Part shown: positions 1 through 64,000 of the stretch, in pieces
Numbering within the stretch: position 1 is the stretch's first letter
Layout: each line of letters begins with the position of its first letter
The notes under the pieces: generated by a model
Databases searched by the model: none
The model's input: only the letters and a program-made list of their open reading frames with translations
Told to the model about the DNA's origin: nothing
Made by a program: the position numbers and the translations under genes
Assembly (NCBI GenBank): GCA_964347045.1
Contig: CAYFXC010000001.1
Location: 64,001 to 128,000 of the forward strand
DNA from: an uncultured archaeon
GTDB taxonomy: Archaea; Asgardarchaeota; Hermodarchaeia; Hermodarchaeales; Hermodarchaeaceae
Length of the DNA stretch: 64,000 bases
Direction: 5' to 3'

Positions 1-123
1 TACGAGCTTCCATATGAATCACCTATCAGATGTCTTTACGTATTTATCTTCAAAGTTCCTTATGATATCAACCATCGAACAGTCTCATAAAGGATAGGAA
101 CTAAATTAATTAGGCGAAATAGC

Positions 124-1665
124 GTGTCTACAATCGACCCCAATCTCCAAAAAGTAATTGCAAAATTAATTAAAGCAGGTTTTCAAATTAGCCCAGAAAC
201 CTTGGCTATGCTGCAATCGGAGAAGAACCCTAACTTTATTGTTGACCGCTTCTTAGCTTCAGCTAATGTTCACCCAACCGAAACACCCATTTTGGAACCT
301 TCACATTTTCAAACACCCAAACAAGAACAAATGAAATCAATTGAAGAAGCCAAAGATACCACCGAATCACCAATTCCACAATCAACTGGTCAAAAGAAGA
401 TAGCTGAAGATATCAAAGCCGACATTCAAATCATTAAGGATCCTTCTCCCGAATTACAAAGTAAAGGGACTATTGATGACTTCATAAAGAACTTTCAAGA
501 CCGTTACTTCAGACTTAGAAATATTATAGCACAACGAGTAGATGGCAGGGGAATTATCGATATTGAGTATGTTGCACAACCAAATGATTCCAAAGGTAAA
601 GAGAGAGCTGTTAAAATCATTGGGATAATTACTAACAAGACATTAACGAAAAGTGGTAATATAGCGTTAGAAGTAGAAGATCTCACAGGTCGTATCACAG
701 TAATTGTCCAACAACGAGATCCAAGTTTAATGAAAAAAGCAAGTATGATTATTCTCGATCAGGTTCTCATCATCGAAGGTAACCCAGTCAGCTCAGAAAT
801 GCTCATCGCAAAAGACCTATACTTACCGGATATTCCCACAAACCGCCGAAATAACCGGGCGAAAGAAGATATCAGTGTATTACTTCTCTCGGATATCCAT
901 TTTGGAAGCCAGCATTTCTTAGACAAAGTGTTTCAACGTGTGTTAGACTGGCTTCAAGGAAATGAAGGAGATGAAGAGCACGTTGACTTAGCAGGCTCGG
1001 TGAAATATATTGTGATAAATGGAGACCTAGTTGATGGTATTGGCGTGTATCCAAATCAATTAGCTGAAATTTCCATTTATGATCTTGATAGCCAGTATAA
1101 CGGGCTTAATAAACTTCTTCAAGAGATTCCCAAACATATTAACATCCTCATTACACCTGGAAATCATGATGCCGTTCGAGTCGCAATACCTCGCCCAGCA
1201 ATTGATGACCGTTTCTTGGCACCATTACGAGATTCAGGGTTATCAATAACATCATTGGGATGTCCCGCTCAGGTCACCTTGCATGGTGTAAATCTCATGA
1301 TTTACCATGGTGATAGCCTTCTTGATATTATGGGCGCCCTCTCAAAACCCGAAGTCGAGGCAAGTTATGCCGCAATGCGCGAGATGCTAAGAGGTCGACA
1401 TCTCGCCCCAATCTATGGCAAAAGTACTACAATAATCGCCGAACCTCGAGATTGGCTTGTTATCGACGAAGTACCAGATATTCTTCATTGTGGTCACATC
1501 CATGTGACAAGCGTGGGGAGCTATCGAAAAACCCTAATGATCAATTCCGGAACATTTCAAAGTCAAACCCAATATCAAAAATTAATTGGAATTGAACCAA
1601 CTCCTGGAATTGTTCCTTTGGTGAACCTGAAGACGTTAAACGTGAAGACTCTAAACTTCACTTAG
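124..1665 (+). CDS. polB: DNA polymerase D small (proofreading) subunit DP1
   Basis: OB-fold (EVEDLTGRI) plus calcineurin-like phosphoesterase motifs SDIHFGS, GDLVDGIGVYPNQ, PGNHD, YHG, HCGHIH, NSGTFQ; next to cdc6. Confidence 0.95.
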   Translation: MSTIDPNLQKVIAKLIKAGFQISPETLAMLQSEKNPNFIVDRFLASANVHPTETPILEPSHFQTPKQEQMKSIEEAKDTTESPIPQSTGQKKIAEDIKADIQIIKDPSPELQSKGTIDDFIKNFQDRYFRLRNIIAQRVDGRGIIDIEYVAQPNDSKGKERAVKIIGIITNKTLTKSGNIALEVEDLTGRITVIVQQRDPSLMKKASMIILDQVLIIEGNPVSSEMLIAKDLYLPDIPTNRRNNRAKEDISVLLLSDIHFGSQHFLDKVFQRVLDWLQGNEGDEEHVDLAGSVKYIVINGDLVDGIGVYPNQLAEISIYDLDSQYNGLNKLLQEIPKHINILITPGNHDAVRVAIPRPAIDDRFLAPLRDSGLSITSLGCPAQVTLHGVNLMIYHGDSLLDIMGALSKPEVEASYAAMREMLRGRHLAPIYGKSTTIIAEPRDWLVIDEVPDILHCGHIHVTSVGSYRKTLMINSGTFQSQTQYQKLIGIEPTPGIVPLVNLKTLNVKTLNFT

Positions 1666-2237
1666 GTTTGAACAAATTCCCACGAATCCTTTTGTAATGA
1701 TTGGAGAATACGAAGCGCTTCATCCTTCTCAAGTAGTAATAACAACTTTGCTACATGTTTACATAGTCTGTGAAGAACACTCACTCTTTGCCAATCAGGA
1801 CAATCATGAGAAATGTGTTTACGTTCTTCATCTAATTCGAGATTATATTTACGAGACCCATGAACTGTAGCCTGAATTTTTAATGGAGCACGAGAAATTC
1901 GTTTGAATTCAATTACTTTATCATCCATACCTACTGCTCGGGAAAGACGAGAAGAGCTCACAAAGAGTCGAAGCTGCTCTCCTAGATTCGAAGAAGTCGG
2001 ATGCATTGGTTCAGGTTCGAGAGCCACTTCCTGGGGTTGTAAAACCATTTCATCCGTTATTTCCAGTTTACCCTTTGCGTGAAGATCTTGAATAATCTTC
2101 ATTACCTGAGAAGGAGGAAGTTGTCGTAAATCAAAGGAGATAAAAAAAATCAATTGTTGCACCGGAAGCTTTGTTTTTCCTAAAGCCCTAAATGCATAAT
2201 TAATCAATTGAAGAGGAGTTCGTGGCACGGTAAACAT
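1662..2237 (-). CDS. Hypothetical protein with C-terminal SWIM-like Zn finger (DUF2240-like N-terminus)
   Basis: HDCPDW...LCKHV motif; directly downstream of cdc6 on the same strand. Confidence 0.6.
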   Translation of the reverse strand: MFTVPRTPLQLINYAFRALGKTKLPVQQLIFFISFDLRQLPPSQVMKIIQDLHAKGKLEITDEMVLQPQEVALEPEPMHPTSSNLGEQLRLFVSSSRLSRAVGMDDKVIEFKRISRAPLKIQATVHGSRKYNLELDEERKHISHDCPDWQRVSVLHRLCKHVAKLLLLLEKDEALRILQSLQKDSWEFVQT

Positions 2238-2260
2238 AGAATTGGCTCCTTCAGGAACTG

Positions 2261-3496
2261 TTATTTATTCAAGGTTTTGGGCACATAACTTGAAAGTGTC
2301 TTTATCCGACTATCGCGCTCTAACACATCTGCGACCATCGTCTTTGGCACGCTTAGTCGGATATTCTTTGTACGCCCATACCTTCCTTTACTGACTACTT
2401 TGGCATTAACAAGACCAATCGCATCTAAATCATTAATGAGATCACTCACTCGTCGTTGAGTAAGAGGATCCATGCCTAGTTGAGTGCAAAGGTCTCCATA
2501 AACGTCTTGGACTTCCCCGGTTACCGGATGAGGATGTTTATGCCGTTCTAACAGGTATACCGCATAGAGAACTAATTTTTGTTGAACAGGTAGAGTACGT
2601 AACACTTCGAGAACCGTATCACGTTCAATACTTAATCGCGCTTTTTCTACATGCTCCACCATAATCTCGTTACTGCCCTCACGTTCAGCGATCTCTACTG
2701 CAACTCGTAAAAGATCAAGGGCACGCCGCGCATCGCCTTCTTCTCTTGCTGCTAGTGCTGCGCAAAGGTTAATCACTCCTGGCTCTTCTAAAATACCTTC
2801 TTTTAAACCCATTGAGCTTCGACGACGCAAGATATCCTGCAGTTGCAAAGCTGTATATGGATGAAATATCACCTTTTCTTCACTCAAACTACTTAGCACT
2901 CGAGGATCAAGATACTCAGGGAACCGCAGATCGTTGGAGATACCAATCAAACTTACACTCGCCTTAGATAGTTCATAATTTATACGGGTAAGTTTGTAGA
3001 GCGTATCGTCACCACTTTTTAGAACAAGTCTGTCGATTTCATCCAATACAATAATCGTTAACAAGTCTTGGCTTTCTAATAATTCGATGAGTCTAGAATG
3101 TACTTCGTCTGTTGGAAGGCCTGTAAAAGGTACTTTTTGTCCTAACTCTGCACAAATTCGAGCGAGTACTCGATAATCGGTGTCGACATTGCGACAATTC
3201 AGATAAACTGCTTTGAAGGGTAACTGGAGTTCTCCAAATTTTGTTGCTAGTTCTCGTAGTACATATCGAGTCACAGCTGTTTTTCCTGTTCCAGGTTTTC
3301 CATATACAAATACGTTGGATGGTCGGCTCCCTTTCAACCCTGTAGCTAATATGCTTCCAATTTGAGTAATTTGATCATCCCGGTGAGGCAAAACATCAGG
3401 CACATAAGAATGCCAGAGCACTTTTCGATCCTCAATGAGTGTCGGACCTGCACTGAGTCGATCGAAGATTCTATCAAGTGGTCGGGGGTCGTCCAT
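2261..3496 (-). CDS. cdc6: Orc1/Cdc6 replication initiator (origin-associated copy)
   Basis: YVPDVLPHR, Walker A GKPGTGKT, Walker B IVLDEID, GDARRALDLLR, C-terminal wHTH with SKGRYGRT; ORB elements upstream. Confidence 0.97.
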   Translation of the reverse strand: MDDPRPLDRIFDRLSAGPTLIEDRKVLWHSYVPDVLPHRDDQITQIGSILATGLKGSRPSNVFVYGKPGTGKTAVTRYVLRELATKFGELQLPFKAVYLNCRNVDTDYRVLARICAELGQKVPFTGLPTDEVHSRLIELLESQDLLTIIVLDEIDRLVLKSGDDTLYKLTRINYELSKASVSLIGISNDLRFPEYLDPRVLSSLSEEKVIFHPYTALQLQDILRRRSSMGLKEGILEEPGVINLCAALAAREEGDARRALDLLRVAVEIAEREGSNEIMVEHVEKARLSIERDTVLEVLRTLPVQQKLVLYAVYLLERHKHPHPVTGEVQDVYGDLCTQLGMDPLTQRRVSDLINDLDAIGLVNAKVVSKGRYGRTKNIRLSVPKTMVADVLERDSRIKTLSSYVPKTLNK

Positions 3497-3736
3497 ATCA
3501 ATTGATCCTCCAAAGTCCCAAAGGAAATACTAGCGTTTCTTTTGGAAGTGTCTCTTTCTTCCATATTAGAGTTTCGCCAATATTAGTACTGTTCAAAGGT
3601 CTTTTTTAACTATTAACCATTAATTTGTTCACATTTGGCGCGTAAATTGATAACACTTTGAATTGAAAATAACCTAATTTTGCTTTTTTTAAAGAAATCC
3701 CCAATAATATTACTACATTATATGTTAACAAAGACT

Positions 3737-3758
3737 CCCCCCTTCATTTCCACTGGAG
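3737..3758 (-). promoter_or_regulatory. Origin recognition box (ORB)
   Basis: Minus strand CTCCAGTGGAAATGAAGGGGGG matches archaeal ORB consensus with G-string. Confidence 0.9.
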
Positions 3759-4062
3759 AATGATTCTAAAGGCTTATTCATGTGGAAATATTAGTTAACA
3801 TGTTAACAACACGTGAACCATCTAAAATCATGGAAAAAACCCTTGAAAGTTGAAATACAGCACGGAGAACCCTTATTTTTTGTTAATTCTTTAATAGAAC
3901 CATTATACGTACCAGACTCTAATAGATGAACATCAGAGCGCATTTTCATCTTCACATGAAATTCAACACTGATCAGTTCACACCGTCACACTTTTATTAT
4001 TGTGAACACGCCAGACTAGTTGGGACATGGAGAGCTAAGTAGATAACAGTGGGCATGGAGCA

Positions 4063-4518
4063 ATGAAGAAACGGAAACAAAAAATCACCATCGAAGGGCT
4101 GACAATCGAAGGCAAATCTTGTGACATTACCATTACGTTCAATGAAGGTCTCCCCTCTTCAATAACCGAATCCATTGCAACCGCATTACAAGCAACAGAC
4201 GAACAGACAAAAGCAGTTGAAGGCCTTCCCGAAACCGCTGAAATACCAGACTATGAATCTTGGACAGTCCGGCAGAAAGTTCGTTACATCGTTCTTCGCA
4301 ATTGTCGTCACGGCTGGTTCACCTCAAGAGATATTCAGGAACTTTATGAGCGCACCTTTCACCCACCCATACCCTTGGCCACTGCCTCAACCTACCTTGC
4401 ACGCATGCACAAGGAAGGCAGTTTGACAAGAAGAGGATCTGCTGCTCAACGTGAATATCGTGTCAACATTGAAGATCTTACTGATGAGATTGCTGCAATT
4501 CTAGCAAATAAGACATAG
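4063..4518 (+). CDS. Origin-embedded winged-helix protein
   Basis: C-terminal wHTH-like segment WFTSRDIQELY...LATASTYLARM...LTRRGS..REY; lies between ORBs. Confidence 0.75.
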   Translation: MKKRKQKITIEGLTIEGKSCDITITFNEGLPSSITESIATALQATDEQTKAVEGLPETAEIPDYESWTVRQKVRYIVLRNCRHGWFTSRDIQELYERTFHPPIPLATASTYLARMHKEGSLTRRGSAAQREYRVNIEDLTDEIAAILANKT

Positions 4519-4646
4519 TGACCAAAATTTTTGATCTACGATTTTTAATTCATAAAAATTTAGCACTATAGTAATAAACTTTTTACACTAATGTGAATTT
4601 AAAAAAAGAATTAACCTAATAGTGGTTTGATCAGATGCTGGTTACT

Positions 4647-4667
4647 CCCCTTCGTTTCCACTGGAAC
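4647..4667 (-). promoter_or_regulatory. Origin recognition box (ORB)
   Basis: Minus strand GTTCCAGTGGAAACGAAGGGG. Confidence 0.92.
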
Positions 4668-4849
4668 TCGAAGAACAAGAAAAGTTGGTGGTTGTTTTTT
4701 TAAGTTCGAAGAATCTTCCCCAGTTGTTTTCACACTATCTTCTATAAATAGTTTACAGTCTCTCAATAGCGTATTTTAGTGTTCTAGATAATGGTTTTGC
4801 GCATTTTACGTTAAGCTGAAAGGGTAACAAAATAGTCAATAAATAAGAA

Positions 4850-4870
4850 GTTCCAGTGGAAATAAAGGGG
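4850..4870 (+). promoter_or_regulatory. Origin recognition box (ORB)
   Basis: GTTCCAGTGGAAATAAAGGGG, inverted relative to 4647-4667. Confidence 0.92.
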
Positions 4871-4882
4871 CTTATCTAATTA

Positions 4883-5179
4883 CTAAGCTACTAGCTGATA
4901 GTAAACAGATGGTCGTCCTCGACGGCCATTTCTTTCTACATACTTCTCTACTACTCCAGCGATCAGGAGATTCATCAAGGTATCATATACGGTTGTCCTG
5001 GGTATGCCGGTTTTAATAGTGATATCTCCACGGGTGAGAGCGCCTTCATCGCGTAAAAGACCGGTTATATGGTTTTTGACGTCTACATGTTCTGTAGGTC
5101 GCACTTGTGATGTACGAGCACGCATTTTGGTCTTCTGTGAACCACGTGATGTTTGTTGAGAAGTTCGGGTAGTAGCCAT
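4883..5179 (-). CDS. Small TrmB-like winged-helix DNA-binding protein
   Basis: LTRGDITIKTGIPRTTVYDTLMNL...RRGRPSVYY; basic N-terminal tail. Confidence 0.75.
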   Translation of the reverse strand: MATTRTSQQTSRGSQKTKMRARTSQVRPTEHVDVKNHITGLLRDEGALTRGDITIKTGIPRTTVYDTLMNLLIAGVVEKYVERNGRRGRPSVYYQLVA

Positions 5180-5234
5180 AAAACCACAACTCTACGTCTA
5201 GATAAATATCGGGTATTTATATTAGTTGTGGATG

Positions 5235-5248
5235 ATTTCCACTGGAAC
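5235..5248 (-). promoter_or_regulatory. Mini-ORB (no G-string)
   Basis: Minus strand GTTCCAGTGGAAAT, identical to the core of the 4850 ORB. Confidence 0.8.
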
Positions 5249-5250
5249 TT

Positions 5251-5277
5251 ATTGAATTCAATGAAATAAATGAGTTC
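5251..5277 (+). repeat. 9-bp repeat cluster 1 (3 units)
   Basis: ATTGAATTC AATGAAATA AATGAGTTC. Confidence 0.7.
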
Positions 5278-5317
5278 ATTTTTTACTAAAATAAGAATCA
5301 TTTCGTTAATGAAGGCA

Positions 5318-7642
5318 TTATTGAATCTTGGATCGCGCAACCAGAGATTGACCAGCAGAGGTCCCTGCATCACCAGGAGGAATATTCCGGTGCATGAGAA
5401 ATTCTAATCCCTCCTTTTCAATTGCTAGACGAATGGTACGTGTAAGTATCTTATTATACCCTACTCCACCGGAAAATCCAATTTTAGTTATGCCATGCGA
5501 TTTTGCCGCGCCAATAGCCATAGTTGCTAGAGCTTGACCTAGACTATGATGTGCTGCTAATGCTAGATCGGGACCAGGGAATTTTGTTCTATTTTGTAAG
5601 ACTTGGTCTAACAATGCTCTTGTTATTAGTACCTGTGATTTTCCTTGTTGTTCAATCGGTATTTGTAGGCGAAGATTTGGTTGACGGGTACCCTTGTTTG
5701 CATATGATTCAAAGTGGATAGCGGGTTCTCCCTCATAGGTTCGTAGATAGGAAACTTGTAGAAGAGCTGCGAGTGAATCCAGGACTCGACCAGTGCTGGA
5801 AGTTAATGGGGTATTTATATCTTGAAAAATCTGCGTGAGTGCAATTGTAAGCTCGGTTGGTCCTTGGGGTAGTGCTGTCTTTGATTCCTTTTGAAAGAGT
5901 TTATTCAATTCTTCTTGAGAGTAATTCTTTGATAGTATACCCAGCAACATTCTGAAAGGGTATTTAGCGGCCAGATCTCCGCCAGGCATAGGATGTGGTT
6001 CCAGAAATGCTGATCGAATGTATTGACTAGCATTTCCGGTAAGAATCTCTCCACCCCAAATGGTATTATCAGGACCGTAACCAGCACCATCACAACAAAT
6101 GGCTACTATCTCTTCGTTGAGTGGAAGCTTGAAATCCGCAAGAAGGGTCGCGAGGTGTGCATGATGATGCTGTACTTGAATAAGTGGAATTTCGTGCTCC
6201 TTCGACAAATCAGCACCATACTTAGTAGTGAGAAAATCAGGGTGTAAATCACAGGCCACGGCATCAAAGGCAGAAACACGTAGTAATTGTTGTAGGTGGG
6301 CCAGACTTTCTTGGAGATAACTTAACGACTCAACGGTATCAATATCTCCAATGTGTTGCGTGAGGTAAATGCGTCTATTATGGTAAATCGCACCAGTGTT
6401 TTTCTCTAAGGCACCAAGGGATAGGATCGGTGGACCTCCCTCCGCGGTATCTATGGGTTCAGGTGTGTATCCTCTAGAACGACGGATAATCAATCCTTGG
6501 TCGAATATGGGAATTACAACGGAATCATCACATCGTTGATAGATTGTTCGATCATGAGTAAGAAAGTAGTCTGCCATCTTCATGAAACGTTCTTGAAAGG
6601 TTGAAGCGTGGATGATAGTGGGTAATCCAGAAGGATTAGCGCTAGTCATAACCAAGGCAAGATCATGGAGGTCTTCAAATAAACGAAGGTAAATGCCTGA
6701 ATAGGGAAGCAAAACGCCAATCGTATCAAGACCTGGAGCAAGACTGGGAGCCAAAGGAAATGGGTTGAGCTGGTTTAAAACTAAAATTGGACGCCGCCAT
6801 GATAACAATAGTTGTTCTGCTGTAGCATCCACAAATGCATATTCTCGTACCTTATCAAGATCTTTGGACATGATAGCCAATGGTTTATGTGGTTTTTTTC
6901 GTAATTCACGTAACCGTTGGATTTGTGAATCAAGAGTTGCTCGAACAGCAAGATGAATACCTCCTAAACCCTTGATTGCCACGATTGCCCCCTCATTCAA
7001 CAGTTTTACAACTTCGACAAAAGGATCAGCTACCTCAATTAGAGAGCCATCTTTACCGAGTAGCTTAAACTGCGGACCACAGCGGGGGCAGCAGATGGTT
7101 TGAGCATTATAACGGCGATTAATTGGATTGTAGTATTCAGAATCACAATCTTCGCAAAGGGGAAAGTCGACCATTGTGGTTCGTTCACGATCATATGGAG
7201 TGTCTGAAACCGTTGTATAGCGGGGACCACAAATAGCACAACAAGTCATTGGATATTGATAATGACGGGATTGAGGGTTATTCATATCATCAATACAATC
7301 GGTACACACAGAGATATCAGCAGGAATTACAGACCCACCCGCTTTTTGTTCATTCTTAGAAATGCGAATCTGAAAATCCGTAAATTCTTCTGTTGGGGGT
7401 CGCCAAAGCGTTTGGATACTGTCAATCACAGCTAGGTACGGCTTATCAATTTCAATGGATTCAATAAATTCAATAATTTTCTTTTTTTCCCCTTCAACAA
7501 CAATTTGAACAGCCGAATTCCCAGTGTTCAAAACATATCCAAGCAAACCACGTTTCATAGCTTGGGCATAAATAAATGGACGAAACCCAATTCCTTGCAC
7601 GACACCGACAACTCGAATTTCAGCTTGTTGGATATTCGTCAC
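5318..7642 (-). CDS. hypF: Hydrogenase maturation carbamoyltransferase HypF
   Basis: Acylphosphatase domain GVVQGIGFRPF, two Zn fingers, KGLGGIHL, HHHAH, DGAGYG, PPGDAG; start moved to GTG 7642 behind GGAG because the longer ORF overlaps the next gene. Confidence 0.95.
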   Translation of the reverse strand: MTNIQQAEIRVVGVVQGIGFRPFIYAQAMKRGLLGYVLNTGNSAVQIVVEGEKKKIIEFIESIEIDKPYLAVIDSIQTLWRPPTEEFTDFQIRISKNEQKAGGSVIPADISVCTDCIDDMNNPQSRHYQYPMTCCAICGPRYTTVSDTPYDRERTTMVDFPLCEDCDSEYYNPINRRYNAQTICCPRCGPQFKLLGKDGSLIEVADPFVEVVKLLNEGAIVAIKGLGGIHLAVRATLDSQIQRLRELRKKPHKPLAIMSKDLDKVREYAFVDATAEQLLLSWRRPILVLNQLNPFPLAPSLAPGLDTIGVLLPYSGIYLRLFEDLHDLALVMTSANPSGLPTIIHASTFQERFMKMADYFLTHDRTIYQRCDDSVVIPIFDQGLIIRRSRGYTPEPIDTAEGGPPILSLGALEKNTGAIYHNRRIYLTQHIGDIDTVESLSYLQESLAHLQQLLRVSAFDAVACDLHPDFLTTKYGADLSKEHEIPLIQVQHHHAHLATLLADFKLPLNEEIVAICCDGAGYGPDNTIWGGEILTGNASQYIRSAFLEPHPMPGGDLAAKYPFRMLLGILSKNYSQEELNKLFQKESKTALPQGPTELTIALTQIFQDINTPLTSSTGRVLDSLAALLQVSYLRTYEGEPAIHFESYANKGTRQPNLRLQIPIEQQGKSQVLITRALLDQVLQNRTKFPGPDLALAAHHSLGQALATMAIGAAKSHGITKIGFSGGVGYNKILTRTIRLAIEKEGLEFLMHRNIPPGDAGTSAGQSLVARSKIQ

Positions 7643-7722
7643 GGTGTCATCTCCTTGCTTCATCGATTTTCGCAGAGTATTAATTCTTTTGGAGTTATTA
7701 TCTAATAGTAAATGGTATCGGT

Positions 7723-8328
7723 GTGTGTTTTTCTGTGAGTGAATTTCGTGTACCAACACCAAAGGAACTACAGGACCTACGAAAGAAGGTTGGACTTACT
7801 CAGGCTGAACTAGCGGAGCAAGTGGGTATCAGTCAATCACTTGTTGCGCGTATTGAAAAAGGCCAGGTTAATCCAAGTGTAGCTACACTCAAACGCATCC
7901 TTAGCGTTATAGAGAAGCAAACAAAAATTCATTCAAATCTTCGAGATCTAATGAAGTGGAAAACGCAATCTTCCAAGCTCAATCCGTTAATCTGGGTTAG
8001 CCCTGAAGATAAAGTAAGACGTGCAGTAATCCTCATGAGACGTCATGGAATTTCACAGCTTCCAGTGCTTAAAGGAAATAACTCGATTGGTTCTATAAGT
8101 GAAGGTACAATAATCAGGCAACTTATGACTATGGAGTCGCAGAAGGTATTTTCGCTTTCTGTCAGAGAAATCATGGAAGACCCATTTCCAACAATTGACA
8201 TACGGGAAAATGTGGATAAAGCTCTCTCAGAAATCGCTTCCGGGATTGAAGCAATCTTAGTATTCGATGAAGACAGACCCGTTGGGATAATCACAAAAAT
8301 TGACATAATTGCTTTTACAAAAATTTGA
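7723..8328 (+). CDS. XRE-family HTH + CBS-domain transcriptional regulator
   Basis: LRKKVGLTQAELAEQVGISQSLVARIEKG plus CBS pair (GISQLPV, GIITKIDI). Confidence 0.9.
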   Translation: MCFSVSEFRVPTPKELQDLRKKVGLTQAELAEQVGISQSLVARIEKGQVNPSVATLKRILSVIEKQTKIHSNLRDLMKWKTQSSKLNPLIWVSPEDKVRRAVILMRRHGISQLPVLKGNNSIGSISEGTIIRQLMTMESQKVFSLSVREIMEDPFPTIDIRENVDKALSEIASGIEAILVFDEDRPVGIITKIDIIAFTKI

Positions 8329-8337
8329 AACTTAGAC

Positions 8338-8364
8338 TAACTCAATAATTTCATTAAATTCATT
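8338..8364 (-). repeat. 9-bp repeat cluster 2 (3 units)
   Basis: Minus strand AATGAATTT AATGAAATT ATTGAGTTA, upstream of the AAA+ ATPase. Confidence 0.75.
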
Positions 8365-8438
8365 ATTCTAATTTAGTTTTTTATCTCCAATACAATCAAT
8401 AATTTTTTAACAGAGAAAACCCCTCTCAGAGGTTAGTC

Positions 8439-9758
8439 TTGGATGTGTTGGATCTGAGTGAACTTGATCGATTAGTCGAGAGAACACAAAAATTTGATGA
8501 ACAGATGCTATCGAAATGGGGCTTCAAAAATGAACGCATCGAACTCTTTGGAATAGATTCAGCGGAATTGTACGTAGTTCCGGAAGAAGAAGCCCTTGCA
8601 ATTAAACGAGCTGTCAATTACCTTCGAAATCAAACTGCGAGCGTAGTTGTTTCAGGTCCACTGGGTGCTGGAAAGACTACATTCTTAGAGATGATTCAAC
8701 AGTCACTCAATCGACTACCCAATGTACGCGCAATCCGCCTTGAAGGAGTTAGTTCTGCAGACGCACTTATTGATGATCTTGTCCATGCTAATCTTGGAGA
8801 ACAGACTGTTCGTAGCTTCTTGATTGAAAAAGTCGGTGTTAGAGTAGTTAGAAGCGGTTCAATAGCTAAACGGTTATCTCGTTTACTGTTGGCTCTTAGA
8901 ACAGACGCAGAAGAGAATGGAACCTCGTATGTTTTATTGATTGACGAATTTCGTCAACTGGAACGACAACGACCTGATAATCGTGTACGAATAGTTGATA
9001 CACTATTACGAATGGTGAATGACAAAACGAGGGATGGACGCCGTTATCTTGTTCTAGCATTAGCAGTGATCACCAGAGTTGGAGAAAGTGCAGTCAGAAC
9101 CATCGAACTCCTTTCATCTGTGGGAGAAACCTTGGGGCATGGAAGTAAGTCAGCAATTCGACGAAGATTTGTTGAGATTTATGATATGCGTAGGATGAAA
9201 AAAACTAGTGCAATGAAAGTAATGCTTTGGAGACTGGCCCATCTAAAGGGAGCTATGGATCAAATTAACAAAGAACCTGAAAAGAGTGTTGATATGAATT
9301 CATCAGAGATTAGAGATTTACTAAACCCATTCACTGCCGATGCGCTAGAAGCCATTTACAATTATTCAGGAGGAAATCCTGGAATTATGCTTGAACTAGT
9401 CTTAAGATGTCTTCAGGATGCAATTCGCGGTGCTGAAGTGTTAATCAATGATGGCTATTCAATGGAACAAGTATTAACAGTGTATCATATCGACTCAGAA
9501 TATGTTCAGCAGTTTGTTCAAAAAGAGGTAACTCGAGCACGAGCAGAATTTTCTAACTTCCAAACTAATCTCTTAGGCTTTTTATCTGTACCCCGGTCTC
9601 TTGATGAAATTGAAACATGGCTGCAGAGCCAGGAACGTTCATGGGAAAGCGTGTTGGAAGATTTCGACTTATTTGAAAAACAAGGACTCATTTACAGCCC
9701 TGAAGCAGGGCAGATACAAGCCACTGAACTATGGACAAAAGGATCCACATTTGTTTAG
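8439..9758 (+). CDS. AAA+ ATPase (ExeA/initiator-like) with probable C-terminal wHTH
   Basis: Walker A GPLGAGKTT, Walker B VLLIDEF, SAIRRRF (Arg finger), FTADALEAIYNYSGGNP lid. Confidence 0.8.
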   Translation: MDVLDLSELDRLVERTQKFDEQMLSKWGFKNERIELFGIDSAELYVVPEEEALAIKRAVNYLRNQTASVVVSGPLGAGKTTFLEMIQQSLNRLPNVRAIRLEGVSSADALIDDLVHANLGEQTVRSFLIEKVGVRVVRSGSIAKRLSRLLLALRTDAEENGTSYVLLIDEFRQLERQRPDNRVRIVDTLLRMVNDKTRDGRRYLVLALAVITRVGESAVRTIELLSSVGETLGHGSKSAIRRRFVEIYDMRRMKKTSAMKVMLWRLAHLKGAMDQINKEPEKSVDMNSSEIRDLLNPFTADALEAIYNYSGGNPGIMLELVLRCLQDAIRGAEVLINDGYSMEQVLTVYHIDSEYVQQFVQKEVTRARAEFSNFQTNLLGFLSVPRSLDEIETWLQSQERSWESVLEDFDLFEKQGLIYSPEAGQIQATELWTKGSTFV

Positions 9759-9770
9759 GGTGAGAACTAA

Positions 9771-10139
9771 ATGTCAGCAACTGATCTTATCAGGGAACGA
9801 ATGAAAAAGGAAAAAGATCAAAAACCGAAAACTCAGGAGAAAAAGCAATCAGCTGAAACTCGGGAAATCGAATTAGAAGAACTGTCAACAAGAGTTGGAG
9901 ACTCCGGATTGAAGCGGCTGCGAATCGAAAGCGAATACGAAGGACGCCGAACAATAAGTGCAAGTGTACCTGCTTGGATTAAAGCAGCTTTAGATTTCGT
10001 AGCATTGGCTGCGACGAAGGCAGGTCATGGCCAATATGGCGGTTTTGGTGGAAAATCACGATTTATTGCTGAGGCACTTGGAGAGAAACTAAAATCAGAT
10101 TTTCCTGAGGTTTATAAGAAACTTCAACGTGAAAGCTAG
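9771..10139 (+). CDS. Ribbon-helix-helix protein with charged N-terminal tail
   Basis: RRTISASVP (strand) AWIKAALDFVA (helix A) GKSRFIAEAL (helix B); 12 bp after the ATPase stop. Confidence 0.65.
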   Translation: MSATDLIRERMKKEKDQKPKTQEKKQSAETREIELEELSTRVGDSGLKRLRIESEYEGRRTISASVPAWIKAALDFVALAATKAGHGQYGGFGGKSRFIAEALGEKLKSDFPEVYKKLQRES

Positions 10140-10162
10140 ACAGCTCAACCTAGTGAAATAAT

Positions 10163-10196
10163 TAATTTCATTAAAATTAATGAAATTATTGAAGTA
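10163..10196. repeat. 9-bp repeat cluster 3 (head-to-head, palindromic)
   Basis: TAATTTCATTAA-aa-TTAATGAAATTA (12-bp arms), continuing into the unit ATTGAAGTA at 10188-10196. Confidence 0.8.
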
Positions 10197-10278
10197 ATCG
10201 GTTTTATTCTGTTTCTAATTAATTTTAGAGTGAGCACTGTAATAAGATAGATTAGATTAGCTCTAAAGGTGAATTAAA

Positions 10279-10857
10279 TTGATACCCAATGATGTCAGAC
10301 GGGTTTGCGTGATTTCTTTTGATTTCAAACAACACAAAGGGGTGAACCAAACGCGAAAGACACGATTCTTTAGAGAACTCTATGGTTATACCCAACAAAT
10401 TAAACAACAACTAAAGGATGGCGAAATCGTTGTACGAACTTACCATTATCCTGGAGTTCTAGAACAATTGCCCTATACTAAACTTGGAAAAAGCGTATTA
10501 GCCGTCCCACCTGGAAATGAGGGTACAATTATCAAATTGCTCCGTGCCTATGATGAAGTAGAATTCTATTACTTCATTGGATGGTTGCCAACATCTCTTT
10601 GGCCAAGAAAAGATGATGTTGAAGCTATTACGGTTAACAACCTAATTGTAACGCATGGGTATCTTTCAATTGTAAAATACATACAGAATTCTGGGATGGA
10701 AATCATCCAGCATTCCGATCTTCTTGACGCTGGATTTGATATGAATTACCTCAGCCAGGCTGTTCAATATCTTACTAATAAAAAACTCCTCACAGAAACC
10801 CAAAACGAATTAAAATTAACGAGTAAAGGAAAACAGATCATAAGTCAAGTTGAATAA
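10279..10857 (+). CDS. Hypothetical protein (possible Cas2/PaaX-like ferredoxin fold + C-terminal wHTH)
   Basis: VCVISFDF...RFFRELYGY...LGKSVLAVP pattern; C-terminal LKLTSKGK typical of a wHTH wing. Confidence 0.55.
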   Translation: MIPNDVRRVCVISFDFKQHKGVNQTRKTRFFRELYGYTQQIKQQLKDGEIVVRTYHYPGVLEQLPYTKLGKSVLAVPPGNEGTIIKLLRAYDEVEFYYFIGWLPTSLWPRKDDVEAITVNNLIVTHGYLSIVKYIQNSGMEIIQHSDLLDAGFDMNYLSQAVQYLTNKKLLTETQNELKLTSKGKQIISQVE

Positions 10858-10878
10858 CTCAAAAAAAGCCAATAGATT

Positions 10879-10908
10879 CATGTATTCAATGAGTTCAATG
10901 AAATTATT
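10879..10908 (+). repeat. 9-bp repeat cluster 4
   Basis: CATGTATTC AATGAGTTC AATGAAATT; 10886-10908 is the exact reverse complement of 11527-11549. Confidence 0.8.
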
Positions 10909-11498
10909 CATTCAGGTTTGAGAGCTAGTGGCTGCGCAAGGGCCTCTATCAGCTGTAAAATCCTGTCTTGCGTCTGTTTAAGACTACTTAGATGAGTGGG
11001 GGTTGGTTTTTCTTTATTTGTCGCAACAATGTCATACTCACGTGCGTATCTTCGAATATCCTCCGCGAGATCCTGATATCGCATTAAAGAGGGCGTATCA
11101 AATAGACCTAAGTATCCTAGGAGAACCAGGGTGAAAACAGATTTTGAAACATTTCGACGGGCCTGGGCAAGTGATCGGTTGAACGCTCCTCTACTAACAC
11201 CGCCAAGTTTTCGTGCTGTTGTTTTTTGATCTCTTAAAGATGCTTTAGTCTGATAATCGATTCGTTTTCCACCAAAACCATCAAGAAGATAATCCAGAAC
11301 TAAGGTTTCAAGCTGAACCTGGGATAACTGGCTATTTTTAGCTAACATTTGAGTAATTGGGTCTTGGAGCATTCTACGCGCCCAAGAGCGCGTCTCCGCG
11401 ATTTCGTTTTTTTGCGGCAAATACCTATCTCCATGGATACAGTTTTGTATACGTAATAACGCTGCTCTTAAAAACTCGTTGGTGTTTAAAACTTTCAA
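10908..11498 (-). CDS. Hypothetical HTH-like protein
   Basis: 196-aa ORF with GVSRGAFNRSLAQARRN recognition-helix-like segment; flanked by 23-bp inverted repeats. Confidence 0.65.
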   Translation of the reverse strand: MKVLNTNEFLRAALLRIQNCIHGDRYLPQKNEIAETRSWARRMLQDPITQMLAKNSQLSQVQLETLVLDYLLDGFGGKRIDYQTKASLRDQKTTARKLGGVSRGAFNRSLAQARRNVSKSVFTLVLLGYLGLFDTPSLMRYQDLAEDIRRYAREYDIVATNKEKPTPTHLSSLKQTQDRILQLIEALAQPLALKPE

Positions 11499-11520
11499 CT
11501 ATTGGTCAAAAAAGATTAAT

Positions 11521-11549
11521 TTATTCAATAATTTCATTGAACTCATTGA
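11521..11549 (-). repeat. 9-bp repeat cluster 5 (3 units)
   Basis: Minus strand AATGAGTTC AATGAAATT ATTGAATAA. Confidence 0.8.
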
Positions 11550-11624
11550 TAAAGAAAGTAGTCTTTAAGATAAAATGAGGTTTTTATCCTTCTAGCGTAT
11601 TCTGAATAAGTGGTGGTTTAGGAA

Positions 11625-12305
11625 ATGTCTGGGCGAAATCTTATACCATCAGGTATTCCTTCTCTGGATGAGGTAATGGGAGGTGGGATTGGTGCCGGTG
11701 AGATTCTTCAAATCTTTGGACCTGGTGGAGTTGGAAAAACGACCCTTGCATTACAGTATACAATTAAAGCTACTCAAAATGGGAATCGGGTTTTCTATGT
11801 AAATTTAGAAGGTAAATTCCCGCTAGTTCGATTGAAGCAAATGACTTCTACTGAATTCAGTAAAATTTCTCCCTTGATTACAATTGTATCTCCAGGGAGT
11901 TTTCATGAACAATCAAAATTCGTTTCCAACCTTGATTCCTTACTATCACCAGATGTCACGCTATTGGTGTTTGACACCATTGTGTCCCATTATCGAAAGG
12001 AATATGGTTCTAATACAAATAACGTGATGTTGAATCGTAAACTGAATCAACAGTTTGGGCTCGTTGCCAGTGCAGCTCGATCTTCCAATCTTTCTGTTAT
12101 TATGGTTAATCAAGTTCGCGGGGATATTAGCAACGGAGATCACTTTCTGCCTGTTGCTGAATCAGTTACATCCTATTGGAGTACCTATAGTTTACAAATC
12201 ACTAGAGCTGAATCTAAGGGCTACAGAGAATTTAAGTTGACAAAGGGCAAAGAATCTGAATCTACAATTTTGGTGATGAGCTTACAATCATCAGGATTTA
12301 GATAA
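11625..12305 (+). CDS. radB: DNA repair and recombination protein RadB
   Basis: IPSGIPSLDEVMGGG, GPGGVGKTT, VFDTIVSHYR, VNQV; RecA core only. Confidence 0.85.
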   Translation: MSGRNLIPSGIPSLDEVMGGGIGAGEILQIFGPGGVGKTTLALQYTIKATQNGNRVFYVNLEGKFPLVRLKQMTSTEFSKISPLITIVSPGSFHEQSKFVSNLDSLLSPDVTLLVFDTIVSHYRKEYGSNTNNVMLNRKLNQQFGLVASAARSSNLSVIMVNQVRGDISNGDHFLPVAESVTSYWSTYSLQITRAESKGYREFKLTKGKESESTILVMSLQSSGFR

Positions 12306-12315
12306 CCGTTACAAG

Positions 12316-12891
12316 ATGACCATAATGTCTCATCCAATCCTTCTGCTTCTTGGCTTTTGGTATGTTCTTCCGGCATATATCGCAAATGGATTTGCAGTAT
12401 TTGCTAAATTTGCCAAATCCCGACACCCAATAGATGGCGATCGTTTTTTACGAGATAGCCAACCACTGTTTGGTCCCGGGAAGACTTGGGAAGGATTTCT
12501 AATTGGTTTTATTTCTGGGGTTCTCATTGGTCTCCTTCAAGTAGTAGCAGCACCATACCTTCTTGCTTTGATTGTTCAATACTTGTATCTTCCTCCGGAG
12601 TTAGTACCTATTGTATTGGTAACTGTTCCGTTAGTGATGTTGGTTGCGTTAGGTGCACTCTTGGGTGATCTCATTGGCTCATTCATCAAACGACGTATGA
12701 AAATCACTCGAGGTCGACCAGCACCAATACTTGATCAACTTGATTTTCTTCTTATGGCGATGCTTCTTGGTGCTCTAGTAATACCAATTCCTTTGGTTAT
12801 CGCTATCTTCTTACTAATCGTGACTCCTTTAATTCATCTCCTTGCTAATATCATTGGCTATTTTCTCGGGTTGAAAAAAGAACCTTGGTAA
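12316..12891 (+). CDS. carS: CDP-archaeol synthase
   Basis: LPAYIANG, GKTWEGF, GDLIGSFIKRR, LDQLDF, LGLKKEPW. Confidence 0.95.
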   Translation: MTIMSHPILLLLGFWYVLPAYIANGFAVFAKFAKSRHPIDGDRFLRDSQPLFGPGKTWEGFLIGFISGVLIGLLQVVAAPYLLALIVQYLYLPPELVPIVLVTVPLVMLVALGALLGDLIGSFIKRRMKITRGRPAPILDQLDFLLMAMLLGALVIPIPLVIAIFLLIVTPLIHLLANIIGYFLGLKKEPW

Positions 12892-12930
12892 CCAAATAAT
12901 GGAAACCTAATCTTTAGGGAAAACCATTTA

Positions 12931-13365
12931 CTATCCAAGTAAGGAAGCCAGTCGTAACTTTTCAGTGATTAGCCATTGACAGGTAAAGAATGAGATTAGA
13001 ATTAGAACCAACCCTATTGAAAGCATCATCTGAGAGTATCGCGGTCTGTAAATGTTCCTAGTACTTTGGTACATTAGATAGAAGCCTGCAAATCCTACAA
13101 AATAGAGAACGCCACCAACTATTCCCTCAATCAAAAGTTGGCGGTGTATTCCTGGGTACAGCGTAAGAATTCCTTCACCTGTGTCAATTACAGGCTGGGT
13201 TTCGTATGAGAGTACAAACATTCCTCCGCTCACTACAAAGTAATACACTACTAATATCACAGCGAATATTATCCACTTGGAGGGCATACGAAGTTCGCCA
13301 AATTGGGGCCTTCGAAGTTTTAGCCGTGGTTTTCGAATGAATTTCGGCCACCAAAGGTCTGACAT
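12931..13365 (-). CDS. Oligosaccharyltransferase subunit OSTC/DC2-like (OST3/6 family)
   Basis: PRLKLRRP...MPS..IFAVILVVYYFVVSGG...QLLIEG pattern recalls eukaryotic OSTC; three TM segments. Confidence 0.75.
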   Translation of the reverse strand: MSDLWWPKFIRKPRLKLRRPQFGELRMPSKWIIFAVILVVYYFVVSGGMFVLSYETQPVIDTGEGILTLYPGIHRQLLIEGIVGGVLYFVGFAGFYLMYQSTRNIYRPRYSQMMLSIGLVLILISFFTCQWLITEKLRLASLLG

Positions 13366-13473
13366 CTATTCACCAACATAGGCTAGTGGACCTGATTTAG
13401 ACCATACGAACTCTATATATTCTTTACTCTCGTATCCCCTCACTAGGTAAAATGGCGAGAAAGGGATTAGTGT

Positions 13474-14010
13474 ATGGGTCACCAAAAACCAGTTTCAGGA
13501 ATGCGTGCAACACTACTTTTTTTACTTTATCCACTCGTTGGAGAATTACTGTTCATTGATACAATAATTAAAGACAAATATGCGCGTCGGCGTATACGTG
13601 CAGTATTCACCCTTGTGGTATTGGCTACCGCCGCGATTAGCTTTGCTGCCGCAGAGCTTATTCTTTTAATCACAGGTGGCACCCTTTCAAATCCGATATT
13701 GTCCATGCCTATTCGTTACACGATAACCGGCATTACAACCCTTGTGTTTCTTATTCTTTTCCTCGATGAGGGTCGGAGAGGACGAATTTCCTTAAAAGAG
13801 CAAATCGACGTTCCTGAAGATCGCATCTCGTTACTCGTTAATGACTCACGTGACATTTTCATTACGCTTAATCGGATTCTTAACGCTGCACAACTTCGTA
13901 GACATAATTCCCCTGAATGCGAAAACTCTCGTTTAGCCAGCTATGCTTTAACCGTATTAGGCGAATATCTCCAAACACGCGTCTTCTCAGAAACCTCAAA
14001 TGAAACCTGA
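13474..14010 (+). CDS. Hypothetical membrane protein
   Basis: 178-aa ORF with 2-3 hydrophobic segments. Confidence 0.6.
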   Translation: MGHQKPVSGMRATLLFLLYPLVGELLFIDTIIKDKYARRRIRAVFTLVVLATAAISFAAAELILLITGGTLSNPILSMPIRYTITGITTLVFLILFLDEGRRGRISLKEQIDVPEDRISLLVNDSRDIFITLNRILNAAQLRRHNSPECENSRLASYALTVLGEYLQTRVFSETSNET

Positions 14011-14130
14011 ATTGTCATTCAACAAATCTCTGAAATTCCACCTGAGAGCGCAGTTCACTTATCTTCAACTCTGTCTGCTCTTTTATTACACGCGCTCAAT
14101 GTTCAAAACACAGCAAACGGAGAACACAGG

Positions 14131-15351
14131 ATGGAGATCATTCGGCATGAGTTACAGCGCCCATCTGTCTTCATCGATGAGGCGAAGTTGTCCATCGATT
14201 ATGTTCCTCCCCACCTTCCTCATCGTGAGGAACATCTACGCAAGTTAACTCAGTTGTTTCGCGGTGTAATCGAGACGCCTGGTCGGGTGTCGCAAAAAGT
14301 GCTAATTGTTGGTGATACTGGGTCAGGAAAAACCTCTGTAACAAAGCTCTTTGGAAAACTACTAGGTGAGATCGCACAGAGTCATGGGTTTAATCTAGTA
14401 TATGTGCATGTTAATGCGCGCCGTGAACGAACGGAATACATGATTCTGAATAAGATTCTCTCAGCGTTTCAGACAGGTATTCCGCTCCGGGGGCTATCAA
14501 CGCAAGAACTCCTTTCAATAATTCTGGAGTATATTGAATCAAATAATCTCTATCTGCTCGTAACACTGGATGAACTCGGTGTTTTTCTTCAACGTCGTGG
14601 GGAAGAGCTACTCTATTTGTTATCACGCACCGTCGATGATCAACTCAATGCCCAACAGCGTATCTCCCTAATTGGGATAAGCCGTAGTCCATTGTTTGGC
14701 TACATTCTTGATTCGAGTACATGGAGCACGCTTCAGAAGAATATGTTGCGATTTGACCGTTATAATTCCTGTCAACTTCGGGACATCCTGAATTTTCGGG
14801 TAAAAGAGGCAGTGTTGGACGGGGCAGTTCCATCTAGCACAATCGATTTGATAGCTGACATAGCGAGTGCCTCTGGAGACGCACGCTTCGCCTTAGAAGT
14901 GTTGTACAATGCAGGTAAAGTGGCCGATGAAAAGGGCGTGCTTCGCATATTGCCCGAATATGTACGAAGTGCGAAGGCTTTCATTACGCCTGAGATACGA
15001 CGAGAAGTCCTCGTGGATTTGTCAACGCATCGAATTCTCCTTCTGCTTGCCGTTTGCAGATTATTGAAGTCCTCAGAAGATGCCTATGTCACTACTGGCG
15101 CACTTGAAGCGCGCTATGGGCTTGTCTGCGAAGAATATGTCCAGCCTCCTCGGTCTCACACTCAAATTTGGACATACATTCAAGACCTTGTTGGATTAGG
15201 AGTTCTCGCTACGAAGATTTCCAGTATTGGACAACGTGGGAAAACTACTCTAATCAGCCTGCCTGACGTTCCTGCCTCCGTCTTAGAACGTGAACTAGAA
15301 CTACTTCTTGAAAGAAGGAAAGTGGGTGTAAAACGTGATGGAAGAACCTAA
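14131..15351 (+). CDS. cdc6: Orc1/Cdc6 paralog (RFC-linked copy)
   Basis: YVPPHLPHRE, GDTGSGKT, VTLDEL, GDARFALE, GQRGKTTLISL. Confidence 0.93.
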   Translation: MEIIRHELQRPSVFIDEAKLSIDYVPPHLPHREEHLRKLTQLFRGVIETPGRVSQKVLIVGDTGSGKTSVTKLFGKLLGEIAQSHGFNLVYVHVNARRERTEYMILNKILSAFQTGIPLRGLSTQELLSIILEYIESNNLYLLVTLDELGVFLQRRGEELLYLLSRTVDDQLNAQQRISLIGISRSPLFGYILDSSTWSTLQKNMLRFDRYNSCQLRDILNFRVKEAVLDGAVPSSTIDLIADIASASGDARFALEVLYNAGKVADEKGVLRILPEYVRSAKAFITPEIRREVLVDLSTHRILLLLAVCRLLKSSEDAYVTTGALEARYGLVCEEYVQPPRSHTQIWTYIQDLVGLGVLATKISSIGQRGKTTLISLPDVPASVLERELELLLERRKVGVKRDGRT

Positions 15352-15655
15352 CACTCCACTTCTTGGTCCACTATCGGATGATCGACCTATTTCCGTTGAG
15401 ATTCTCTTTTCCTCCCGCGGGCGAATTAGGATTATTCGTCTTCTAGCTGAGTGCGGAGAATTGAACATCTCTGAGATCGCTAGGAGAACTCAGCTGAATC
15501 ATAGTACAACGCGAAGACATCTTCAACTTCTAGAACGTGCAAAACTTGTTCAGGAGAAGACGTTTGGTCGAATTCGGATATATCGCTACAAGATTGAGAA
15601 TCTTCGGGCTCTAGCCCTTCGAAGGTTTATCGAACTATGGGAAAAATCCGAGTGA
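15335..15655 (+). CDS. ArsR-family winged-helix protein
   Basis: LNISEIARRTQLNHSTTRRHLQLL...FGRIRIY; overlaps the cdc6 stop. Confidence 0.85.
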   Translation: MMEEPNTPLLGPLSDDRPISVEILFSSRGRIRIIRLLAECGELNISEIARRTQLNHSTTRRHLQLLERAKLVQEKTFGRIRIYRYKIENLRALALRRFIELWEKSE

Positions 15656-15667
15656 AATGGGGGGGGG

Positions 15668-16897
15668 TTAGTCCTTCAGGATGAATTGAATTAGTTCCTC
15701 TGATAATTCTAAATCTCTTTTTATCAGTTCCTTCTGTGCTGGTATTCTAATTAGGGCTTTGAGAAGTGGTTTGTATTCTCTGTATGCTTTTTTAGCGGAG
15801 AGATGAACGATGGGAGAAAGAGTCTGACCGATTAGTGAGCGTTTTTGGCGTAGTCCCCGGGAGAATCCCATTTGTCTTATCCATTCTGGAAAACGGTATT
15901 CGGAGGGTTTTGATGTTGGTTTTCCACCCATTATTGAGCCAGAAAGACTCATGAGTTCCTTGGAGTATGGGAGAAATCTCCAATTTTGAGTTCGAGTGAT
16001 TCGACGATTGAAAATGCTGGCTCTAGATAGATATTCCCATCCTTTCTTTTGTTGTGATAAATCAGGAAAAACTACTGGGATGTTGTTACTAATCCATCGA
16101 ATTAGTTCGTCTGGGTATACATCTGTCTGGTTCGCCACAAAGATGGCATCTCTCCAAGTCTCTGCAAAAAAAATCCTTTCAAGAGCTGTATTGATATCGA
16201 TTCTTTGATCTCTTGTTCTTAAAAGATCGTTGACTCTTTTGGTAGTGATTTCTATTCCAGATTCTCCAAGTTTCTGCAAATCATTAATGGCTGCCCTTAA
16301 ATCTCCACGAGAGCTTGATGCAAGTAATTCTAATGTTGGTTCTTCGATTGTCAGGGATTCAGCAGCGCAGAGACTTTTGAGTTTCTTTATAATTTCCCGG
16401 TCAGTAATTGGTTCAAACTCAATAAATGTAGTTATTTTCAGTAAAGGTCGAATTTTGGAATCTGAAACATCATTAGTAATCAGAATAATTGGAACTTGTG
16501 TTTCTTGGATATTATCCTTGATAGCTGAGGCTGCTCCTCTATCTGACTTTCCACTTAATCCACCTAGTTCATCGATTAATACAATTCGTCCCCGTTTACC
16601 TGTGAGAGTTCCAGTCTTTGTAGAGGTTTTTAACAGCTCATTTATCATTTTCTTACTTCTTTTGACACTCGCATTGATCTCAAAAACCTCAAAATTAAAT
16701 TCATTCGCGATTGTATACACTGCGATTGTTTTTCCGACACCAGCTGGACCAAATAACATGAGTGCCCTTTGATTTCGAATTATGCCTTTGGGCCACTTAT
16801 GCAGCCACTCTGTGATTTTTGTAACTGCTGCCTTGTTACCCACAATTTCACTGATTTGTTGGGGTTTGTATTTTTCAACCCAAGGTTGGTTTTTCAT
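15668..16897 (-). CDS. rfcL: Replication factor C large subunit
   Basis: PWVEKYKP, GPAGVGKT, EINAS, GDLRAAINDLQ. Confidence 0.92.
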   Translation of the reverse strand: MKNQPWVEKYKPQQISEIVGNKAAVTKITEWLHKWPKGIIRNQRALMLFGPAGVGKTIAVYTIANEFNFEVFEINASVKRSKKMINELLKTSTKTGTLTGKRGRIVLIDELGGLSGKSDRGAASAIKDNIQETQVPIILITNDVSDSKIRPLLKITTFIEFEPITDREIIKKLKSLCAAESLTIEEPTLELLASSSRGDLRAAINDLQKLGESGIEITTKRVNDLLRTRDQRIDINTALERIFFAETWRDAIFVANQTDVYPDELIRWISNNIPVVFPDLSQQKKGWEYLSRASIFNRRITRTQNWRFLPYSKELMSLSGSIMGGKPTSKPSEYRFPEWIRQMGFSRGLRQKRSLIGQTLSPIVHLSAKKAYREYKPLLKALIRIPAQKELIKRDLELSEELIQFILKD

Positions 16898-17868
16898 TTT
16901 TCAATATCACGTGATTGGGCTATTAATGCAAATCTTGCGAGGATGTGGCTCAATTGAATTTCCGGGTCAGCTCCTTCTGTTAATCGAAATTCAGCTTCAC
17001 CGACCATGTCTACCATCTGAACTTTGATCATTTCGTCAATGCCTAATTTCATAACTTCACGATGAACTTGCCTAATGATATCCGTTCCTGACAGTCCCTG
17101 CCAAATTAAGAGGTTTCTAAGTTTTTCTTGGGCTTCTATGAAATTACCGTTTAACGCTGATTGGAGCATTTGGCTGACATCTTCTGGACGTGCTTTTCCA
17201 GTTGTTGTGAATACCGCATCTGCATCAACTTGCTTTTCAATAACAGATGCAGCTTGAAGCACATTGATTGCCCGTCGTAAATCTCCTCCTGATACATAAA
17301 GAATCGCTTGAGTTCCCTCATCAGTTAATTTCACCTGTTCCTGCTTTGCGATGTAATCAATTCTCTTGGTTAATTCCTTTTCATTGAGTCGAGGAAATCT
17401 GAAAATTGCGCATCGCGATTGAATGGGATCAATTATTCGGCTTGAAAAATTAACGATTAGGCAGAATCTGCAACTGGAAACATATCGTTCCATAGTACGG
17501 CGAAGGGCATGTTGTGCATCTCGAGTCAGGTTATCGGCTTCATCTAATGATATAATCTTATAGGGGGCATTGCCCAAAGGACGAGTGCGTGCAAAGCTCT
17601 TAACACGATCTCGAATCACATCAATCCCTCGTGCATCCGAGGCGTTCAATTCGATAAAATTTCCTGTAAATTGATCGCCGTATAATTCATTGGCAAAAGC
17701 TATAATGGCGGTTGTTTTTCCGGTTCCTGCGGGGCCAGCGAAGAGGAGGTGTGGTAAATCGCGTTCTGTTAGGAATTTTTGTAATCGATCAATTATTGGC
17801 TTTTGACCGATGATCTCTTTAAGTTTCTTGGGTCGGTATTTCTCGGTCCACATCCAATGTTCTGACAT
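16894..17868 (-). CDS. rfcS: Replication factor C small subunit
   Basis: WTEKYRP, GPAGTGKTT, ELNASDARG, LDEAD, IQSRC. Confidence 0.97.
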   Translation of the reverse strand: MSEHWMWTEKYRPKKLKEIIGQKPIIDRLQKFLTERDLPHLLFAGPAGTGKTTAIIAFANELYGDQFTGNFIELNASDARGIDVIRDRVKSFARTRPLGNAPYKIISLDEADNLTRDAQHALRRTMERYVSSCRFCLIVNFSSRIIDPIQSRCAIFRFPRLNEKELTKRIDYIAKQEQVKLTDEGTQAILYVSGGDLRRAINVLQAASVIEKQVDADAVFTTTGKARPEDVSQMLQSALNGNFIEAQEKLRNLLIWQGLSGTDIIRQVHREVMKLGIDEMIKVQMVDMVGEAEFRLTEGADPEIQLSHILARFALIAQSRDIEK

Positions 17869-17946
17869 GTTCCTTATAACCTCGAATAGAATGTAGGGAG
17901 TTCCTCGTTTAAGTTTTCGGCGGTATAAGAAACTTAATTCATTGGT

Positions 17947-19065
17947 TTAATGTGATATGATTCGTTTGGTTGATCGTTTCATTTTTAGAGTCAGTAATGA
18001 GGTTCCAATTGTTATACAACTGACGGTAATAATGCTGATTTGATGGAGGATGGGAAGCCAGATTAACGATAAGGTGGGCTCGATGGATTGAATAAACGGG
18101 TTATGAGGAGGACTTGCAATAATCCCGATAATAGACTTTGTTCTACTATAGCCTGGGTTTCCGTTATATCGAAGTATAAAATATCGGTTGCTTTGAATAA
18201 GTTCAATGACATCGTATAAGTCGAAGTGAAATCGTCCATTGTTTTCAGTTTGAGTGGTTTTTAGTAATACGCCAGATTCAAGGAGTAATTCAATTGAAGC
18301 ATTTGCAAGAGCCTGTCCTGAAGAGGTGTCTAATCTTCCTTGAAGAAAATAACCATTTGATGGATGCCAAAACGTAGGAAGCCCAATAAAATGCACAGTG
18401 AAGTTTTGAATCCAAAATTCGAATGAATATTCAGTTCCATTGTAATATCCTTGGTTGAAGCTTTTGATTGTAAATATGATGTGGGCTTCGGCTGTTTGAT
18501 TCAATATGCAACTGAAAATCAAAGGTCCACTTTGAAGAGTTGTTTTTTGTGCAAGTATTTGGTTTGGTTCCATAATGAATTGAACTGTAACACCTACGAG
18601 AGGATTCGAATTGTCATCTGTAATTAGGGTGTGAAAGAACAGGCGTTGGCCTATTCGAACTACTGAACCAATAGGTTCTCCCGTTTCATCAGTCACATTG
18701 ATCTGATTTTGAATTTGAGCAAAAATGGTTAGTGGAATTGGGACCATACTTGGTAGGAGGTATCTTTCGGGATCTCCACGAAATGTGGCGTTTAATTGAA
18801 CAAAACCAAGTTCGTGGATTAAGGGAATCATCCAGATGAACTGTGCAACACCCGTGGAATTTGTTATGGCTGTTCCTAAGAGCTCATTGTGAGTTTCATG
18901 AAAGAAATACACTGTGGCATTTTCAATTGGGGTACCGTTTTGGTTCTTTAGTTGGACGGAGAGAGCAATTGGCATTCCTCTGAATGCACTAGTTTGAGCC
19001 GTGGGTAATGGAAAAGGTGATGCTGCTAATGTTGAAACAAGTAACAAAACCACCAATACATTCAT
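17947..19065 (-). CDS. Secreted/membrane-anchored Ig-like repeat protein
   Basis: Signal peptide, beta-rich repeats (TNSTGVAQF, TENNGRF), C-terminal TM and basic tail, several N-x-S/T sequons. Confidence 0.7.
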   Translation of the reverse strand: MNVLVVLLLVSTLAASPFPLPTAQTSAFRGMPIALSVQLKNQNGTPIENATVYFFHETHNELLGTAITNSTGVAQFIWMIPLIHELGFVQLNATFRGDPERYLLPSMVPIPLTIFAQIQNQINVTDETGEPIGSVVRIGQRLFFHTLITDDNSNPLVGVTVQFIMEPNQILAQKTTLQSGPLIFSCILNQTAEAHIIFTIKSFNQGYYNGTEYSFEFWIQNFTVHFIGLPTFWHPSNGYFLQGRLDTSSGQALANASIELLLESGVLLKTTQTENNGRFHFDLYDVIELIQSNRYFILRYNGNPGYSRTKSIIGIIASPPHNPFIQSIEPTLSLIWLPILHQISIITVSCITIGTSLLTLKMKRSTKRIISH

Positions 19066-19087
19066 TTAACTCAGTCTCTCTCCTCGA

Positions 19088-20575
19088 TCATTGTCTTTCT
19101 GATTGCCTTTGTTTGGCTCTCGGTTCAAAGGCAGTGATTCTCGAATATTCTTCAACTAAGGGCTCTTTCCAATTCCAACAGCCCTTTTCAGAATCGTAGG
19201 TTTCAAACGTTAAAGGCCACCCACCATTTTCCGGACCACTGATGTAAACATCAGATTTCGTATGAAGATACTTGCTAAGATAGTAACGAATCAGTGAGAA
19301 GGACCCAGGCGGTAATGTTGCATATATGAAGAGTTCCTTCTCTCCTGTATGATATTCGATCAGTTGTCGTATCCACGCTTGGGGCAACTCATTGACTATT
19401 CCTAGTAATCGAGCATCATTTTCTTTCATTCGAATAATAACATCTTCGAGCAATCCGATTCTTCTTATCAGTGGTTTAGGTTGTAGAACCTCGAGTTCAA
19501 ATAGTCTCGATCTTCGACGACTAGTTTGAGATATGCTCATCTCAGCGATTGATGCAAGCTTTTCTAGCTTCATTCGTGCATCTGATGCCAACAAAGGAAT
19601 CAGTTGCTTGTCCTTGTTATCTGGGATGTAAAGACGATGATGTTGTTGTTCATCGTTACGAACTTCTAGGGGCTGATCAAAATAGGAATCGTGAAGCAAA
19701 TGAGCTCCAATGAATAGTTTTCGCCAGTCAATGTCCCAACGGTGTTTGTTCGTCTGATAATGAGTAAATTCAACGATTTGGCCCATATCTTCGAAAAGAT
19801 ACAAAGTATGGGTAGTATCAAAGTGTAGGTCGAGAAAATTTGGAAGCTGGGAAAGCTGCTCTTCAGGTACAGCCATGAGGTATAATGCGCGTCTTACATT
19901 TCCCGCGAGTTCGATATACGAAAGTATGTATGAACTTTTAATTGAAGTTTTTGTATCATGAAGTTCGATGAATACTGGGACCAATCCTAGACTGCGATAA
20001 TTTACCTGTGCTGGAATTCGACAAATATTCAATCTTCGTAAACGGTTCCATCGGTTGCGTATTTTCTTGTAGGAAATTCCTAGTAATCTTGCGAGTACTG
20101 GGATCGTAATCATTGGCATTTTACAAAAGGCTTTGATGATACTGATATCAAGAGGAGATACGGGAAAAATCGTGAATTTACAAAGCTCGGTTGCCAAAAT
20201 CCAAAACTGTTCAACAGATAATGGAGTAGTTGTGCATTCGGCTACCGAATGAAGCAATGGAAGCATGCGTTCAAGGAATTGTCCATCTAATTTTCCGTCC
20301 CACTCGACGAAATCAGGCAATCCACGGTACCCACCAGGTTCAAACGTTACTTTGAACTTGGAAAAAGATGAATCTATGCAACTGCGAAGCCAACCAAGTT
20401 TTCCTGAGAGTTTACTTGTAAAGAATTCTTCGAAGTCGTCTCTTACAATTTTGGGCAAAATAGGTGGTAGCCAATAATCTAGTATCTGACTTGGTGTGGT
20501 GTTGGCTGCATCGGAAATCTCTCGCCACGGTTTACATCTCAGATGTTTAGCTACCAAGTCCAGATTTAGTCGCAT
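19088..20575 (-). CDS. Large regulator with two Lrp/AsnC-like HTH domains
   Basis: LARLLGISYKKIRNRWNRL and DARMKLEKLASIAEMSISQTSRR motifs. Confidence 0.65.
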   Translation of the reverse strand: MRLNLDLVAKHLRCKPWREISDAANTTPSQILDYWLPPILPKIVRDDFEEFFTSKLSGKLGWLRSCIDSSFSKFKVTFEPGGYRGLPDFVEWDGKLDGQFLERMLPLLHSVAECTTTPLSVEQFWILATELCKFTIFPVSPLDISIIKAFCKMPMITIPVLARLLGISYKKIRNRWNRLRRLNICRIPAQVNYRSLGLVPVFIELHDTKTSIKSSYILSYIELAGNVRRALYLMAVPEEQLSQLPNFLDLHFDTTHTLYLFEDMGQIVEFTHYQTNKHRWDIDWRKLFIGAHLLHDSYFDQPLEVRNDEQQHHRLYIPDNKDKQLIPLLASDARMKLEKLASIAEMSISQTSRRRSRLFELEVLQPKPLIRRIGLLEDVIIRMKENDARLLGIVNELPQAWIRQLIEYHTGEKELFIYATLPPGSFSLIRYYLSKYLHTKSDVYISGPENGGWPLTFETYDSEKGCWNWKEPLVEEYSRITAFEPRAKQRQSERQ

Positions 20576-20643
20576 AAGCCTACATCAGAGAAATAATAGC
20601 TTTCATTGAAAAACCCCACAAAAACGCGCGTTTTCGAATGAAA

Positions 20644-21768
20644 TTAGCTCACTGAACGAAACTCTAAACCAAGTCTTTCTGCATAATCGTAGGCTTGGCG
20701 CATTTCTTCTTGTGAAACCCGAGATGATATGTCAGTGAATATTTTTGGTTGGCGTAAGACTTGCCACATGGGTCGATACTGTGCCATGATGTTGACTAAA
20801 GCTTTGGGTGTGTTTTCTGAAATCCAATCTAGAATGGGAATTACACAGCACTGAAGATGATTAGGAAGTACAAGGACTCGAATGATCATTTCTTTTGTGC
20901 CTTTTTCATATGCTGCTTTGATATTACGTGTAACAAAGGCTGTATAGTGTTTAGCATCAGAAATTCTTTCAGCACATTGGTCAGAGAAATATTTGAGGTC
21001 TGGAAGCCAAAAATCGATGATGTCAATTAGCAGTTTCATCGATTCCTCGGATAGATACATATTGGAATTCCAAAGTTGAGTGATATTGAATTGTTGATGC
21101 TTCATTGATGAAATTATGGTATGAAGATGGGGTGTAGGGTCTCCTCCTACATAGTTAATGTTCTTTGCACCTTGCGATGCTAGTTCATCAGCAATCGAGG
21201 CTAATTGTTTTGGAGAAATGGCACTACCATTTGTAGGATTACAAGAAATGTCATGGTTTTGGCAATGAGCACAACGAAAATTGCAGCCACTGAAAAAAAT
21301 AGTTCCAGATGGTACAAGAGGTGCCTCTTCTCCTGTATGGAGAAAAGCAGATGAAACATAACTTGTATCATCAACTTTGCAAAAGCCTAATTTTGTACTT
21401 CTGTCGATGTTACATCGGCGTTCACAAAAATAACACTGTTGAAACATATGATTTGCTAAGACAATTTTCAAATCCAGAAAAGACTGTGACGGGAGAGTTT
21501 CAAGTTCGAAATCATTTCCTTCTTTGACTTCTTTAATTTGCTTATCAAGGAGATTATGTGCTTGTTGATGAAGTTTCCATAAATCAGGCAAAGGATCACT
21601 AGGTTTGAAATCAATAGGAATATTTCGTACTAGGAGGTATCGAGCAGGAAGTTTAAGATCAATTATTGATCGGTATCGGGAAAACCGTTTTTTAACGACG
21701 TCTTTTGACCAAACAGTCATCGCGTCGCTTCTTGTGAACCTCCACATGTAAACTGCTCCAGTATTCAA
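20644..21768 (-). CDS. Radical SAM protein (PflX-like)
   Basis: GCNFRCAHCQN, CYFCERRC, HTGEEAPLVPSGTIFF, GGDPTP; true start may be slightly downstream. Confidence 0.9.
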   Translation of the reverse strand: MNTGAVYMWRFTRSDAMTVWSKDVVKKRFSRYRSIIDLKLPARYLLVRNIPIDFKPSDPLPDLWKLHQQAHNLLDKQIKEVKEGNDFELETLPSQSFLDLKIVLANHMFQQCYFCERRCNIDRSTKLGFCKVDDTSYVSSAFLHTGEEAPLVPSGTIFFSGCNFRCAHCQNHDISCNPTNGSAISPKQLASIADELASQGAKNINYVGGDPTPHLHTIISSMKHQQFNITQLWNSNMYLSEESMKLLIDIIDFWLPDLKYFSDQCAERISDAKHYTAFVTRNIKAAYEKGTKEMIIRVLVLPNHLQCCVIPILDWISENTPKALVNIMAQYRPMWQVLRQPKIFTDISSRVSQEEMRQAYDYAERLGLEFRSVS

Positions 21769-21869
21769 AATACGCTTTTTGAATTATTAATTCCCTTCCT
21801 TTAATTGGATTCATCAAATTTTAGGAGTTTTTGTATCTATTCGGAAGAATAGGGTAGGGTGAAAGAACT

Positions 21870-22118
21870 ATAATCCTTCAAATTTCACCGCTTCAAAATC
21901 TTCTCGAAACACTTACTTCCTATCTAATAACTACTTGGGGAATTGTTATTCTTGTTGGCACGTTTGCCTCTGCATTGCTCATCGCAACTGGTTTTATTTA
22001 TTGGTTTACGGGCGTTAATCCGAAAAAGGGGAAGAACATGATTTTTGGAGGTATTATCTTATTCATAATAATGCAGCTATTGGCGTTTAATCCTCCATGG
22101 CAAATTATTCTTGGTTAA
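21870..22118 (+). CDS. Small two-TM protein, TrbC/VirB2-pilin-like (not in ORF track; apparent ATA start)
   Basis: 82-aa frame IILQISPLQNLLETLTSYLITTWGIVILVGTFASALLIATGFIYWFTGVNPKKGKNMIFGGIILFIIMQLLAFNPPWQIILG*; GGTGA SD-like motif 7 nt upstream; fills an intergenic gap. Confidence 0.65.
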   Translation: MILQISPLQNLLETLTSYLITTWGIVILVGTFASALLIATGFIYWFTGVNPKKGKNMIFGGIILFIIMQLLAFNPPWQIILG

Positions 22119-22133
22119 AATGGCTAGATTGTT

Positions 22134-22631
22134 TCAAAATGATGTGTGAAGAAATGCGATTTTAACTGCTTCTTTGCTGGTTCTAGCAATGTGAATATCG
22201 GCGTCAGGAAACAATGACTGGTTCTTTATAATCATTTGAGTAACTCCTCCTGTTCCTTTCATTAGAATTAACCGTTTATTCAATGCTATAGCATAGCCAA
22301 TCTCACTAAGAGTTCCACCGGATCCTGCCAGACTGATTATTGCATCGCTTGAAACTATGTTGATATAATTTCTGGCATAACCAATACCGGTAGCGAGTGG
22401 TATGTCAACGAAGGGATTTACTCCGGAATGTTGGTGCTCTGGTAAGATTCCGACAGTGATACCATTAACTGTTTTAGCGCCCCTTGATGCTGCTTCCATA
22501 ACCCCGTCTTTTCCCCCTGAAATCAGTACTGCTCCTCGTCGTCCAATTTCTTGACCTATTTCTTCGGCAATTTTTGATATTTCTTGAGATATTTTTCCAC
22601 TACTCCCAATAACTGCTATACGGATTTGCAT
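22134..22631 (-). CDS. LOG-family Rossmann-fold protein (TIGR00725-like)
   Basis: IAVIGSS, GGKDGVMEAASRGA, TGIGYARN, GGTLSEI; start at ATG 22631. Confidence 0.9.
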   Translation of the reverse strand: MQIRIAVIGSSGKISQEISKIAEEIGQEIGRRGAVLISGGKDGVMEAASRGAKTVNGITVGILPEHQHSGVNPFVDIPLATGIGYARNYINIVSSDAIISLAGSGGTLSEIGYAIALNKRLILMKGTGGVTQMIIKNQSLFPDADIHIARTSKEAVKIAFLHTSF

Positions 22632-22644
22632 AATGATTTCCTCC

Positions 22645-24744
22645 TTATTGCAAGCCTCTCCTTTTCTTGATTTCAGATATAATGGATACAGCGCGTTGTT
22701 CGGGGACAACTTGCCATCGAGCGAATTTCGTTTGCCAAATCGCTTTGCCTGACGTTTTCGAGCGTAATGTGTCAGCTAAGTCGAAGGACTCACCAACAGG
22801 TAAAGATCCGGTAATTGTTACCCAGTCTCTAGTGAATTCCACATCATCTACTTGTCCTCTTTTGGACATAATGACCTTATCAGTTTCCTTATGAAAATCA
22901 TTAGGGACAATAACTTGTATACTATAGATTGGTTCGAGAAGAGTAATTCCCGCTTTATTAAATCCAACGAAGATTGCCTCTCGTATCATGGACATTAGTT
23001 CTACTCTACTTCTTTCTGCTGGTTCAGAACTAAGCATAATATCCTCAATTTGAATTGAGGTGAGGCCGACTGGTTCTGCACATAGCGGTCCGCGTTCCAT
23101 TGCCCATTCGAATCCAGCTATTATTGCATCTTTTGCGGTTGGTGTTATTATGGTGTCTGTGAAATTGATGAGAATATTACCGCGAGAGTCCTTTTGCCAG
23201 ATATTCTCTTTTTTAATCATCTCTTTTTGAGGATAAACAGAGATGCGAATTGAATTCTTTCCGTTTGGGCTCATGTGATGTTTGTCTAATGTTATGTGGC
23301 TTCTAACTGTCTCGCGATAAAGTACAATTGGGTCTGATGCATATACTTGTATTCCAGCTTTTTCAATATCTTTCACAGCAATTTCCAAATGTAATAATCC
23401 CAATCCAGAAAGTAGATTTTCTCCAGTTTGTTCATTAACCAAAAACACAAGATTGGGGTCACCTTTGGTGAGGTTTTTGAAGAAGCTCAGTAACCGTGGT
23501 AAATCCTTCGTTTGTTTTGGCTCGATTGCTATGGTTACTACTGGTTCGCTAAGGTACGTTATTTCTTCAAATGGAACCATGCCTTGTATATTTTGTTGAC
23601 CGGTTATCGTATCGCCTGCCCGAACTTCTTCTGAACCAATTATGCCACAAATGTTACCTGCCGTTAAAGATGGAATTACTACTTGGCGTGAACCCATAAA
23701 CAAAGTAACTCGTTGAGTTTTGAATAATTTATTTGATGGGAAAATTTGTATCTGCGTTCCTCTTCTGATGGTACCTGAGAATAATCGACCAACGGCGATT
23801 AGGCCATGTTTGGATTCAGTAATTATTTTGGTGACACTAACAATAAGAGGGCCTTCTGAGTCACATGAACGAAGAGCTTTCCCTGCAGGAGAATTGATTT
23901 TACCTTTCCAAATGTATTGTACACGATCATTTTGAGCACTTTTGGGAGAAGGTAATTGACCAAGTATCATATTCAATATGGGCTCGTGAATAGGTAACAA
24001 TTGACTAAGATCCTCGATTGCATCACGTTGATATTTTTCAATAATGTCTTGAAATTGAAGATTTACTTTTTGAATTGACTCTACTGTGAATGCCCACTTA
24101 TGAAGAGCAGAACCAAAAGCCACCGTGTTAGTATCAGTTCCCACCTTCCAATTTACACTCGAATTTTCAGATGCAAACGTAATTATTTTGTTAACATCTT
24201 GAATTATCTGTGATAGCCGTTCTTGAATTTGCTTTGGTGAAAGTTTCAGTTCGCGAATAAGACGATCAATCTTGTTAATGAATAAAACAGGTTTAACTCG
24301 TTCTTTAATTGCCGATCGAATTACACTTTCTGTTTGAGCCATAACGCCTTCGACAGCATCTACAACTACGACCGCCCCATCAATAGCCCGTAAAGCACGT
24401 GTCACTTTTCCACTAAAATCAACATGACCTGGAGTATCAACTAGATTGACCACATATTGGGACCCTTGATAGTCATGGAGAAGCGAGATATTAGCGGCTT
24501 TGATTGTTATTGAGGCGTCTATGGTTCACCGAAAGACGTTTCCTCGCCGCTGCTCTTCTTCCAAATAGTCTAATGCTCGGGCTTGACCCACAAGATTGTA
24601 AGAAAGCATTCCGGCATTGGCTAGTAACGAGTCTGTAAGGGTCGTTTTTCCATGATCAATATGCGCAATTATCCCAACATTTCGAATATGGTCAGGATTT
24701 TTCATGAGTTCTAATAGTTCTTCGATACGTTGTTGACGGCTCAT
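22645..24744 (-). CDS. fusA: Elongation factor 2 paralog, two exons: join(24744..24540,24509..22645), 689 aa after splicing
   Basis: Exon 1: AHIDHGKTT...EEEQRRG; exon 2: [10 protein letters not shown]...[35 protein letters not shown]; diphthamide loop HRG replaced by ERS. Confidence 0.9.
24510..24539 (-). other. Putative BHB/BHL-type intron (30 nt) in the EF-2 paralog mRNA
   Basis: GAGG-AA^A-CGUCU...AGACG-CCUC-AA^U; contains an in-frame UGA; excision restores CGA GGA AUA ACA AUC (RGITI). Confidence 0.85.
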
Positions 24745-24866
24745 GATGCTACTCCAACATCCACTATTTTCTGTAGAATTTTGTGTGTGATAGTGGCTTT
24801 CAAGTAGAGATAACTTAGTAACTATCTAAATATTGTGTAGCCTTTCTTTCTGTTCACCAAAAAATT

Positions 24867-26546
24867 CTAGACAAGCTCCAAAGTGGGTTGTTCATATACA
24901 ATCATGATTATCTGAATGGTTCCAAGAATGGTCAAATCATTCTCTGCAATGAGGGAGAACTCGTGGGGACCAAGAATGAAGTCCTCGTCAATAGACCATG
25001 AAAGAACGGCGTACCCTGATGTATTGGTTATTGATGTGCACCACGTTGAATTTGTTGCATTTTCAATTAGATGCAATGATACGTTGAATATTGGTTGGTA
25101 ATTCAATGTTGTAAGTTGTAAAACATAATTAACTTCATTTGGTCGGATAACATGAAGGGTGGAATTACAGAGAAACCGTAGATTACGAGTATTAGTAACT
25201 TTAACCTCAGTTTCAGCATAATTAAATTCAGGATAGCCATGAAAAACTACTTTGAAATTAAAATCCTCATTCACGACGTTTTGCGCCTGCCATTGGAATT
25301 CTGCACAGCCGGTTTGGTCTAATGTAATTTGTGCAAGTAAAATCCATGTAGATTGATTAAATAGGTAGATTGAGCAGATTTTGTCTTGGATAGGCTTTTG
25401 GGAAGAAATGTCAGCGACGTTTAAATTAAATTCGATAATATCTCCATAAGCTGCTTCTGAACAGTTTGGTGTAAACGATATCTTTGCTTGCCGGTGTATG
25501 ACACTTATTGGTATTGAGGTATTGACGGGATTATGGTCGGGTGCAAAAGTTTCAATAACTAGGGAATATTCGCTGGGTAAGGATGGGGCAATAATATCTG
25601 TAGAAAAATAGTTTGATCCAATGTAAGTAAGATTTTGGGATATATTCCCTAAAGAGCAGCTAACATTGGCTTCCTTAAATGCATGATTCGCTGACTGACA
25701 ATCAAGGCTAGCTGAAACTAGAATCGAATAGTTGTTCATTGAAGGATAGAAAGCCTGGACTGTTGTAGTATTTGTTGTTACGGAGATATTGAGTTTAGCT
25801 TTAGCGATTTTTAATGGGACAGTTAAATTCGTGGTTTTATAGTCATTTGAGACAAGTGAATTGATTATACACTCAAAATCACCAGTTCCAAGTAAAGTCG
25901 AATTGATGAATTGAGTGAAATTATTGGCTGAGTCAGTTTGTAGGTTCCAAGATTGAATAGCTTGACTATTTTGAATGACTGAAATTGCTAAAGGCTGATT
26001 GGGAACCAAGAGCGACGAATTGTGTGAGTTAAAAAGCGCACCTGAAAGGTTGAAGAACTCATGAAATGTAATTTGAGAAGGGAGTGGGTTAACGACAATT
26101 AGCAGGTCACTTTGCATAATTTGAAATTGCTGCTGAACCGAGTCAGTCATTGATCCAATTGAATCTTGTACCCAACCTTCAACCTGGACGACACCAACTT
26201 GACCTGTCTCGTTTGGTGTCCAATCATCAGGAGAAATGTCAAAGGTCATTGTCTCGTGAACATCAAATCCATGTTTAGTGAACTCATAGGATGAAAGTGG
26301 GATGGATAATCCTTGAATACCGATCGAAACACTCACTGAACCTATTCCGAGGGGATCCATCGGATTGTAATACAGATCATAAACTAGGTTTACTTGAAAC
26401 CTTTCACCTACTTCAAGAGACGCCTGATTCAAAGTCACTGAAACAATTTGGATAAAACAATCATCAGTCATTACAGAGTGAAATGAGAATGTGAGGGGAA
26501 GAACAAGGATTGTCAATAGTAATAGAACAATAGGTAAACGCTTCAT
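24867..26546 (-). CDS. Secreted Ig-like repeat protein
   Basis: Signal peptide, beta-rich, many N-glycosylation sequons, LDQTGCAEF / TNTSGYAVLSW repeats. Confidence 0.7.
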   Translation of the reverse strand: MKRLPIVLLLLTILVLPLTFSFHSVMTDDCFIQIVSVTLNQASLEVGERFQVNLVYDLYYNPMDPLGIGSVSVSIGIQGLSIPLSSYEFTKHGFDVHETMTFDISPDDWTPNETGQVGVVQVEGWVQDSIGSMTDSVQQQFQIMQSDLLIVVNPLPSQITFHEFFNLSGALFNSHNSSLLVPNQPLAISVIQNSQAIQSWNLQTDSANNFTQFINSTLLGTGDFECIINSLVSNDYKTTNLTVPLKIAKAKLNISVTTNTTTVQAFYPSMNNYSILVSASLDCQSANHAFKEANVSCSLGNISQNLTYIGSNYFSTDIIAPSLPSEYSLVIETFAPDHNPVNTSIPISVIHRQAKISFTPNCSEAAYGDIIEFNLNVADISSQKPIQDKICSIYLFNQSTWILLAQITLDQTGCAEFQWQAQNVVNEDFNFKVVFHGYPEFNYAETEVKVTNTRNLRFLCNSTLHVIRPNEVNYVLQLTTLNYQPIFNVSLHLIENATNSTWCTSITNTSGYAVLSWSIDEDFILGPHEFSLIAENDLTILGTIQIIMIVYEQPTLELV

Positions 26547-26772
26547 TCCGCTTTTTTATTTTGAAAGAATAATTAAACCCCCAGATTTCTTTTCTAGCCT
26601 AATGATTTTTCTTGGAGAATTCTGTAACATCAGACTCCATCCGAACAACCAACCAAGTTAGCCACTCCAGCTCCGTCCGGTGCTCACGAGCATACCGAAC
26701 CACATCCACGTCCTCTGGATTTCTAAACACATCGAGTTCTAATGTAAGATTTTGGTGTTTATTTTCAGTAAT

Positions 26773-27165
26773 TTAGGTGGTTTTTTTTCGAAAACTAATC
26801 GGCATTCCTGAGCGTAGTGCTTCAAAAACTGTAACATAGGTATTTGATGTAATTTTGCCGACAGGGTTAACTTTCCCATATGGTTTCATGTTATCGAAAA
26901 AAAGGCATATTGCATCTCCCTGAGGCCAATAAGCAATATCTCCAGCATTACATGAGGATATTGCTTTTTCTGAGCCCATGCGGATTCCAACTTCAAAGTA
27001 AAGCTCTTTTTTCCAAAGGTGTATCCGACTGTTCATGGGGAGTATCTTGAGTATTTTTTCAACAGTGCGAGGGGAAAGAACGCTTCGTAGTTCTCCTTCC
27101 AAAATTACATTACTACTAAGGACAAATTCGACAGGGGTTTTCGAAGTGAATTCGGGATTGTTCAA
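26773..27165 (-). CDS. Cyclophilin-like fold protein (DUF369-like)
   Basis: SPRTVEKILKILP, ELYF, GDIAYWPQGDAICLFF, VNPVGKI. Confidence 0.85.
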   Translation of the reverse strand: MNNPEFTSKTPVEFVLSSNVILEGELRSVLSPRTVEKILKILPMNSRIHLWKKELYFEVGIRMGSEKAISSCNAGDIAYWPQGDAICLFFDNMKPYGKVNPVGKITSNTYVTVFEALRSGMPISFRKKTT

Positions 27166-27177
27166 GTATTCTCCCCG

Positions 27178-27495
27178 CTACGCTGGTGTTTTTGAATATA
27201 GCTTGAATTTTCCTTCTGAGGTTATTCGGTGAATTAAGCCTTTCATTTCTAGCTCAGTTAAAACCGCCTTTGCTATGCTTACTCTGACTCCATATTTTTG
27301 GGCAATAGCGCTGGGTGTAATTACTCGCATTGTCGGAATTTCTTTTTCCATTTCCTGTTTTTGTTCTTCGCTGATTATGAGCTCACGTCGTATGGTTTCG
27401 TGACTACGGCTTTTTGTTTCTTCCTGCTTTTTTGGGCTTTCTGATGGTTGTTTTGAAAGAGGTTTGTTTTTTTTTACCAAGTGAGCCACCGCCAT
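27178..27495 (-). CDS. rps25e: 30S ribosomal protein S25e
   Basis: KEIPTMRVITPSAIAQKYGVRVSIAKAVLTELEMKGLI. Confidence 0.9.
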   Translation of the reverse strand: MAVAHLVKKNKPLSKQPSESPKKQEETKSRSHETIRRELIISEEQKQEMEKEIPTMRVITPSAIAQKYGVRVSIAKAVLTELEMKGLIHRITSEGKFKLYSKTPA

Positions 27496-27558
27496 TGAAG
27501 GAAGAACGTTGTCCTTAAAGAGCTTTCTAAGCCACCTGAGCGACCGTTTTTTGTTTTT

Positions 27559-28965
27559 CTAGAAGCTGTTTTTTTTCTCTTTCAAAAGCGTAGTTAATTC
27601 ATGTTTGGTCTTAATAAGATGGATTCGATCTACTTGCGTGAAGTTAGAGACCAGCTTCTGGGCTAGTATGGTCGTTTGGGGGCACGCGAGCAAGAAAATA
27701 ACATTCTTCGTTTTGTCTTCTCGAAGAAACGTGAATATTTTTTGAAAAAGCCATTCAACATGGGTTGTATTTGCTTGTGGGATTATAAGAAATAACAAGT
27801 CATCAACTTGTGCATCCACTCTAAGGGGCAACTTGTCAATAAAGAGCTCCTTATCCTTCTCATATGAAAGTTCAAGACTTGAGAGCTGTTCAGCTAGCAT
27901 CTTTCTCCAATTCAACGGGGTGATTAAGCTTGATGAAGGATTCTTGCTAATTTTAGATTTAGAATCGGATTTTTTTGGAGAATGCCATGGGGTTAATAAT
28001 AAATTGATAATCATTGTAGCTGTTGTTGAGAATCCCAATTCTAGCTTTTGTTCATGGATTTGATTGCGCGCTAAAACATCACCGAATAATTGGATTGATT
28101 TAGAGGCAGGAATCTGACTTATGCAAAGAGCTTTCGGTTGTTGGTTTTGAATTGAAATATTATTAGCAGGATTATCAAATACAATAGTCAAAGACTTGGC
28201 AATTTGGGTTGCTTTCTCGGTTTTTTTTATTGGTAATATCATACGAATATTCTGAGTACCTTCTAAGATGCTCAGAATTGTGTGGAACTTGTCGAAATTT
28301 TCTGGTGTAAGGATTGCAAATGCTTTCTTTGCATTGATCATATCAGTTTGTATGTTTATGGCGTATTTTCCGCTGACAGAGATTTTTTGAAATCGTCCGG
28401 GAATTCCCATTGAGAAGTGGTTCGTAAGTTCATTCCCATTTAGAAGTTTGATATGTTGAGCTCCAAAAGCGGCTCTGAAGCTTTTCTTAATGTTATCAAG
28501 TAGCTCTCTTGTGTACGTCAAGAACGAGGATTTTTCTAGCTTGATATAGAAAGTTATGAAGCATGCTTTTTGATCTGTCCACTCGAATGCTAAGGTAGTC
28601 GACGCAGGTAATATTTTTAGAAGAATTGTCAAAGTTCGGTGAACGAAGGCTTTTTCAAAATTTGCTGCTACGAGTTTAAATGCGAAAAAAACGGCACAAC
28701 GATTCTTCGGTGACTGAAATATGAGAAGCCCCGATTCAAAAAGCGTTGAGGTCGATATGTCAAAAAATTCATGCTTCCTTTCAGATAACAATGTTCGTAA
28801 TACCAATACCGATGAAACGGCTATTACCGATGAAAAAATTACACTACTGAAATTCAAGCCTAGGTTAAAGAGAAGTAGAATAAGATACATGAAAAGGCTC
28901 ACACTAAGGCAAGTGAAAAACGTTGAAAGTGTCTGCTCATACCTTACCGTAATTGGTATCCTCAT
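27559..28965 (-). CDS. Hypothetical membrane-anchored protein
   Basis: 468-aa ORF with two N-terminal TM segments. Confidence 0.6.
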   Translation of the reverse strand: MRIPITVRYEQTLSTFFTCLSVSLFMYLILLLFNLGLNFSSVIFSSVIAVSSVLVLRTLLSERKHEFFDISTSTLFESGLLIFQSPKNRCAVFFAFKLVAANFEKAFVHRTLTILLKILPASTTLAFEWTDQKACFITFYIKLEKSSFLTYTRELLDNIKKSFRAAFGAQHIKLLNGNELTNHFSMGIPGRFQKISVSGKYAINIQTDMINAKKAFAILTPENFDKFHTILSILEGTQNIRMILPIKKTEKATQIAKSLTIVFDNPANNISIQNQQPKALCISQIPASKSIQLFGDVLARNQIHEQKLELGFSTTATMIINLLLTPWHSPKKSDSKSKISKNPSSSLITPLNWRKMLAEQLSSLELSYEKDKELFIDKLPLRVDAQVDDLLFLIIPQANTTHVEWLFQKIFTFLREDKTKNVIFLLACPQTTILAQKLVSNFTQVDRIHLIKTKHELTTLLKEKKNSF

Positions 28966-29106
28966 CTTTCTCTCTTTTTTCCTATAAATTAAAGGCTAAA
29001 AACTCGTAAAATTCTCGTCTTCTTGAAAAATCCTCAGCATTTTATCAATTAAATGAGTAAAGTTTAAGGCGAGCTAAGACTTTGCGGGGCTGAAAACCTA
29101 TTTGAG

Positions 29107-29571
29107 GTGCATATCACCATGCCCCTGTTTCGAACGGATCGCTACATCAAAATCTCTGTTGCTGATTTTAATCTTCAAAAATCAAGTGAAGCCCTTTTGC
29201 AAGTCCTGCAAAAAGTTTCTGACCTTCGAAATGTGCAAATGACAAAGGTGAGAACCGACCGCGAAGAACAGGGAAAAATCAGAATCGAGGAGTGGTATGA
29301 AATAACAGGGGCACTTAATGTTCCTGAAGGAGGACAATCGTTCTGGGTCATTTCAAAACCAAGTTCAGAAAGTGAACACTACAATTTCTTTATGCGCGTT
29401 GACAGGAACATAGAAGCCCTAGATTATGAATCTGCACAAAAGAAAACTTCAGATTGGGTTTATCAATCTCTCATAAAGCCACTAGAAGCTAGATTTTCAA
29501 TACAACTCAAGAGCGTCAGTTTACCCGAACAACTCAGTAATTTAGCCAAAAAATTAGGTGATAAAATGTGA
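29107..29571 (+). CDS. Hypothetical protein
   Basis: ORF overlapping the tfrA start by 4 nt; start may be ATG 29119. Confidence 0.6.
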   Translation: MHITMPLFRTDRYIKISVADFNLQKSSEALLQVLQKVSDLRNVQMTKVRTDREEQGKIRIEEWYEITGALNVPEGGQSFWVISKPSSESEHYNFFMRVDRNIEALDYESAQKKTSDWVYQSLIKPLEARFSIQLKSVSLPEQLSNLAKKLGDKM

Positions 29572-31271
29572 CCATTGAAGTAATTGATACTGATGTATTG
29601 GTTGTGGGTGCAGGAGGAGCAGGATGTCGAGCAGCAATCTCTGCTTCCGATTCCAACCAAGAAGTTATCATCATTACTAAAGACATTCTAGGAAAGGCAC
29701 ATACCGTTATGGCTGAGGGAGGGATTAATGCTGCACTTGCAAATCTTGATCCAGATGACATGTGTGAAATCCATGCACGAGACACCTGTAGAGCAGGAGC
29801 CTATCTAAATAACCAAAACCTAGCTGAAATCCTAGCAAATGAATCCCCTCAACGAGTCTTTGATTTAGAAAACTTTGGTGCAATTTTTTCTCGAACTCCA
29901 GACGGTCTAATTATGCAACGACCCTTTGGACATCAAACTTATCGAAGAACTTGCTATGCAGGAGACCGGACAGGGCATGAAGTGTTAGCAACATTAGCTG
30001 AAGAACTTCGACGGCGGCAAATCGAAATTATCGATGAAGTTTTTGTTACCTCTTTACTTCGTAATAAGAATCGAGTCGCCGGTGTTACAGTATTAGATAT
30101 TCGAACTGGGAAATTCCAGGTGTTTCGCTCTTCAGCTGTTGTTATGGCAGCGGGTGGCGCTGGTCGAATTTATGATATTACAACGAATGCGCAAGCAGAT
30201 GTTGGAAGTGGTTATGCGATGGGTTTCAAAATTGGTGTAGAATTGGTTGACATGGAACAGTTTCAATTTCATCCTACTGGGGCTGCTATCCCACCTGCCG
30301 CACGGGGTCGGTTAGTTACCGAAGCTGTCCGAGGTGAAGGTGGAATTCTTCTTAACAAGGATGGTGAACGATTCATGAAACGCTATAATCCCCGTCTTAT
30401 GGAATTAGCTGGACGTGATGAAGTTGCAAGGTCCATTGCCACAGAAATTCGAGAAGGACGGGGAACAGAAAATGAAGCGGTCTATCTGGATATCTCCTTT
30501 CTTCCTGCAAGAATCATCGAAGAACGTCTTCCAACTATGCTAGAAGATTTTCTCGATATTGGTATCGATATTCGAAACGAGCCAATGGAGGTCACTCCAA
30601 CTGCTCATCATGTAATGGGAGGATTGAAAATTGATTCCCTAGCTGGAACTAATCTTGCTGGTCTTTATGCCGCTGGAGAAGTTGCCGGGAGTGTACATGG
30701 GGGGAATAGATTAGGTGGAAATGCACTTGCAGCCGGTCAAGTATTTGGAAAAATCGCCGGAGACTCAGCCGCCAAATTTGCAGCGGATAATTCCACTCCT
30801 TCTCTTGATAGAAATTCAATTGCCAAGGAATATTCACGAGTAATGGCGCCTCTTGAAAAAGATGAAGGGCTTAGACCAGCAAAAGAAACTAAACGGCTTC
30901 AAAGGTTAATGTGGGACAAAGCAGGGCTATTCAGAAATGAAGAAGACCTAAATTCAGCTCTTAGCTTCATAAAGCAACAACAAAAACAAGTCGATTCCGA
31001 GCTTGCTGTACAGAATAAGGCTACACGTTACAATACAGAGTGGATCAGTGCACTTGAGTTGCAGGATATGATACTGGTTGCGGAACTGATTGTGCGTTCT
31101 GCATTATTACGAAAAGAATCCAGAGGAGCACATTATCGAACGGACTATCCCAATCCTGATAATAAACGTTGGTTCGTGAATATTGTTATCTCAAAACAGA
31201 AGGAGAAAATGGTTCTCAAACGAACACCTGTGGTTATCACAAAATGGACTCCACCATGGATGAAAAACTAA
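29568..31271 (+). CDS. tfrA: Thiol:fumarate reductase / fumarate reductase flavoprotein subunit
   Basis: GAGGAG FAD motif, AHTVMAEGG, QFHPTG, EAVRGEGG, HGGNRLGGNAL, ESRGAHYR. Confidence 0.9.
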   Translation: MTIEVIDTDVLVVGAGGAGCRAAISASDSNQEVIIITKDILGKAHTVMAEGGINAALANLDPDDMCEIHARDTCRAGAYLNNQNLAEILANESPQRVFDLENFGAIFSRTPDGLIMQRPFGHQTYRRTCYAGDRTGHEVLATLAEELRRRQIEIIDEVFVTSLLRNKNRVAGVTVLDIRTGKFQVFRSSAVVMAAGGAGRIYDITTNAQADVGSGYAMGFKIGVELVDMEQFQFHPTGAAIPPAARGRLVTEAVRGEGGILLNKDGERFMKRYNPRLMELAGRDEVARSIATEIREGRGTENEAVYLDISFLPARIIEERLPTMLEDFLDIGIDIRNEPMEVTPTAHHVMGGLKIDSLAGTNLAGLYAAGEVAGSVHGGNRLGGNALAAGQVFGKIAGDSAAKFAADNSTPSLDRNSIAKEYSRVMAPLEKDEGLRPAKETKRLQRLMWDKAGLFRNEEDLNSALSFIKQQQKQVDSELAVQNKATRYNTEWISALELQDMILVAELIVRSALLRKESRGAHYRTDYPNPDNKRWFVNIVISKQKEKMVLKRTPVVITKWTPPWMKN

Positions 31272-31292
31272 TGTCGAATCGAGGTATAGTTC

Positions 31293-32861
31293 ATGGCTAA
31301 AAAACCAATCATCAAATTTCAAATCCAACGTTATAACCCGGATATAGACGACAAACCAACTTTTACCACCTATAAGGTTCCTTACACTGATCGTCTAGGT
31401 GTTCTTGATGCACTCCATTACATTTTCCGTAATCTCGATTCATCGTTAGCCTATCGTTGGAATTGTCGAACTGGTCAATGTGGGTCATGTGCGATAAATA
31501 TCAATGGTGTTCCTGGTTTGGCATGTCGCACCGTAGTTGATCCTTCTGAAGATTACGTTTTAGAGCCCTTACCTAATTTCCCCGTGATTCGAGATTTAGT
31601 CGTTGATCTCGGACCAGGATTTAAACTCCTGGAGAAATTACGTCCCTACTTAGAAAGAACCTCAGCTCCTGATCGCCCAGAGAAATTGACGCGTGAAGAA
31701 ATCTCATCTGCAATGGAACTGCGTTCGTGTATAGAATGCTTTTCTTGTTACGCTGGCTGCCCTGCTGTTGCTTCAGCTAAACAAGAATATTCTGGTCCAA
31801 TTGCCATGAGAGAATTAGCCAGCTTCGAATTCGATCCAAGAGATCAAGGGGACCGAGTTCAATTAGCTGTGAGTAGTGGTCTTTATGATTGCACAAGTTG
31901 TGGAAATTGTAAAGAGGTGTGTATTCCCAAACACATCGATACACGGCGAACAGCAGTTGAAGGGCTTCGCGCGCTTGCAGTTGAACGTGGGATGGGACCT
32001 TTAGAAGGCCATCAAGAGTTTATCAATCAAATTGAAGAAACAGGCTATGCAGTTGATGTCAAAACGAAACCACTTACTGACCAATTACCAGAAGTCGTTG
32101 AAGTTCCAAATCCGGTGGATGAAGTCTTGTTTTTCCCTGGGTGTCTTATTAACCTAAGAATTCAAAATGTAGGAATGAACGTTGTCGAGGTACTAAAGCG
32201 TAATAATGTGCGAGTGCATATTCCAAAAGATTTCGTTTGCTGTACTAGTGTGGCATTTCGGACTGGAGTAAAAACCATTGCCTACGATATGGTCATTCGT
32301 AATACAGATTATTTCAAGAAACTCGGTGTAACTAAAGTGGTATCTCTTTGTCCAGGCTGTATGTCTACTATTAAACAAGATTGGCCGCTCGTGTTACATG
32401 AGAAAGATAAACCTCCATATGATTTCGAACCTTTCGATATCAATGAATATTTAGTAAAACATCTTGGTGTGCAAGGCTTTAACCAAAAGGATCTAAAGCC
32501 TCTCTCAGTTCGAGTAGTTTATCATGACCCCTGTCATCTAAACAGGCACCAAGGCATAAGTGAAGAACCACGTAAACTTCTTCAGATGATTCCAGGTATT
32601 GAATTTATTGATGTTGAAGATAGTGATAGGTGCTGCGGTGCTGGAGGAGGCGTACGTGCAGGTCGTCGAGAACTTTCTGAGGAGATTGCTGGAATAAAAT
32701 TCGAAATTCTTAGTAAAGTCAAACCTGATGTAATCGCCACTTCTTGTTCTTTTTGTTACATTCAATTATTAGACGAAGTGAAAAGGGTCAATTCAGACAT
32801 TAAGATCATGAATGTAACAGATCTTCTGGCTGCTTCCTATCGCGGTGAGACTATCAAATGA
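31293..32861 (+). CDS. tfrB: Thiol:fumarate reductase Fe-S subunit (SdhB-like + CCG domains)
   Basis: CRTGQCGSC [2Fe-2S], two CxxCxxCxxxC-type motifs, HdrD-like FPGC / HDPCH / CCGAGGG. Confidence 0.9.
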   Translation: MAKKPIIKFQIQRYNPDIDDKPTFTTYKVPYTDRLGVLDALHYIFRNLDSSLAYRWNCRTGQCGSCAININGVPGLACRTVVDPSEDYVLEPLPNFPVIRDLVVDLGPGFKLLEKLRPYLERTSAPDRPEKLTREEISSAMELRSCIECFSCYAGCPAVASAKQEYSGPIAMRELASFEFDPRDQGDRVQLAVSSGLYDCTSCGNCKEVCIPKHIDTRRTAVEGLRALAVERGMGPLEGHQEFINQIEETGYAVDVKTKPLTDQLPEVVEVPNPVDEVLFFPGCLINLRIQNVGMNVVEVLKRNNVRVHIPKDFVCCTSVAFRTGVKTIAYDMVIRNTDYFKKLGVTKVVSLCPGCMSTIKQDWPLVLHEKDKPPYDFEPFDINEYLVKHLGVQGFNQKDLKPLSVRVVYHDPCHLNRHQGISEEPRKLLQMIPGIEFIDVEDSDRCCGAGGGVRAGRRELSEEIAGIKFEILSKVKPDVIATSCSFCYIQLLDEVKRVNSDIKIMNVTDLLAASYRGETIK

Positions 32862-32867
32862 AATAAT

Positions 32868-33467
32868 TCAGAGCCCCACCTGATTGTAAATCTTTGTGCG
32901 ATTCCTCTCTACATTTGCACTAACCTGTTCGAAAAGATTCATTCCTGTTGAATCTATAGATACGATTAATGGGCCAAAATTCTTGACTTCCATAATCCAG
33001 AGTGCTTCTGGCATACCAAGATCAAGCCACTCACCTTTAATAATTCGTCGAATCGCCTTTGCTGCTAAAACAGCTGCTCCACCTGTGAAAGCCCCATAGA
33101 CTGCTCCGTATTTTTTCATTGCCGCAGCTGTTTTAGAACCCATACCTCCCTTTCCAATAATAACTCGTACCCCAAAAGCTTCAATGAATTTGTCTTCAAA
33201 CATTTCCATTCGTGTACTTGTAGTGGGACCCGCTGCGATAACCTCCCACCCTGAATCAGTTTGTTTAACAATTGGCCCACAATGAAAAACACATAATCCA
33301 GTGGGATCAATTGGCAAATCCTTTTTCTCTTCAAACCATTTAAGCGCACGTTCGTGCGCTTCATCGCGGGCGGTGAATATTGTACCAGTGATATGAACAA
33401 TATCGTTGACACGAAGTTTTCTAATTGTTTCTTCGGAGATTGGAGTGGTTAAGTTGTAAGTTGCCAT
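32868..33467 (-). CDS. Class I fumarate hydratase beta subunit
   Basis: TARDEAH, HCGP, GPTTSTRM, GKGGMG, LGMPEA. Confidence 0.92.
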   Translation of the reverse strand: MATYNLTTPISEETIRKLRVNDIVHITGTIFTARDEAHERALKWFEEKKDLPIDPTGLCVFHCGPIVKQTDSGWEVIAAGPTTSTRMEMFEDKFIEAFGVRVIIGKGGMGSKTAAAMKKYGAVYGAFTGGAAVLAAKAIRRIIKGEWLDLGMPEALWIMEVKNFGPLIVSIDSTGMNLFEQVSANVERNRTKIYNQVGL

Positions 33468-33468
33468 G

Positions 33469-34362
33469 TTAGTCGACCTTGTGTGAGGTAAATTTAACTT
33501 CTCCTTCCTTTGTAATTAGGACTGAGGCACGTCTTGCAGCCCAACATTGGACAGCAACACCAACAGGAAATGATGCAGGATGCCTCATTGCCACATCAAT
33601 ATGGACATCCAAAGATGTTGTGTCACCTCCCAATCCCATTGGTCCAATACCTGTCTGATTAATTGCGGATAATAGCTCTTCTTCCATTTTAGCAATTTTA
33701 GAATCAAGGTGACGTTGTCCTACAGGTCTGAGTAATTGTTCTTTAGCAATTTTCATGCAGATATCGGCACCTCCCCCTATCCCTATTCCAAGAATCGTAG
33801 GTGGGCAGGGTTTTGCTCCGGCATCAATTACAGAATCAATCACAAATCGCTTCATCCCCTTCAATCCTTGTCCTGGGGTTAGCATGCCAAGTTGACAGAC
33901 ATTTTCTGAACCCCCACCTTTTGGCAAGGCAGTAATTTCTAGATTAGTTCCCTTAACAATTTTCCAATTAATCCATGGAATATGAAGACCTGTATTATCT
34001 CCAGGATTCTTTTGCAAAATTGGGTTTACAGTATTAGGACGCAGTGGAATTTCTTGTGTTGCTCTTTGGACCGCGTGTTTGAGAATAATTGGAAGCTGGT
34101 CTAGTAAAGGAAATTTTGCTCCGACGGACAAATAGAATATTTGAATTCCTGTATCTTGACACATTGGAATTGAACGAGTTCTTGCAAGACTAACATTATC
34201 TAAGATCGCTTGGAGTTGGCTTTTGGCGGTTTTGTTCCGCTCTTTTTCAAAAGCTCGTTTAAGACCTTCAGATACATCTAGTGGTAAATCGGTAACAGCC
34301 AATCGAAGAAGATCTACTACTGTATCTTCTAAAAAAGAAACTTGCAAACTCAAACTCTCCAT
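33469..34362 (-). CDS. Class I fumarate hydratase alpha subunit
   Basis: CQDTG, KGGGSEN, PCPP, GIGPMGLGG, CWAARR. Confidence 0.92.
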   Translation of the reverse strand: MESLSLQVSFLEDTVVDLLRLAVTDLPLDVSEGLKRAFEKERNKTAKSQLQAILDNVSLARTRSIPMCQDTGIQIFYLSVGAKFPLLDQLPIILKHAVQRATQEIPLRPNTVNPILQKNPGDNTGLHIPWINWKIVKGTNLEITALPKGGGSENVCQLGMLTPGQGLKGMKRFVIDSVIDAGAKPCPPTILGIGIGGGADICMKIAKEQLLRPVGQRHLDSKIAKMEEELLSAINQTGIGPMGLGGDTTSLDVHIDVAMRHPASFPVGVAVQCWAARRASVLITKEGEVKFTSHKVD

Positions 34363-34385
34363 TTTTTTATAATTAGAAATAGAAC

Positions 34386-34976
34386 CTAGGTTCCTATCTT
34401 TTTAGGTTGTGCAAGTTTCGATCCAAGCAATATTTTTCGTAAAATTCCTTGTAGGATTTCTAGTGTGAATGTGCCTTGGATTGCTATGGTTTCAAAAATC
34501 GACGATGTACCATTTATTCCAAGAGTGTTGATTAATTCAAATCGACTAATCGCGGGTAATATATCTCGCTTGTTTAATGCAAAAATCACAGGGATTTCAT
34601 CTGAAAGTTTATCCCCGAAGAACCCCTTTAGCTCTTCCCAACAACGTTGATTTTCAGTTATTAGATTCGGATTTGAATCTGCTACAAAAACGATACCATC
34701 GGTTCCTGCTAGAACCGTTGATCGAGTCTCTGCGTAATAGTCTTGACCAGTTGCTGACCAGATATGAATTTGTATAGTCCATTCCCCATGGGAAAGTTCA
34801 ATAGGTCCGTAATCAAAAAAAAGAGTTCTTCCTGAAGTTGTTTCAATTGATTCAAGTCGAGAAAAAATATTGAGACGATGAAATAGGGCTCGAATGCTAG
34901 CCGTTTTTCCGCTCATAGCGGGACCATAATATACGATTTTCGTTTGAATAATTCGTTGACTCCAATCAATTAGCAT
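34386..34976 (-). CDS. MglA-like small GTPase
   Basis: KIVYYGPAMSGKT, RTLFFDY, TGQ, DGIVFVADS, NKRD. Confidence 0.92.
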   Translation of the reverse strand: MLIDWSQRIIQTKIVYYGPAMSGKTASIRALFHRLNIFSRLESIETTSGRTLFFDYGPIELSHGEWTIQIHIWSATGQDYYAETRSTVLAGTDGIVFVADSNPNLITENQRCWEELKGFFGDKLSDEIPVIFALNKRDILPAISRFELINTLGINGTSSIFETIAIQGTFTLEILQGILRKILLGSKLAQPKKIGT

Positions 34977-34997
34977 GAGTGTTTTTCCCTCAATTGA

Positions 34998-35888
34998 TTA
35001 GATTGTCCAGAATCCTTCTAATCGATCTCCAAACGTTTGTCCTGCACCATCTTGCACAGAAGTCTGGAAGTCTTCGCCCCATTCCGCTTTAATGAACTCC
35101 ATTAATCGATCAATCGATGCTCCCCTATAATCAATTGCTTGTCGTAGCATTTTGTCAGAAATTACAGATTTTACTCCAACTTCTTGTAGCAAACGGAGAC
35201 GCATTAGGATAATCATAACTCTCCAAGCGGCTTCGACAAAAGCTTGAATGTGTTCCTTGTACAGACTTTGACTCACACGATCTTCTTCATGGTTGAGATC
35301 TACTAAGCTCCTTTCAAGTCGATTACTGACTTTCCCTTGTGCTGCACGTTTTAGAATTCGTGTAATTCTCTCAATCTTTGTTCGTGTTTCCGATGTAACC
35401 TTTTCTAATAATTTCAACTCAAAACTAGTATCAGAAAACCCCTCTGAACTTCCATTAGATTCTATCGTGAGCTTGCCTTTTTCAAATCGTAAAGTTAATG
35501 GTGATGTTGAGGTTTGGGCAAAAGCTTGGTAGATTTCATGCAAATGTGTTTTGTCGGTAGCAATTACCCATCCTCGAAAATCAAGTATCTGATTGGATAC
35601 TAGTTGTGCCGCAGATGATGGAACACGATAAATCAAACGTTCTCCGTTATAGTCACCCTTCTCATGGAGAACCATCTGCTCATGTTCTGAATAGGAAACA
35701 AAATCTGATCCAAAAACCATCTCGCGGCGATGTGGTACAAGTTTTACTAGGGACTCAGCAATTATATCCACTGACTCTTGGGATTCGCTGAAAATAATGA
35801 TTGGATATCTATCTAACACTGAGCGTAACACAATTGCTAATTGTTTTCTCCCTAGGGTATACAAACCATTATCCAGAAACGTATTCAT
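34998..35888 (-). CDS. Hypothetical protein, possible DENN-like domain
   Basis: Between the roadblock and GTPase genes; VLDRYPIIIFSES...AESLVKLVP recalls the cDENN core. Confidence 0.55.
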   Translation of the reverse strand: MNTFLDNGLYTLGRKQLAIVLRSVLDRYPIIIFSESQESVDIIAESLVKLVPHRREMVFGSDFVSYSEHEQMVLHEKGDYNGERLIYRVPSSAAQLVSNQILDFRGWVIATDKTHLHEIYQAFAQTSTSPLTLRFEKGKLTIESNGSSEGFSDTSFELKLLEKVTSETRTKIERITRILKRAAQGKVSNRLERSLVDLNHEEDRVSQSLYKEHIQAFVEAAWRVMIILMRLRLLQEVGVKSVISDKMLRQAIDYRGASIDRLMEFIKAEWGEDFQTSVQDGAGQTFGDRLEGFWTI

Positions 35889-36811
35889 CGAGCGATCGCC
35901 TCCAAAAAACCATCAACATCTATTGTGGGTTTTTGTGCTGAAGGTGCCTTTTGTAATACTGATTCGATTTCAGCAATGAAATTTGGAATAATTAATCTAA
36001 GCAAGCCGAGACGCATAGAGTCCTTCCGAATTAAGGTACTGAACAGGCCTCCTGCTAATCGATAGATAAAGTGTTGTTTAGACCCACAATCGCATAGTAC
36101 CTGAAGTATCCTAGTTCGTTTCACTAGTTGAGCAACTTTTCGAGAAGTGTCAAAGAGCGTGTAGGTTAGGGTGGAATTGCGAATACGCATTCCTTCGTTA
36201 TAGCGCTGTGTTGGAATTAAGTAACCACCTTCAAGACAGACCTCGCCAGTTTGAGCGGAAGGTAAGGCTTGAAGAAAATCAGTGACAATTGCAGATATCT
36301 GTTGAGCCGCATTTTCTGTAATGGTTAAATTTAGGGTGCCCGTGGACCAAGCCCGTTGAGGCCCTTCTCGAACGTTGAATGCATTGAAAATTTGAGTGCG
36401 TTCCGCCCTCTCAAAGGATCGTAAAGGTGGAATAAATTGCTCATTCCAAAGTGCTTCGTCTAAATGGGTTATAGTCCTCTCTAATTGTAATAACAGGGCT
36501 CCTAAATTGCTGTGGCTTTGGGTAGTAACAGTAACAAAATAGTTTGCTGCTCGCGGAAGAGTGGCTAATAAAAACTTACTTCGTTCTCCTTCAATTAACA
36601 CATATGATAACTCATCATGGAGCCGTTGGGCCACTGATAAAATGGCAGCAGCTGAAGAAGATAAACCAAAAATCTCATTTTCTGACAACCACACTCCACT
36701 GCTTGAAATTGGATAACCATCCCTTTGGACTAGTACAGAATTTTCTACGCCAGGAACTGCTTTGATATTTTGCAAATGTAAATTGAACTGATCTATCATT
36801 TTACCTGGCAT
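35885..36811 (-). CDS. Tandem roadblock/LC7 (MglB-like) domain protein
   Basis: VPGVENSVLVQRDGYPI...NLGALLL and a second degenerate copy ending RLGLLRL; start at ATG 36811 since the longer ORF runs into a tRNA. Confidence 0.85.
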   Translation of the reverse strand: MPGKMIDQFNLHLQNIKAVPGVENSVLVQRDGYPISSSGVWLSENEIFGLSSSAAAILSVAQRLHDELSYVLIEGERSKFLLATLPRAANYFVTVTTQSHSNLGALLLQLERTITHLDEALWNEQFIPPLRSFERAERTQIFNAFNVREGPQRAWSTGTLNLTITENAAQQISAIVTDFLQALPSAQTGEVCLEGGYLIPTQRYNEGMRIRNSTLTYTLFDTSRKVAQLVKRTRILQVLCDCGSKQHFIYRLAGGLFSTLIRKDSMRLGLLRLIIPNFIAEIESVLQKAPSAQKPTIDVDGFLEAIAR

Positions 36812-36879
36812 TTTCTGGTTGCTCCACAAGTTGGAGCAGTTTACCATATAAAAACCAACAAAAGTAACCGATGGTGAAA

Positions 36880-36995
36880 TGGTGCGGGGGGTGGGATTCG
36901 AACCCACGAAGGTCTACACCACAGGAGCCTCAGTCCTGCCCCTTTAGTCGGAGCGGGTAAACCACGTTCCTTAGACCATGCTCGGGTACCCCCGC
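36880..36995 (-). tRNA. tRNA-Leu(GAG) with 28-nt D-loop intron (36944-36971)
   Basis: GCGGGGG/CCCCCGC acceptor stem, encoded CCA, CAGGA-CTGAGGC-TCCTG anticodon arm, long variable arm; BHB GGTC-TA^A...GACT-AA^A; 88 nt spliced. Confidence 0.93.
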
Positions 36996-37407
36996 AAGGG
37001 AGAGATAACCTCCTCGTCTCCTCCTCACTTTTTAAATTTTGTTGGCGACAAAAATAAATTGCGTCTCACTGATTAGCCAAACACCAATTAGATATCAGAT
37101 AAGTCATCTGGTGGAAGGGGAGGGCATATTGTTTCAATTTGATTGGCGCCAATCGCTTGTTTGCAAACAATGATTATGGTAATTATTTTTTTTCTCACTT
37201 AATATGACTGGAAATGGCTTTTTCTCCATTCTATTAGCTCGCATACAAGGTAATACTGGATTTTTTTCTGCCGTTTGCTATTTAAAACCAAGAGAGCTTT
37301 AAGTTGAGTGCCTTTTGTCTCTCTAATTGTACCTTTTTACTGGTGGGTAATACCCAGATAATACTAGAACCTTTTCAGGATAATATCTAGGTATCACGCT
37401 GATTGAT

Positions 37408-37575
37408 ATGAAGCTAATTACTGTAAACCTTCCAGAGGCATACGTAAACGGAATTGAACGACTGATTCTCGAGAAGCTATATCCAAATCGCAGTGAAGCG
37501 ATTCGCATCGCAGTAAGAGATCTTCTGAAAAAAGAACTTTGGGAACAAAATGCTCCACAACCAAAAATAAGGTGA
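37408..37575 (+). CDS. cdrS: RHH cell-division regulator CdrS homolog (not in ORF track)
   Basis: MKLITVNLPEAYVNGIERLILEKLYPNRSEAIRIAVRDLLKKELW..., 7 bp upstream of ftsZ. Confidence 0.88.
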   Translation: MKLITVNLPEAYVNGIERLILEKLYPNRSEAIRIAVRDLLKKELWEQNAPQPKIR

Positions 37576-37582
37576 CTATACA

Positions 37583-38923
37583 ATGGATGGTGGATTATCT
37601 AAACTTGTACGTGATGCTACTAAACGTCCTATAAAAACACCTGTTCAGTATTCAAAACCTGGTGCTAGGATAATGGTAGCCGGTATTGGTGGTGGAGGAA
37701 ACAATACGATAAATAGGTTGGTTCAAATCGGAATACAAGGTGCTGAATGTATCGCCGTTAACACAGACCAACAACACCTCGATCATGTTCAAGCCCATAA
37801 GAAAATGCTTATTGGAAAAACAATTACAAGAGGATTGGGCACAGGAGGCTTTCCGGAGCTAGGAGCTGCGGCAGCTGAGGAATCACGCCAAGATTTAACC
37901 AACCTTTTACGCGGAGTAGATCTGCTTTTCATAGCTGCTGGACTAGGTGGAGGAACAGGAACTGGGGCTGCACCTGTTATTGCAGAAATAGCAAAACAAA
38001 ATGGTGCAATTGTTGTATGCACAGTAACCACACCATTTACCATTGAGGGGGCAAGAATTGATAAGGCTCATCGCGGGCTCCAAAGGTTACGTAGATACGC
38101 AGATACCGTTATTGTAATCGATAATAACAAATTACTTGAAATAGCACGCGATCTACCAATTGATGAAGCCTTTAGTGTTGCAGACGAAATTCTTGCTAGT
38201 ATGGTAAAGGGTGTTACTGAGACCATTAGCTTACCAAGTTTAATCAACTTGGACTTTGCAGACGTTCGAAGTGTTTTGGCAGGAGGAGGTGTGGCATTAG
38301 TTGGTTTGGGGGAAGCCGCACAATCTGAAACAACAGATTATGATCGCATTTCAGAAGCTGTGAAGAATTCTCTTCATTCTCCTTTACTTGGTGATTTGAG
38401 TGTAAAAGGTGCTACTGGAGCATTAATTCACGTAATTGGTGGACCTGATCTTAGTCTTGAAGAAGCTACGCGTGTTGCTGATGTAGTGACTCGTCAGATG
38501 AGACACGACGCCCGAATTATTTGGGGAGCGCGTATTATCCCTGATTTTGCAGGGTATGTCCGTGTTCTACTCATCGTGACTGGTTTGGAAGGGAACTCTG
38601 CTGTACTTCCTGGTTTTCGAGGGAATGTAGAAATTTTCGATGATGTCGATTGGAATTCACTCCATCTCTATCGATTGGATTCAAGTGGAAATGATACTGT
38701 GACAACTGAAGGGCATTCAATTAGGGTCTCACAAACACCCAGTTCGATTGAATCAGAAAAACTAACTCGTGTTCAAATAGAATCTTCTAATATTAATTCA
38801 GGAAATCAAAGTGGTAACCAAGATCCAGCCATCTCGCTTATCAGTTCAAATGTTTCCGGTAATGAACCTTTGCGTGGGTTAGGTCTAAAAAAGATCGAGT
38901 CTGCTTCGAGCGCCAGTACTTAG
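37583..38923 (+). CDS. ftsZ: Cell division protein FtsZ (FtsZ2-type context)
   Basis: GIGGGGNN, GLGGGTGTG, INLDFADV, IWGA; long Ser/Asn-rich tail. Confidence 0.96.
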   Translation: MDGGLSKLVRDATKRPIKTPVQYSKPGARIMVAGIGGGGNNTINRLVQIGIQGAECIAVNTDQQHLDHVQAHKKMLIGKTITRGLGTGGFPELGAAAAEESRQDLTNLLRGVDLLFIAAGLGGGTGTGAAPVIAEIAKQNGAIVVCTVTTPFTIEGARIDKAHRGLQRLRRYADTVIVIDNNKLLEIARDLPIDEAFSVADEILASMVKGVTETISLPSLINLDFADVRSVLAGGGVALVGLGEAAQSETTDYDRISEAVKNSLHSPLLGDLSVKGATGALIHVIGGPDLSLEEATRVADVVTRQMRHDARIIWGARIIPDFAGYVRVLLIVTGLEGNSAVLPGFRGNVEIFDDVDWNSLHLYRLDSSGNDTVTTEGHSIRVSQTPSSIESEKLTRVQIESSNINSGNQSGNQDPAISLISSNVSGNEPLRGLGLKKIESASSAST

Positions 38924-38948
38924 ATCAACCTGCTAAGTAACTAATTCT

Positions 38949-39164
38949 CTATCCTCCAATCCAACCTAGAAAAGCCTGCCTTAATTGGTCTAGCTGAATG
39001 ACTATTGAATGGAAAAGTCCTTGGGACCATCCCATCACATCAAGGATTACTGTAATCAAAACTGTAATGGTGAGGATGGCTAACCCTAGGAGAAGCCCTT
39101 GTTCGACAAGTGGTGATCCTCGTTTATTACGAATGAACTCTCTAATCACCTTAATCAAAGACAT
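38949..39164 (-). CDS. Flp/type IV pilin
   Basis: Class III signal RNKRG|SPLVE (E at +5) followed by a hydrophobic helix. Confidence 0.8.
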   Translation of the reverse strand: MSLIKVIREFIRNKRGSPLVEQGLLLGLAILTITVLITVILDVMGWSQGLFHSIVIQLDQLRQAFLGWIGG

Positions 39165-39211
39165 GCTGGATCCCGTAAATTCGTCTAGTCATAGTTATTT
39201 AAGCTCCACAA

Positions 39212-39871
39212 TTAAAGAAGCAACAATAAGAGATTAGATATGAGAATGTAAATACTCCCAAACGCAACTAGATTTAAAGAAAGCGTTCTTAACGATCCCC
39301 CCACAGTCTGGTTGAAACTATATCCTGTTACAATGACGGTTAAAAATGATGCAATTAGAATATAAAATGAAAGTGAAGATGGAAAAATCTCTGTACTGAA
39401 CCATAGACCTTGATAAAACGCGAGAGTAAGAAGGGGGGCTATTGCCGCAATCATTCCAATGACGACTGAGGAGACAAACGAAAGTACCAATACTTTCACC
39501 TTTTGACTGCTAATCAAATTTTTCCTGTTTTTTGTCATTGCACTATTTTTTCTTACATGCCGAAGGACTTGTAACATTCTTTCTCCCCCAGCCACCGAGC
39601 CCTTGTCGACGAAACGACCTAATAATTCAAGTAGACGTGCATTTCGACTATTATCGTACTTAATCACTAAATCCGACCAAGCAACACGAAAGGATTTTGT
39701 TCCGTTTATAATACAATTCATTGCCTCAATGATATTTTTGGGTGTTTGCTTCCTAAAATAGTGTGAAGTTCTAAGTAATGCATATTCCGGGCTAGATCCT
39801 GAGGCAAGCTCTGTTGATAGATGTGTAAGGAAGTCTAAGAATTGGTCAAATTCATCGTCATGTGAATGCAT
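39212..39871 (-). CDS. Pilus platform membrane protein (TadB/C, T2SSF-like)
   Basis: LSTELASGSSPEYAL motif and C-terminal TMs; start at ATG 39871. Confidence 0.72.
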   Translation of the reverse strand: MHSHDDEFDQFLDFLTHLSTELASGSSPEYALLRTSHYFRKQTPKNIIEAMNCIINGTKSFRVAWSDLVIKYDNSRNARLLELLGRFVDKGSVAGGERMLQVLRHVRKNSAMTKNRKNLISSQKVKVLVLSFVSSVVIGMIAAIAPLLTLAFYQGLWFSTEIFPSSLSFYILIASFLTVIVTGYSFNQTVGGSLRTLSLNLVAFGSIYILISNLLLLLL

Positions 39872-39876
39872 CTTTT

Positions 39877-40662
39877 CTACTCTCCTAGAAGTATCATTTC
39901 TTTGGGTAGAAGTGTTGAAACCATTATCTTTGCTAGGACAAACTGAAAGACAGGAAGAAGAAGAACCATTGGATGGTTCGCTAGACCTCGTATCGCTACT
40001 CCCATAATGAAAATAATTGGTAAAAATACCAAGATACCTGCAATTACCATCATCCGGCTCTCCCATTGCATTGTTCGTCTTTCATATCGTCTTTGTAAAT
40101 CTTCATGAGCATCATTTATTGCTGCTTCAAGATTAGTTGTTGAAGATTCAACGAATTGGATGAAAGTCAGTAGTCCTCTTCGTAACGTCATTGAAGGCTG
40201 ACTAATTGCATATTGTCGTAACAGTTGTTCGGGAGGTAAACCGTAATTCAGAGGAGTTATCATTTCAGAGAATGCGGATGAAATTGTACCATAATCGCCT
40301 TTTGATACATACTCTATTGATTCAAAAACGGAACCTGTAGTACGAAAAAGCGTGGATAATTCTTCTAGAACATGGGGGGTTGATTTTTCAATTTGAATCA
40401 ACTGTTTTTGATACTTGGAATGAACACTATTCAAGAGAATCAAACAACTCATTAGACCTATCGTAATTCCTAAAACGAGGGCACTAAGTATTGTCAGGAA
40501 AAAACTTAGAAGAAGAGTGCTTACGCCAAGGCTTGTCAAACCTACTACTATTATGCCACCGATAAGATGGCTGGGGTTCAAAGTTGTTTGATAGAGAAAC
40601 TCAATTGCTTCAGAAAACTCTGTAGTTGCAAATCGTTTGAATAAGGAGTGGTTTCCAGGCAC
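39877..40662 (-). CDS. Pilus platform membrane protein (TadB/C-like)
   Basis: N-terminal TMs, TPHVLEELSTL..TGSVFESIEYVS, C-terminal TMs. Confidence 0.72.
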   Translation of the reverse strand: MPGNHSLFKRFATTEFSEAIEFLYQTTLNPSHLIGGIIVVGLTSLGVSTLLLSFFLTILSALVLGITIGLMSCLILLNSVHSKYQKQLIQIEKSTPHVLEELSTLFRTTGSVFESIEYVSKGDYGTISSAFSEMITPLNYGLPPEQLLRQYAISQPSMTLRRGLLTFIQFVESSTTNLEAAINDAHEDLQRRYERRTMQWESRMMVIAGILVFLPIIFIMGVAIRGLANHPMVLLLPVFQFVLAKIMVSTLLPKEMILLGE

Positions 40663-40675
40663 ACGTTTTCCAATA

Positions 40676-42739
40676 TTAGCCAGTATAGTGATATAATCGA
40701 AAATTGTCGCCTCCTTTGTTTTTCATTGGTAATTTTATCATGTTTTGTGTTACTGGGGTTTTGTCTGCGTATGCTGCGTCGAATGCTGAAACAATAGCCT
40801 TTGGATCATACACCTCATTGGAGACAAGTGTTGCCAGCGTCTCTCGATAGACCCCTAACCGCTTTCGGATATCACGTTGTGTTAGCTGTTGAAAGCGACA
40901 CGTTCGGGAGATGAGCATCGAATACAAATCAGTGATTCTTTGTTCAAGTTTACCTGATGATTTATTCCATTCAAAAATTTGATTTAGAACCGCCTTTTCT
41001 GACTCAAACTGCACCTCACTAATTTGAGCTACCTTTCGAATTATTTGTCCTTGAACTACTTCTCTTACCATATGAACAAGTAAACCTAGAGATTGAAAAC
41101 ATACCTCTGGTATCTCATGATGTATTTGCCAACGTAATAATAGTTCTTCATTGGAATTCGCATGGCATGTTTGAATTCCTCTGATGCCTGCGCTGATTGC
41201 ATGAAACATTGCCGCACTATGTTCTGCAGTTTGTATTTCCCCTAAAAAGACCCAATCAGGAGATCGATGTAAGAGTCGGATAATTTCATTTGATTTCGTT
41301 GATTGAGTTTTACCAAATGAATCGAATGGGTCAACTCGAAACGTTACTTTATGCCTATCTTCTTCATCAACTGTTATACTTTCGAGAGCGTCTTCGATTG
41401 CTATTCGTCTCCAACTGGGAGGAGCTAACAGGTTAATGGCATTTGCCAGAGTTGTTTTTCCTGTTGAAGGTTCACCACTTATTGTGATGTTTATTCGCAG
41501 TGTCATACACAAAATTAGAAATGCTGCTGCTGAAAGTGAAATTGTTCCATTGGCAATCAATTCGGGTATAGTTAAAGTGCGTAATCGAATTTTTCGGATA
41601 TTTAGATGAGGCCCCTCGTAAGCAAGAGGTGGGATATCAATGGCTGCACGAACATGAAATAACTTAGTTTTTAGTTCTGTTTTCAATGATGGATTTTTTT
41701 CATCTAGGGGTCTTCGGCTTTCAAGACGAAGTCGTGTTATGATTCGTGCTAACTCTGATTCTAATGGTACAAGATTTGATTTACATCGGCCCCACTCTGC
41801 ATGGTCAAGATAATATGCTGTTCCAGGTTTATCTAAATAAATTTCTTGAACTTCGTCATCTAGGAGAAGTGGCATAGTTTTTGTAAGATTTAGAGTCTGT
41901 GCTGTAGCGTAGATAGCGAATTTTTTCTGTTCGATGCTTGAGAATTCTTTGAAGTGGGTGATTAAGTATTGTTGGAAGTCAGATATTTTCTGGTTTATTA
42001 GAGTCTCAAGGGTTTGAAGTTTTGTTTCCTCTAATGAGAAAATTTGGTCCTGGGAAGAGAGATTTTGTAAAAAATTCGGCGAAAAAAGTTCATCTAAAGA
42101 AACGACGGCCTGATAGAATTTTTCTAATGGAATTTGAGAGAACTTGAAAATACGTATTCTAAATGGTCCTACTTCATAGGTGTCAAGAAGTTGAAATTGA
42201 TCATCGAATAGTGCAGGATTTGAGGGTCCAATATTTCTTTTTTGAACTTTTAAAAAACCTTTAAGAACAACACTTTGATCTGAAGTATCATCTTCACCAA
42301 GTTGTTTTTTAAAGTGTGAAATCAATCTTGTTCTTTTTAGTGTAGATATGAATTCTTGTATTGCTCGATTTTTAGACGCCTTGAACGTGGTTTCAAGTGT
42401 TTTGTAAGCGGTAAAGGGATCAGTAAGTAATTTGTTCCTAATCTCAGGGTATTGGCGAAAAAGTTCTTTAGCGCGGGGCTCAAATTTAACTATCGTCGAA
42501 ATATATTCTTGTAGAACCTCCATTGAAGTTTGAGGAAGGAAAATAGTTTGATTATGAGAAATAAACTCACATGGAAAAACACCTTCAATGAAGGGTAATA
42601 TTTGGAGAAACTGTTGGCGACAATGTGAACTATTGATAATATCGCCTTTTTCAGGGGTTTGGCATGAACAGATATCACAACTAAAGGTCAGGACTTTTTC
42701 AGCATATTGATTCTTGATTACCTGGAAAGGACAAACCAT
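40676..42739 (-). CDS. Type II/IV secretion ATPase (TadA/CpaF/VirB11 family)
   Basis: PLLLDDEVQEIY, NIRK, GEPSTGKTT, IEDALE, RSPDWVFLGEI, TCHA. Confidence 0.92.
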   Translation of the reverse strand: MVCPFQVIKNQYAEKVLTFSCDICSCQTPEKGDIINSSHCRQQFLQILPFIEGVFPCEFISHNQTIFLPQTSMEVLQEYISTIVKFEPRAKELFRQYPEIRNKLLTDPFTAYKTLETTFKASKNRAIQEFISTLKRTRLISHFKKQLGEDDTSDQSVVLKGFLKVQKRNIGPSNPALFDDQFQLLDTYEVGPFRIRIFKFSQIPLEKFYQAVVSLDELFSPNFLQNLSSQDQIFSLEETKLQTLETLINQKISDFQQYLITHFKEFSSIEQKKFAIYATAQTLNLTKTMPLLLDDEVQEIYLDKPGTAYYLDHAEWGRCKSNLVPLESELARIITRLRLESRRPLDEKNPSLKTELKTKLFHVRAAIDIPPLAYEGPHLNIRKIRLRTLTIPELIANGTISLSAAAFLILCMTLRINITISGEPSTGKTTLANAINLLAPPSWRRIAIEDALESITVDEEDRHKVTFRVDPFDSFGKTQSTKSNEIIRLLHRSPDWVFLGEIQTAEHSAAMFHAISAGIRGIQTCHANSNEELLLRWQIHHEIPEVCFQSLGLLVHMVREVVQGQIIRKVAQISEVQFESEKAVLNQIFEWNKSSGKLEQRITDLYSMLISRTCRFQQLTQRDIRKRLGVYRETLATLVSNEVYDPKAIVSAFDAAYADKTPVTQNMIKLPMKNKGGDNFRLYHYTG

Positions 42740-42838
42740 AATTACCGTGGACTTTGTTCCGAGATTCCTATTTAAAGCAAAAAAATGTCGGAAATAGGAC
42801 TTTAAATTTCATTTACTGAGGATATTTTTGAGACGAAA

Positions 42839-43234
42839 TTGAATCAGAGTTTAGAAAAAATTGTAATAATTGGATTGAACCTAACTCTTCTAGTATCAAT
42901 AGGCATACCTCTGTTGTTTACTACTACCCAAGTTCTTTCACAATCTGAACAAACAATAGAATTTCAACAATTTGTTCAAGATATTGATGAATTAATTCTT
43001 AGAGCAGATCAAAATCGGTCTTATTTAACTACACAAATTATTGTCCCCCCAAATGTGACACTAGAAGCTGTTAGTAATCAACTCGTTTTCAAAGTTTACC
43101 TTGAAAATTGGCACATAATAACACGAACCTACAGATGCTCATTACAAATATCTGGGCTATCTCATTCTGGGTATTATCATCTTTCAATAAATGCCACCGA
43201 GTCAATTATTTTGATAACCTTTCAACGAATATAG
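42839..43234 (+). CDS. Pilin-like / membrane-anchored protein
   Basis: N-terminal QSLE + hydrophobic helix, then beta-rich domain; divergent from the pilus ATPase. Confidence 0.55.
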   Translation: MNQSLEKIVIIGLNLTLLVSIGIPLLFTTTQVLSQSEQTIEFQQFVQDIDELILRADQNRSYLTTQIIVPPNVTLEAVSNQLVFKVYLENWHIITRTYRCSLQISGLSHSGYYHLSINATESIILITFQRI

Positions 43235-43245
43235 GATGTAGTGGA

Positions 43246-43488
43246 ATGCTTCTCTATCAAATATTGAAGCTCATTCTCTATTGTTGGTTTCTTTTACTAA
43301 TTATCCAATCTCTAAGTAATGATTTTCCTACCCTCGTCTTAATTTCAGGCACAATAATTACATCGATGCCATTTGCACTTCTTCTTGCCTGGACTGCGGG
43401 GTCAATAACATTCCAATCGGTGGTTCTCTTTTCCCTATTTGTTCTGATTGTGATTACGCTCCAAATAACCCAACTAACATTAGGGTAA
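43246..43488 (+). CDS. Small hydrophobic membrane protein
   Basis: 80-aa three-TM ORF from ATG 43246. Confidence 0.5.
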   Translation: MLLYQILKLILYCWFLLLIIQSLSNDFPTLVLISGTIITSMPFALLLAWTAGSITFQSVVLFSLFVLIVITLQITQLTLG

Positions 43489-44481
43489 CATACTAAGAAT
43501 GTGTGTCTTCAACAGCTTGGCATAGTGATCTCGTACACTGTACTCTGCAGCGTTTGTTGCCTTGGAAATTAACCGCTGTGTAAGGATTGGTCGGCGTTTT
43601 GCCATCTTCGCAATCAAGAGGTCTGAACTATAAACAACTGCAACAGCAAAGATAAACGGGTTCCTTCCACCTCGTTCAGGAACACTGATTCTACTGAAGA
43701 GCTGGTTAGCGTATTTCACTAAATTCGCTTGATATTCCTGAATTGCCAAACCGGCACGACGTAGCCTTAGGCGTATTATAGCGTGGTTAACAGTCTGTGA
43801 CACAATACGTTGCAAATACTCCTCGCTCAATCTCTTTTTAGGTGCAAGTGGAATCTTTTTCTTCACAGAAAGGGCTTGACGGATAATTGATCGGCTCGTT
43901 ACTCGATGACCAAGCTTCTGAAAGGCATCTGCAATTTCTTGAAGGGTGATAGGTGCGTTTTCTTTGGATTCGCGTACTGCCAACATTAACCCATAGGCCA
44001 TAAGGGTGAGGTGACTTGTGATATCGCTATTTTCGAGCTTCTTGTCCATCTTCTGATAGTAATAGGCCGCTCTATCTTTGATGTTGTCTGATAAAGAAAG
44101 CAGATCGGCGACGCGACTTAGGGATCTTAATGCACGATATGTGGTTTCCCGTTTCGCGATTCGAAGACGTAGGTTGTAATCATATTTGAGCCTTCGGAAT
44201 AATCGCTGCCTTTGTGGCGCTAAAGGTCTACCAGTTCGGTCATAAAAGAAGCGACTAGCCTGATAATCAATGTAGCTCCCCAATCCGCCCACCATGACCG
44301 AACGTTTTCCCAACGCAACATAGGCTTTAGACTGTGAAGAAGAACTTCCATCCTCTTTATGCATCTGGTAAGGTGAACTGACTACTTGTCGCGCTAAGAC
44401 TAGACCACATGCGGCGCAGACGTATTCGCCGTTTGTGAGTATAGCATGTCCTGAACATTCAGTACAAGATAGGCTCTTCAT
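43480..44481 (-). CDS. tfb: Transcription initiation factor IIB family protein (divergent TFB)
   Basis: Zn ribbon CTEC...GEYVCAACGLV, two cyclin repeats (PITLQEIA, GRNP, TQRLIS..AEYSVR). Confidence 0.85.
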   Translation of the reverse strand: MKSLSCTECSGHAILTNGEYVCAACGLVLARQVVSSPYQMHKEDGSSSSQSKAYVALGKRSVMVGGLGSYIDYQASRFFYDRTGRPLAPQRQRLFRRLKYDYNLRLRIAKRETTYRALRSLSRVADLLSLSDNIKDRAAYYYQKMDKKLENSDITSHLTLMAYGLMLAVRESKENAPITLQEIADAFQKLGHRVTSRSIIRQALSVKKKIPLAPKKRLSEEYLQRIVSQTVNHAIIRLRLRRAGLAIQEYQANLVKYANQLFSRISVPERGGRNPFIFAVAVVYSSDLLIAKMAKRRPILTQRLISKATNAAEYSVRDHYAKLLKTHILSMLP

Positions 44482-44485
44482 CTAA

Positions 44486-44523
44486 GCGTCCCTTTGAGCG
44501 GCTTTGTCTGCTCAAAGAGATGC
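44486..44523 (-). promoter_or_regulatory. Strong hairpin just upstream of the tfb start
   Basis: mRNA GCAUC-UCUUUGAGC...GCUCAAAGG-GACGC ending 4 nt before AUG. Confidence 0.55.
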
Positions 44524-44690
44524 AGTTCTTAACCAGGCTTTTGGGAAACGTGGGTCCGTTCTAACGGCGACTAAATTTGCACACGCAGATTCCAGTGTTC
44601 ATTTGAACGATTAGTTCAATCAGAGAGACACATCACCGAAACTATTCAAATAGCATAGCAAAAAGTGCGTTCTTCGAATCTTGACGAGTA

Positions 44691-45041
44691 TCAACCTGAT
44701 ATTGAGAGATATACCGGTTTCTTCAACTTGATGCCGGAAATACTTCGTTTTGCCGTAATACTTCCCTGCAAACCTGAAAAGAAAATCAAATATCTAGTAC
44801 CTGATTTCGTTTTCTCTATTTGGAAAACCTCACCGCGGAGAGTAAGTAGTGCCTGCGTCTTTTTTGGTTTGGTTGTTGTAATTGAGACTTTGACTTTTTG
44901 TCCGCTCTGAAGTGAACCCACGGTATACGGTAATTCAAAATCGACTTGAATTTGTTTTCCGACACCAACAAAATACTGGTAAATTTGGGCCTGAGAGGTT
45001 TCGCGTATATCGATAGTTCCTACACCTGAAACCAAATACAT
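44691..45041 (-). CDS. rpo8: RNA polymerase subunit Rpo8 (RpoG/Rpb8)
   Basis: OB-fold pattern VDFELP...GQKVKVSI...LRGEVFQI...IFFSGL; divergent from the Lsm gene. Confidence 0.72.
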   Translation of the reverse strand: MYLVSGVGTIDIRETSQAQIYQYFVGVGKQIQVDFELPYTVGSLQSGQKVKVSITTTKPKKTQALLTLRGEVFQIEKTKSGTRYLIFFSGLQGSITAKRSISGIKLKKPVYLSISG

Positions 45042-45139
45042 CACCGAACCTTGACGAAATACTCCATAATGTGACTTAACAACATATAAAAACGGATGGA
45101 TAATCACTACTCAAAACCAGAATATATGGAGGACACACT

Positions 45140-45589
45140 ATGTCTCAAAGTACAGGCGCTCGACACTTTTTCAAAGAATTAGCCTCTTTGATAGGAGCCA
45201 CAGTCGTAGTAAGTACTAATACTGGGAAATCTCTTACAGGAAAGATGCGTGGATACGACCCTGCTACGCTAAGTGTTGTTTTAGGCGAAGCTCGAGATAC
45301 TAAAGGAAATCTATTTCATCGCATTCTAATCACTGGGCATACAATTCTAGAACTCGTAAAGACTGAAGATCCTTTTAATTTGAAAGGTTTAGCTGAGCAG
45401 CTTGAGACCCTATTTCCTCCTGGAGAGGTTAGATTTCTCGAAGACGCACGTGTCATCGTTGTGCTTAACAAGGTTCGTGTAACCGAACAAGGAGTAGAAG
45501 GTACAGGACCACTTGCGGACAGAATTAGGAAAGTATACACGCGGTTTGTAGAAGAACAAGAGGCAAAAGAGGAAGAAGGCTCCACCTAA
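45140..45589 (+). CDS. Sm/Lsm protein with C-terminal extension (SmAP3)
   Basis: Sm1 GKSLTGKMRGYD, Sm2 ILITG, C-terminal VRVTEQGVEGTGPLADR. Confidence 0.9.
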   Translation: MSQSTGARHFFKELASLIGATVVVSTNTGKSLTGKMRGYDPATLSVVLGEARDTKGNLFHRILITGHTILELVKTEDPFNLKGLAEQLETLFPPGEVRFLEDARVIVVLNKVRVTEQGVEGTGPLADRIRKVYTRFVEEQEAKEEEGST

Positions 45590-45605
45590 AAATGTCGCGT
45601 TTGCA

Positions 45606-47207
45606 ATGATTGAAATAATTCAAAAGGATTTACTTGCACGAATTGCACGGTTTCGAACCAAGAGTGGCATAGTTGATATACCCACCTTTATTCCAGTAGT
45701 TCACCCTACAAGGGAGCTTATTCCACCACGAATGATGTTCCAAGATTTTGATTGCCAAATAATAGTAACAAATGCATATTTACTCTCCAAGACTGAGAGC
45801 GAAGAAAAAATCCACGACATTCTCGATTTTCCTGGAACAATCATGACCGATTCAGGAGCCTATCAGCTGCTCATTTATGGAGATGTTAAAATTACTCCCG
45901 ACCAAATAATACGGTTTCAAGAGAGAATTGAAACTGACATTGCAGTGATTTTGGATGTTCCAACAGGGGGGAAAGCAACCTATAGGGATGCAGAATTTAC
46001 TGTTGAAGAAACCCTTCGACGCGCGAACGCCTCAATTTCACAACGTAGAAAATCCAAAATTCTTTGGGTTGGTCCTATTCAAGGTGGAACTTACCCAGAT
46101 TTGGTTGCAAGATCAGCTCGCACAATAAGTGAACTAGATTTTTCGATATACGCCATAGGAAGCCCCACTCAACTTATGGAACAATACCAATTCGATAAAC
46201 TAGTCGATTTAGTGTTAACTGCAAAAATGAACATTCCAGTCCACAAACCCGTTCATCTTTTTGGGGCTGGTCATCCTTTGATTTTCCCACTAATTGTGGC
46301 CATGGGCTGTGATATGTTTGATTCTGCGGCTTATGCACTATTTGCTAAACATGATCGAATTCTGACTTCCGAAGGTACATTTCGCCTTGCGGAACTCAAA
46401 GATGAATTCTGTACCTGCCCCACTTGTAGTCAATATACAATTTCTGAAATGAAACAACTGGAAAAAAAGAAACGGATTCAAGTATTGGCTGAACATAATT
46501 TACGAATCTGCCAAAATGAAATTAAAAGAATAAAACACGCTATCAGAGAAGGACGTCTGTGGCGACTGGTTGAAAGTAGGCTTAGTAGTCATCCCGCATT
46601 AGTAGATGCAATGCAAAGACTACAATCATATCAACCCCTCTTTGAAGAAGCCTCGCCTATCACGAAAAAACGAGCAATCTATATCACTAGCCCGTGGTCA
46701 CTTTACCAACCTGAAATTTACCGTCATAAGAAACGTATGGAAGATTATTCTCCACCCGAACCAAAGCGAAATGTACTTCTTCTATTTTCAGCTTCTCGAA
46801 ATGGTCCTTATCATTCTGCAAAAGAATATACTCGCTTCAAAAATGAATACAAGAAAATTTCGCCTGAATCTTTCCAATCGTTTGACACAATTTTTGTCTC
46901 GCCTATTTTTGGTTTAGTTCCGCTGGAATTAACCAACTATTATCCACTGGCACAAAATGTGGTCCCTCAAACCGATTTAGCCAACCTTGATTACTCGATC
47001 ATTGCTCAGTTAAAATCATATCTAACAGAAAATCTGCAATATATTCAGATTTTTGGGCTATTTGGGCAATCTGCATTCTGGCAATCATTCAAACGAAGAT
47101 GTAAGCAAATGCTTAAACAATTTCAAAAGAAATTCATGCTATCAACCACAGATTTCAGTTCGAAGTCTTTGAAAACATTAATCTCGAAGATTGCTCTTGA
47201 ATTGTAA
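45606..47207 (+). CDS. tgtA: Archaeosine tRNA-guanine(15) transglycosylase
   Basis: MTDSGAYQL, LDVPTG, GPIQGG, HLFGAGHP, GCDMFDSAAY, CTCPTC. Confidence 0.95.
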   Translation: MIEIIQKDLLARIARFRTKSGIVDIPTFIPVVHPTRELIPPRMMFQDFDCQIIVTNAYLLSKTESEEKIHDILDFPGTIMTDSGAYQLLIYGDVKITPDQIIRFQERIETDIAVILDVPTGGKATYRDAEFTVEETLRRANASISQRRKSKILWVGPIQGGTYPDLVARSARTISELDFSIYAIGSPTQLMEQYQFDKLVDLVLTAKMNIPVHKPVHLFGAGHPLIFPLIVAMGCDMFDSAAYALFAKHDRILTSEGTFRLAELKDEFCTCPTCSQYTISEMKQLEKKKRIQVLAEHNLRICQNEIKRIKHAIREGRLWRLVESRLSSHPALVDAMQRLQSYQPLFEEASPITKKRAIYITSPWSLYQPEIYRHKKRMEDYSPPEPKRNVLLLFSASRNGPYHSAKEYTRFKNEYKKISPESFQSFDTIFVSPIFGLVPLELTNYYPLAQNVVPQTDLANLDYSIIAQLKSYLTENLQYIQIFGLFGQSAFWQSFKRRCKQMLKQFQKKFMLSTTDFSSKSLKTLISKIALEL

Positions 47208-47237
47208 CTAGATACGAGAATCAGGATTAATTAGAAG

Positions 47238-47344
47238 TGGTGCCGCGTCGGGGAATTTCTCCAAGAAGAATCACCCAAAAGGATTCGAACCCCGGTCCTA
47301 AGGTCGAGAGCCTCAGATGATTGACCTGGCTACACTAACGCGGC
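47238..47344 (-). tRNA. tRNA-Glu(CTC) with 29-nt T-loop intron (about 47255-47283)
   Basis: GCCGCGT/ACGCGGC acceptor, CCA, TGAGG-CTCTCGA-CCTTA; removing the insertion restores CGGGG-TTCGAAT-CCCCG; 78 nt spliced. Confidence 0.9.
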
Positions 47345-47487
47345 TGTAAAGAATGAGTTTTAGCAACGGCTTTTTAAATTTTCGACAAGGTTGATATGAA
47401 GAATACCCCACACTTTCACACCTACAAAATCCTAATAGCCTACCAAAAGTATCGCGATATCATCATGAATAACCGGAGGAAAAAAAC

Positions 47488-47697
47488 TTGGGTAAAGTTA
47501 GAACAGTTTTAGTAAAGCGGCTTTCAAGAGAGCTGGTTGAACGGTATTCGGATAGCTTTTCAACGGATTTTGATCAAAATAAAGAAGTTGTAGATGAACT
47601 TCTCACTAATACAACTAAAAGACTAAGAAATCGAATTGCTGGATATGTAACACGATTAATGATTATTCGGCAAGACGAAGATGTTATTGTAGCTTGA
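47488..47697 (+). CDS. rps17e: 30S ribosomal protein S17e
   Basis: MGKVRT..VKR...FSTDFDQNK...KRLRNRIAGYVT. Confidence 0.97.
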   Translation: MGKVRTVLVKRLSRELVERYSDSFSTDFDQNKEVVDELLTNTTKRLRNRIAGYVTRLMIIRQDEDVIVA

Positions 47698-47769
47698 TTG
47701 AATTTTTAGGTTACTAATAGAGATTAGGCAATCTCAACAAATTGAAACGCGCTAAACGGAGTCTTATCA

Positions 47770-48630
47770 ATGGGAATTATTATCGACGCTCCACAATTAC
47801 GGATGGAAATCAAGTTTGTTTCAATAGAATCTCTTTTTAAACATGAGAAAACAATCCCTACAGCGCTTGAACAACTTAAACAGGAACTTCTGGATGAACA
47901 AATTCTAAAACACCCAATAATCGTTGATGCTGACACCTATGTTGTTCTAGATGGTATGCACCGAGTTGCGGCCCTAGAAAAGCTTGAATGCAAAATCGCC
48001 CCTGTTAGCTTTGTTGATTACCAGAATACAGCTATTGAATTGTTTGCTTGGTATAGAGAATTCGATGGAAATCTTCCATTTAGTAATCTACTAGAAACAA
48101 TTACTTTGGAAGGAAAGTATGATCAACTCAAAATCTCTTCAATACAAGCATATAAGGTAGTAAATACACGGGATGCAATGACAGCTCTTGCCAATGGAAA
48201 AACAGCATTTGCACTTATACCGAAAATTTCACTAACAATTAAAGAGATTTACGACAAGATTGCTGCAATTGAAGTCTTTGCCCAAAAAATGGGCTATAGT
48301 GTGATTTATAGTACTGAAGCGGATGCTCTCAAAAGTATTGAATCAGGTAACCGGCCTGTGCTAATCGTTCCCTCACTAACTAAAGACGAAGTCGTCCATT
48401 ATGCATTACAACACCAACTTTTCGCGCAAAAAACTACTCGTCATGTGGTACCAGCGCGACCATTATTCACAAATGTTCCTCTCTCGTGGTTGAAAACGGC
48501 GAATCTTAAGAAAGCAAACAAACAATTATTTGCTTATCTTAATTCAAAGCAAATAATAAAGAAAGATCCTGGATCTATCATCGATGGTCGTCGATACGAA
48601 GAGCCAGCGTATGTTTTTTCGGATTCTTAA
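47770..48630 (+). CDS. ParB/Srx N-terminal domain protein
   Basis: HE...HPIIVD..TYVVLDGMHRVAAL; C-terminal KTTRHV. Confidence 0.8.
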   Translation: MGIIIDAPQLRMEIKFVSIESLFKHEKTIPTALEQLKQELLDEQILKHPIIVDADTYVVLDGMHRVAALEKLECKIAPVSFVDYQNTAIELFAWYREFDGNLPFSNLLETITLEGKYDQLKISSIQAYKVVNTRDAMTALANGKTAFALIPKISLTIKEIYDKIAAIEVFAQKMGYSVIYSTEADALKSIESGNRPVLIVPSLTKDEVVHYALQHQLFAQKTTRHVVPARPLFTNVPLSWLKTANLKKANKQLFAYLNSKQIIKKDPGSIIDGRRYEEPAYVFSDS

Positions 48631-48752
48631 CAGCGTTTTTTACGGATTATATTACCTTCTTGGAGAATTTACCTTAAATTAGAATCGAGTAGAGGGTGAT
48701 TATGAAATTAATGACCTTTTGTACTATTCCTCAACATAATTTCTGATAATCA

Positions 48753-49751
48753 ATGTCACGTTTATCGATTGAAAAACTCGTCTCTAAGCTTTTACGCGGT
48801 TTAGAGACACGTAATATTAACTTTATACTATCAGAAAACGCTCTCGGGTGTAATTTCACCGAAGTGTATCTTACTGAAGCCCGTGAACTAATTCTTTTTC
48901 ATAGAAATCAGTTGGACACCGTTTCGATTCAGTGGATATTACAAATAAGAACCCCAATAAACACAAGAATCACAATCTTCACAACGGATGTCTCAATATT
49001 AAGAACCCAGTTGATGAATGCTATTAAAAAACTCCAACAAGAAGGGTTGGAAATTACTCAACCTGAAGATGCAATTTCCATCCTAGGTTTAACCGAAGCT
49101 AATATCCAATATCTTCTCGATTCACTCAAAAATTCAACCATGTCAAAATCGAAGGGAAAACCGGTTTCCCTCAATCAAACCTCCTCTTCATATCTAAAAA
49201 AAGAAAACCGTGATTTAAATGATCAAAAATTCAAAAACTTGCGCACACACTTACAAACTGCAATCAAAACCTATTGGACTGGGCGATACTTCGCTAGATA
49301 CCTGAATATTCCTTTGCAGAAAGTAAAAGAACTTGCTACACGAATTGGAATCCAACATGAGCTGTGCGGAAATGAAACTTTGTATTTTTTTGATAGAAAT
49401 AAGGCGTTGAGGACATACTTTGCACATATTATTAAAGGCATTTTGGATGAAATGGATCTGAAATATCGAGAGACATCTACACACGATTTTTTCTTACCTG
49501 ATATCAACATGGCACTACGTTTTTTTGACGGTGAGATAGAACAGCTCAACAACCAGGCTGACCGACATACTCAAAATCCTAATTTGATAGTTATTATTCC
49601 AGAAGCATTACGAAACAATGTAGAGCAATTTCAAGACAACAGTTTGCTGGTTTTGCCTTTAAATCAAGATAAGATTAAGAGCGCGCTAATTAAGGTCGTT
49701 CAGCAAAGAGTCTATTTTATTCCAGCCTATTCCTCAGGTCTAATTCATTAG
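48753..49751 (+). CDS. Hypothetical protein
   Basis: 332-aa ORF; possible internal HTH (YFARYLNIPLQKVKELA). Confidence 0.6.
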   Translation: MSRLSIEKLVSKLLRGLETRNINFILSENALGCNFTEVYLTEARELILFHRNQLDTVSIQWILQIRTPINTRITIFTTDVSILRTQLMNAIKKLQQEGLEITQPEDAISILGLTEANIQYLLDSLKNSTMSKSKGKPVSLNQTSSSYLKKENRDLNDQKFKNLRTHLQTAIKTYWTGRYFARYLNIPLQKVKELATRIGIQHELCGNETLYFFDRNKALRTYFAHIIKGILDEMDLKYRETSTHDFFLPDINMALRFFDGEIEQLNNQADRHTQNPNLIVIIPEALRNNVEQFQDNSLLVLPLNQDKIKSALIKVVQQRVYFIPAYSSGLIH

Positions 49752-49837
49752 AATGCAGAAACCTGGGCTCAAAGGACGTAGGACATAAAGTTTAAATTTC
49801 ATCTTCCTGAAGCCTATTCGCCCTGTGGGGGTTAACT

Positions 49838-50611
49838 ATGATTGAAATTATCTGGCTAAAAGAGGTAAAAGATCTTCGTGATCCTATTGCACTGGTTGGG
49901 ATGCCAGGCATTGCTAGCGTTGGGAAACTTGCTATTGAAGTTCTTATCCGGAGTCTAAACGCCGAACCAATAATTCAGGTTCTATCTGATGATTTTCCTC
50001 CCCACGTCATGATTGACGAAGAGGGAATGATGAAAATACCCGAGTGCCAAATCTACCTCCACAATGACACAGACTTAAAACATGACATTCTACTTGTGTC
50101 AGGGGATTTCCAACCTTCTACTTCACAGGGAATTTACGAATTTTCAGATAGAATTGCTGAAACGTTCAAGAAACTTAATGTGAAGAAAATTGCTGCAACA
50201 GGGGCCTATGTTCCTGGTGAATTCCCAGAAACTCCAAAGGTATTTATTTCTTCAACCGGACCACAATTCCAAGCCTTTTTCACCGAACTAGACTATGTTG
50301 AGCCAATGACCGACGGCGTCATTAATGGAGCAAATGGTGTGATACCTGCTTGGGCGCATCTTAAATATGGAATCGAAGGTGTTTGCCTTCTAGCAGAAAC
50401 TGTTCCGTTGCTACGATTAGATCCCCGAGCATCAAAATTAATCGTTGAAGTTATCAATGACCGATTTTCTATCAAAGCTGATGTTTCGGAACTAGAAGCT
50501 AAAATCGAGGAGATGAAAGGAATTTTTACCCAAGTGAAATATCATCTCCTGCAACAACGGGAACGACAAGAACCACGCGATGAATCCGAAAGTGCAAGTT
50601 ACATTGGCTAG
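49838..50611 (+). CDS. PAC2-family proteasome assembly chaperone
   Basis: GMPGIASVGKLA, SGDFQP, GANG, CLLAET, DPRAS, C-terminal YIG. Confidence 0.92.
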   Translation: MIEIIWLKEVKDLRDPIALVGMPGIASVGKLAIEVLIRSLNAEPIIQVLSDDFPPHVMIDEEGMMKIPECQIYLHNDTDLKHDILLVSGDFQPSTSQGIYEFSDRIAETFKKLNVKKIAATGAYVPGEFPETPKVFISSTGPQFQAFFTELDYVEPMTDGVINGANGVIPAWAHLKYGIEGVCLLAETVPLLRLDPRASKLIVEVINDRFSIKADVSELEAKIEEMKGIFTQVKYHLLQQRERQEPRDESESASYIG

Positions 50612-50642
50612 TGCCAATAACACCTTGATTTGAGGGATAAGA

Positions 50643-51248
50643 ATGGGATTGCTATCTGCAATTTCAAAAATATTGCTAACCATCTTTGGTGTTGCAATTG
50701 TTTTGCTAATAATCGATTTTCTACTTTTTCAATCACAAAACACGATCGCACTGATAACAGCAATACAAACCGCTTTTGCTGTAAATCCTCTTCTTAGTTG
50801 GGGGCCCCTCATTTTAGTAATTTCAATTGTGCTCCTTATTGGTGCGTTACTATTCTATCGACGAAGACTCTTCATTCGGCACTTAAAGATGGAACTTAAC
50901 GAGGCTGAACGATTAACTCTAATTGAACTTGCTCAAAGGCTCGATAAGACACCCGCAAAAATCGAAGTTGAATTAAACCGTATGGCTACTTCTAAAGTAA
51001 CAAGATTCCAAGGGTTGCTCATTATCTCTCAGGGTAGACATGTCTATATCGGAGAAAAACTACTAAACAAGATCATTGAGTCATATAATGAGGGTCAAAC
51101 ACGAGGCGAAATCGCAAACTCTCTTCAAATTAGTCGATCAGAGCTAGACAAGACTATTGAACTCCTTATCGAAAAAGGAGTAATTGAAGAACGTGAAGAA
51201 AAAGTCACTCGAAAAGTGCGTCCTAGCTACCGTCGCGGTACCCGGTGA
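50643..51248 (+). CDS. Membrane-anchored protein with winged-helix/HTH domains
   Basis: Two N-terminal TMs; LTLIELAQRL and TRGEIANSLQISRSEL motifs. Confidence 0.65.
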   Translation: MGLLSAISKILLTIFGVAIVLLIIDFLLFQSQNTIALITAIQTAFAVNPLLSWGPLILVISIVLLIGALLFYRRRLFIRHLKMELNEAERLTLIELAQRLDKTPAKIEVELNRMATSKVTRFQGLLIISQGRHVYIGEKLLNKIIESYNEGQTRGEIANSLQISRSELDKTIELLIEKGVIEEREEKVTRKVRPSYRRGTR

Positions 51249-51275
51249 CCCTCTCTGAAAGAGGAAGGGAAACAG

Positions 51276-52115
51276 ATGAAAAAATGGGAGTCTGCTAGTC
51301 GACCTGAAACTTCAGATAAGCTGCAATACCATATTGGGTTAAAACCTGGTGATATTGCCACCTCTGTACTATTACCTGGTGATCCAGATCGTGCAACATT
51401 AATTTCTAAAATATGGGATTCAGCCAAAGAAATGGCAAGAAAACGAAGTTACCTAACCTTCACAGGTCTTTACAAAAACATCCCAATCACAACTACATCT
51501 ACAGGAATCGGTTGTCCTGCAACTGCGATAGCCATCGAAGAGCTAGCCACAATCGGTGCGAAAACTCTAATTCGAGTCGGAAGCTCTGGGGCTATTCAAA
51601 AAGACATCAAATGCGGAGACCTAATAGTTACAACCGGAGCTGTAAGAAATGATGGCACAAGTTCTCAATACGTGATGCCACAGTATCCAGCATTTGCCAA
51701 TCATCAAGTAACACTCGCACTTATTGAAGCCGCAGAAAGCTTTGGATTCCGTTATCATGTGGGAATCACGTGCAGCACAGATAGTTTCTACACTGGTCAA
51801 GGGCGACCAGGATTCAAAAACTACTGGCAGTCATTCATGGATAATATAATTCCTGATTTGAAAGCCGCACAAGTGCTGAACTTCGAAATGGAATGCTCAA
51901 TTATTTTCACGCTGTCAAATCTTTTTGGATTACGGAGCGGTGCCGTCTGCGCAGTCTTTGCAAATCGTGAAACTGAAGAATTCGCTACTCTTGGAGAAAA
52001 AGAAGCTAGCCAAACCGCATGCGAAGCAGTCAAAATTCTTGCTGAATGGGATGAACAATTAACTAAAACGAAAACACGAAATTGGCATCCAAGCTTATTG
52101 ACTAAATCAAAGTAA
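51276..52115 (+). CDS. udp: Uridine / nucleoside phosphorylase
   Basis: QYHIGL, PGDPDRA, STGIG, IRVGSSG, DSFYTGQ, NFEMEC. Confidence 0.93.
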   Translation: MKKWESASRPETSDKLQYHIGLKPGDIATSVLLPGDPDRATLISKIWDSAKEMARKRSYLTFTGLYKNIPITTTSTGIGCPATAIAIEELATIGAKTLIRVGSSGAIQKDIKCGDLIVTTGAVRNDGTSSQYVMPQYPAFANHQVTLALIEAAESFGFRYHVGITCSTDSFYTGQGRPGFKNYWQSFMDNIIPDLKAAQVLNFEMECSIIFTLSNLFGLRSGAVCAVFANRETEEFATLGEKEASQTACEAVKILAEWDEQLTKTKTRNWHPSLLTKSK

Positions 52116-52117
52116 AA

Positions 52118-52240
52118 TGGTAGCCCGGCGCGGATTCGAACCGCGGTCCCGGGGTGGCTTCACTGTTTTAGATTTACAGTTCCAAAGCCCCGGATGATTG
52201 ACCATTTTGCATCCATGGAAGGAGGCTACACTACCGGGCT
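52118..52240 (-). tRNA. tRNA-Gln(TTG) with two introns (19-nt D-loop; 26-nt at 37/38)
   Basis: AGCCCGG/CCGGGCT acceptor, CCA; BHB CTTT-GG^A...GAAG-CC^A at the anticodon loop and TGTA-GC^C...TGCA-AA^A in the D-arm; 78 nt spliced. Confidence 0.92.
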
Positions 52241-52306
52241 AGACATCCTTAAAGGCGATTCTTTTCACTCGTGCTTCTTGAGTCTTTCGGCTTTTATAGA
52301 ATCTGG

Positions 52307-54037
52307 CTATTCTGCCAGCTCTTCGCGGAGAGTCAACAAGATACGATCCATTCGACTAACAGCACGATCTCGTCGTTTTTGTAAATCTTTCTGAAGCTTC
52401 TGGTATACAGAGGCAGTAATTCGCTTTTGTCGATATCGTTGCTCTAGGGCATGAAGTGCTTCAATCGAACTAACTCTTTCTGCCTCCAATAGTTCTAGTT
52501 GACGAACACTGGATTCATACTTACCGCCAGCCTCAATTAGAGGTTGACTTCGACCTGCTAATTCTCTCTCAAGAGATCGAAATCGCCTTTCGAAATTCTT
52601 CTTTTCCTTACGGTATCGCGGTTTGGAAATCTTTCCTTGAAGCATGCTTTGTTCTAACCGTTCTGTTTGGAGCATAAGGGCAATTTTCTCGCCATATAAT
52701 GCACAAAATTCACCAAGAATCGCTGGGTCTACTTCAGCAACGGCTACGATAATTTCTTCTTCTTCACGGAAGAAAGAAATCCGTCTCACTGCAACATATC
52801 CAAGGCAGATAATTCCAACAATAAGGAAAAGGAAAAAGGGTCGAACGAGAGCAGGAGAAATTGGATATACATAGAATAGGTTAACTTCACTATTACTAAT
52901 AGAAGTGACATTTGTGGCTGGAATGGTGACAAGATATTGTCCTCTTGGGGAGATGGATGTTATAGCTCCGAGGGGAATCTCTTGAAGCCATGTTCCGATA
53001 GGAAGCAAGAATTCTGTTGTCTGTCTTTGAATCCTAAATGGATATTCAAGATAAAGATCTAAGAAGAGAAATTGGCCTGTTTGAAAAACAAGTTGGTGAT
53101 ACTCGAGAGGAATTCGGTATTCTAAATAGAATGTGTAAATATCTCCTTGTTCTAAGTGGTATTGAAAGGACACGCTGATTGTTCCTGGGCCTGTAGTATT
53201 TACTGGTGTCACAATTTGACTGGATAAGTTTGTCAAAAGATCATAGGTTCGTAAGAATTCACTTCCTGGTGGTAAGACTAATTCTATTGATCGCCAGTTC
53301 TGTTCCGTATTCGCAAATTCAGGATTGATACTATCCACACGAAGAGAATGTAATTCTTGAGCAAAGAGATAACCCCATGCATCTATAGAAAACAGTCGTT
53401 TGAACTCAACGTATGTTATTAGAGGAAAGAATTCATTTGACGCAAAATCGAGAAGGACCGAATCTTCTTCAAAGGAGTATGGGTGAACATCGCTCCCTGA
53501 CCAAAATTCTTGTGTTGGGGCTGATAATGCATCATCGAAGGTTAATCTGGTTTCATATTCTTGAATGAAATACGGACTGGTTGGAACCACAGAAAAATCA
53601 ATCGTCGCAGTTGCACTAGTTTGGGAAGTTAAACCTTCAACCGACATCTGAGCAACAAAGGTTGTTTCTTCATATGCCATTATGGGGTCTGGCAGAAAAA
53701 CCTGCCATCCTGAACAATTAGATCCAATGAGTGGGACTCTTTGAAAGAAAAGTTCTGTTCCGTTAGTGGTTTTAGCACGAAACTCCTTAACACTATCAGA
53801 TTCAGAAAGGGGATATGCCGTAAATACAGAAAAGGTAGGTTCGGGACCAGGGTTGTAAACAGTGATTGTATCTGTGAAGAGTACCATTCCGTAGGTTTCG
53901 TAGTGGACATTACGTTGTACATCTGTAATTACTAACTGTGTGTTTTCTCCATATACAGGTAGTCCAAGTGCAAATACCATGGGCAAAAAAATGAGCACAA
54001 GTAGGAGCACGACTCTAGTCTTCACAGAGACACACAC
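52307..54037 (-). CDS. Ribophorin I (RPN1/Ost1)-like OST subunit
   Basis: Signal peptide, VQRNVH..., RLFSIDAWG beta-sandwich lumenal domains, single TM, cytoplasmic helical bundle. Confidence 0.8.
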   Translation of the reverse strand: MCVSVKTRVVLLLVLIFLPMVFALGLPVYGENTQLVITDVQRNVHYETYGMVLFTDTITVYNPGPEPTFSVFTAYPLSESDSVKEFRAKTTNGTELFFQRVPLIGSNCSGWQVFLPDPIMAYEETTFVAQMSVEGLTSQTSATATIDFSVVPTSPYFIQEYETRLTFDDALSAPTQEFWSGSDVHPYSFEEDSVLLDFASNEFFPLITYVEFKRLFSIDAWGYLFAQELHSLRVDSINPEFANTEQNWRSIELVLPPGSEFLRTYDLLTNLSSQIVTPVNTTGPGTISVSFQYHLEQGDIYTFYLEYRIPLEYHQLVFQTGQFLFLDLYLEYPFRIQRQTTEFLLPIGTWLQEIPLGAITSISPRGQYLVTIPATNVTSISNSEVNLFYVYPISPALVRPFFLFLIVGIICLGYVAVRRISFFREEEEIIVAVAEVDPAILGEFCALYGEKIALMLQTERLEQSMLQGKISKPRYRKEKKNFERRFRSLERELAGRSQPLIEAGGKYESSVRQLELLEAERVSSIEALHALEQRYRQKRITASVYQKLQKDLQKRRDRAVSRMDRILLTLREELAE

Positions 54038-54224
54038 CGATATCGGGTTTCGATTTGTCGATTCCTTTCACGTATTTAACTTTGTCGTTGAGTGCCTAGT
54101 CTTCTGGTGATGGGTGAATCATTAAAATTCACATCGAATCCTCTATTGCAAGGGTAATTTCAAACTGGTTTTTTGTTATGAAAAAGTGCTGGGTGTTTTC
54201 CTCTAAAGAAAAACCTAGCGTGTT

Positions 54225-54992
54225 CTATTCTAAGGGTTTCTTCCATGTATCGGGAACATCATCATGTTTTCTTGCTGGTACACCGTAAACAATTGCTTTT
54301 GGAGGTACATCCTTAGTTACTACAGCTCCTGCTCCGATAATTGCTTCAGCGCCAACTTCAATATTTGGCATAATTACAGCACCCGCTCCTACGCTTACGC
54401 CTTCACGTAAAATCGGACCTTTCAGTTCATATGGATATCGCATAGCATATTTATCGTTTGTAAGAATGCAATTTGGGCCTAGGAAAACATGATCCTCAAT
54501 CTGTGTATTCCACGGAATATACACATTCGATTGAATTGACACCTTATTCCCAATAGCACACTTACCATCAATGATAACACCTGTTCCCACAGTAGTATTA
54601 TCACCAACTTTTACTTGCTCACGAACCAACACATTATGTCCCATACGAACATTGTTGCCCAACTGAGAACCTGCATAAATTACTGATCCAGATCGAATGA
54701 TACATTCATCACCAATTCTTGTTGATTCCAGTTTTATCCAGGGAGCCTGAATTCTACCTTTTTGAAACTGCTTGACTAATTGTTGACTGGGAAAACCAAT
54801 TGTGGTTTTTTCTCCAAAAAATACATGATTTCCGATTAAGGCAGGTCCTTGAACAAGGCAACTGGGTCCAAAATAACAACCTTCACCACTTTGCACTTTT
54901 CCTCTAATTAGAACGAAAGCTTCTACTAGGCAATCTTTTCCAAGGTTAGTTTCACCTTCAACAATTGCACTAGAATGAATTCTTCCTTTCAA
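54225..54992 (-). CDS. Hexapeptide-repeat sugar N-acetyltransferase (WbpD-like)
   Basis: LbH repeats, FLGPNCILTND, GAGAVVTKDVP, GVPAR. Confidence 0.88.
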   Translation of the reverse strand: MKGRIHSSAIVEGETNLGKDCLVEAFVLIRGKVQSGEGCYFGPSCLVQGPALIGNHVFFGEKTTIGFPSQQLVKQFQKGRIQAPWIKLESTRIGDECIIRSGSVIYAGSQLGNNVRMGHNVLVREQVKVGDNTTVGTGVIIDGKCAIGNKVSIQSNVYIPWNTQIEDHVFLGPNCILTNDKYAMRYPYELKGPILREGVSVGAGAVIMPNIEVGAEAIIGAGAVVTKDVPPKAIVYGVPARKHDDVPDTWKKPLE

Positions 54993-55960
54993 CTAGCCCT
55001 ATACTCCTCAAGGTAAATTATCCGTTTATTTCGTGCGCTTTCGAGAGCCGCTTCAGCAATTCTTAGAGCCTCCAAACCATCAATTCCCGAAGTTAACGGA
55101 GTTTGTTTTTCTAAAATGCTTTTTACAAAATGCGTAAGCTCTAGTTTAAGTGGTTCGTCCCATTTTGAAGTTGATTTTTGTTCCCATTGATTGGTTCCAA
55201 TTGTGACTTTTTGAGAAATGTAATCTAATGCCATAACACCTTTAGAACCAGTGATGTTTAATCCTCGAAGTTTGTGAGGCGTCAACCAATTGCATTCAAG
55301 GAAAAACGTCGGCTTATCATTAAAACGAAGTACAATGTTGGCATGATCTTCATACTTATGATAAAGACTCCCGGCAATAGCATACACCGAAGTCGCTTCC
55401 TGTTTAACTAGGTGACGTGCGATATCGATGTCGTGAATCGCCATGTCTTTAATTATTCCAATATCCGCAACTCGACCAGGTACAAAAGGGCCTAGTCTTC
55501 GAGCAGATCCTAAAACCAATTCACCCATTTTGCCTTGATCAATAACCTGTGAGGCTGTATATACAGATGGATTAAAACGTTCTACAAACCCAACCATTAG
55601 AAGCACATTAGCCGCCTTCGCAGCATCGATTACCCTCTGAGCTTGTTGAACGGTATCTGTCATTGGTTTCTCAATTAACAGGTGTTTTCCTGAGATAATT
55701 ACCTCCAAGGCAAGGTCCGCATGTGTAACTGTTGGGGTGCAAATAGTTACTGCATCAATGTCATCGCTTTGTAATAGCTTGTCTGTTCGTGTGTAGTGAG
55801 TTGCGTTGTATTGTTTAGCCAATGCTTTGGCACGATTTTGGTCACGATCTGCAACAGCAACCATATTAACGTCTTCTAGTTCAGAGAAGACGCGAACATG
55901 ATTTTTGCCCCAGGCACCGACTCCTATTACGCCAACGCTTAGAGGGCTCATGGTTTTCAC
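54989..55960 (-). CDS. Gfo/Idh/MocA oxidoreductase (UDP-sugar 3-dehydrogenase-like)
   Basis: GVGAWG, EKPM, GFVERFNP, DMAIHDID, NWLTP. Confidence 0.9.
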   Translation of the reverse strand: MKTMSPLSVGVIGVGAWGKNHVRVFSELEDVNMVAVADRDQNRAKALAKQYNATHYTRTDKLLQSDDIDAVTICTPTVTHADLALEVIISGKHLLIEKPMTDTVQQAQRVIDAAKAANVLLMVGFVERFNPSVYTASQVIDQGKMGELVLGSARRLGPFVPGRVADIGIIKDMAIHDIDIARHLVKQEATSVYAIAGSLYHKYEDHANIVLRFNDKPTFFLECNWLTPHKLRGLNITGSKGVMALDYISQKVTIGTNQWEQKSTSKWDEPLKLELTHFVKSILEKQTPLTSGIDGLEALRIAEAALESARNKRIIYLEEYRAS

Positions 55961-56057
55961 CTAACGCTAGAGAACCGAATATACCCTAAAAAGTTACCGA
56001 TATTACGTTTAAACCAGTTTATTCGAAACGATAATTTAGGAGAATTCCAACTGGAAT

Positions 56058-56888
56058 ATGATAATTATGTCTCTCTCTAAACCAGCAGAAAAGCTTCGTC
56101 AACTAGGGCTCACAGAGTACGAAACACAAGCGTATCTAGTTCTTGTTCAGGGAACACAGATGAGTGCTGAAGAAGTGTCCCGAAATGCAAATATTCCAAT
56201 TCCCCGGGTTTATGGGGTTTTAGAAAGTCTTAGGGATTTGGGTTTAATTGTGATAATTGAGGGACGACCCAAAAAATTCGAAATCATTAGCCCAGAAGAA
56301 GGTTTACAGAATCTACTCAAACTCAGAAAACGTGCCGCGGAGGATTCATTGCGTCAACTTGAAGGAACGAGCCAAGAGGTTAAGGAGGTTCTTTCACCAA
56401 TTTTTTGGCGCGAGAGACTCCGAATAAAACCTGAGGATCTCCTTGAATCTCTAGAAAATTTGGCTTTAGCAGAAAAGCAAACGAAAAAATTAATCACAGA
56501 AGCGCAAAAAACACTCGACATTTTTACCGACGTCTTTAGTTGGTTTGATGGAGTTGAGGAGGAATTAGCAAATGCCTTAGCGCGAGGTGTCAAAATTCGG
56601 GTTCTTATGAATGTGGAACACCCCATCACCCATCAAATCGTCCAGGCACTCAAATCCATGAAGATAAGTGTTCGCCAACCATCTGATTTGAAATTTCCAG
56701 TGAGAGGTACACTTGCTGATTCGTCGAAAGTAGTTTTTCTTATTTGGGCGTCTCCTGAGAGAAATCGTGGGCATCCGCGATATGTGTATCGACCAAGCTT
56801 TTCAGCTAATGAAGGGATTGTGGCAATATTTCAACAAAGCTTCGAATATCGTTGGCAAAAAAGTAAAACTAAGAGCTTGTCTGAGTAA
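56058..56888 (+). CDS. TrmB-family transcriptional regulator
   Basis: LGLTEYETQAY...IPIPRVYGVLESL...GRPKKF plus effector-binding domain. Confidence 0.92.
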   Translation: MIIMSLSKPAEKLRQLGLTEYETQAYLVLVQGTQMSAEEVSRNANIPIPRVYGVLESLRDLGLIVIIEGRPKKFEIISPEEGLQNLLKLRKRAAEDSLRQLEGTSQEVKEVLSPIFWRERLRIKPEDLLESLENLALAEKQTKKLITEAQKTLDIFTDVFSWFDGVEEELANALARGVKIRVLMNVEHPITHQIVQALKSMKISVRQPSDLKFPVRGTLADSSKVVFLIWASPERNRGHPRYVYRPSFSANEGIVAIFQQSFEYRWQKSKTKSLSE

Positions 56889-58269
56889 CCAGCGATGAAT
56901 TTCTCATTTCAAATCGGAAATACAACCGGGTTGAAAAGTGCCAAAGAGTTAACCAACCAAATACGAAAAAGATACCAACAACAGGCCACCAAAAACTCTG
57001 ATAATAAGAGATCAAATAATCTAGCAAAGCAAATCCTGCCATTCCCAGTCCCCAAACACCAATCATAATTGCGATTAGTCCGGTTAAACGGATACCAAGA
57101 TGATCTTTCTTTCTGAGCACTAAATATACACCCAAAACCAGAAAAAGTGGGACTATCACTAGGAATAGTGAAAATGGCCAAAAGATTATCACGCCGGGAA
57201 AAAAGGGAATAAGAAAGACGGTTAAAATTGCAAGAATACTACTTGCTAGTGTTAAGGTAGCTAATGATAAAGTGATGAGCTGTTCAGTTAAAGGACCTCT
57301 TGCAACGACAAGGCGAGTCAGCGTGATTGGAGCATTCTGATCAGTTGATGCAGCAAGTGTTCCATCATCTTGAAACACTGTTGGACGAGCTCTCATCTGG
57401 CGTCTTTCTAATAAACCCCCAATACTAACCAAGCTATAAAACGCATTCATTATTGCAGGTAAAAGTGCAATAATGGCCATGATTTCAAGGCGTCCCATTA
57501 TCGCAACGGCACCAATAGATGCACCCACTAAGAGTGACCCCGTATCTCCTGCAAAGACTTTAGCGGGGTTCCGATTGTAATAATAGTACGCAAGAAGGGC
57601 TCCAATCATAACACTGCTAAATAAAAGACCTAATCCTGCTTCTGGAATCCCAATGCTCATCATAAATAATGATACAATCAAAAGTGCAACAAACATAATA
57701 AGCGTAGTCAGTGGCATCACACCGTTAAAGACATCAGACATGTTCACCGCGTTTGATGTAATTGCTATGGCGAGGGGAATGAGAATCAAAGGATAAACAA
57801 TTGTCAAGCGAGTTGCACCTAAAAAGGGTAAATATGGAGCAGGAATATAGGTCGGCAGAAAGGGAGGAATTAGACTCAAAGAGATCAGGGTCCAAGTATA
57901 GAAGAGGATTGGAAGACAAGCCAACGCTGTTAGGAGGGGCTTAACTTTTGGTCCAAGTGATTTCAAGTCATCAATTGCTCCAATTCCACCAGCAATAAGA
58001 AGAACTACAAGAAATATCAATATTCGGAAATCAAAAAATCCTATCCCAATTAATCCCGAGCCAAGAAACAGTACAAGACATGCCACAGTCACACCTAGGA
58101 GGATTCCCACCCCTCCCATTTCAGCGACTTCAGGTTTGTCTAATTTATGCACGTCAATTCCAACGATACCTCGTCGTTTCATGGATTTAATGATATATGG
58201 CATAATCAGGAACGTCACAATGAAAGCTACTAAAAGCCCTGTAAGTGCCAGATAAAGAATTAGCGTCAC
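56869..58269 (-). CDS. aglH: UDP-GlcNAc:dolichyl-phosphate GlcNAc-1-P transferase (AglH/Alg7, MraY superfamily)
   Basis: GIDVHK, EMGG, GAIDD, NAVNMSDVFNG, PAKVFAGDTGS. Confidence 0.88.
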   Translation of the reverse strand: MTLILYLALTGLLVAFIVTFLIMPYIIKSMKRRGIVGIDVHKLDKPEVAEMGGVGILLGVTVACLVLFLGSGLIGIGFFDFRILIFLVVLLIAGGIGAIDDLKSLGPKVKPLLTALACLPILFYTWTLISLSLIPPFLPTYIPAPYLPFLGATRLTIVYPLILIPLAIAITSNAVNMSDVFNGVMPLTTLIMFVALLIVSLFMMSIGIPEAGLGLLFSSVMIGALLAYYYYNRNPAKVFAGDTGSLLVGASIGAVAIMGRLEIMAIIALLPAIMNAFYSLVSIGGLLERRQMRARPTVFQDDGTLAASTDQNAPITLTRLVVARGPLTEQLITLSLATLTLASSILAILTVFLIPFFPGVIIFWPFSLFLVIVPLFLVLGVYLVLRKKDHLGIRLTGLIAIMIGVWGLGMAGFALLDYLISYYQSFWWPVVGIFFVFGWLTLWHFSTRLYFRFEMRNSSLVTQTSS

Positions 58270-58412
58270 TGTTCATTAGCCTCTGAGATTATTAAAGATT
58301 AATCTGAGTCCAATTCAACAGCTACTTAAAAAGTCATTTGTACACTTCTCCAAAGGGGGGTAGAAATTAAATACAGCGTATCAAGATGCAGTGTATCAAG
58401 GGAGGAAACTGT

Positions 58413-60605
58413 TTGCCAGAGCTTAATAGACTCGACCAAATACCAGGTGTTGGACCACGCCTCATACAGAAACTAGTAGATGTGTTTGGATCAGAAGATG
58501 CAGCCCTAAACATTATAACTAATGCACAGATTGCCACACTTGCTGGTATTCCAGGAGTGGGAAAGAAAAAAGCTCTAGATATCGTACAAGAAGCTTACGC
58601 TCTCCGGGAAGGGATTAGTGCATTTGAGGTATTGAAAACCGAAGATATTCAAGAGATTTACAGAAGAATTCTAACAATTATTCAATCCTATGCAAATAGC
58701 CAATTTGCTAAAGACAAATTATCTCTCTACTATCCATTACCTTCAACAAAAATCGCCATTATAAATCAGCGTTTAAAATGGTTTCAACAAGCAGAGGAAC
58801 TTGTGAAAAAGTGTTCCCAAAATCAACTCACTACCTTAGGAGCACTTCTTTCTAATGCTCGACCATTAAGACGCGGAACCAACCTTTCATTAGCAACTTG
58901 GAGGGTGATTCTAACTGATAACGATGCTGCATATCTACAAATGAAGCAATACAGTGCTGACAAAACTTCCAGAATTATTCAACTAAAACCGGGTGAACAA
59001 CTAGATGAGTATCTACAATCATACGATTATGTGATTGCATCACTTGAAATGGGTGGCATTAGTAGAGCTGTGGAAAATGCGGCAAACCTTGATTTACTTA
59101 AAAGCGAATTTACAATGGCAGATGTTTCACCTGAATCGATAATCTCTTTTTACGCCACCAACCATGAAACCATTTTGGCTATTTGTGCAGCTGCGGAAGC
59201 CATGGCTAAACTCCCGTCTACACCTGCCCTTCAAAGATTTATTGAGAAAATTGATCTTACATCCCTCAATAACCTAGTGGAGATAGTTGGAAAAATTACG
59301 AGTTCAGGAGACATCTCTGTTGGCGCAGATGCTGAATATGATCGTTTACGATCTGCATCACAGAAATTTGAAACAAAACTAAGTGAAACTGAAATTTGGG
59401 CCAATGATAAGATTCGTGATGAAATATCAAGTAGTCAGGTTGTGCTTGAAGGGGATCAAATAATCAACATTTTAGAAGCCACAACCTCTGAAGCTATTGG
59501 TGCAGAACAACTTCGCCAATATCTTCCACCTCAAGTTTTCGAAATTCTGGTTAATGCCTTACAGGAATCAGAAGATCAATTGGCAAAGACACTGCAACTT
59601 AAACGCAATGAACTCGAGTGGGTTGATGGTATCTTTTCACAGAGTGTTGCATTACCAATTCAGGCGAATCGCCAGCAAGCAAGTAACTTACAGAACAATC
59701 TACGAAAAGCGATGCATTCACGTGAACATAAATTAAAAACTGAAATTGCCATGAAACTAAGTAAATTCGAACACCCAATCAAGGATGCCGTACAAACATT
59801 ATTAGATTTTGATGTTTTTCAAGCCCTAGGTCAATTTTCTCGAGACTATAAACTCTCAGTTCCTTTAATTAATCCTAACGGCGTAGGGATTGCGTTTCAA
59901 GAGGGTCGTAATATCTTCTTAACGCATCAGGCTATTGAAGAAAAGCTCGAAGTTGAACCTGTCTCATATGCGATTGGAGAAAACGGTTGGGCACCTGAAG
60001 CCACTAGAGGAGAACGGGTTGTCCTCCTTTCAGGAGCAAACAGTGGTGGAAAAAGTTGCCTACTTCAAAATGTCGTGCAAGTAGCAATTCTCGCTCAAAT
60101 GGGAATGTTAGTACCAGCAGTAAAAGCGGAGGTTGGTATTTTCGATGAACTATATTATTATGCGAAAGCAACTGGAATGCTCTCTGCTGGGGCATTTGAA
60201 TCTTCGTTGAACAATCTTGCAAATATCGTCCTTAGTGATGCATCAAAACTTGCTTGCTTCGATGAATGGGAAGCAAGTACCGAACCCGGAGCCGCTGCAA
60301 AAGTAGTCGCTGCTGTTCTCGAACTCTTCTCAGAAAATCCTAATTCCTGTGTAATTTTTGTCTCACATTTAGCCGGAGACATTACAAAATTAGCTCGCGT
60401 TCCGATACGCGTTGATGGTATCGAAGCTACAGGATTAGATCCAAAACTCAATTTAATAGTGAACCGCTCACCTCAATTCGGTAAAATCGCGAAATCAACA
60501 CCTGAGCTCATTGTCGAAAGACTCTATCGATCTGCCAAAGATCAAAAACAAAGAATCTTTCATCGCATCCTTGAACTCGTCAGAGGATCCGGTACTAGCA
60601 ATTAA
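58413..60605 (+). CDS. Archaeal MutS-family ATPase with N-terminal HhH (MutS5-like)
   Basis: IPGVGP/IPGVGKK HhH, LSGANSGGKS, AQMG..VPA, AGAFES, DEWEASTEPG, VSHL; TTG start behind GGAGG. Confidence 0.88.
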   Translation: MPELNRLDQIPGVGPRLIQKLVDVFGSEDAALNIITNAQIATLAGIPGVGKKKALDIVQEAYALREGISAFEVLKTEDIQEIYRRILTIIQSYANSQFAKDKLSLYYPLPSTKIAIINQRLKWFQQAEELVKKCSQNQLTTLGALLSNARPLRRGTNLSLATWRVILTDNDAAYLQMKQYSADKTSRIIQLKPGEQLDEYLQSYDYVIASLEMGGISRAVENAANLDLLKSEFTMADVSPESIISFYATNHETILAICAAAEAMAKLPSTPALQRFIEKIDLTSLNNLVEIVGKITSSGDISVGADAEYDRLRSASQKFETKLSETEIWANDKIRDEISSSQVVLEGDQIINILEATTSEAIGAEQLRQYLPPQVFEILVNALQESEDQLAKTLQLKRNELEWVDGIFSQSVALPIQANRQQASNLQNNLRKAMHSREHKLKTEIAMKLSKFEHPIKDAVQTLLDFDVFQALGQFSRDYKLSVPLINPNGVGIAFQEGRNIFLTHQAIEEKLEVEPVSYAIGENGWAPEATRGERVVLLSGANSGGKSCLLQNVVQVAILAQMGMLVPAVKAEVGIFDELYYYAKATGMLSAGAFESSLNNLANIVLSDASKLACFDEWEASTEPGAAAKVVAAVLELFSENPNSCVIFVSHLAGDITKLARVPIRVDGIEATGLDPKLNLIVNRSPQFGKIAKSTPELIVERLYRSAKDQKQRIFHRILELVRGSGTSN

Positions 60606-61107
60606 GAGACTTTAATCGATTTACTCCATCGATTTCATCAATAAATTCAGCAATTATTTCAGGTACTAACGATTTCCAATCCTTATCTAAGAGCATCCTC
60701 CGGCGAATCTCACTACCAGAATGAGTTTTCTTTTTGAATGGTGAGATTTTTTCAACAGGGATATTCTTATTTGAAAAGAGGGCTGCACCGGTTTTTGAAC
60801 CAGTGTAAACAATTCCAAAGGATGGCACATACCGTTTAACATGATCTACCCAAAGAATGAAATTGTGCACATCTGGGACTGGAATTATCAAATATCTATT
60901 GCAAGGAACATCCAGTTCTTCAAGAACGAGTTGAATCATGGTAATGCGTTCTGCAGTAGTAAATGGGTTTTTGGGTGTAAATCCAGCTTGGGCACTTCCT
61001 ATGGCAATAAACACATGCTCTTCCTGCGAAAGAATTTCTTTCAAAGCGTGTAAATGACCATTGTGGAATGGTTGAAATCTTCCAATGAAAAGGCCAGGCT
61101 GTCTCAT
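60595..61107 (-). CDS. nadM: Nicotinamide-nucleotide adenylyltransferase
   Basis: GRFQPFHNGH, IGSAQ, NPFTTAER, SGSEIR. Confidence 0.95.
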   Translation of the reverse strand: MRQPGLFIGRFQPFHNGHLHALKEILSQEEHVFIAIGSAQAGFTPKNPFTTAERITMIQLVLEELDVPCNRYLIIPVPDVHNFILWVDHVKRYVPSFGIVYTGSKTGAALFSNKNIPVEKISPFKKKTHSGSEIRRRMLLDKDWKSLVPEIIAEFIDEIDGVNRLKSLNC

Positions 61108-61122
61108 ATGTATTCACCAAGT

Positions 61123-61704
61123 TTAGCTGATAATTGCCTTTTGATTAATCGTCCCATCACTGTTAAATGGCACACCTTCAGCTCTTAGAATTCTTGCTTT
61201 CTCTTTAGTTCCAGTTGTAGTTCCACCCAATTTTCCCAATCTACCATCGGAATGAATGACGCGATGGCATGGGATGGCCCATGGAACTGGATTAGTTCGC
61301 ATGACTGACCCTACACCGCGAGGAGATGAGTTGCTTTGTTTTGATAAACCTCCATACGAAATTACTTTGCCTCGTGGAACCTGTAGTAAATATTTCGACA
61401 CTGTTAGTCGAGCAGAAGACCAGTTTTTCAGTGAAATCTCGTCAAGAGAAAACGGTTGTCCATCACCTTGTAGAAGTTCTACGAGTCGAAATCCAATTTT
61501 TTGTGTTTTTGATGATAGGTTTGTTTCGTCAACCTCTTTAAAACGTTGTAAACGAATGAGAGTGTCCTTTAGTCTCCTCTTTGCCTGTTTTATAGATTGC
61601 TCGGACGAAGTACAGGCAACAAGTGTTCCAGTTGTTGTTTCTAGCGCATATGCTATCCATCGGTTGGGTGTTACTTGTACTGTATCAATACTAATTGTGG
61701 TCAT
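61123..61704 (-). CDS. ogt: Methylated-DNA--protein-cysteine methyltransferase
   Basis: VPRGKVISYG, PRGVG, NP..IPCHRV. Confidence 0.93.
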   Translation of the reverse strand: MTTISIDTVQVTPNRWIAYALETTTGTLVACTSSEQSIKQAKRRLKDTLIRLQRFKEVDETNLSSKTQKIGFRLVELLQGDGQPFSLDEISLKNWSSARLTVSKYLLQVPRGKVISYGGLSKQSNSSPRGVGSVMRTNPVPWAIPCHRVIHSDGRLGKLGGTTTGTKEKARILRAEGVPFNSDGTINQKAIIS

Positions 61705-61756
61705 TATGTAAGGACTTTAATTCAACCCTCTATAAAGAAATTCCAGTGACGAAAAA

Positions 61757-62824
61757 ATGGTTGTTGAAATTAATGGCTCTGTTTTGGAAGGGGGCGGCCA
61801 AATCCTTCGCTCAGCAATAGCGTTTGCTGCCGTTTTGGGTGAACATGTAGTTGTCAACGAAATTCGTGCAAAGCGAAAAATACCAGGTCTTCGCCCACAG
61901 CATCTGCATGGAATATTGGCCATTAAAAATCTAACAAACGCCCAAGTAAAAGGAGCGCACGAAGGTTCAACTCGTATCGAATTTCTTCCTCTAAATCGTA
62001 TAGGAGGTGATATTCATGTAAATATTGGCACTGCTGGTGCCATTACTCTAGTTCTTCAAGCGGTCATGATTGTTGCTCCATTTTGTGAACGACCAGTCAA
62101 AGCAACATTAATTGGTGGAACAAATGTTGCTTGGAGCCCACCCATTGATTACCTCCAAGCGATTTTCCTTCCAAGACTCAAACAAATGGGATATGTTGGC
62201 TCATTAGAAACTACAAAACGAGGTTATTATCCCCGAGGAGGCGGTGAAGTGAACGCAGTCATATCTCCCGTCATAAGGTTAGTCCCTCTTACTTTAGGCG
62301 AAGTCAAGGAAACACCAATAATAACGGGGATATCTCATTGTGGATCACTTCCTCGACATGTCGCAGAACGACAAGCTAAAGCTGCAACCAATATTCTCGT
62401 TGAAAAGAAATATCCGGTCAAAAAAATCACAATTGAACATAGTGAAAACACCTTTTCTCCTGGGAGTGGAATTTCTCTCGCTGCTCAAAATAATGGAAAT
62501 CGCATTCTCGGTGCAGATGCTTTAGGACGTCGCGGATTAAAGGCAGAAAAGGTAGGTGAAAACGCGGCCTTATCGCTTCTACAAGAATTAGCTACTTGTG
62601 CAGCTGTCGATCAATACCAAGCTGATATGCTCATTCCCTACCTCGCGCTCGCCAACGGAACCTCCTCAATCTATATAACAAATCTTACAATGCATACCAT
62701 TACGAATATCCATGTAGTGGAGCAGTTTTTAAACATCAAATTTGACGTTGACGGAGAGTTAAATTCCCCTGCACGCATTTCAGTTAATGGGACTGGTTTT
62801 GAAAGATCTGTAGCTTCTCAGTAA
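61757..62824 (+). CDS. rtcA: RNA 3'-terminal phosphate cyclase
   Basis: EGGGQILR, PGLRPQHL, GGTNV, RGYYPRGGG, HTITN. Confidence 0.96.
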   Translation: MVVEINGSVLEGGGQILRSAIAFAAVLGEHVVVNEIRAKRKIPGLRPQHLHGILAIKNLTNAQVKGAHEGSTRIEFLPLNRIGGDIHVNIGTAGAITLVLQAVMIVAPFCERPVKATLIGGTNVAWSPPIDYLQAIFLPRLKQMGYVGSLETTKRGYYPRGGGEVNAVISPVIRLVPLTLGEVKETPIITGISHCGSLPRHVAERQAKAATNILVEKKYPVKKITIEHSENTFSPGSGISLAAQNNGNRILGADALGRRGLKAEKVGENAALSLLQELATCAAVDQYQADMLIPYLALANGTSSIYITNLTMHTITNIHVVEQFLNIKFDVDGELNSPARISVNGTGFERSVASQ

Positions 62825-63821
62825 TCTTCTTTGATGTCAAAACGATGTCGTGAAAAACATAATCTACGCCTTCATGGGTTATTGCGCTGATAGCTGGAAT
62901 TTCATCATTGTCAATCAAATTGCGAGCACGTTGCACCTCTTTCGGAGAAGCAATATCCAGCTTGTTAATAACTGGAAAGATTTCTACTTCTGAAAACGTT
63001 TTCCGTATTTCATTGAATAATGCCACTTGACTAGCAAGCTCATAACCACAGGTCAAGGTTGGATCTATTAAGAAGATGATTATGTCCGCCAGGTATTGGA
63101 TTGCGGCTATTGCCCGTTGCTCAATGGGATTTCTATCTTTCATAGGACGGTCCAATAATCCTGGCACATCGAGGATTTGGCTTTCAGCTGAATTTATTTG
63201 AATGTGACCAACACTGATTTTTTTCGTTGTGAAGGGATATTCTGCAATCTCAGGGGTAGCCGAAGATAGAATTGCGACAAGCGAGCTTTTTCCCACATTA
63301 GGAAATCCTGCAATCACTATCACAGGAAGCTGTAAGTTAATAGATGGAAAACGTCGGTACTCTAAAGCGGCTTTTCGGATTAACATTAGGCGGGTATCTA
63401 TTCTTCGCATTACAGACGATATACGTCCATAGGCGGCGATTCTTATATTTCGGGCTTCTGATGGAGTTGAAACTTTTCGTAGATTGCGGTTTGCATCTCC
63501 GATAATTCTTCGGATAATTCGGACCGCCGAAGTAACAGAGGCAAGTGCTTGGCGAATATCGTCAATGGTTACAACGGTGTCAGCTAGTGTACGATAGAAA
63601 GGAGGAATATTGTCGAAATTTGGGAACCGCTTGACGACTTCTTCGAGCCTAGTTGCGAGAATGTCATTTACCTTGTTTAGTTTAGCAATTTCTTTCTCTC
63701 GAGCTCGAATATGAGGACGTTTTTTTGATTTGGGAAGCGTTACCTTTGAAGCTCTAGCGAAGGCAACATCAAGTAACTCTTTGGTATTTGGAATATATTT
63801 TAAGCCAGTAAATGGATTCAC
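62784..63821 (-). CDS. NOG1-family GTPase
   Basis: GFPNVGKSS, YPFTTK, DVPGLLDRP, NKLD. Confidence 0.93.
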   Translation of the reverse strand: MNPFTGLKYIPNTKELLDVAFARASKVTLPKSKKRPHIRAREKEIAKLNKVNDILATRLEEVVKRFPNFDNIPPFYRTLADTVVTIDDIRQALASVTSAVRIIRRIIGDANRNLRKVSTPSEARNIRIAAYGRISSVMRRIDTRLMLIRKAALEYRRFPSINLQLPVIVIAGFPNVGKSSLVAILSSATPEIAEYPFTTKKISVGHIQINSAESQILDVPGLLDRPMKDRNPIEQRAIAAIQYLADIIIFLIDPTLTCGYELASQVALFNEIRKTFSEVEIFPVINKLDIASPKEVQRARNLIDNDEIPAISAITHEGVDYVFHDIVLTSKKITEKLQIFQNQSH

Positions 63822-63902
63822 TTGTACTCACAACACTATTGGGAAGCAAGTCACAAAGATTTTTTAACTGCTTTCCTACGTTAGCAGGCAAGGGAATTAA
63901 AA

Positions 63903-64000
63903 ATGAGTGGCCAAAATGATTTAACGCCTTTCTTCGGTGCCGCCACCGTTGGAATCACATTCAGTAATGGTGTAGTTATAGGAGCAGAAAAACGGGTTCT
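63903..64000 (+). CDS. psmB: Proteasome beta subunit, 5' fragment (probably non-catalytic)
   Basis: MSGQNDLTPFFGAATVGITFSNGVVIGAEKRV matches G-TTTVG...GVV.A.D/EKR; truncated by the window end. Confidence 0.8.
   Translation, partial: MSGQNDLTPFFGAATVGITFSNGVVIGAEKRV

Follow-up and report, generated by a model that had tools for sequence, protein, structure and literature searches.

An operon of an orphan Orc-fold ATPase and a probable ribbon-helix-helix protein, with tandem 9-bp boxes, beside the predicted replication origin of an Asgard archaeon

SegA-SegB, the chromosome segregation system of Sulfolobales, is to our knowledge the only archaeal origin-linked cis/trans system described so far. 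The ribbon-helix-helix (RHH) protein SegB stimulates SegA through its residues 1-33 (PMC8682754), and in ChIP its peaks are concentrated around segAB and oriC1 (bioRxiv 10.1101/2025.02.07.637068). The locus analysed here lies in a 64,000-nucleotide stretch of a Hermodarchaeaceae contig (the window). It resembles SegAB in being an archaeal chromosomal operon with an ATPase gene followed by that of a small, probably RHH, protein, in the flexible N-terminal region of that protein, which in SegB acts on the ATPase, and in the distribution of its palindromic sites: upstream of the operon, with others gathered close to the locus and to an origin, including intragenic ones. SegA belongs to the ParA-type Walker ATPases, whereas the ATPase here is an AAA+ protein of the Orc1/Cdc6-/ATPase_2 fold. 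The RHH protein has no sequence homology to SegB, and the two structures match with a Z-score of 2.8 only. The SegAB site is a 13-bp TCTAGA-S-TCTAGA palindrome, in contrast to the tandem 9-bp boxes described below, and SegB gives 39 ChIP peaks, compared with about seven sites in this assembly.

The type Ib partition systems delta-omega (pSM19035) and ParF-ParG (TP228) share with the locus a tailed protein, here a probable RHH protein, and short tandem repeats in several promoter regions. Their RHH protein is established as a binder of both operator and centromere, with a tail that stimulates its NTPase partner (PMC8682754). Type Ib systems are plasmid-borne, have a ParA-family partner and use 7-bp heptads in arrays of 7-10, whereas the locus here is chromosomal, has three to four units of 9 bp and employs another ATPase class. 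Dimers of the RHH protein MetJ of E. coli bind one short palindromic box each, head-to-tail with a fixed period of 8-9 bp and 2-5 boxes per operator; unlike the system here, it lacks an ATPase partner and a tail and is not linked to an origin. The ATPase resembles Orc1/Cdc6 (1w5s/1w5t, 2qby) and the ATPase_2 proteins PAB2304 (2qen) and SSO1545 (2fna) in its AAA+ core with extra helices between strands 2 and 3, its lid and C-terminal winged helix, and a gene adjoining an origin. It is 12-15% identical to these structures and, unlike them, occurs in few Asgard lineages only, always paired with an RHH gene.

Asgard archaea are the closest known prokaryotic relatives of eukaryotes, and we know of no account of how they organise and segregate their chromosomes. 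The locus is a compact set of one orphan ORC-shaped ATPase, one putative small DNA binder and a defined 27-bp DNA site. The operon and its boxes form an undescribed system that may organise, segregate or regulate origin DNA. We favour, with a probability of about 0.45, an omega/SegB-like arrangement in which the boxes are both operators and a centromere-like field, combined with a new class of ATPase.

The ATPase-RHH operon

The operon and the two genes downstream of it are arranged as follows:
8445-9758, plus strand: orphan Orc1/Cdc6-fold AAA+ ATPase, 437 aa (open reading frame 8439-9758)
9759-9770, plus strand: 12-bp spacer with GGTGA, resembling a ribosome-binding site
9771-10139, plus strand: probable RHH protein, 122 aa, with a core invariant in 17 sequences
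10279-10857, plus strand: 192-aa protein with a winged helix at its C-terminus, matched only weakly (HTH_45, E 0.0012; Sso10a_fam, E 0.005)
10908-11498, minus strand: conserved 196-aa protein with a possible HTH (RGAFNRSLAQARRNV), start codon uncertain

The ATPase probably starts at the GTG codon at 8445, because its homologues are 437 aa long. Given the 12-bp gap with its GGTGA, the ATPase and RHH genes would be cotranscribed and their translation coupled. We compared 13 loci from other species of the genus, eight of which reach Cdc6-1 and the ORBs. The order of the two genes is kept in 13/13, which bears out the tight gene unit of the initial annotation. Within the genus, the 192-aa protein is 48-64% and the 196-aa protein 68-88% identical; the latter gave no match in Pfam, NCBIfam or PADLOC, and similar genes lie beside oriC in two other lineages (G022, L026).

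The ATPase contains a Walker A motif GPLGAGKT, a Walker B motif LLIDEF, a lid and a C-terminal winged helix. It matches Pfam ATPase_2 (PF01637, 'archaeal ATPase') over residues 54-209 with 38.3 bits, above the cut-off of 33.2, and also AAA and AAA_22. The predicted structure (pLDDT 81.7) is closest to A. pernix ORC2 (1w5s_A; Z 17.6, rmsd 4.0, 292 residues aligned over 22-431), followed by PAB2304 (2qen; Z 16.7), Drosophila Cdc6 (7jgr_G; 16.6), Sso Orc1-1 (2qby_A; 16.4) and TnsC (15.7), and the top Foldseek matches are 1w5t and 2qby. The PDB profile search returned ORC4 alone (E 0.0066). Cdc6_lid (PF22703) and Cdc6_C (PF09079) do not match the ATPase, while both recognise the two genuine Cdc6 genes in the window. 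The model thus places the ATPase among initiator-clade AAA+ proteins of the Orc1/Cdc6-/ATPase_2 type, while in sequence it is an orphan: only three of 1.84 billion representative proteins match it at E<=1e-10. It is present in a single copy in the genome. Its identity within the genus is 82-88%, compared with 61-83% for PolD-S and RFC-L, so that it is as conserved as replication proteins.

The initial annotation had proposed a partition module with an initiator/ExeA-like AAA+ motor and without ParA. The initiator-clade assignment stands, whereas the proposed partition role has no precedent known to us in that clade. The ATPase lacks ParA features, as it has no CbiA or AAA_31 match in the Pfam search and its Walker A motif is not KGGxGK[ST]; elsewhere in the genome, however, there are five ParA/MinD-type genes.

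The 122-aa protein is composed of an N-terminal basic helix (DLIRERMKKEK), a charged linker, the strand RRTISASVP, a helix, a GFGGKS turn and a second helix. Residues 1 to about 58 form a K/E-rich tail modelled with low confidence, and the helices span residues 68-83 and 94-110 of the monomer model (pLDDT 60). At least 12 of the top 50 structural matches are RHH proteins, aligned to residues 59-117 with weak scores (all Z<=4.3). Atlas leads point to MetJ, RHH_1 and RHH_4 at similarities of 0.85-0.87, below 0.9. Sequence searches of Pfam and PDB gave no significant match, and the hhalign alignment of the MetJ strand KKITVSIPL to RTISASVPA is not significant (E 0.17). These structural resemblances indicate that the protein is probably an RHH protein.

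Box arrays beside the predicted origin

The predicted origin and the arrays occupy the following positions:
2261-3496, minus strand: Orc1/Cdc6 initiator Cdc6-1, bordering the predicted origin (Pfam Cdc6_C 1.2e-30, Cdc6_lid 3.5e-23, AAA_22)
3748-5247, no strand: predicted oriC, with ORB cores TTCCASTGGAR at 3748, 4656, 4851 (inverted) and 5237
4063-4518, plus strand, and 4883-5179, minus strand: two small wHTH genes between the ORBs, assigned from sequence
5251-5277, plus strand: Array 0, ATTGAATTC AATGAAATA AATGAGTTC, no mismatch to the three-unit pattern
7448-7474, minus strand: intragenic array in the acylphosphatase domain of hypF, one mismatch
8338-8364, minus strand: Array 1, no mismatch
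10161-10196, plus strand: Array 2, three units (10170-10196) and an inverted unit at 10161, two mismatches
10879-10914, plus strand: Array 3, between convergent 3' ends, two to three mismatches
11521-11547, minus strand: Array 4, in a divergent spacer, one mismatch
Contig C12, 18023-18058: remote array of four units in the divergent promoter of a Ras-like GTPase operon and GNAT

The repeat unit is the 9-bp sequence AWTGARWTN, a near-palindrome with the core TGAATTCA and one additional base. Each array of the window is 27 bp long and consists of three units in tandem. The initial annotation reported arrays in the spacers and a fifth cluster at the origin, and these were recovered at 8338, 10170, 10879, 11521 and 5251; the hypF and remote arrays are additional to them. 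Array 0 begins about 3 bp past the core of ORB4 (5237-5247). The conserved AT-rich block next after Array 1 is a probable promoter. The inverted unit of Array 2 creates the palindrome AATTTCATTAA-AA-TTAATGAAATT. Array 3 and the stop codon of the gene for the 196-aa protein overlap, and the array forms an exact 23-bp inverted repeat with Array 4.

We scanned the 2.58 Mb assembly (83 contigs) with the three-unit pattern and obtained 2/6/9/24 matches at <=0/1/2/3 mismatches, as opposed to 0/0/0/0 for the reversed pattern and 0/0/0-1/0-2 for local-composition shuffles. All nine matches with at most two mismatches are within 5251-11547 of the window or at the remote array. Within the window, the exact 12-mer AATGAAATTATT is limited to four array sites; with one mismatch there are eight matches versus 1.8 expected, a number that no shuffle reached. 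About seven places in the assembly carry arrays, six of them <=6.3 kb from the predicted origin. The genome contains six TTCCASTGGAR cores, four of which make up the predicted oriC, the only ORB cluster of the assembly. Far more frequent than chance predicts, the arrays are nearly private to the origin flank, which agrees with the clustering at oriC that the initial annotation proposed to test.

The hypF array is conserved at the nucleotide level. Its codons, ATT GAA TTY ATT GAA TCC ATT GAA A.., encode IEFIESIE. All three isoleucine codons are invariably ATT in 13 genomes, and variation falls on the free ninth base of the unit (TTT/TTC). Codons flanking the array vary freely at synonymous sites, whereas those within it are frozen except for the free base.

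The position of the arrays raises the question of replication control, with the ATPase as a third, divergent initiator- or loader-like factor and the RHH-marked boxes as an extension of the origin: auxiliary origin elements, a sequestration or licensing switch, or a barrier beside ORB4. The archaeal and eukaryotic Orc1/Cdc6/ORC4 proteins among the top folds, the single copy and high conservation of the ATPase, and the location of the module in a replication island that also contains PolD-S, RFC-L and RadB, with Cdc6-1 and Cdc6-2 on either side of the module, are consistent with such a function, as is Array 0, which adjoins ORB4 in all relatives (conserved in 10/10 of their spacers). However, the arrays are found to one side of the ORBs, at distances of up to 6 kb, and neither Cdc6_C nor Cdc6_lid matches the ATPase; its nearest relatives in sequence are ATPase_2 proteins at E about 1e-4. 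Its motif GGNPG presumably has a glycine in place of the sensor-2 arginine of Orc/Cdc6 proteins (GDAR). In most Asgard lineages with the same origin island the ATPase was not detected, and therefore it is not a core initiator. We regard a role in replication control as rather improbable.

Conservation of the operon and the boxes

Gene order and array positions are the same in 13/13 genus loci, in contrast to the spacer sequence around the arrays, which has diverged. Array 1 is present in 13/13 orthologous spacers and Array 2 is also conserved. The three-unit pattern of Array 3 is retained in most of the loci that cover its spacer, with repeat units visible in the rest. Linkage to Cdc6-1 (90-95% identical across the genus) and the ORBs, whose layout is the same in relatives, is found in 8/8 genus loci that extend to them and on one Ranarchaeia contig, in agreement with the synteny check proposed earlier. 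In 15 genus genomes, every placeable match to the pattern maps to the contig with the origin or to the orthologue of a single second locus; the reversed pattern gives none.

The Ranarchaeia ATPase is 55% identical and is followed by an RHH homologue; ATTGAAWTT is repeated three times upstream, and the pair with its boxes is 1.2 kb from Cdc6 and ORBs. Seven arrays surround the ORBs and Cdc6 of the Ranarchaeia locus L026, flanking unrelated metabolic genes, and one of them (L026:7323) is also located between convergent genes. In three further lineages (G022, L032, L033), an RHH gene and boxes lie beside Cdc6 and ORBs with no ATPase detected, and one of only three genome-wide matches in G022 precedes the RHH gene by about 210 bp. 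ATPase and RHH protein are therefore not the obligate pair of the initial annotation. Because RHH genes and boxes occur there without a detected ATPase, the boxes track the RHH protein, which is thus the likely box binder. The recognition-strand region TISAS.P.W.K of the RHH protein does not vary among the lineages that share the box. RHH proteins of the four lineages with the ATPase (this genus, L026, L027, L034) carry the N-terminal motif S..DLI(K/R)E, which is absent or vestigial (P0129) in the three lineages where no ATPase was detected.

Mobile elements commonly carry initiator-clade AAA+ proteins together with small DNA binders. The locus could accordingly be what is left of an integrated plasmid, virus or defence island with its own partition or immunity genes. 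The nearest outside relatives of the ATPase are ATPase_2/AAA_22 proteins (P0136-P0138, E about 1e-4), and one marginal relative (P0138, E 1e-4) has upstream repeats and lies beside a TraG/TrwB-like gene. However, the position of the module is fixed, with vertical conservation across the genus and in other classes, the island contains no integrase or transposase, PADLOC gives marginal P-loop matches and no significant family, and neither the ATPase nor the RHH protein has a plasmid match. Such a descent is disfavoured, and we consider it very improbable.

Possible roles of the operon and the boxes

Most arrays are located 72-83 bp upstream of start codons: 72 bp for the TrmB/Lrs14-like gene (Array 0), 81 bp for the ATPase (Array 1), 83 bp for the 192-aa protein (Array 2) and 78 bp for the RadB-like gene at 11625 (Array 4). 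A purely local transcriptional regulon, in which the RHH protein or another regulator of the island acts as an ordinary repressor or activator on operators made of tandem boxes, is quite possible and a close rival of the reading that we favour. Its targets would be its own operon, adjacent genes for regulators and repair proteins (the TrmB/Lrs14-like, wHTH and RadB-like genes, and XPD in relatives) and the Ras-like GTPase operon. The spacing and the conserved remote array in a divergent promoter suit a plain transcription factor, as does an array upstream of a gene for an Arf/Ras GTPase in L026. In every lineage examined, an array precedes the RHH gene or operon, as autoregulation predicts, XPD and RadB genes are flanked by arrays in relatives, and arrays of three to four units are of operator size. 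The initial annotation likened the arrays to a tandem-repeat centromere; their positions fit operators at least as well. Its argument that an array between convergent ends speaks against a pure operator draws support from the conservation of Array 3.

On the other hand, conserved arrays are also found within a coding sequence and between convergent 3' ends, and the L026 arrays stay around oriC next to unrelated metabolic genes. Array position seems to count for more than the identity of the adjacent gene. A simple repressor would leave the conserved ATPase of the same operon unexplained. A regulon could accommodate the ATPase as a co-regulated or co-regulating factor, comparable to the paralogue Orc1-2, which is reported to be a damage-response regulator in Saccharolobus (PMC12490963). 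If the locus is a regulon only, it would be the first regulatory circuit of an origin island in Asgard archaea, linked to a Ras-like GTPase operon.

For the dual operator and centromere-like arrangement, we infer that the RHH protein binds the boxes and contacts the ATPase. Dimers of the 122-aa protein would occupy adjacent TGAATTCA boxes spaced by 9 bp, three per array, in the manner of MetJ on met boxes and omega on heptads. The protein would repress or tune its own operon and neighbouring promoters. It may also build an origin-side nucleoprotein field, since six to seven arrays are packed into 6-11 kb flanking oriC, including non-promoter places. The weak structural scores of the RHH fold count against this arrangement, and other proteins of the island may bind the boxes: CBS-HTH, the TrmB/Lrs14-like protein, the two wHTH proteins or the 196-aa protein.

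The ATPase looks like an add-on to the RHH-box system, placed directly upstream in the same operon in the genus and in Ranarchaeia. The basic N-terminal helix of the RHH protein probably recruits or stimulates it, a role that the tails of SegB, ParG and omega have towards their partner ATPases. Initiator-clade AAA+ proteins such as ORC, DnaA, TnsC and MuB assemble on DNA. In the arrangement that we favour, the ATPase would assemble on array-marked DNA and organise, pair or segregate origin DNA, or gate its licensing. Such activity would widen the range of uses of initiator-clade AAA+ proteins and bear on the diversification of ORC-like proteins before eukaryotes. A stronger version, a new Asgard machine for segregating or organising origins, in which the tailed RHH protein marks a field of boxes and recruits the Orc1/Cdc6-clade AAA+ protein, which assembles on DNA and moves, pairs or partitions newly replicated origins, appears unlikely to us. 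In such a machine, the ATPase would take the place of a ParA, actin-like or tubulin-like motor.

The replication island and its predicted origin

The first 17 kb of the window form the replication island of an Asgard archaeon, with the following elements in order.

Island start: PolD small subunit gene, then the gene of a DUF2240 protein, then Cdc6-1
2261-3496, minus strand: Cdc6-1, an Orc1/Cdc6 initiator gene
3748, 4656, 4851 and 5237: ORB cores TTCCASTGGAR, interleaved with two small winged-helix genes
After the ORBs: hypF, then the gene of a CBS-HTH regulator
8445-9758: gene of an AAA+ ATPase
9771-10139: gene of a 122-aa protein, in the predicted ATPase operon
10279-10857: gene of a 192-aa protein, weakly matching a winged helix
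Minus strand: gene of a 196-aa protein of no known family
Island end: RadB-like gene, CDP-archaeol synthase, OST3-like gene, Cdc6-2 and RFC large subunit

The 2.58-Mb assembly contains six ORB cores, four of which lie in the island. This four-ORB cluster is the only recognisable origin in the assembly; the GC skew of contig C1 is uninformative as to the origin. Among sequencing runs, this stretch occurs only in its probable source metagenome, and no RNA run is listed as containing it.

Across the genus, the TrmB/Lrs14-like gene has a nearly invariant promoter region (5180-5250). This region contains a TATA-like ATATAAATA bracketed by the inverted repeat CCACAACT...AGTTGTGG, and directly adjoins the ORB core at 5237 and the box array at 5251-5277. 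It may be a composite control region linking the origin to this small regulator. The short divergent spacer between the hypF and CBS-HTH genes (7663-7722) holds a block, AGAGTATTAATTCTTTTGGAGTTAT, that is kept in all relatives, is unrelated to the 9-bp boxes, and probably serves both genes as promoter or operator.

An origin island adjoining ORBs recurs in several Asgard classes (loci L021, L032, L033 and L026). It is composed of genes for Cdc6, a winged-helix protein of about 151 aa, a TrmB-like protein, a CBS-HTH protein, a protein of 166-196 aa of no known function, and a homolog of the 122-aa protein, often near POR, aminotransferase, Alba and glycine-cleavage genes. In its N-terminal half (RRVCVISFDF...RFFRELYGY), the 192-aa protein gives us the impression of a Cas2-like sequence pattern, without profile support, preceding the C-terminal winged helix.

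Sequence and distribution of the box arrays

In the arrays, three 9-bp units (consensus AWTGARWTN) follow one another head to tail; the unit core, TGAATTCA, is an 8-bp palindrome. Re-reading of the sequence bears out all of the sequence observations in the initial annotation. Exact copies of the 12-mer AATGAAATTATT are confined, within the window, to four of the array sites. Across the genome, allowing up to 0, 1, 2 or 3 mismatches finds the three-unit pattern 2, 6, 9 and 24 times, respectively, compared with none for the reversed pattern and 0-2 for shuffles of local composition. The initial annotation had raised the clustering of arrays at the origin, and all nine matches with up to two mismatches are located at 5251-11547 of the window or at C12:18023-18058, on another contig of the assembly.

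The C12 array (L028:5024-5059 in the fetched locus) has four units and is the only one outside the origin flank. It lies in a divergent promoter between an operon of an unknown 272-aa gene with a Ras-family small GTPase and a GNAT (Rv0428c-like) acetyltransferase gene, and is kept there across the genus.

A further array, which like the C12 array is absent from the initial annotation, lies inside hypF (7448-7474), where it encodes IEFIESIE. Among 13 genomes, ATT is used without exception for the three Ile residues, and TCC for the Ser in all but one; the free ninth base of the unit alternates between TTT and TTC, and adjacent codons vary freely at synonymous sites. Because of this synonymous-site pattern, a chance origin of the array is unlikely, although the peptide IIEFIESIE is itself conserved. 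The codon usage suggests that the DNA itself is under selection.

Arrays occupy the same spacers in 13 loci of the genus, despite diverged surrounding spacer sequence. In a genus-wide scan allowing one mismatch, every placeable match falls either on the contig that carries the origin or at the GTPase-promoter orthologue, and the control finds none; the remaining matches, mapped in part, are one of two recurring sequences.

Most relatives carry a 639-aa XPD/Rad3-type helicase gene (DEAD_2, HBB, Helicase_C_2) between the 196-aa and RadB-like genes, with a box array on either side (e.g. L013:11895-13814). The gene is missing from that place in this genome (11498-11625) and in G012, a relative, where a single array is left, and the relatives' helicase query finds no match elsewhere in this 89%-complete assembly. 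It is possible that the gene was lost by deletion between its flanking arrays.

The ATPase and the 122-aa protein

The ATPase passes the Pfam profiles ATPase_2 (38.3 bits, cut-off 33.2), AAA and AAA_22, and matches neither Cdc6_lid nor Cdc6_C. Its predicted structure (pLDDT 81.7) is most similar to A. pernix ORC2 (Z 17.6), followed by PAB2304 (16.7), Drosophila Cdc6 (16.6), S. solfataricus Orc1-1 (16.4), TnsC (15.7) and MuB (14.1). The match spans the AAA+ core, lid and C-terminal winged helix. In line with the initial annotation, these profile and initiator-type fold matches show that the ATPase is not a ParA; on its modelled fold, it is predicted to fall in a clade of proteins that assemble on DNA. 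The ATPase gene is single-copy, and its product is a sequence orphan: among 1.84 billion representative proteins, its own cluster and two fragments alone reach E<=1e-10, and the next matches, ATPase_2 proteins, have E values of about 1e-4. The homologues are labelled Hermodarchaeia or Promethearchaeota.

The 122-aa protein has no meaningful match in Pfam or PDB sequence searches, and no profile recognises it. Its invariant core runs from RRTISASVP through a helix and GFGGKS to a second helix, in the strand-helix-turn-helix order of ribbon-helix-helix (RHH) proteins; both helices appear in the monomer model. Structure comparison gives low Z scores (at most 4.3), with at least 12 of the best 50 rows being RHH proteins aligned to residues 59-117, including TraM, pCXC100 ParB, NikR, TacA, SvtR, SegB and Arc. 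Its language-model neighbours include MetJ, RHH_1 and RHH_4 clusters, at scores below the trusted level, and hhalign against E. coli MetJ is not significant. The protein probably has the RHH fold. The family is small and Asgard-only: a profile search for distant relatives returned close members only, in 73 clusters, all at E<=1e-25.

All 14 other species of the genus carry the RHH gene. The gene order, the conservation of which the initial annotation considered informative, is identical in the 13 loci from other species as far as the contigs extend. ATPase identity across the genus is 82-88%, near that of Cdc6-2 (81-90%) and above those of PolD-S (about 62-84%) and RFC-L (62-72%). In the sister genus (fragmented genomes, 80-83% complete), the RHH gene, ATPase gene and arrays are all absent; the 196-aa and CBS-HTH genes have no detectable orthologues there either, and the 151-aa wHTH gene is found in one genome only. 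Because these other island genes are missing too, the sister genus does not single out RHH as the box binder; its origin island may be unassembled.

Binding of the boxes and the role of the system

The Ranarchaeia ATPase shares about 55% identity with the one here; an RHH homolog is encoded directly downstream of it, and arrays of three ATTGAAWTT units lie upstream. The Ranarchaeia contig L026 carries seven arrays over 3.9-14.9 kb, around ORBs and Cdc6, which map to 12.5-14.2 kb. One of the seven is placed between two convergent genes; another precedes an Arf/Ras GTPase gene. That GTPase gene adjoins Cdc6.

Three lineages (G022, L032 and L033) have the RHH gene and boxes beside Cdc6 and ORBs, with no ATPase gene found in the whole genome of G022 or at the L032 and L033 loci. 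G022 has three genome-wide matches to the box pattern, one of which precedes the RHH gene by about 210 bp. The boxes thus do not depend on the ATPase. Since RHH is the only island protein found at every array-bearing locus examined, it is, by this co-occurrence, the best candidate for the box binder; another DNA-binding protein of the island could also fill this role.

The N-terminal RHH motif S..DLI(K/R)E occurs in all four ATPase-bearing lineages, including the fragment L034, and is absent or merely vestigial in those lacking the ATPase. This co-occurrence suggests that the tail contacts the ATPase, by analogy to SegB, residues 1-33 of which make contact with SegA (PMC8682754). A complex prediction of the ATPase with two RHH copies scored 0.10 (mark 0.32) and gives no verdict.

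Ordinary operators forming a plain regulon are a serious, if less favoured, explanation of the arrays. Four arrays are positioned 72, 81, 83 and 78 bp upstream of start codons, an array precedes the RHH gene in every lineage examined, and the remote promoter is a conserved target. However, an operator role alone leaves aside the conserved arrays that are intragenic or flanked by convergent genes, the field that stays around oriC even with different neighbouring genes (L026), and the highly constrained, putatively DNA-assembling ATPase in the same operon. We tentatively prefer, with a probability of about 0.45, a dual role in which RHH would be both a regulator and a centromere-like binder, and the ATPase would drive origin handling. 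Omega of pSM19035, or SegB, provides the nearest working model: one tailed RHH protein does both jobs there, the regulator of several promoters being also the centromere binder. SegB sites cluster around the segAB operon and oriC1 (bioRxiv 10.1101/2025.02.07.637068). Replication control is an improbable reading.

The combination of RHH, tandem boxes and NTPase is of a known kind; the NTPase class and the linkage to an Asgard origin are new, and we found no paper describing the ATPase-RHH family or layout. A mobile-element remnant is very improbable: tblastn of the ATPase and RHH against 72,556 plasmids gave no match. A defence, phage or mobile-element reading was rejected. Locus L036 (850-2590) encodes a marginal ATPase relative (ATPase_2, 391 aa, E 1e-4) followed after 7 bp by a 97-aa ORF, the product of which does not resemble RHH. 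Four or five CCAAATATCCAAA copies in both orientations precede the ATPase relative, and a TraG/TrwB-like coupling-protein gene is on the contig. L036 could represent a similarly arranged cassette of a mobile element.

Follow-up and report, generated by a model that had tools for sequence, protein, structure and literature searches.

The window analysed here, a 64,000-nt stretch of a Hermodarchaeaceae metagenome-assembled genome (MAG; 83 contigs, 89% complete), carries on the minus strand at 24744-22645 a single EF-2-family protein cut into two ORFs of 72 and 602 aa in the same frame. This arrangement raises the question of what interrupts the gene and how a complete protein could still be made from it. 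Comparative evidence from one class of related genomes supports, with a probability of about 0.88, the reading that nucleotides 24539-24510 form an EndA-type mini-intron within the mRNA of an aEF-2p gene, predicted to be spliced.

The original prediction described a split EF-2-family gene, a 30-nt insert with an in-frame UGA inside the RGITI motif, and a 689-aa product once the insert is deleted. Renewed analysis returned the same picture on each count. Both ORFs were re-derived, and Pfam and TIGR00490 agree on one protein. All five EF-2 domains recognized by Pfam (GTP_EFTU, D2, EFG_III, EFG_IV, and EFG_C) are distributed across the two ORFs, and the combined protein scores 692 bits against TIGR00490 (aEF-2), slightly below the cut-off. 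The G motifs are present alongside this five-domain architecture. Between RRG and ITIK of switch I stand ten added codons, NVFR-stop-TIDAS, where the stop is the TGA that ends the upstream ORF. Removal of the insert leaves 205 + 1862 nt, an open frame of 689 codons. The protein encoded by exon 1 is 79-96% identical to its orthologues. The 602-aa ORF taken by itself begins inside the strand preceding DTPGH, and both G1 and G2 lie outside it. Coordinates of all features are collected in Table 1.

Table 1. Features of the split EF-2-family gene and its predicted intron (positions in the window; all on the minus strand)
Feature	Positions	Strand	Remarks
72-aa ORF	24744-24526	-	Terminates at TGA 24528-24526
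602-aa ORF	24453-22645	-	Same frame as the 72-aa ORF
Exon 1 (predicted)	24540..24744	-	ATG at 24744; P-loop and start of switch I; ends EEEQRRG plus base 1 of the Ile codon
Intron (predicted)	24510..24539	-	30 nt, phase 1; in-frame TGA 24528-24526; boundaries match intronless L037/P0003
Exon 2 (predicted)	22645..24509	-	From TA ACA ATC (ITIK) to the stop at 22647-22645; 621 codons
Outer exon-exon helix, 5' strand AGCGGC	24546..24551	-	Window fold only; missing from the consensus fold
Central helix H, 5' strand GAGG (exonic)	24542..24545	-	Overlaps the Arg-Gly codons; paired in 24/24
5' bulge AAA	24539..24541	-	Predicted splice site after nt 2 (between 24540 and 24539); invariant in 24 sequences
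Intron hairpin h'	24516..24538	-	CGUCU 24538-24534 with AGACG 24520-24516, and a small stem-loop inside; MFE fold
Central helix H, 3' strand CCUC (intronic)	24512..24515	-	MFE fold, RNAalifold, covariation
A-rich 13-nt loop	24499..24511	-	Predicted 3' splice site AA/U, between 24510 and 24509; stands in for the second bulge
Outer exon-exon helix, 3' strand GCCGCU	24493..24498	-	Ala GCC here versus Ser TCN in relatives

The identity of the gene follows from a comparison of domain IV. Canonical aEF-2 proteins carry the diphthamide loop as LHEDPxHRG; the HxDxxHRG pattern is not conserved in the window protein, which identifies it as a diphthamide-loop-less EF-2 paralogue; the original prediction had likewise called it an EF-2 paralogue. 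A second EF-2 gene of the same genome (G000:C19, 800 aa) keeps the loop histidines (VHEDPAHTK). No member of the Dph1/2 family (PF01866) turned up in the genome, which is 89% complete; Dph2 was the sole dph gene searched. Narrowe et al. (2018, PMC6143161) described aEF-2p as an EF-2 paralogue of Asgard archaea and Korarchaeota that lack dph genes, and the loss of the diphthamide loop is its known hallmark. In its sequence features the window gene matches this paralogue: both share five EF-2 domains, intact G motifs, absent diphthamide-loop histidines, a co-occurring bona fide aEF-2, and a genome in which no Dph2 is found. The difference lies in the interruption, since an intron goes unmentioned in PMC6143161, whereas here the gene is split in 24 of 24 collected junctions. 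From its letters alone the host had been called a probable Asgard archaeon, and its close relatives are indeed MAGs labelled Hermodarchaeota, Hodarchaeota, or Promethearchaeota. In GTDB the class is small, with 19 species that fall into a single family and two genera.

Every one of the 24 distinct orthologous junctions, which reach down to 53% protein identity, has the insert at the identical site. These junctions come from same-genus genomes, the second genus (L044), ten metagenome loci, and five divergent loci reached through truncated database proteins. Such consistency of position indicates that the insert is not a lesion. Its length is 31 nt in all relatives and 30 nt in the window alone. 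Because 31 nt shift the reading frame, only excision restores it. In every same-genus genome, the protein match begins at residue 70-76 of the read-through query, and exon 1 lies directly upstream of the match in a different frame. When the insert is excised in silico, all 16 genes tested are open for 675-698 codons, with RRG and ITIK meeting at the join. Outside this group the insert is absent, both from the 59 metagenome EF-2 loci at 47% identity or less (0/59) and from the aEF-2p genes of other Asgard families. Public annotation does miss the gene. About 45 public protein clusters (53-82% identity) consist of ORFs of 583-666 aa whose N-terminus is missing, some of them labelled 'GTP-binding protein', and gene callers place a 57-86-aa GTP_EFTU ORF immediately upstream of the truncated one.

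A relative without the insert provides the closest view of the predicted junction. The P0003/L037 gene is 82% identical to the window protein and reads CGT GGA ATT ACA, that is, RRG directly followed by ITIK; its alignment with the read-through query shows a clean 10-residue gap. A tree built from the C-terminal 580 residues unites the split genes in a single clade with a support of 100. P0003, the single intronless gene, is nested deep within that clade and adjoins the window gene (SH-aLRT 98-100). P0003/L037 represents a precise intron loss, which makes it a natural control of the junction predicted for the split genes. One route to this loss, in which intein homing co-converted the intron away, is not supported: the sequence separating the intein site from that of the intron shares 86% identity with the window and is not unusually divergent. 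Searches for short junction-spanning proteins, carried out with the read-through and the intronless P0003 queries, returned generic EF-2 fragments of at most 79% identity and none from this clade.

EndA cuts after the second nucleotide of each bulge, as is generally known from structures of the enzyme bound to RNA. Applied to the window, this rule had been said to yield an RG-ITIK join, and that join coincides with the junction of intronless P0003/L037. The 5' cut position is fixed by the restored frame together with the intronless junction. Five orthologues with AG/U or AU/U at the 3' site make the register unique, for in these genes Ile is encoded only when the cuts fall after the second nucleotide.

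The RNA around the junction is predicted to fold exactly as drawn originally: free MFE folding of 24565-24480, with no constraints set, returns that structure. The GAGG/CCUC central helix, the AAA bulge, and the CGUCU/AGACG intron helix are all found in the MFE fold and are conserved among orthologues. The outer helix AGCGGC/GCCGCU, also part of the earlier drawing, did not hold up as a general feature: it is specific to this genome, where it arises because of a Ser-to-Ala codon change (GCC versus TCN). The conserved motif is consequently a relaxed HBh', or bulge-helix-loop (BHL), and not a closed structure. Its 5' side is canonical, with the AAA bulge and the intron helix h'. The strict hBHBh' form, in which 3-nt bulges on both strands are each closed by an outer helix, is absent: an open A-rich loop holds the 3' site, and the closing helix is window-only and 13 nt off. 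What is present corresponds to the relaxed definition of PMC5829648, which asks for an intact bulge-helix, an intron helix, and a loop directly after the 4-bp helix that contains the second site. Several ways of closing the structure were considered and discarded. RNAalifold shows no conserved helix closing the 3' bulge, as a strict BHB would have; the outer helix of the window retains three of its six pairs in the two relatives inspected by eye (G001 and G011 of A1/A3); and an alternative 3-bp AGC/GCU closure draws on columns kept invariant by their coding role, and 8 of the 24 sequences break it. Rfam contains no known RNA family within the window. The folding energy of the window sequence alone is unremarkable (z = -1.59; 14 of 200 shuffles as good). 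A 4-bp helix, a 3-nt bulge, and a helix at 30-31-nt spacing occur in relaxed form at 4.8e-4 of genome positions, and the same geometry at the quality seen in the window at 5.8e-6.

Stronger evidence for the structure comes from the orthologues, whose covariation is far above chance. De novo consensus folding with RNAalifold returns both the central helix and the hairpin of the intron, and each shows compensatory changes. The second pair of the central helix is A-U in 13 of the 24 sequences, G-C in nine, and G-U in two. Its exonic base is position 3 of the Arg codon, which is always a purine when the intron is present and often T or C in intronless homologues. Within the intron hairpin, seven of nine pairs have changed on both sides. 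Pairing holds in 94.2% of cells across the 24 sequences; in controls with slid partners the figure is 31-47%. Double-change cells number 54 versus 15.7 +/- 4.1 expected, a value reached in 0 of 500 shuffles, although these counts are inflated and their independence overstated because the sequences share ancestry. Several helix pairs changed more than once, and several pair types recur in separate subclades.

For the flanking coding sequence, the median of pairwise dN/dS is 0.047 in exon 1 and 0.108 in exon 2; dS is saturated. A ratio near 1, named in advance as a sign of a pseudogene, is not what is observed. Strong purifying selection on both exons implies that the gene is functional with the insert in place.

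One alternative is translational recoding, in which the ribosome would bypass the insert by a hop like that of T4 gene 60, shift frame, or read through the TGA. Some features do resemble such a system. The insert is short, follows directly on a GGA codon, forms a hairpin as in gene 60, and stays in frame in the window; T4 gene 60 and the yeast mitochondrial byps likewise show a short non-coding gap in an ORF beside a GGA codon and a hairpin. The matching take-off and landing codons of those elements are, however, missing here: UCA, not GGA, precedes AUA ACA, and for lack of a landing codon the insert is not a bypass element. The helix geometry is instead that of an EndA substrate. The insert measures 31 nt in 24/24 relatives, contains stops in the entry frame, shows no conservation of amino acids, and evolves by covariation of RNA pairs, while none of the 59 intronless homologues has a 10-residue insertion between RG and ITI. 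Recoding is therefore considered very improbable. A similarly low probability attaches to a scheme in which EndA cleaves without rejoining, or the two ORFs act as separate polypeptides, as a split GTPase or a processing off-switch. Gene callers do report two ORFs, and a motif by itself proves only a potential cleavage site. Yet excision yields a single frame in 16/16 genes, for 30-nt and 31-nt inserts alike, exon 2 has no conserved start codon (hence called ORFs that vary from 583 to 666 aa), the 602-aa product would lack G1 and G2 and start within the strand before DTPGH, and the intronless relative encodes the fused protein.

Decay of the gene would explain the in-frame stop, the TIGR00490 score just under the cut-off, and the lost diphthamide loop. 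The last of these is instead a hallmark of aEF-2p (PMC6143161), dN/dS stays at 0.05-0.11 on both sides of the insert (dS saturated), the same insert and open frames are maintained across the whole class, and the scattered extra frame disruptions of a degenerating gene are not seen in orthologues; a pseudogene is accordingly judged highly improbable. Least credible is an assembly or sequencing artefact. The source is a MAG in 83 contigs, which would allow for one, but independent NCBI, JGI, ENA, and Logan assemblies together supply at least 24 distinct sequences that carry the insert, and an error of this kind can be given almost no weight. The intron reading, put forward originally as an EndA/RtcB-type intron, is supported by the conserved site, the covariation, the selection, the intronless junction, and the encoded enzymes, and on these grounds the aEF-2p mRNA very probably needs cutting and rejoining by tRNA-splicing enzymes.

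The genome encodes two EndA paralogues (G000:C7:6076-6636 and C1:239477-240076) and RtcB (C7:129123-130433). EndA alpha (186 aa) has the catalytic Tyr/His/Lys context, and its best match is the catalytic subunit of A. pernix (3P1Z_B, E = 6e-45). The beta-like paralogue (199 aa) is without the His and matches structural subunits. In an ungapped alignment, Lys41 and Lys43 of EndA alpha fall on A. pernix K44 and R46, which belong to the Crenarchaea-specific loop. This loop, K44 above all, enables EndA to cut the loop side of BHL substrates (PMC3241643), and an (alpha-beta)2 EndA with the loop has been reported throughout Asgard archaea (PMC5829648). The host genome accordingly encodes the enzymes that such an intron would demand, a crenarchaeal-type alpha/beta EndA whose loop lysine points to broad specificity and a ligase of the RtcB type.

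A mechanism can be proposed from these elements, in which we infer both that cleavage and ligation take place and that EndA and RtcB perform them. The pre-mRNA would fold locally, with exonic GAGG and intronic CCUC pairing into a 4-bp helix. This helix would be flanked by a bulge on the 5' strand and a stable intron hairpin, and on the 3' strand by the A-rich loop, giving the relaxed HBh'/BHL form. A heterotetrameric alpha2-beta2 endonuclease would then cut 2 nt into the bulge and 2 nt into the loop. Ligation of the exons by RtcB would restore RRG-ITIK of switch I and the 689-aa GTPase, and the predicted spliced RNA junction joins GGCGAGGAA to TAACAATC. Unspliced mRNA would give only the 72-aa peptide in this genome and a frame-shifted product in relatives.

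The comparison with HAC1/XBP1 splicing (IRE1 with tRNA ligase or RTCB), drawn originally for IRE1/HAC1, bears on this mechanism only in its principle, enzyme-mediated splicing of an mRNA. HAC1/XBP1 splicing uses protein enzymes other than the spliceosome to excise a short mRNA intron so that a functional protein can be made, with ligation of the RtcB type in metazoans, and the proposed aEF-2p splicing would do likewise. The differences are that HAC1/XBP1 splicing relies on the endonuclease IRE1, recognizes twin 7-nt loops, and is regulated by stress. Whether excision of the aEF-2p intron could be rate-limiting and regulated, tying synthesis of this ribosome-binding GTPase to EndA-RtcB capacity, can be raised on analogy, and we consider it unlikely. 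Such a reading would place excision in a cell whose tRNAs, rRNA, and several mRNAs depend on the EndA-RtcB pathway. If true, regulated excision would represent a forerunner, within archaea, of splicing of the HAC1/XBP1 type, and would belong to a routine layer of mRNA splicing by protein enzymes in the closest archaeal relatives of eukaryotes.

Beyond this single gene, the aEF-2p intron adds a class-wide, selected, and covarying case in a paralogue of a translation GTPase. EF-2 is in use as a marker gene. As to annotation, the public ORFs of the aEF-2p gene are truncated. The intron also bears on ideas of intron tolerance in the archaeal ancestors of eukaryotes, and at about 90 nt, the junction offers a compact substrate for work on the specificity of Asgard EndA.

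Other split ORFs of this kind were sought by scanning the genome for HBh' motifs that fuse two ORFs, as had been proposed from the outset. The scan gave 106 candidates and sets only a lower bound on the number of such introns; it recovered the aEF-2p intron and revealed a new 41-nt insert in cbf5 (G000:C16:22651-22691). Among ten candidates tested with Pfam, one is real (cbf5), three are adjacent genes (NuoC/NuoD, PBP/permease, and Vps4/ESCRT-II), and six are uninformative. Exon 1 of cbf5 ends in INLD, corresponding to residue 52 of P. furiosus Cbf5, and exon 2 starts with KPPGP at residue 53. The same cut rule applied to this insert restores INLD-KPPGP. All 14 genus-mates found carry the insert, and two sister-genus genomes lack it, with IINID or IINLD contiguous with KPPG. 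Taken together, the aEF-2p and cbf5 introns suggest that some Asgard lineages regularly splice mRNAs with their tRNA machinery.

Known examples help to place both introns. Since 2002, endonuclease-type splicing has been confirmed for a single archaeal protein-coding gene, crenarchaeal cbf5, whose intron interrupts the catalytic Asp codon (PMC2738675); the cbf5 insert described here occupies a different site. The literature searched contained no other confirmed archaeal case and no report of such introns in Asgard mRNAs. The aEF-2p intron shares with the crenarchaeal one (Watanabe 2002; Yoshinari 2006; Yokobori 2009, PMC2738675) an often relaxed motif, a site within an essential motif, hosts with a hetero-oligomeric EndA, gain and loss among relatives, and mis-annotation in genomes. 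It differs in lying in switch I of an EF-2 paralogue, in its Asgard phylum, and in that its splicing is predicted.

Thermoproteales and Asgard archaea possess non-canonical HBh'/BHL tRNA introns with this same motif architecture, a size of about 30 nt, and the same presumed enzymes (PMC5829648; PMC3241643; bioRxiv 10.64898/2026.10.13.758758). Here the intron sits in an mRNA and cannot rely on a tRNA body for recognition, and the exonic strand of the helix is constrained by codons. The tRNA genes of this genome are likewise rich in introns: ARAGORN reports only 34 tRNAs, 17 of which are intron-bearing.

The sole intronless member of the split aEF-2p clade (locus L037, protein P0003) carries an intein in its P-loop, and Pfam matches LAGLIDADG_3 and Intein_splicing within the P0003 element. 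One lineage has thus lost the RNA intron and bears a protein intron. The intein lies about 105 nt upstream of the RNA-intron site, and no sign of co-conversion of the intein and the lost RNA intron was seen in L037/P0003. Among the intron-bearing sequences, a metagenome orthologue (L048:1123-1210) contains the same 31-nt intron as the other orthologues. Directly 3′ of its ITIKSAN motif, about 18 codons are missing, so that ITIKSAN runs into TPGHIDF; this gap represents either a real deletion, taking out the strand that precedes G3, or an assembly chimera.

A further insert and a candidate one lie elsewhere in this genome. The BHB-type insert in cbf5 separates INLD from KPPGP, equivalent to residues 52 and 53 of P. 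furiosus Cbf5, a site that differs from that of the crenarchaeal cbf5 intron. It is carried by 14 genus-mates and is absent from two sister-genus genomes (L166, L167). Removal of the candidate insert on contig C8 would join open frames of 56 and 320 codons, and Pfam returned no match for either frame. The ends of this candidate closely resemble those of the aEF-2p intron. The window's two intron-containing tRNA genes appear solely when ARAGORN is run with its intron search; neither ARAGORN at default settings nor Rfam found any tRNA in the whole 64 kb.

Features and their locations (G000, assembly of this genome; C, its contigs; L, sequence loci; slashes in motifs mark cuts or junctions)
Feature	Location	Strand	Ends or detection
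Intein, ~520 aa, aEF-2p P-loop	L037:410-1960 (Hodarchaeota MAG contig JAEOTQ010000163.1) and P0003		HGK/C...HN/TTL
BHB-type insert, 41 nt, cbf5	L151:952-992 = G000:C16:22651-22691, outside window	minus	CUGG AU/A ... CCAG AA/A
Candidate insert, 29 nt	G000:C8:26472-26500 (L141/L142)	minus	AGGG AAA CGAGUU...AACUCG CCUU
Presumed bona fide aEF-2, 800 aa	L002:1333-3735 (= G000:C19)	minus	
Predicted tRNA Leu-UAG, 28-nt intron	window 36880-36995	minus	ARAGORN, intron search
Predicted tRNA Phe-GAA, 46-nt insert at 32/33, poorly modelled	window 52118-52240	minus	ARAGORN, intron search
559-aa ORF upstream of split aEF-2p	window 24867-26546		

The presumed bona fide aEF-2 contains insertions, and its C terminus is extended by about 70 aa. 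The diphthamide loop of this protein is HEDPAHTK, with the His retained and RG replaced, and its TIGR00490 score (553 bits) is lower than that of the aEF-2p paralogue (692 bits).

Gene order around split aEF-2p is conserved (window 22134-22709, minus strand, and loci L127-L130). Upstream lies a gene for a 500-560-aa protein, whose copies in relatives gave no Pfam match. Directly downstream, every locus inspected harbors an LDcluster4 gene (PF18306, SLOG/LOG-like).
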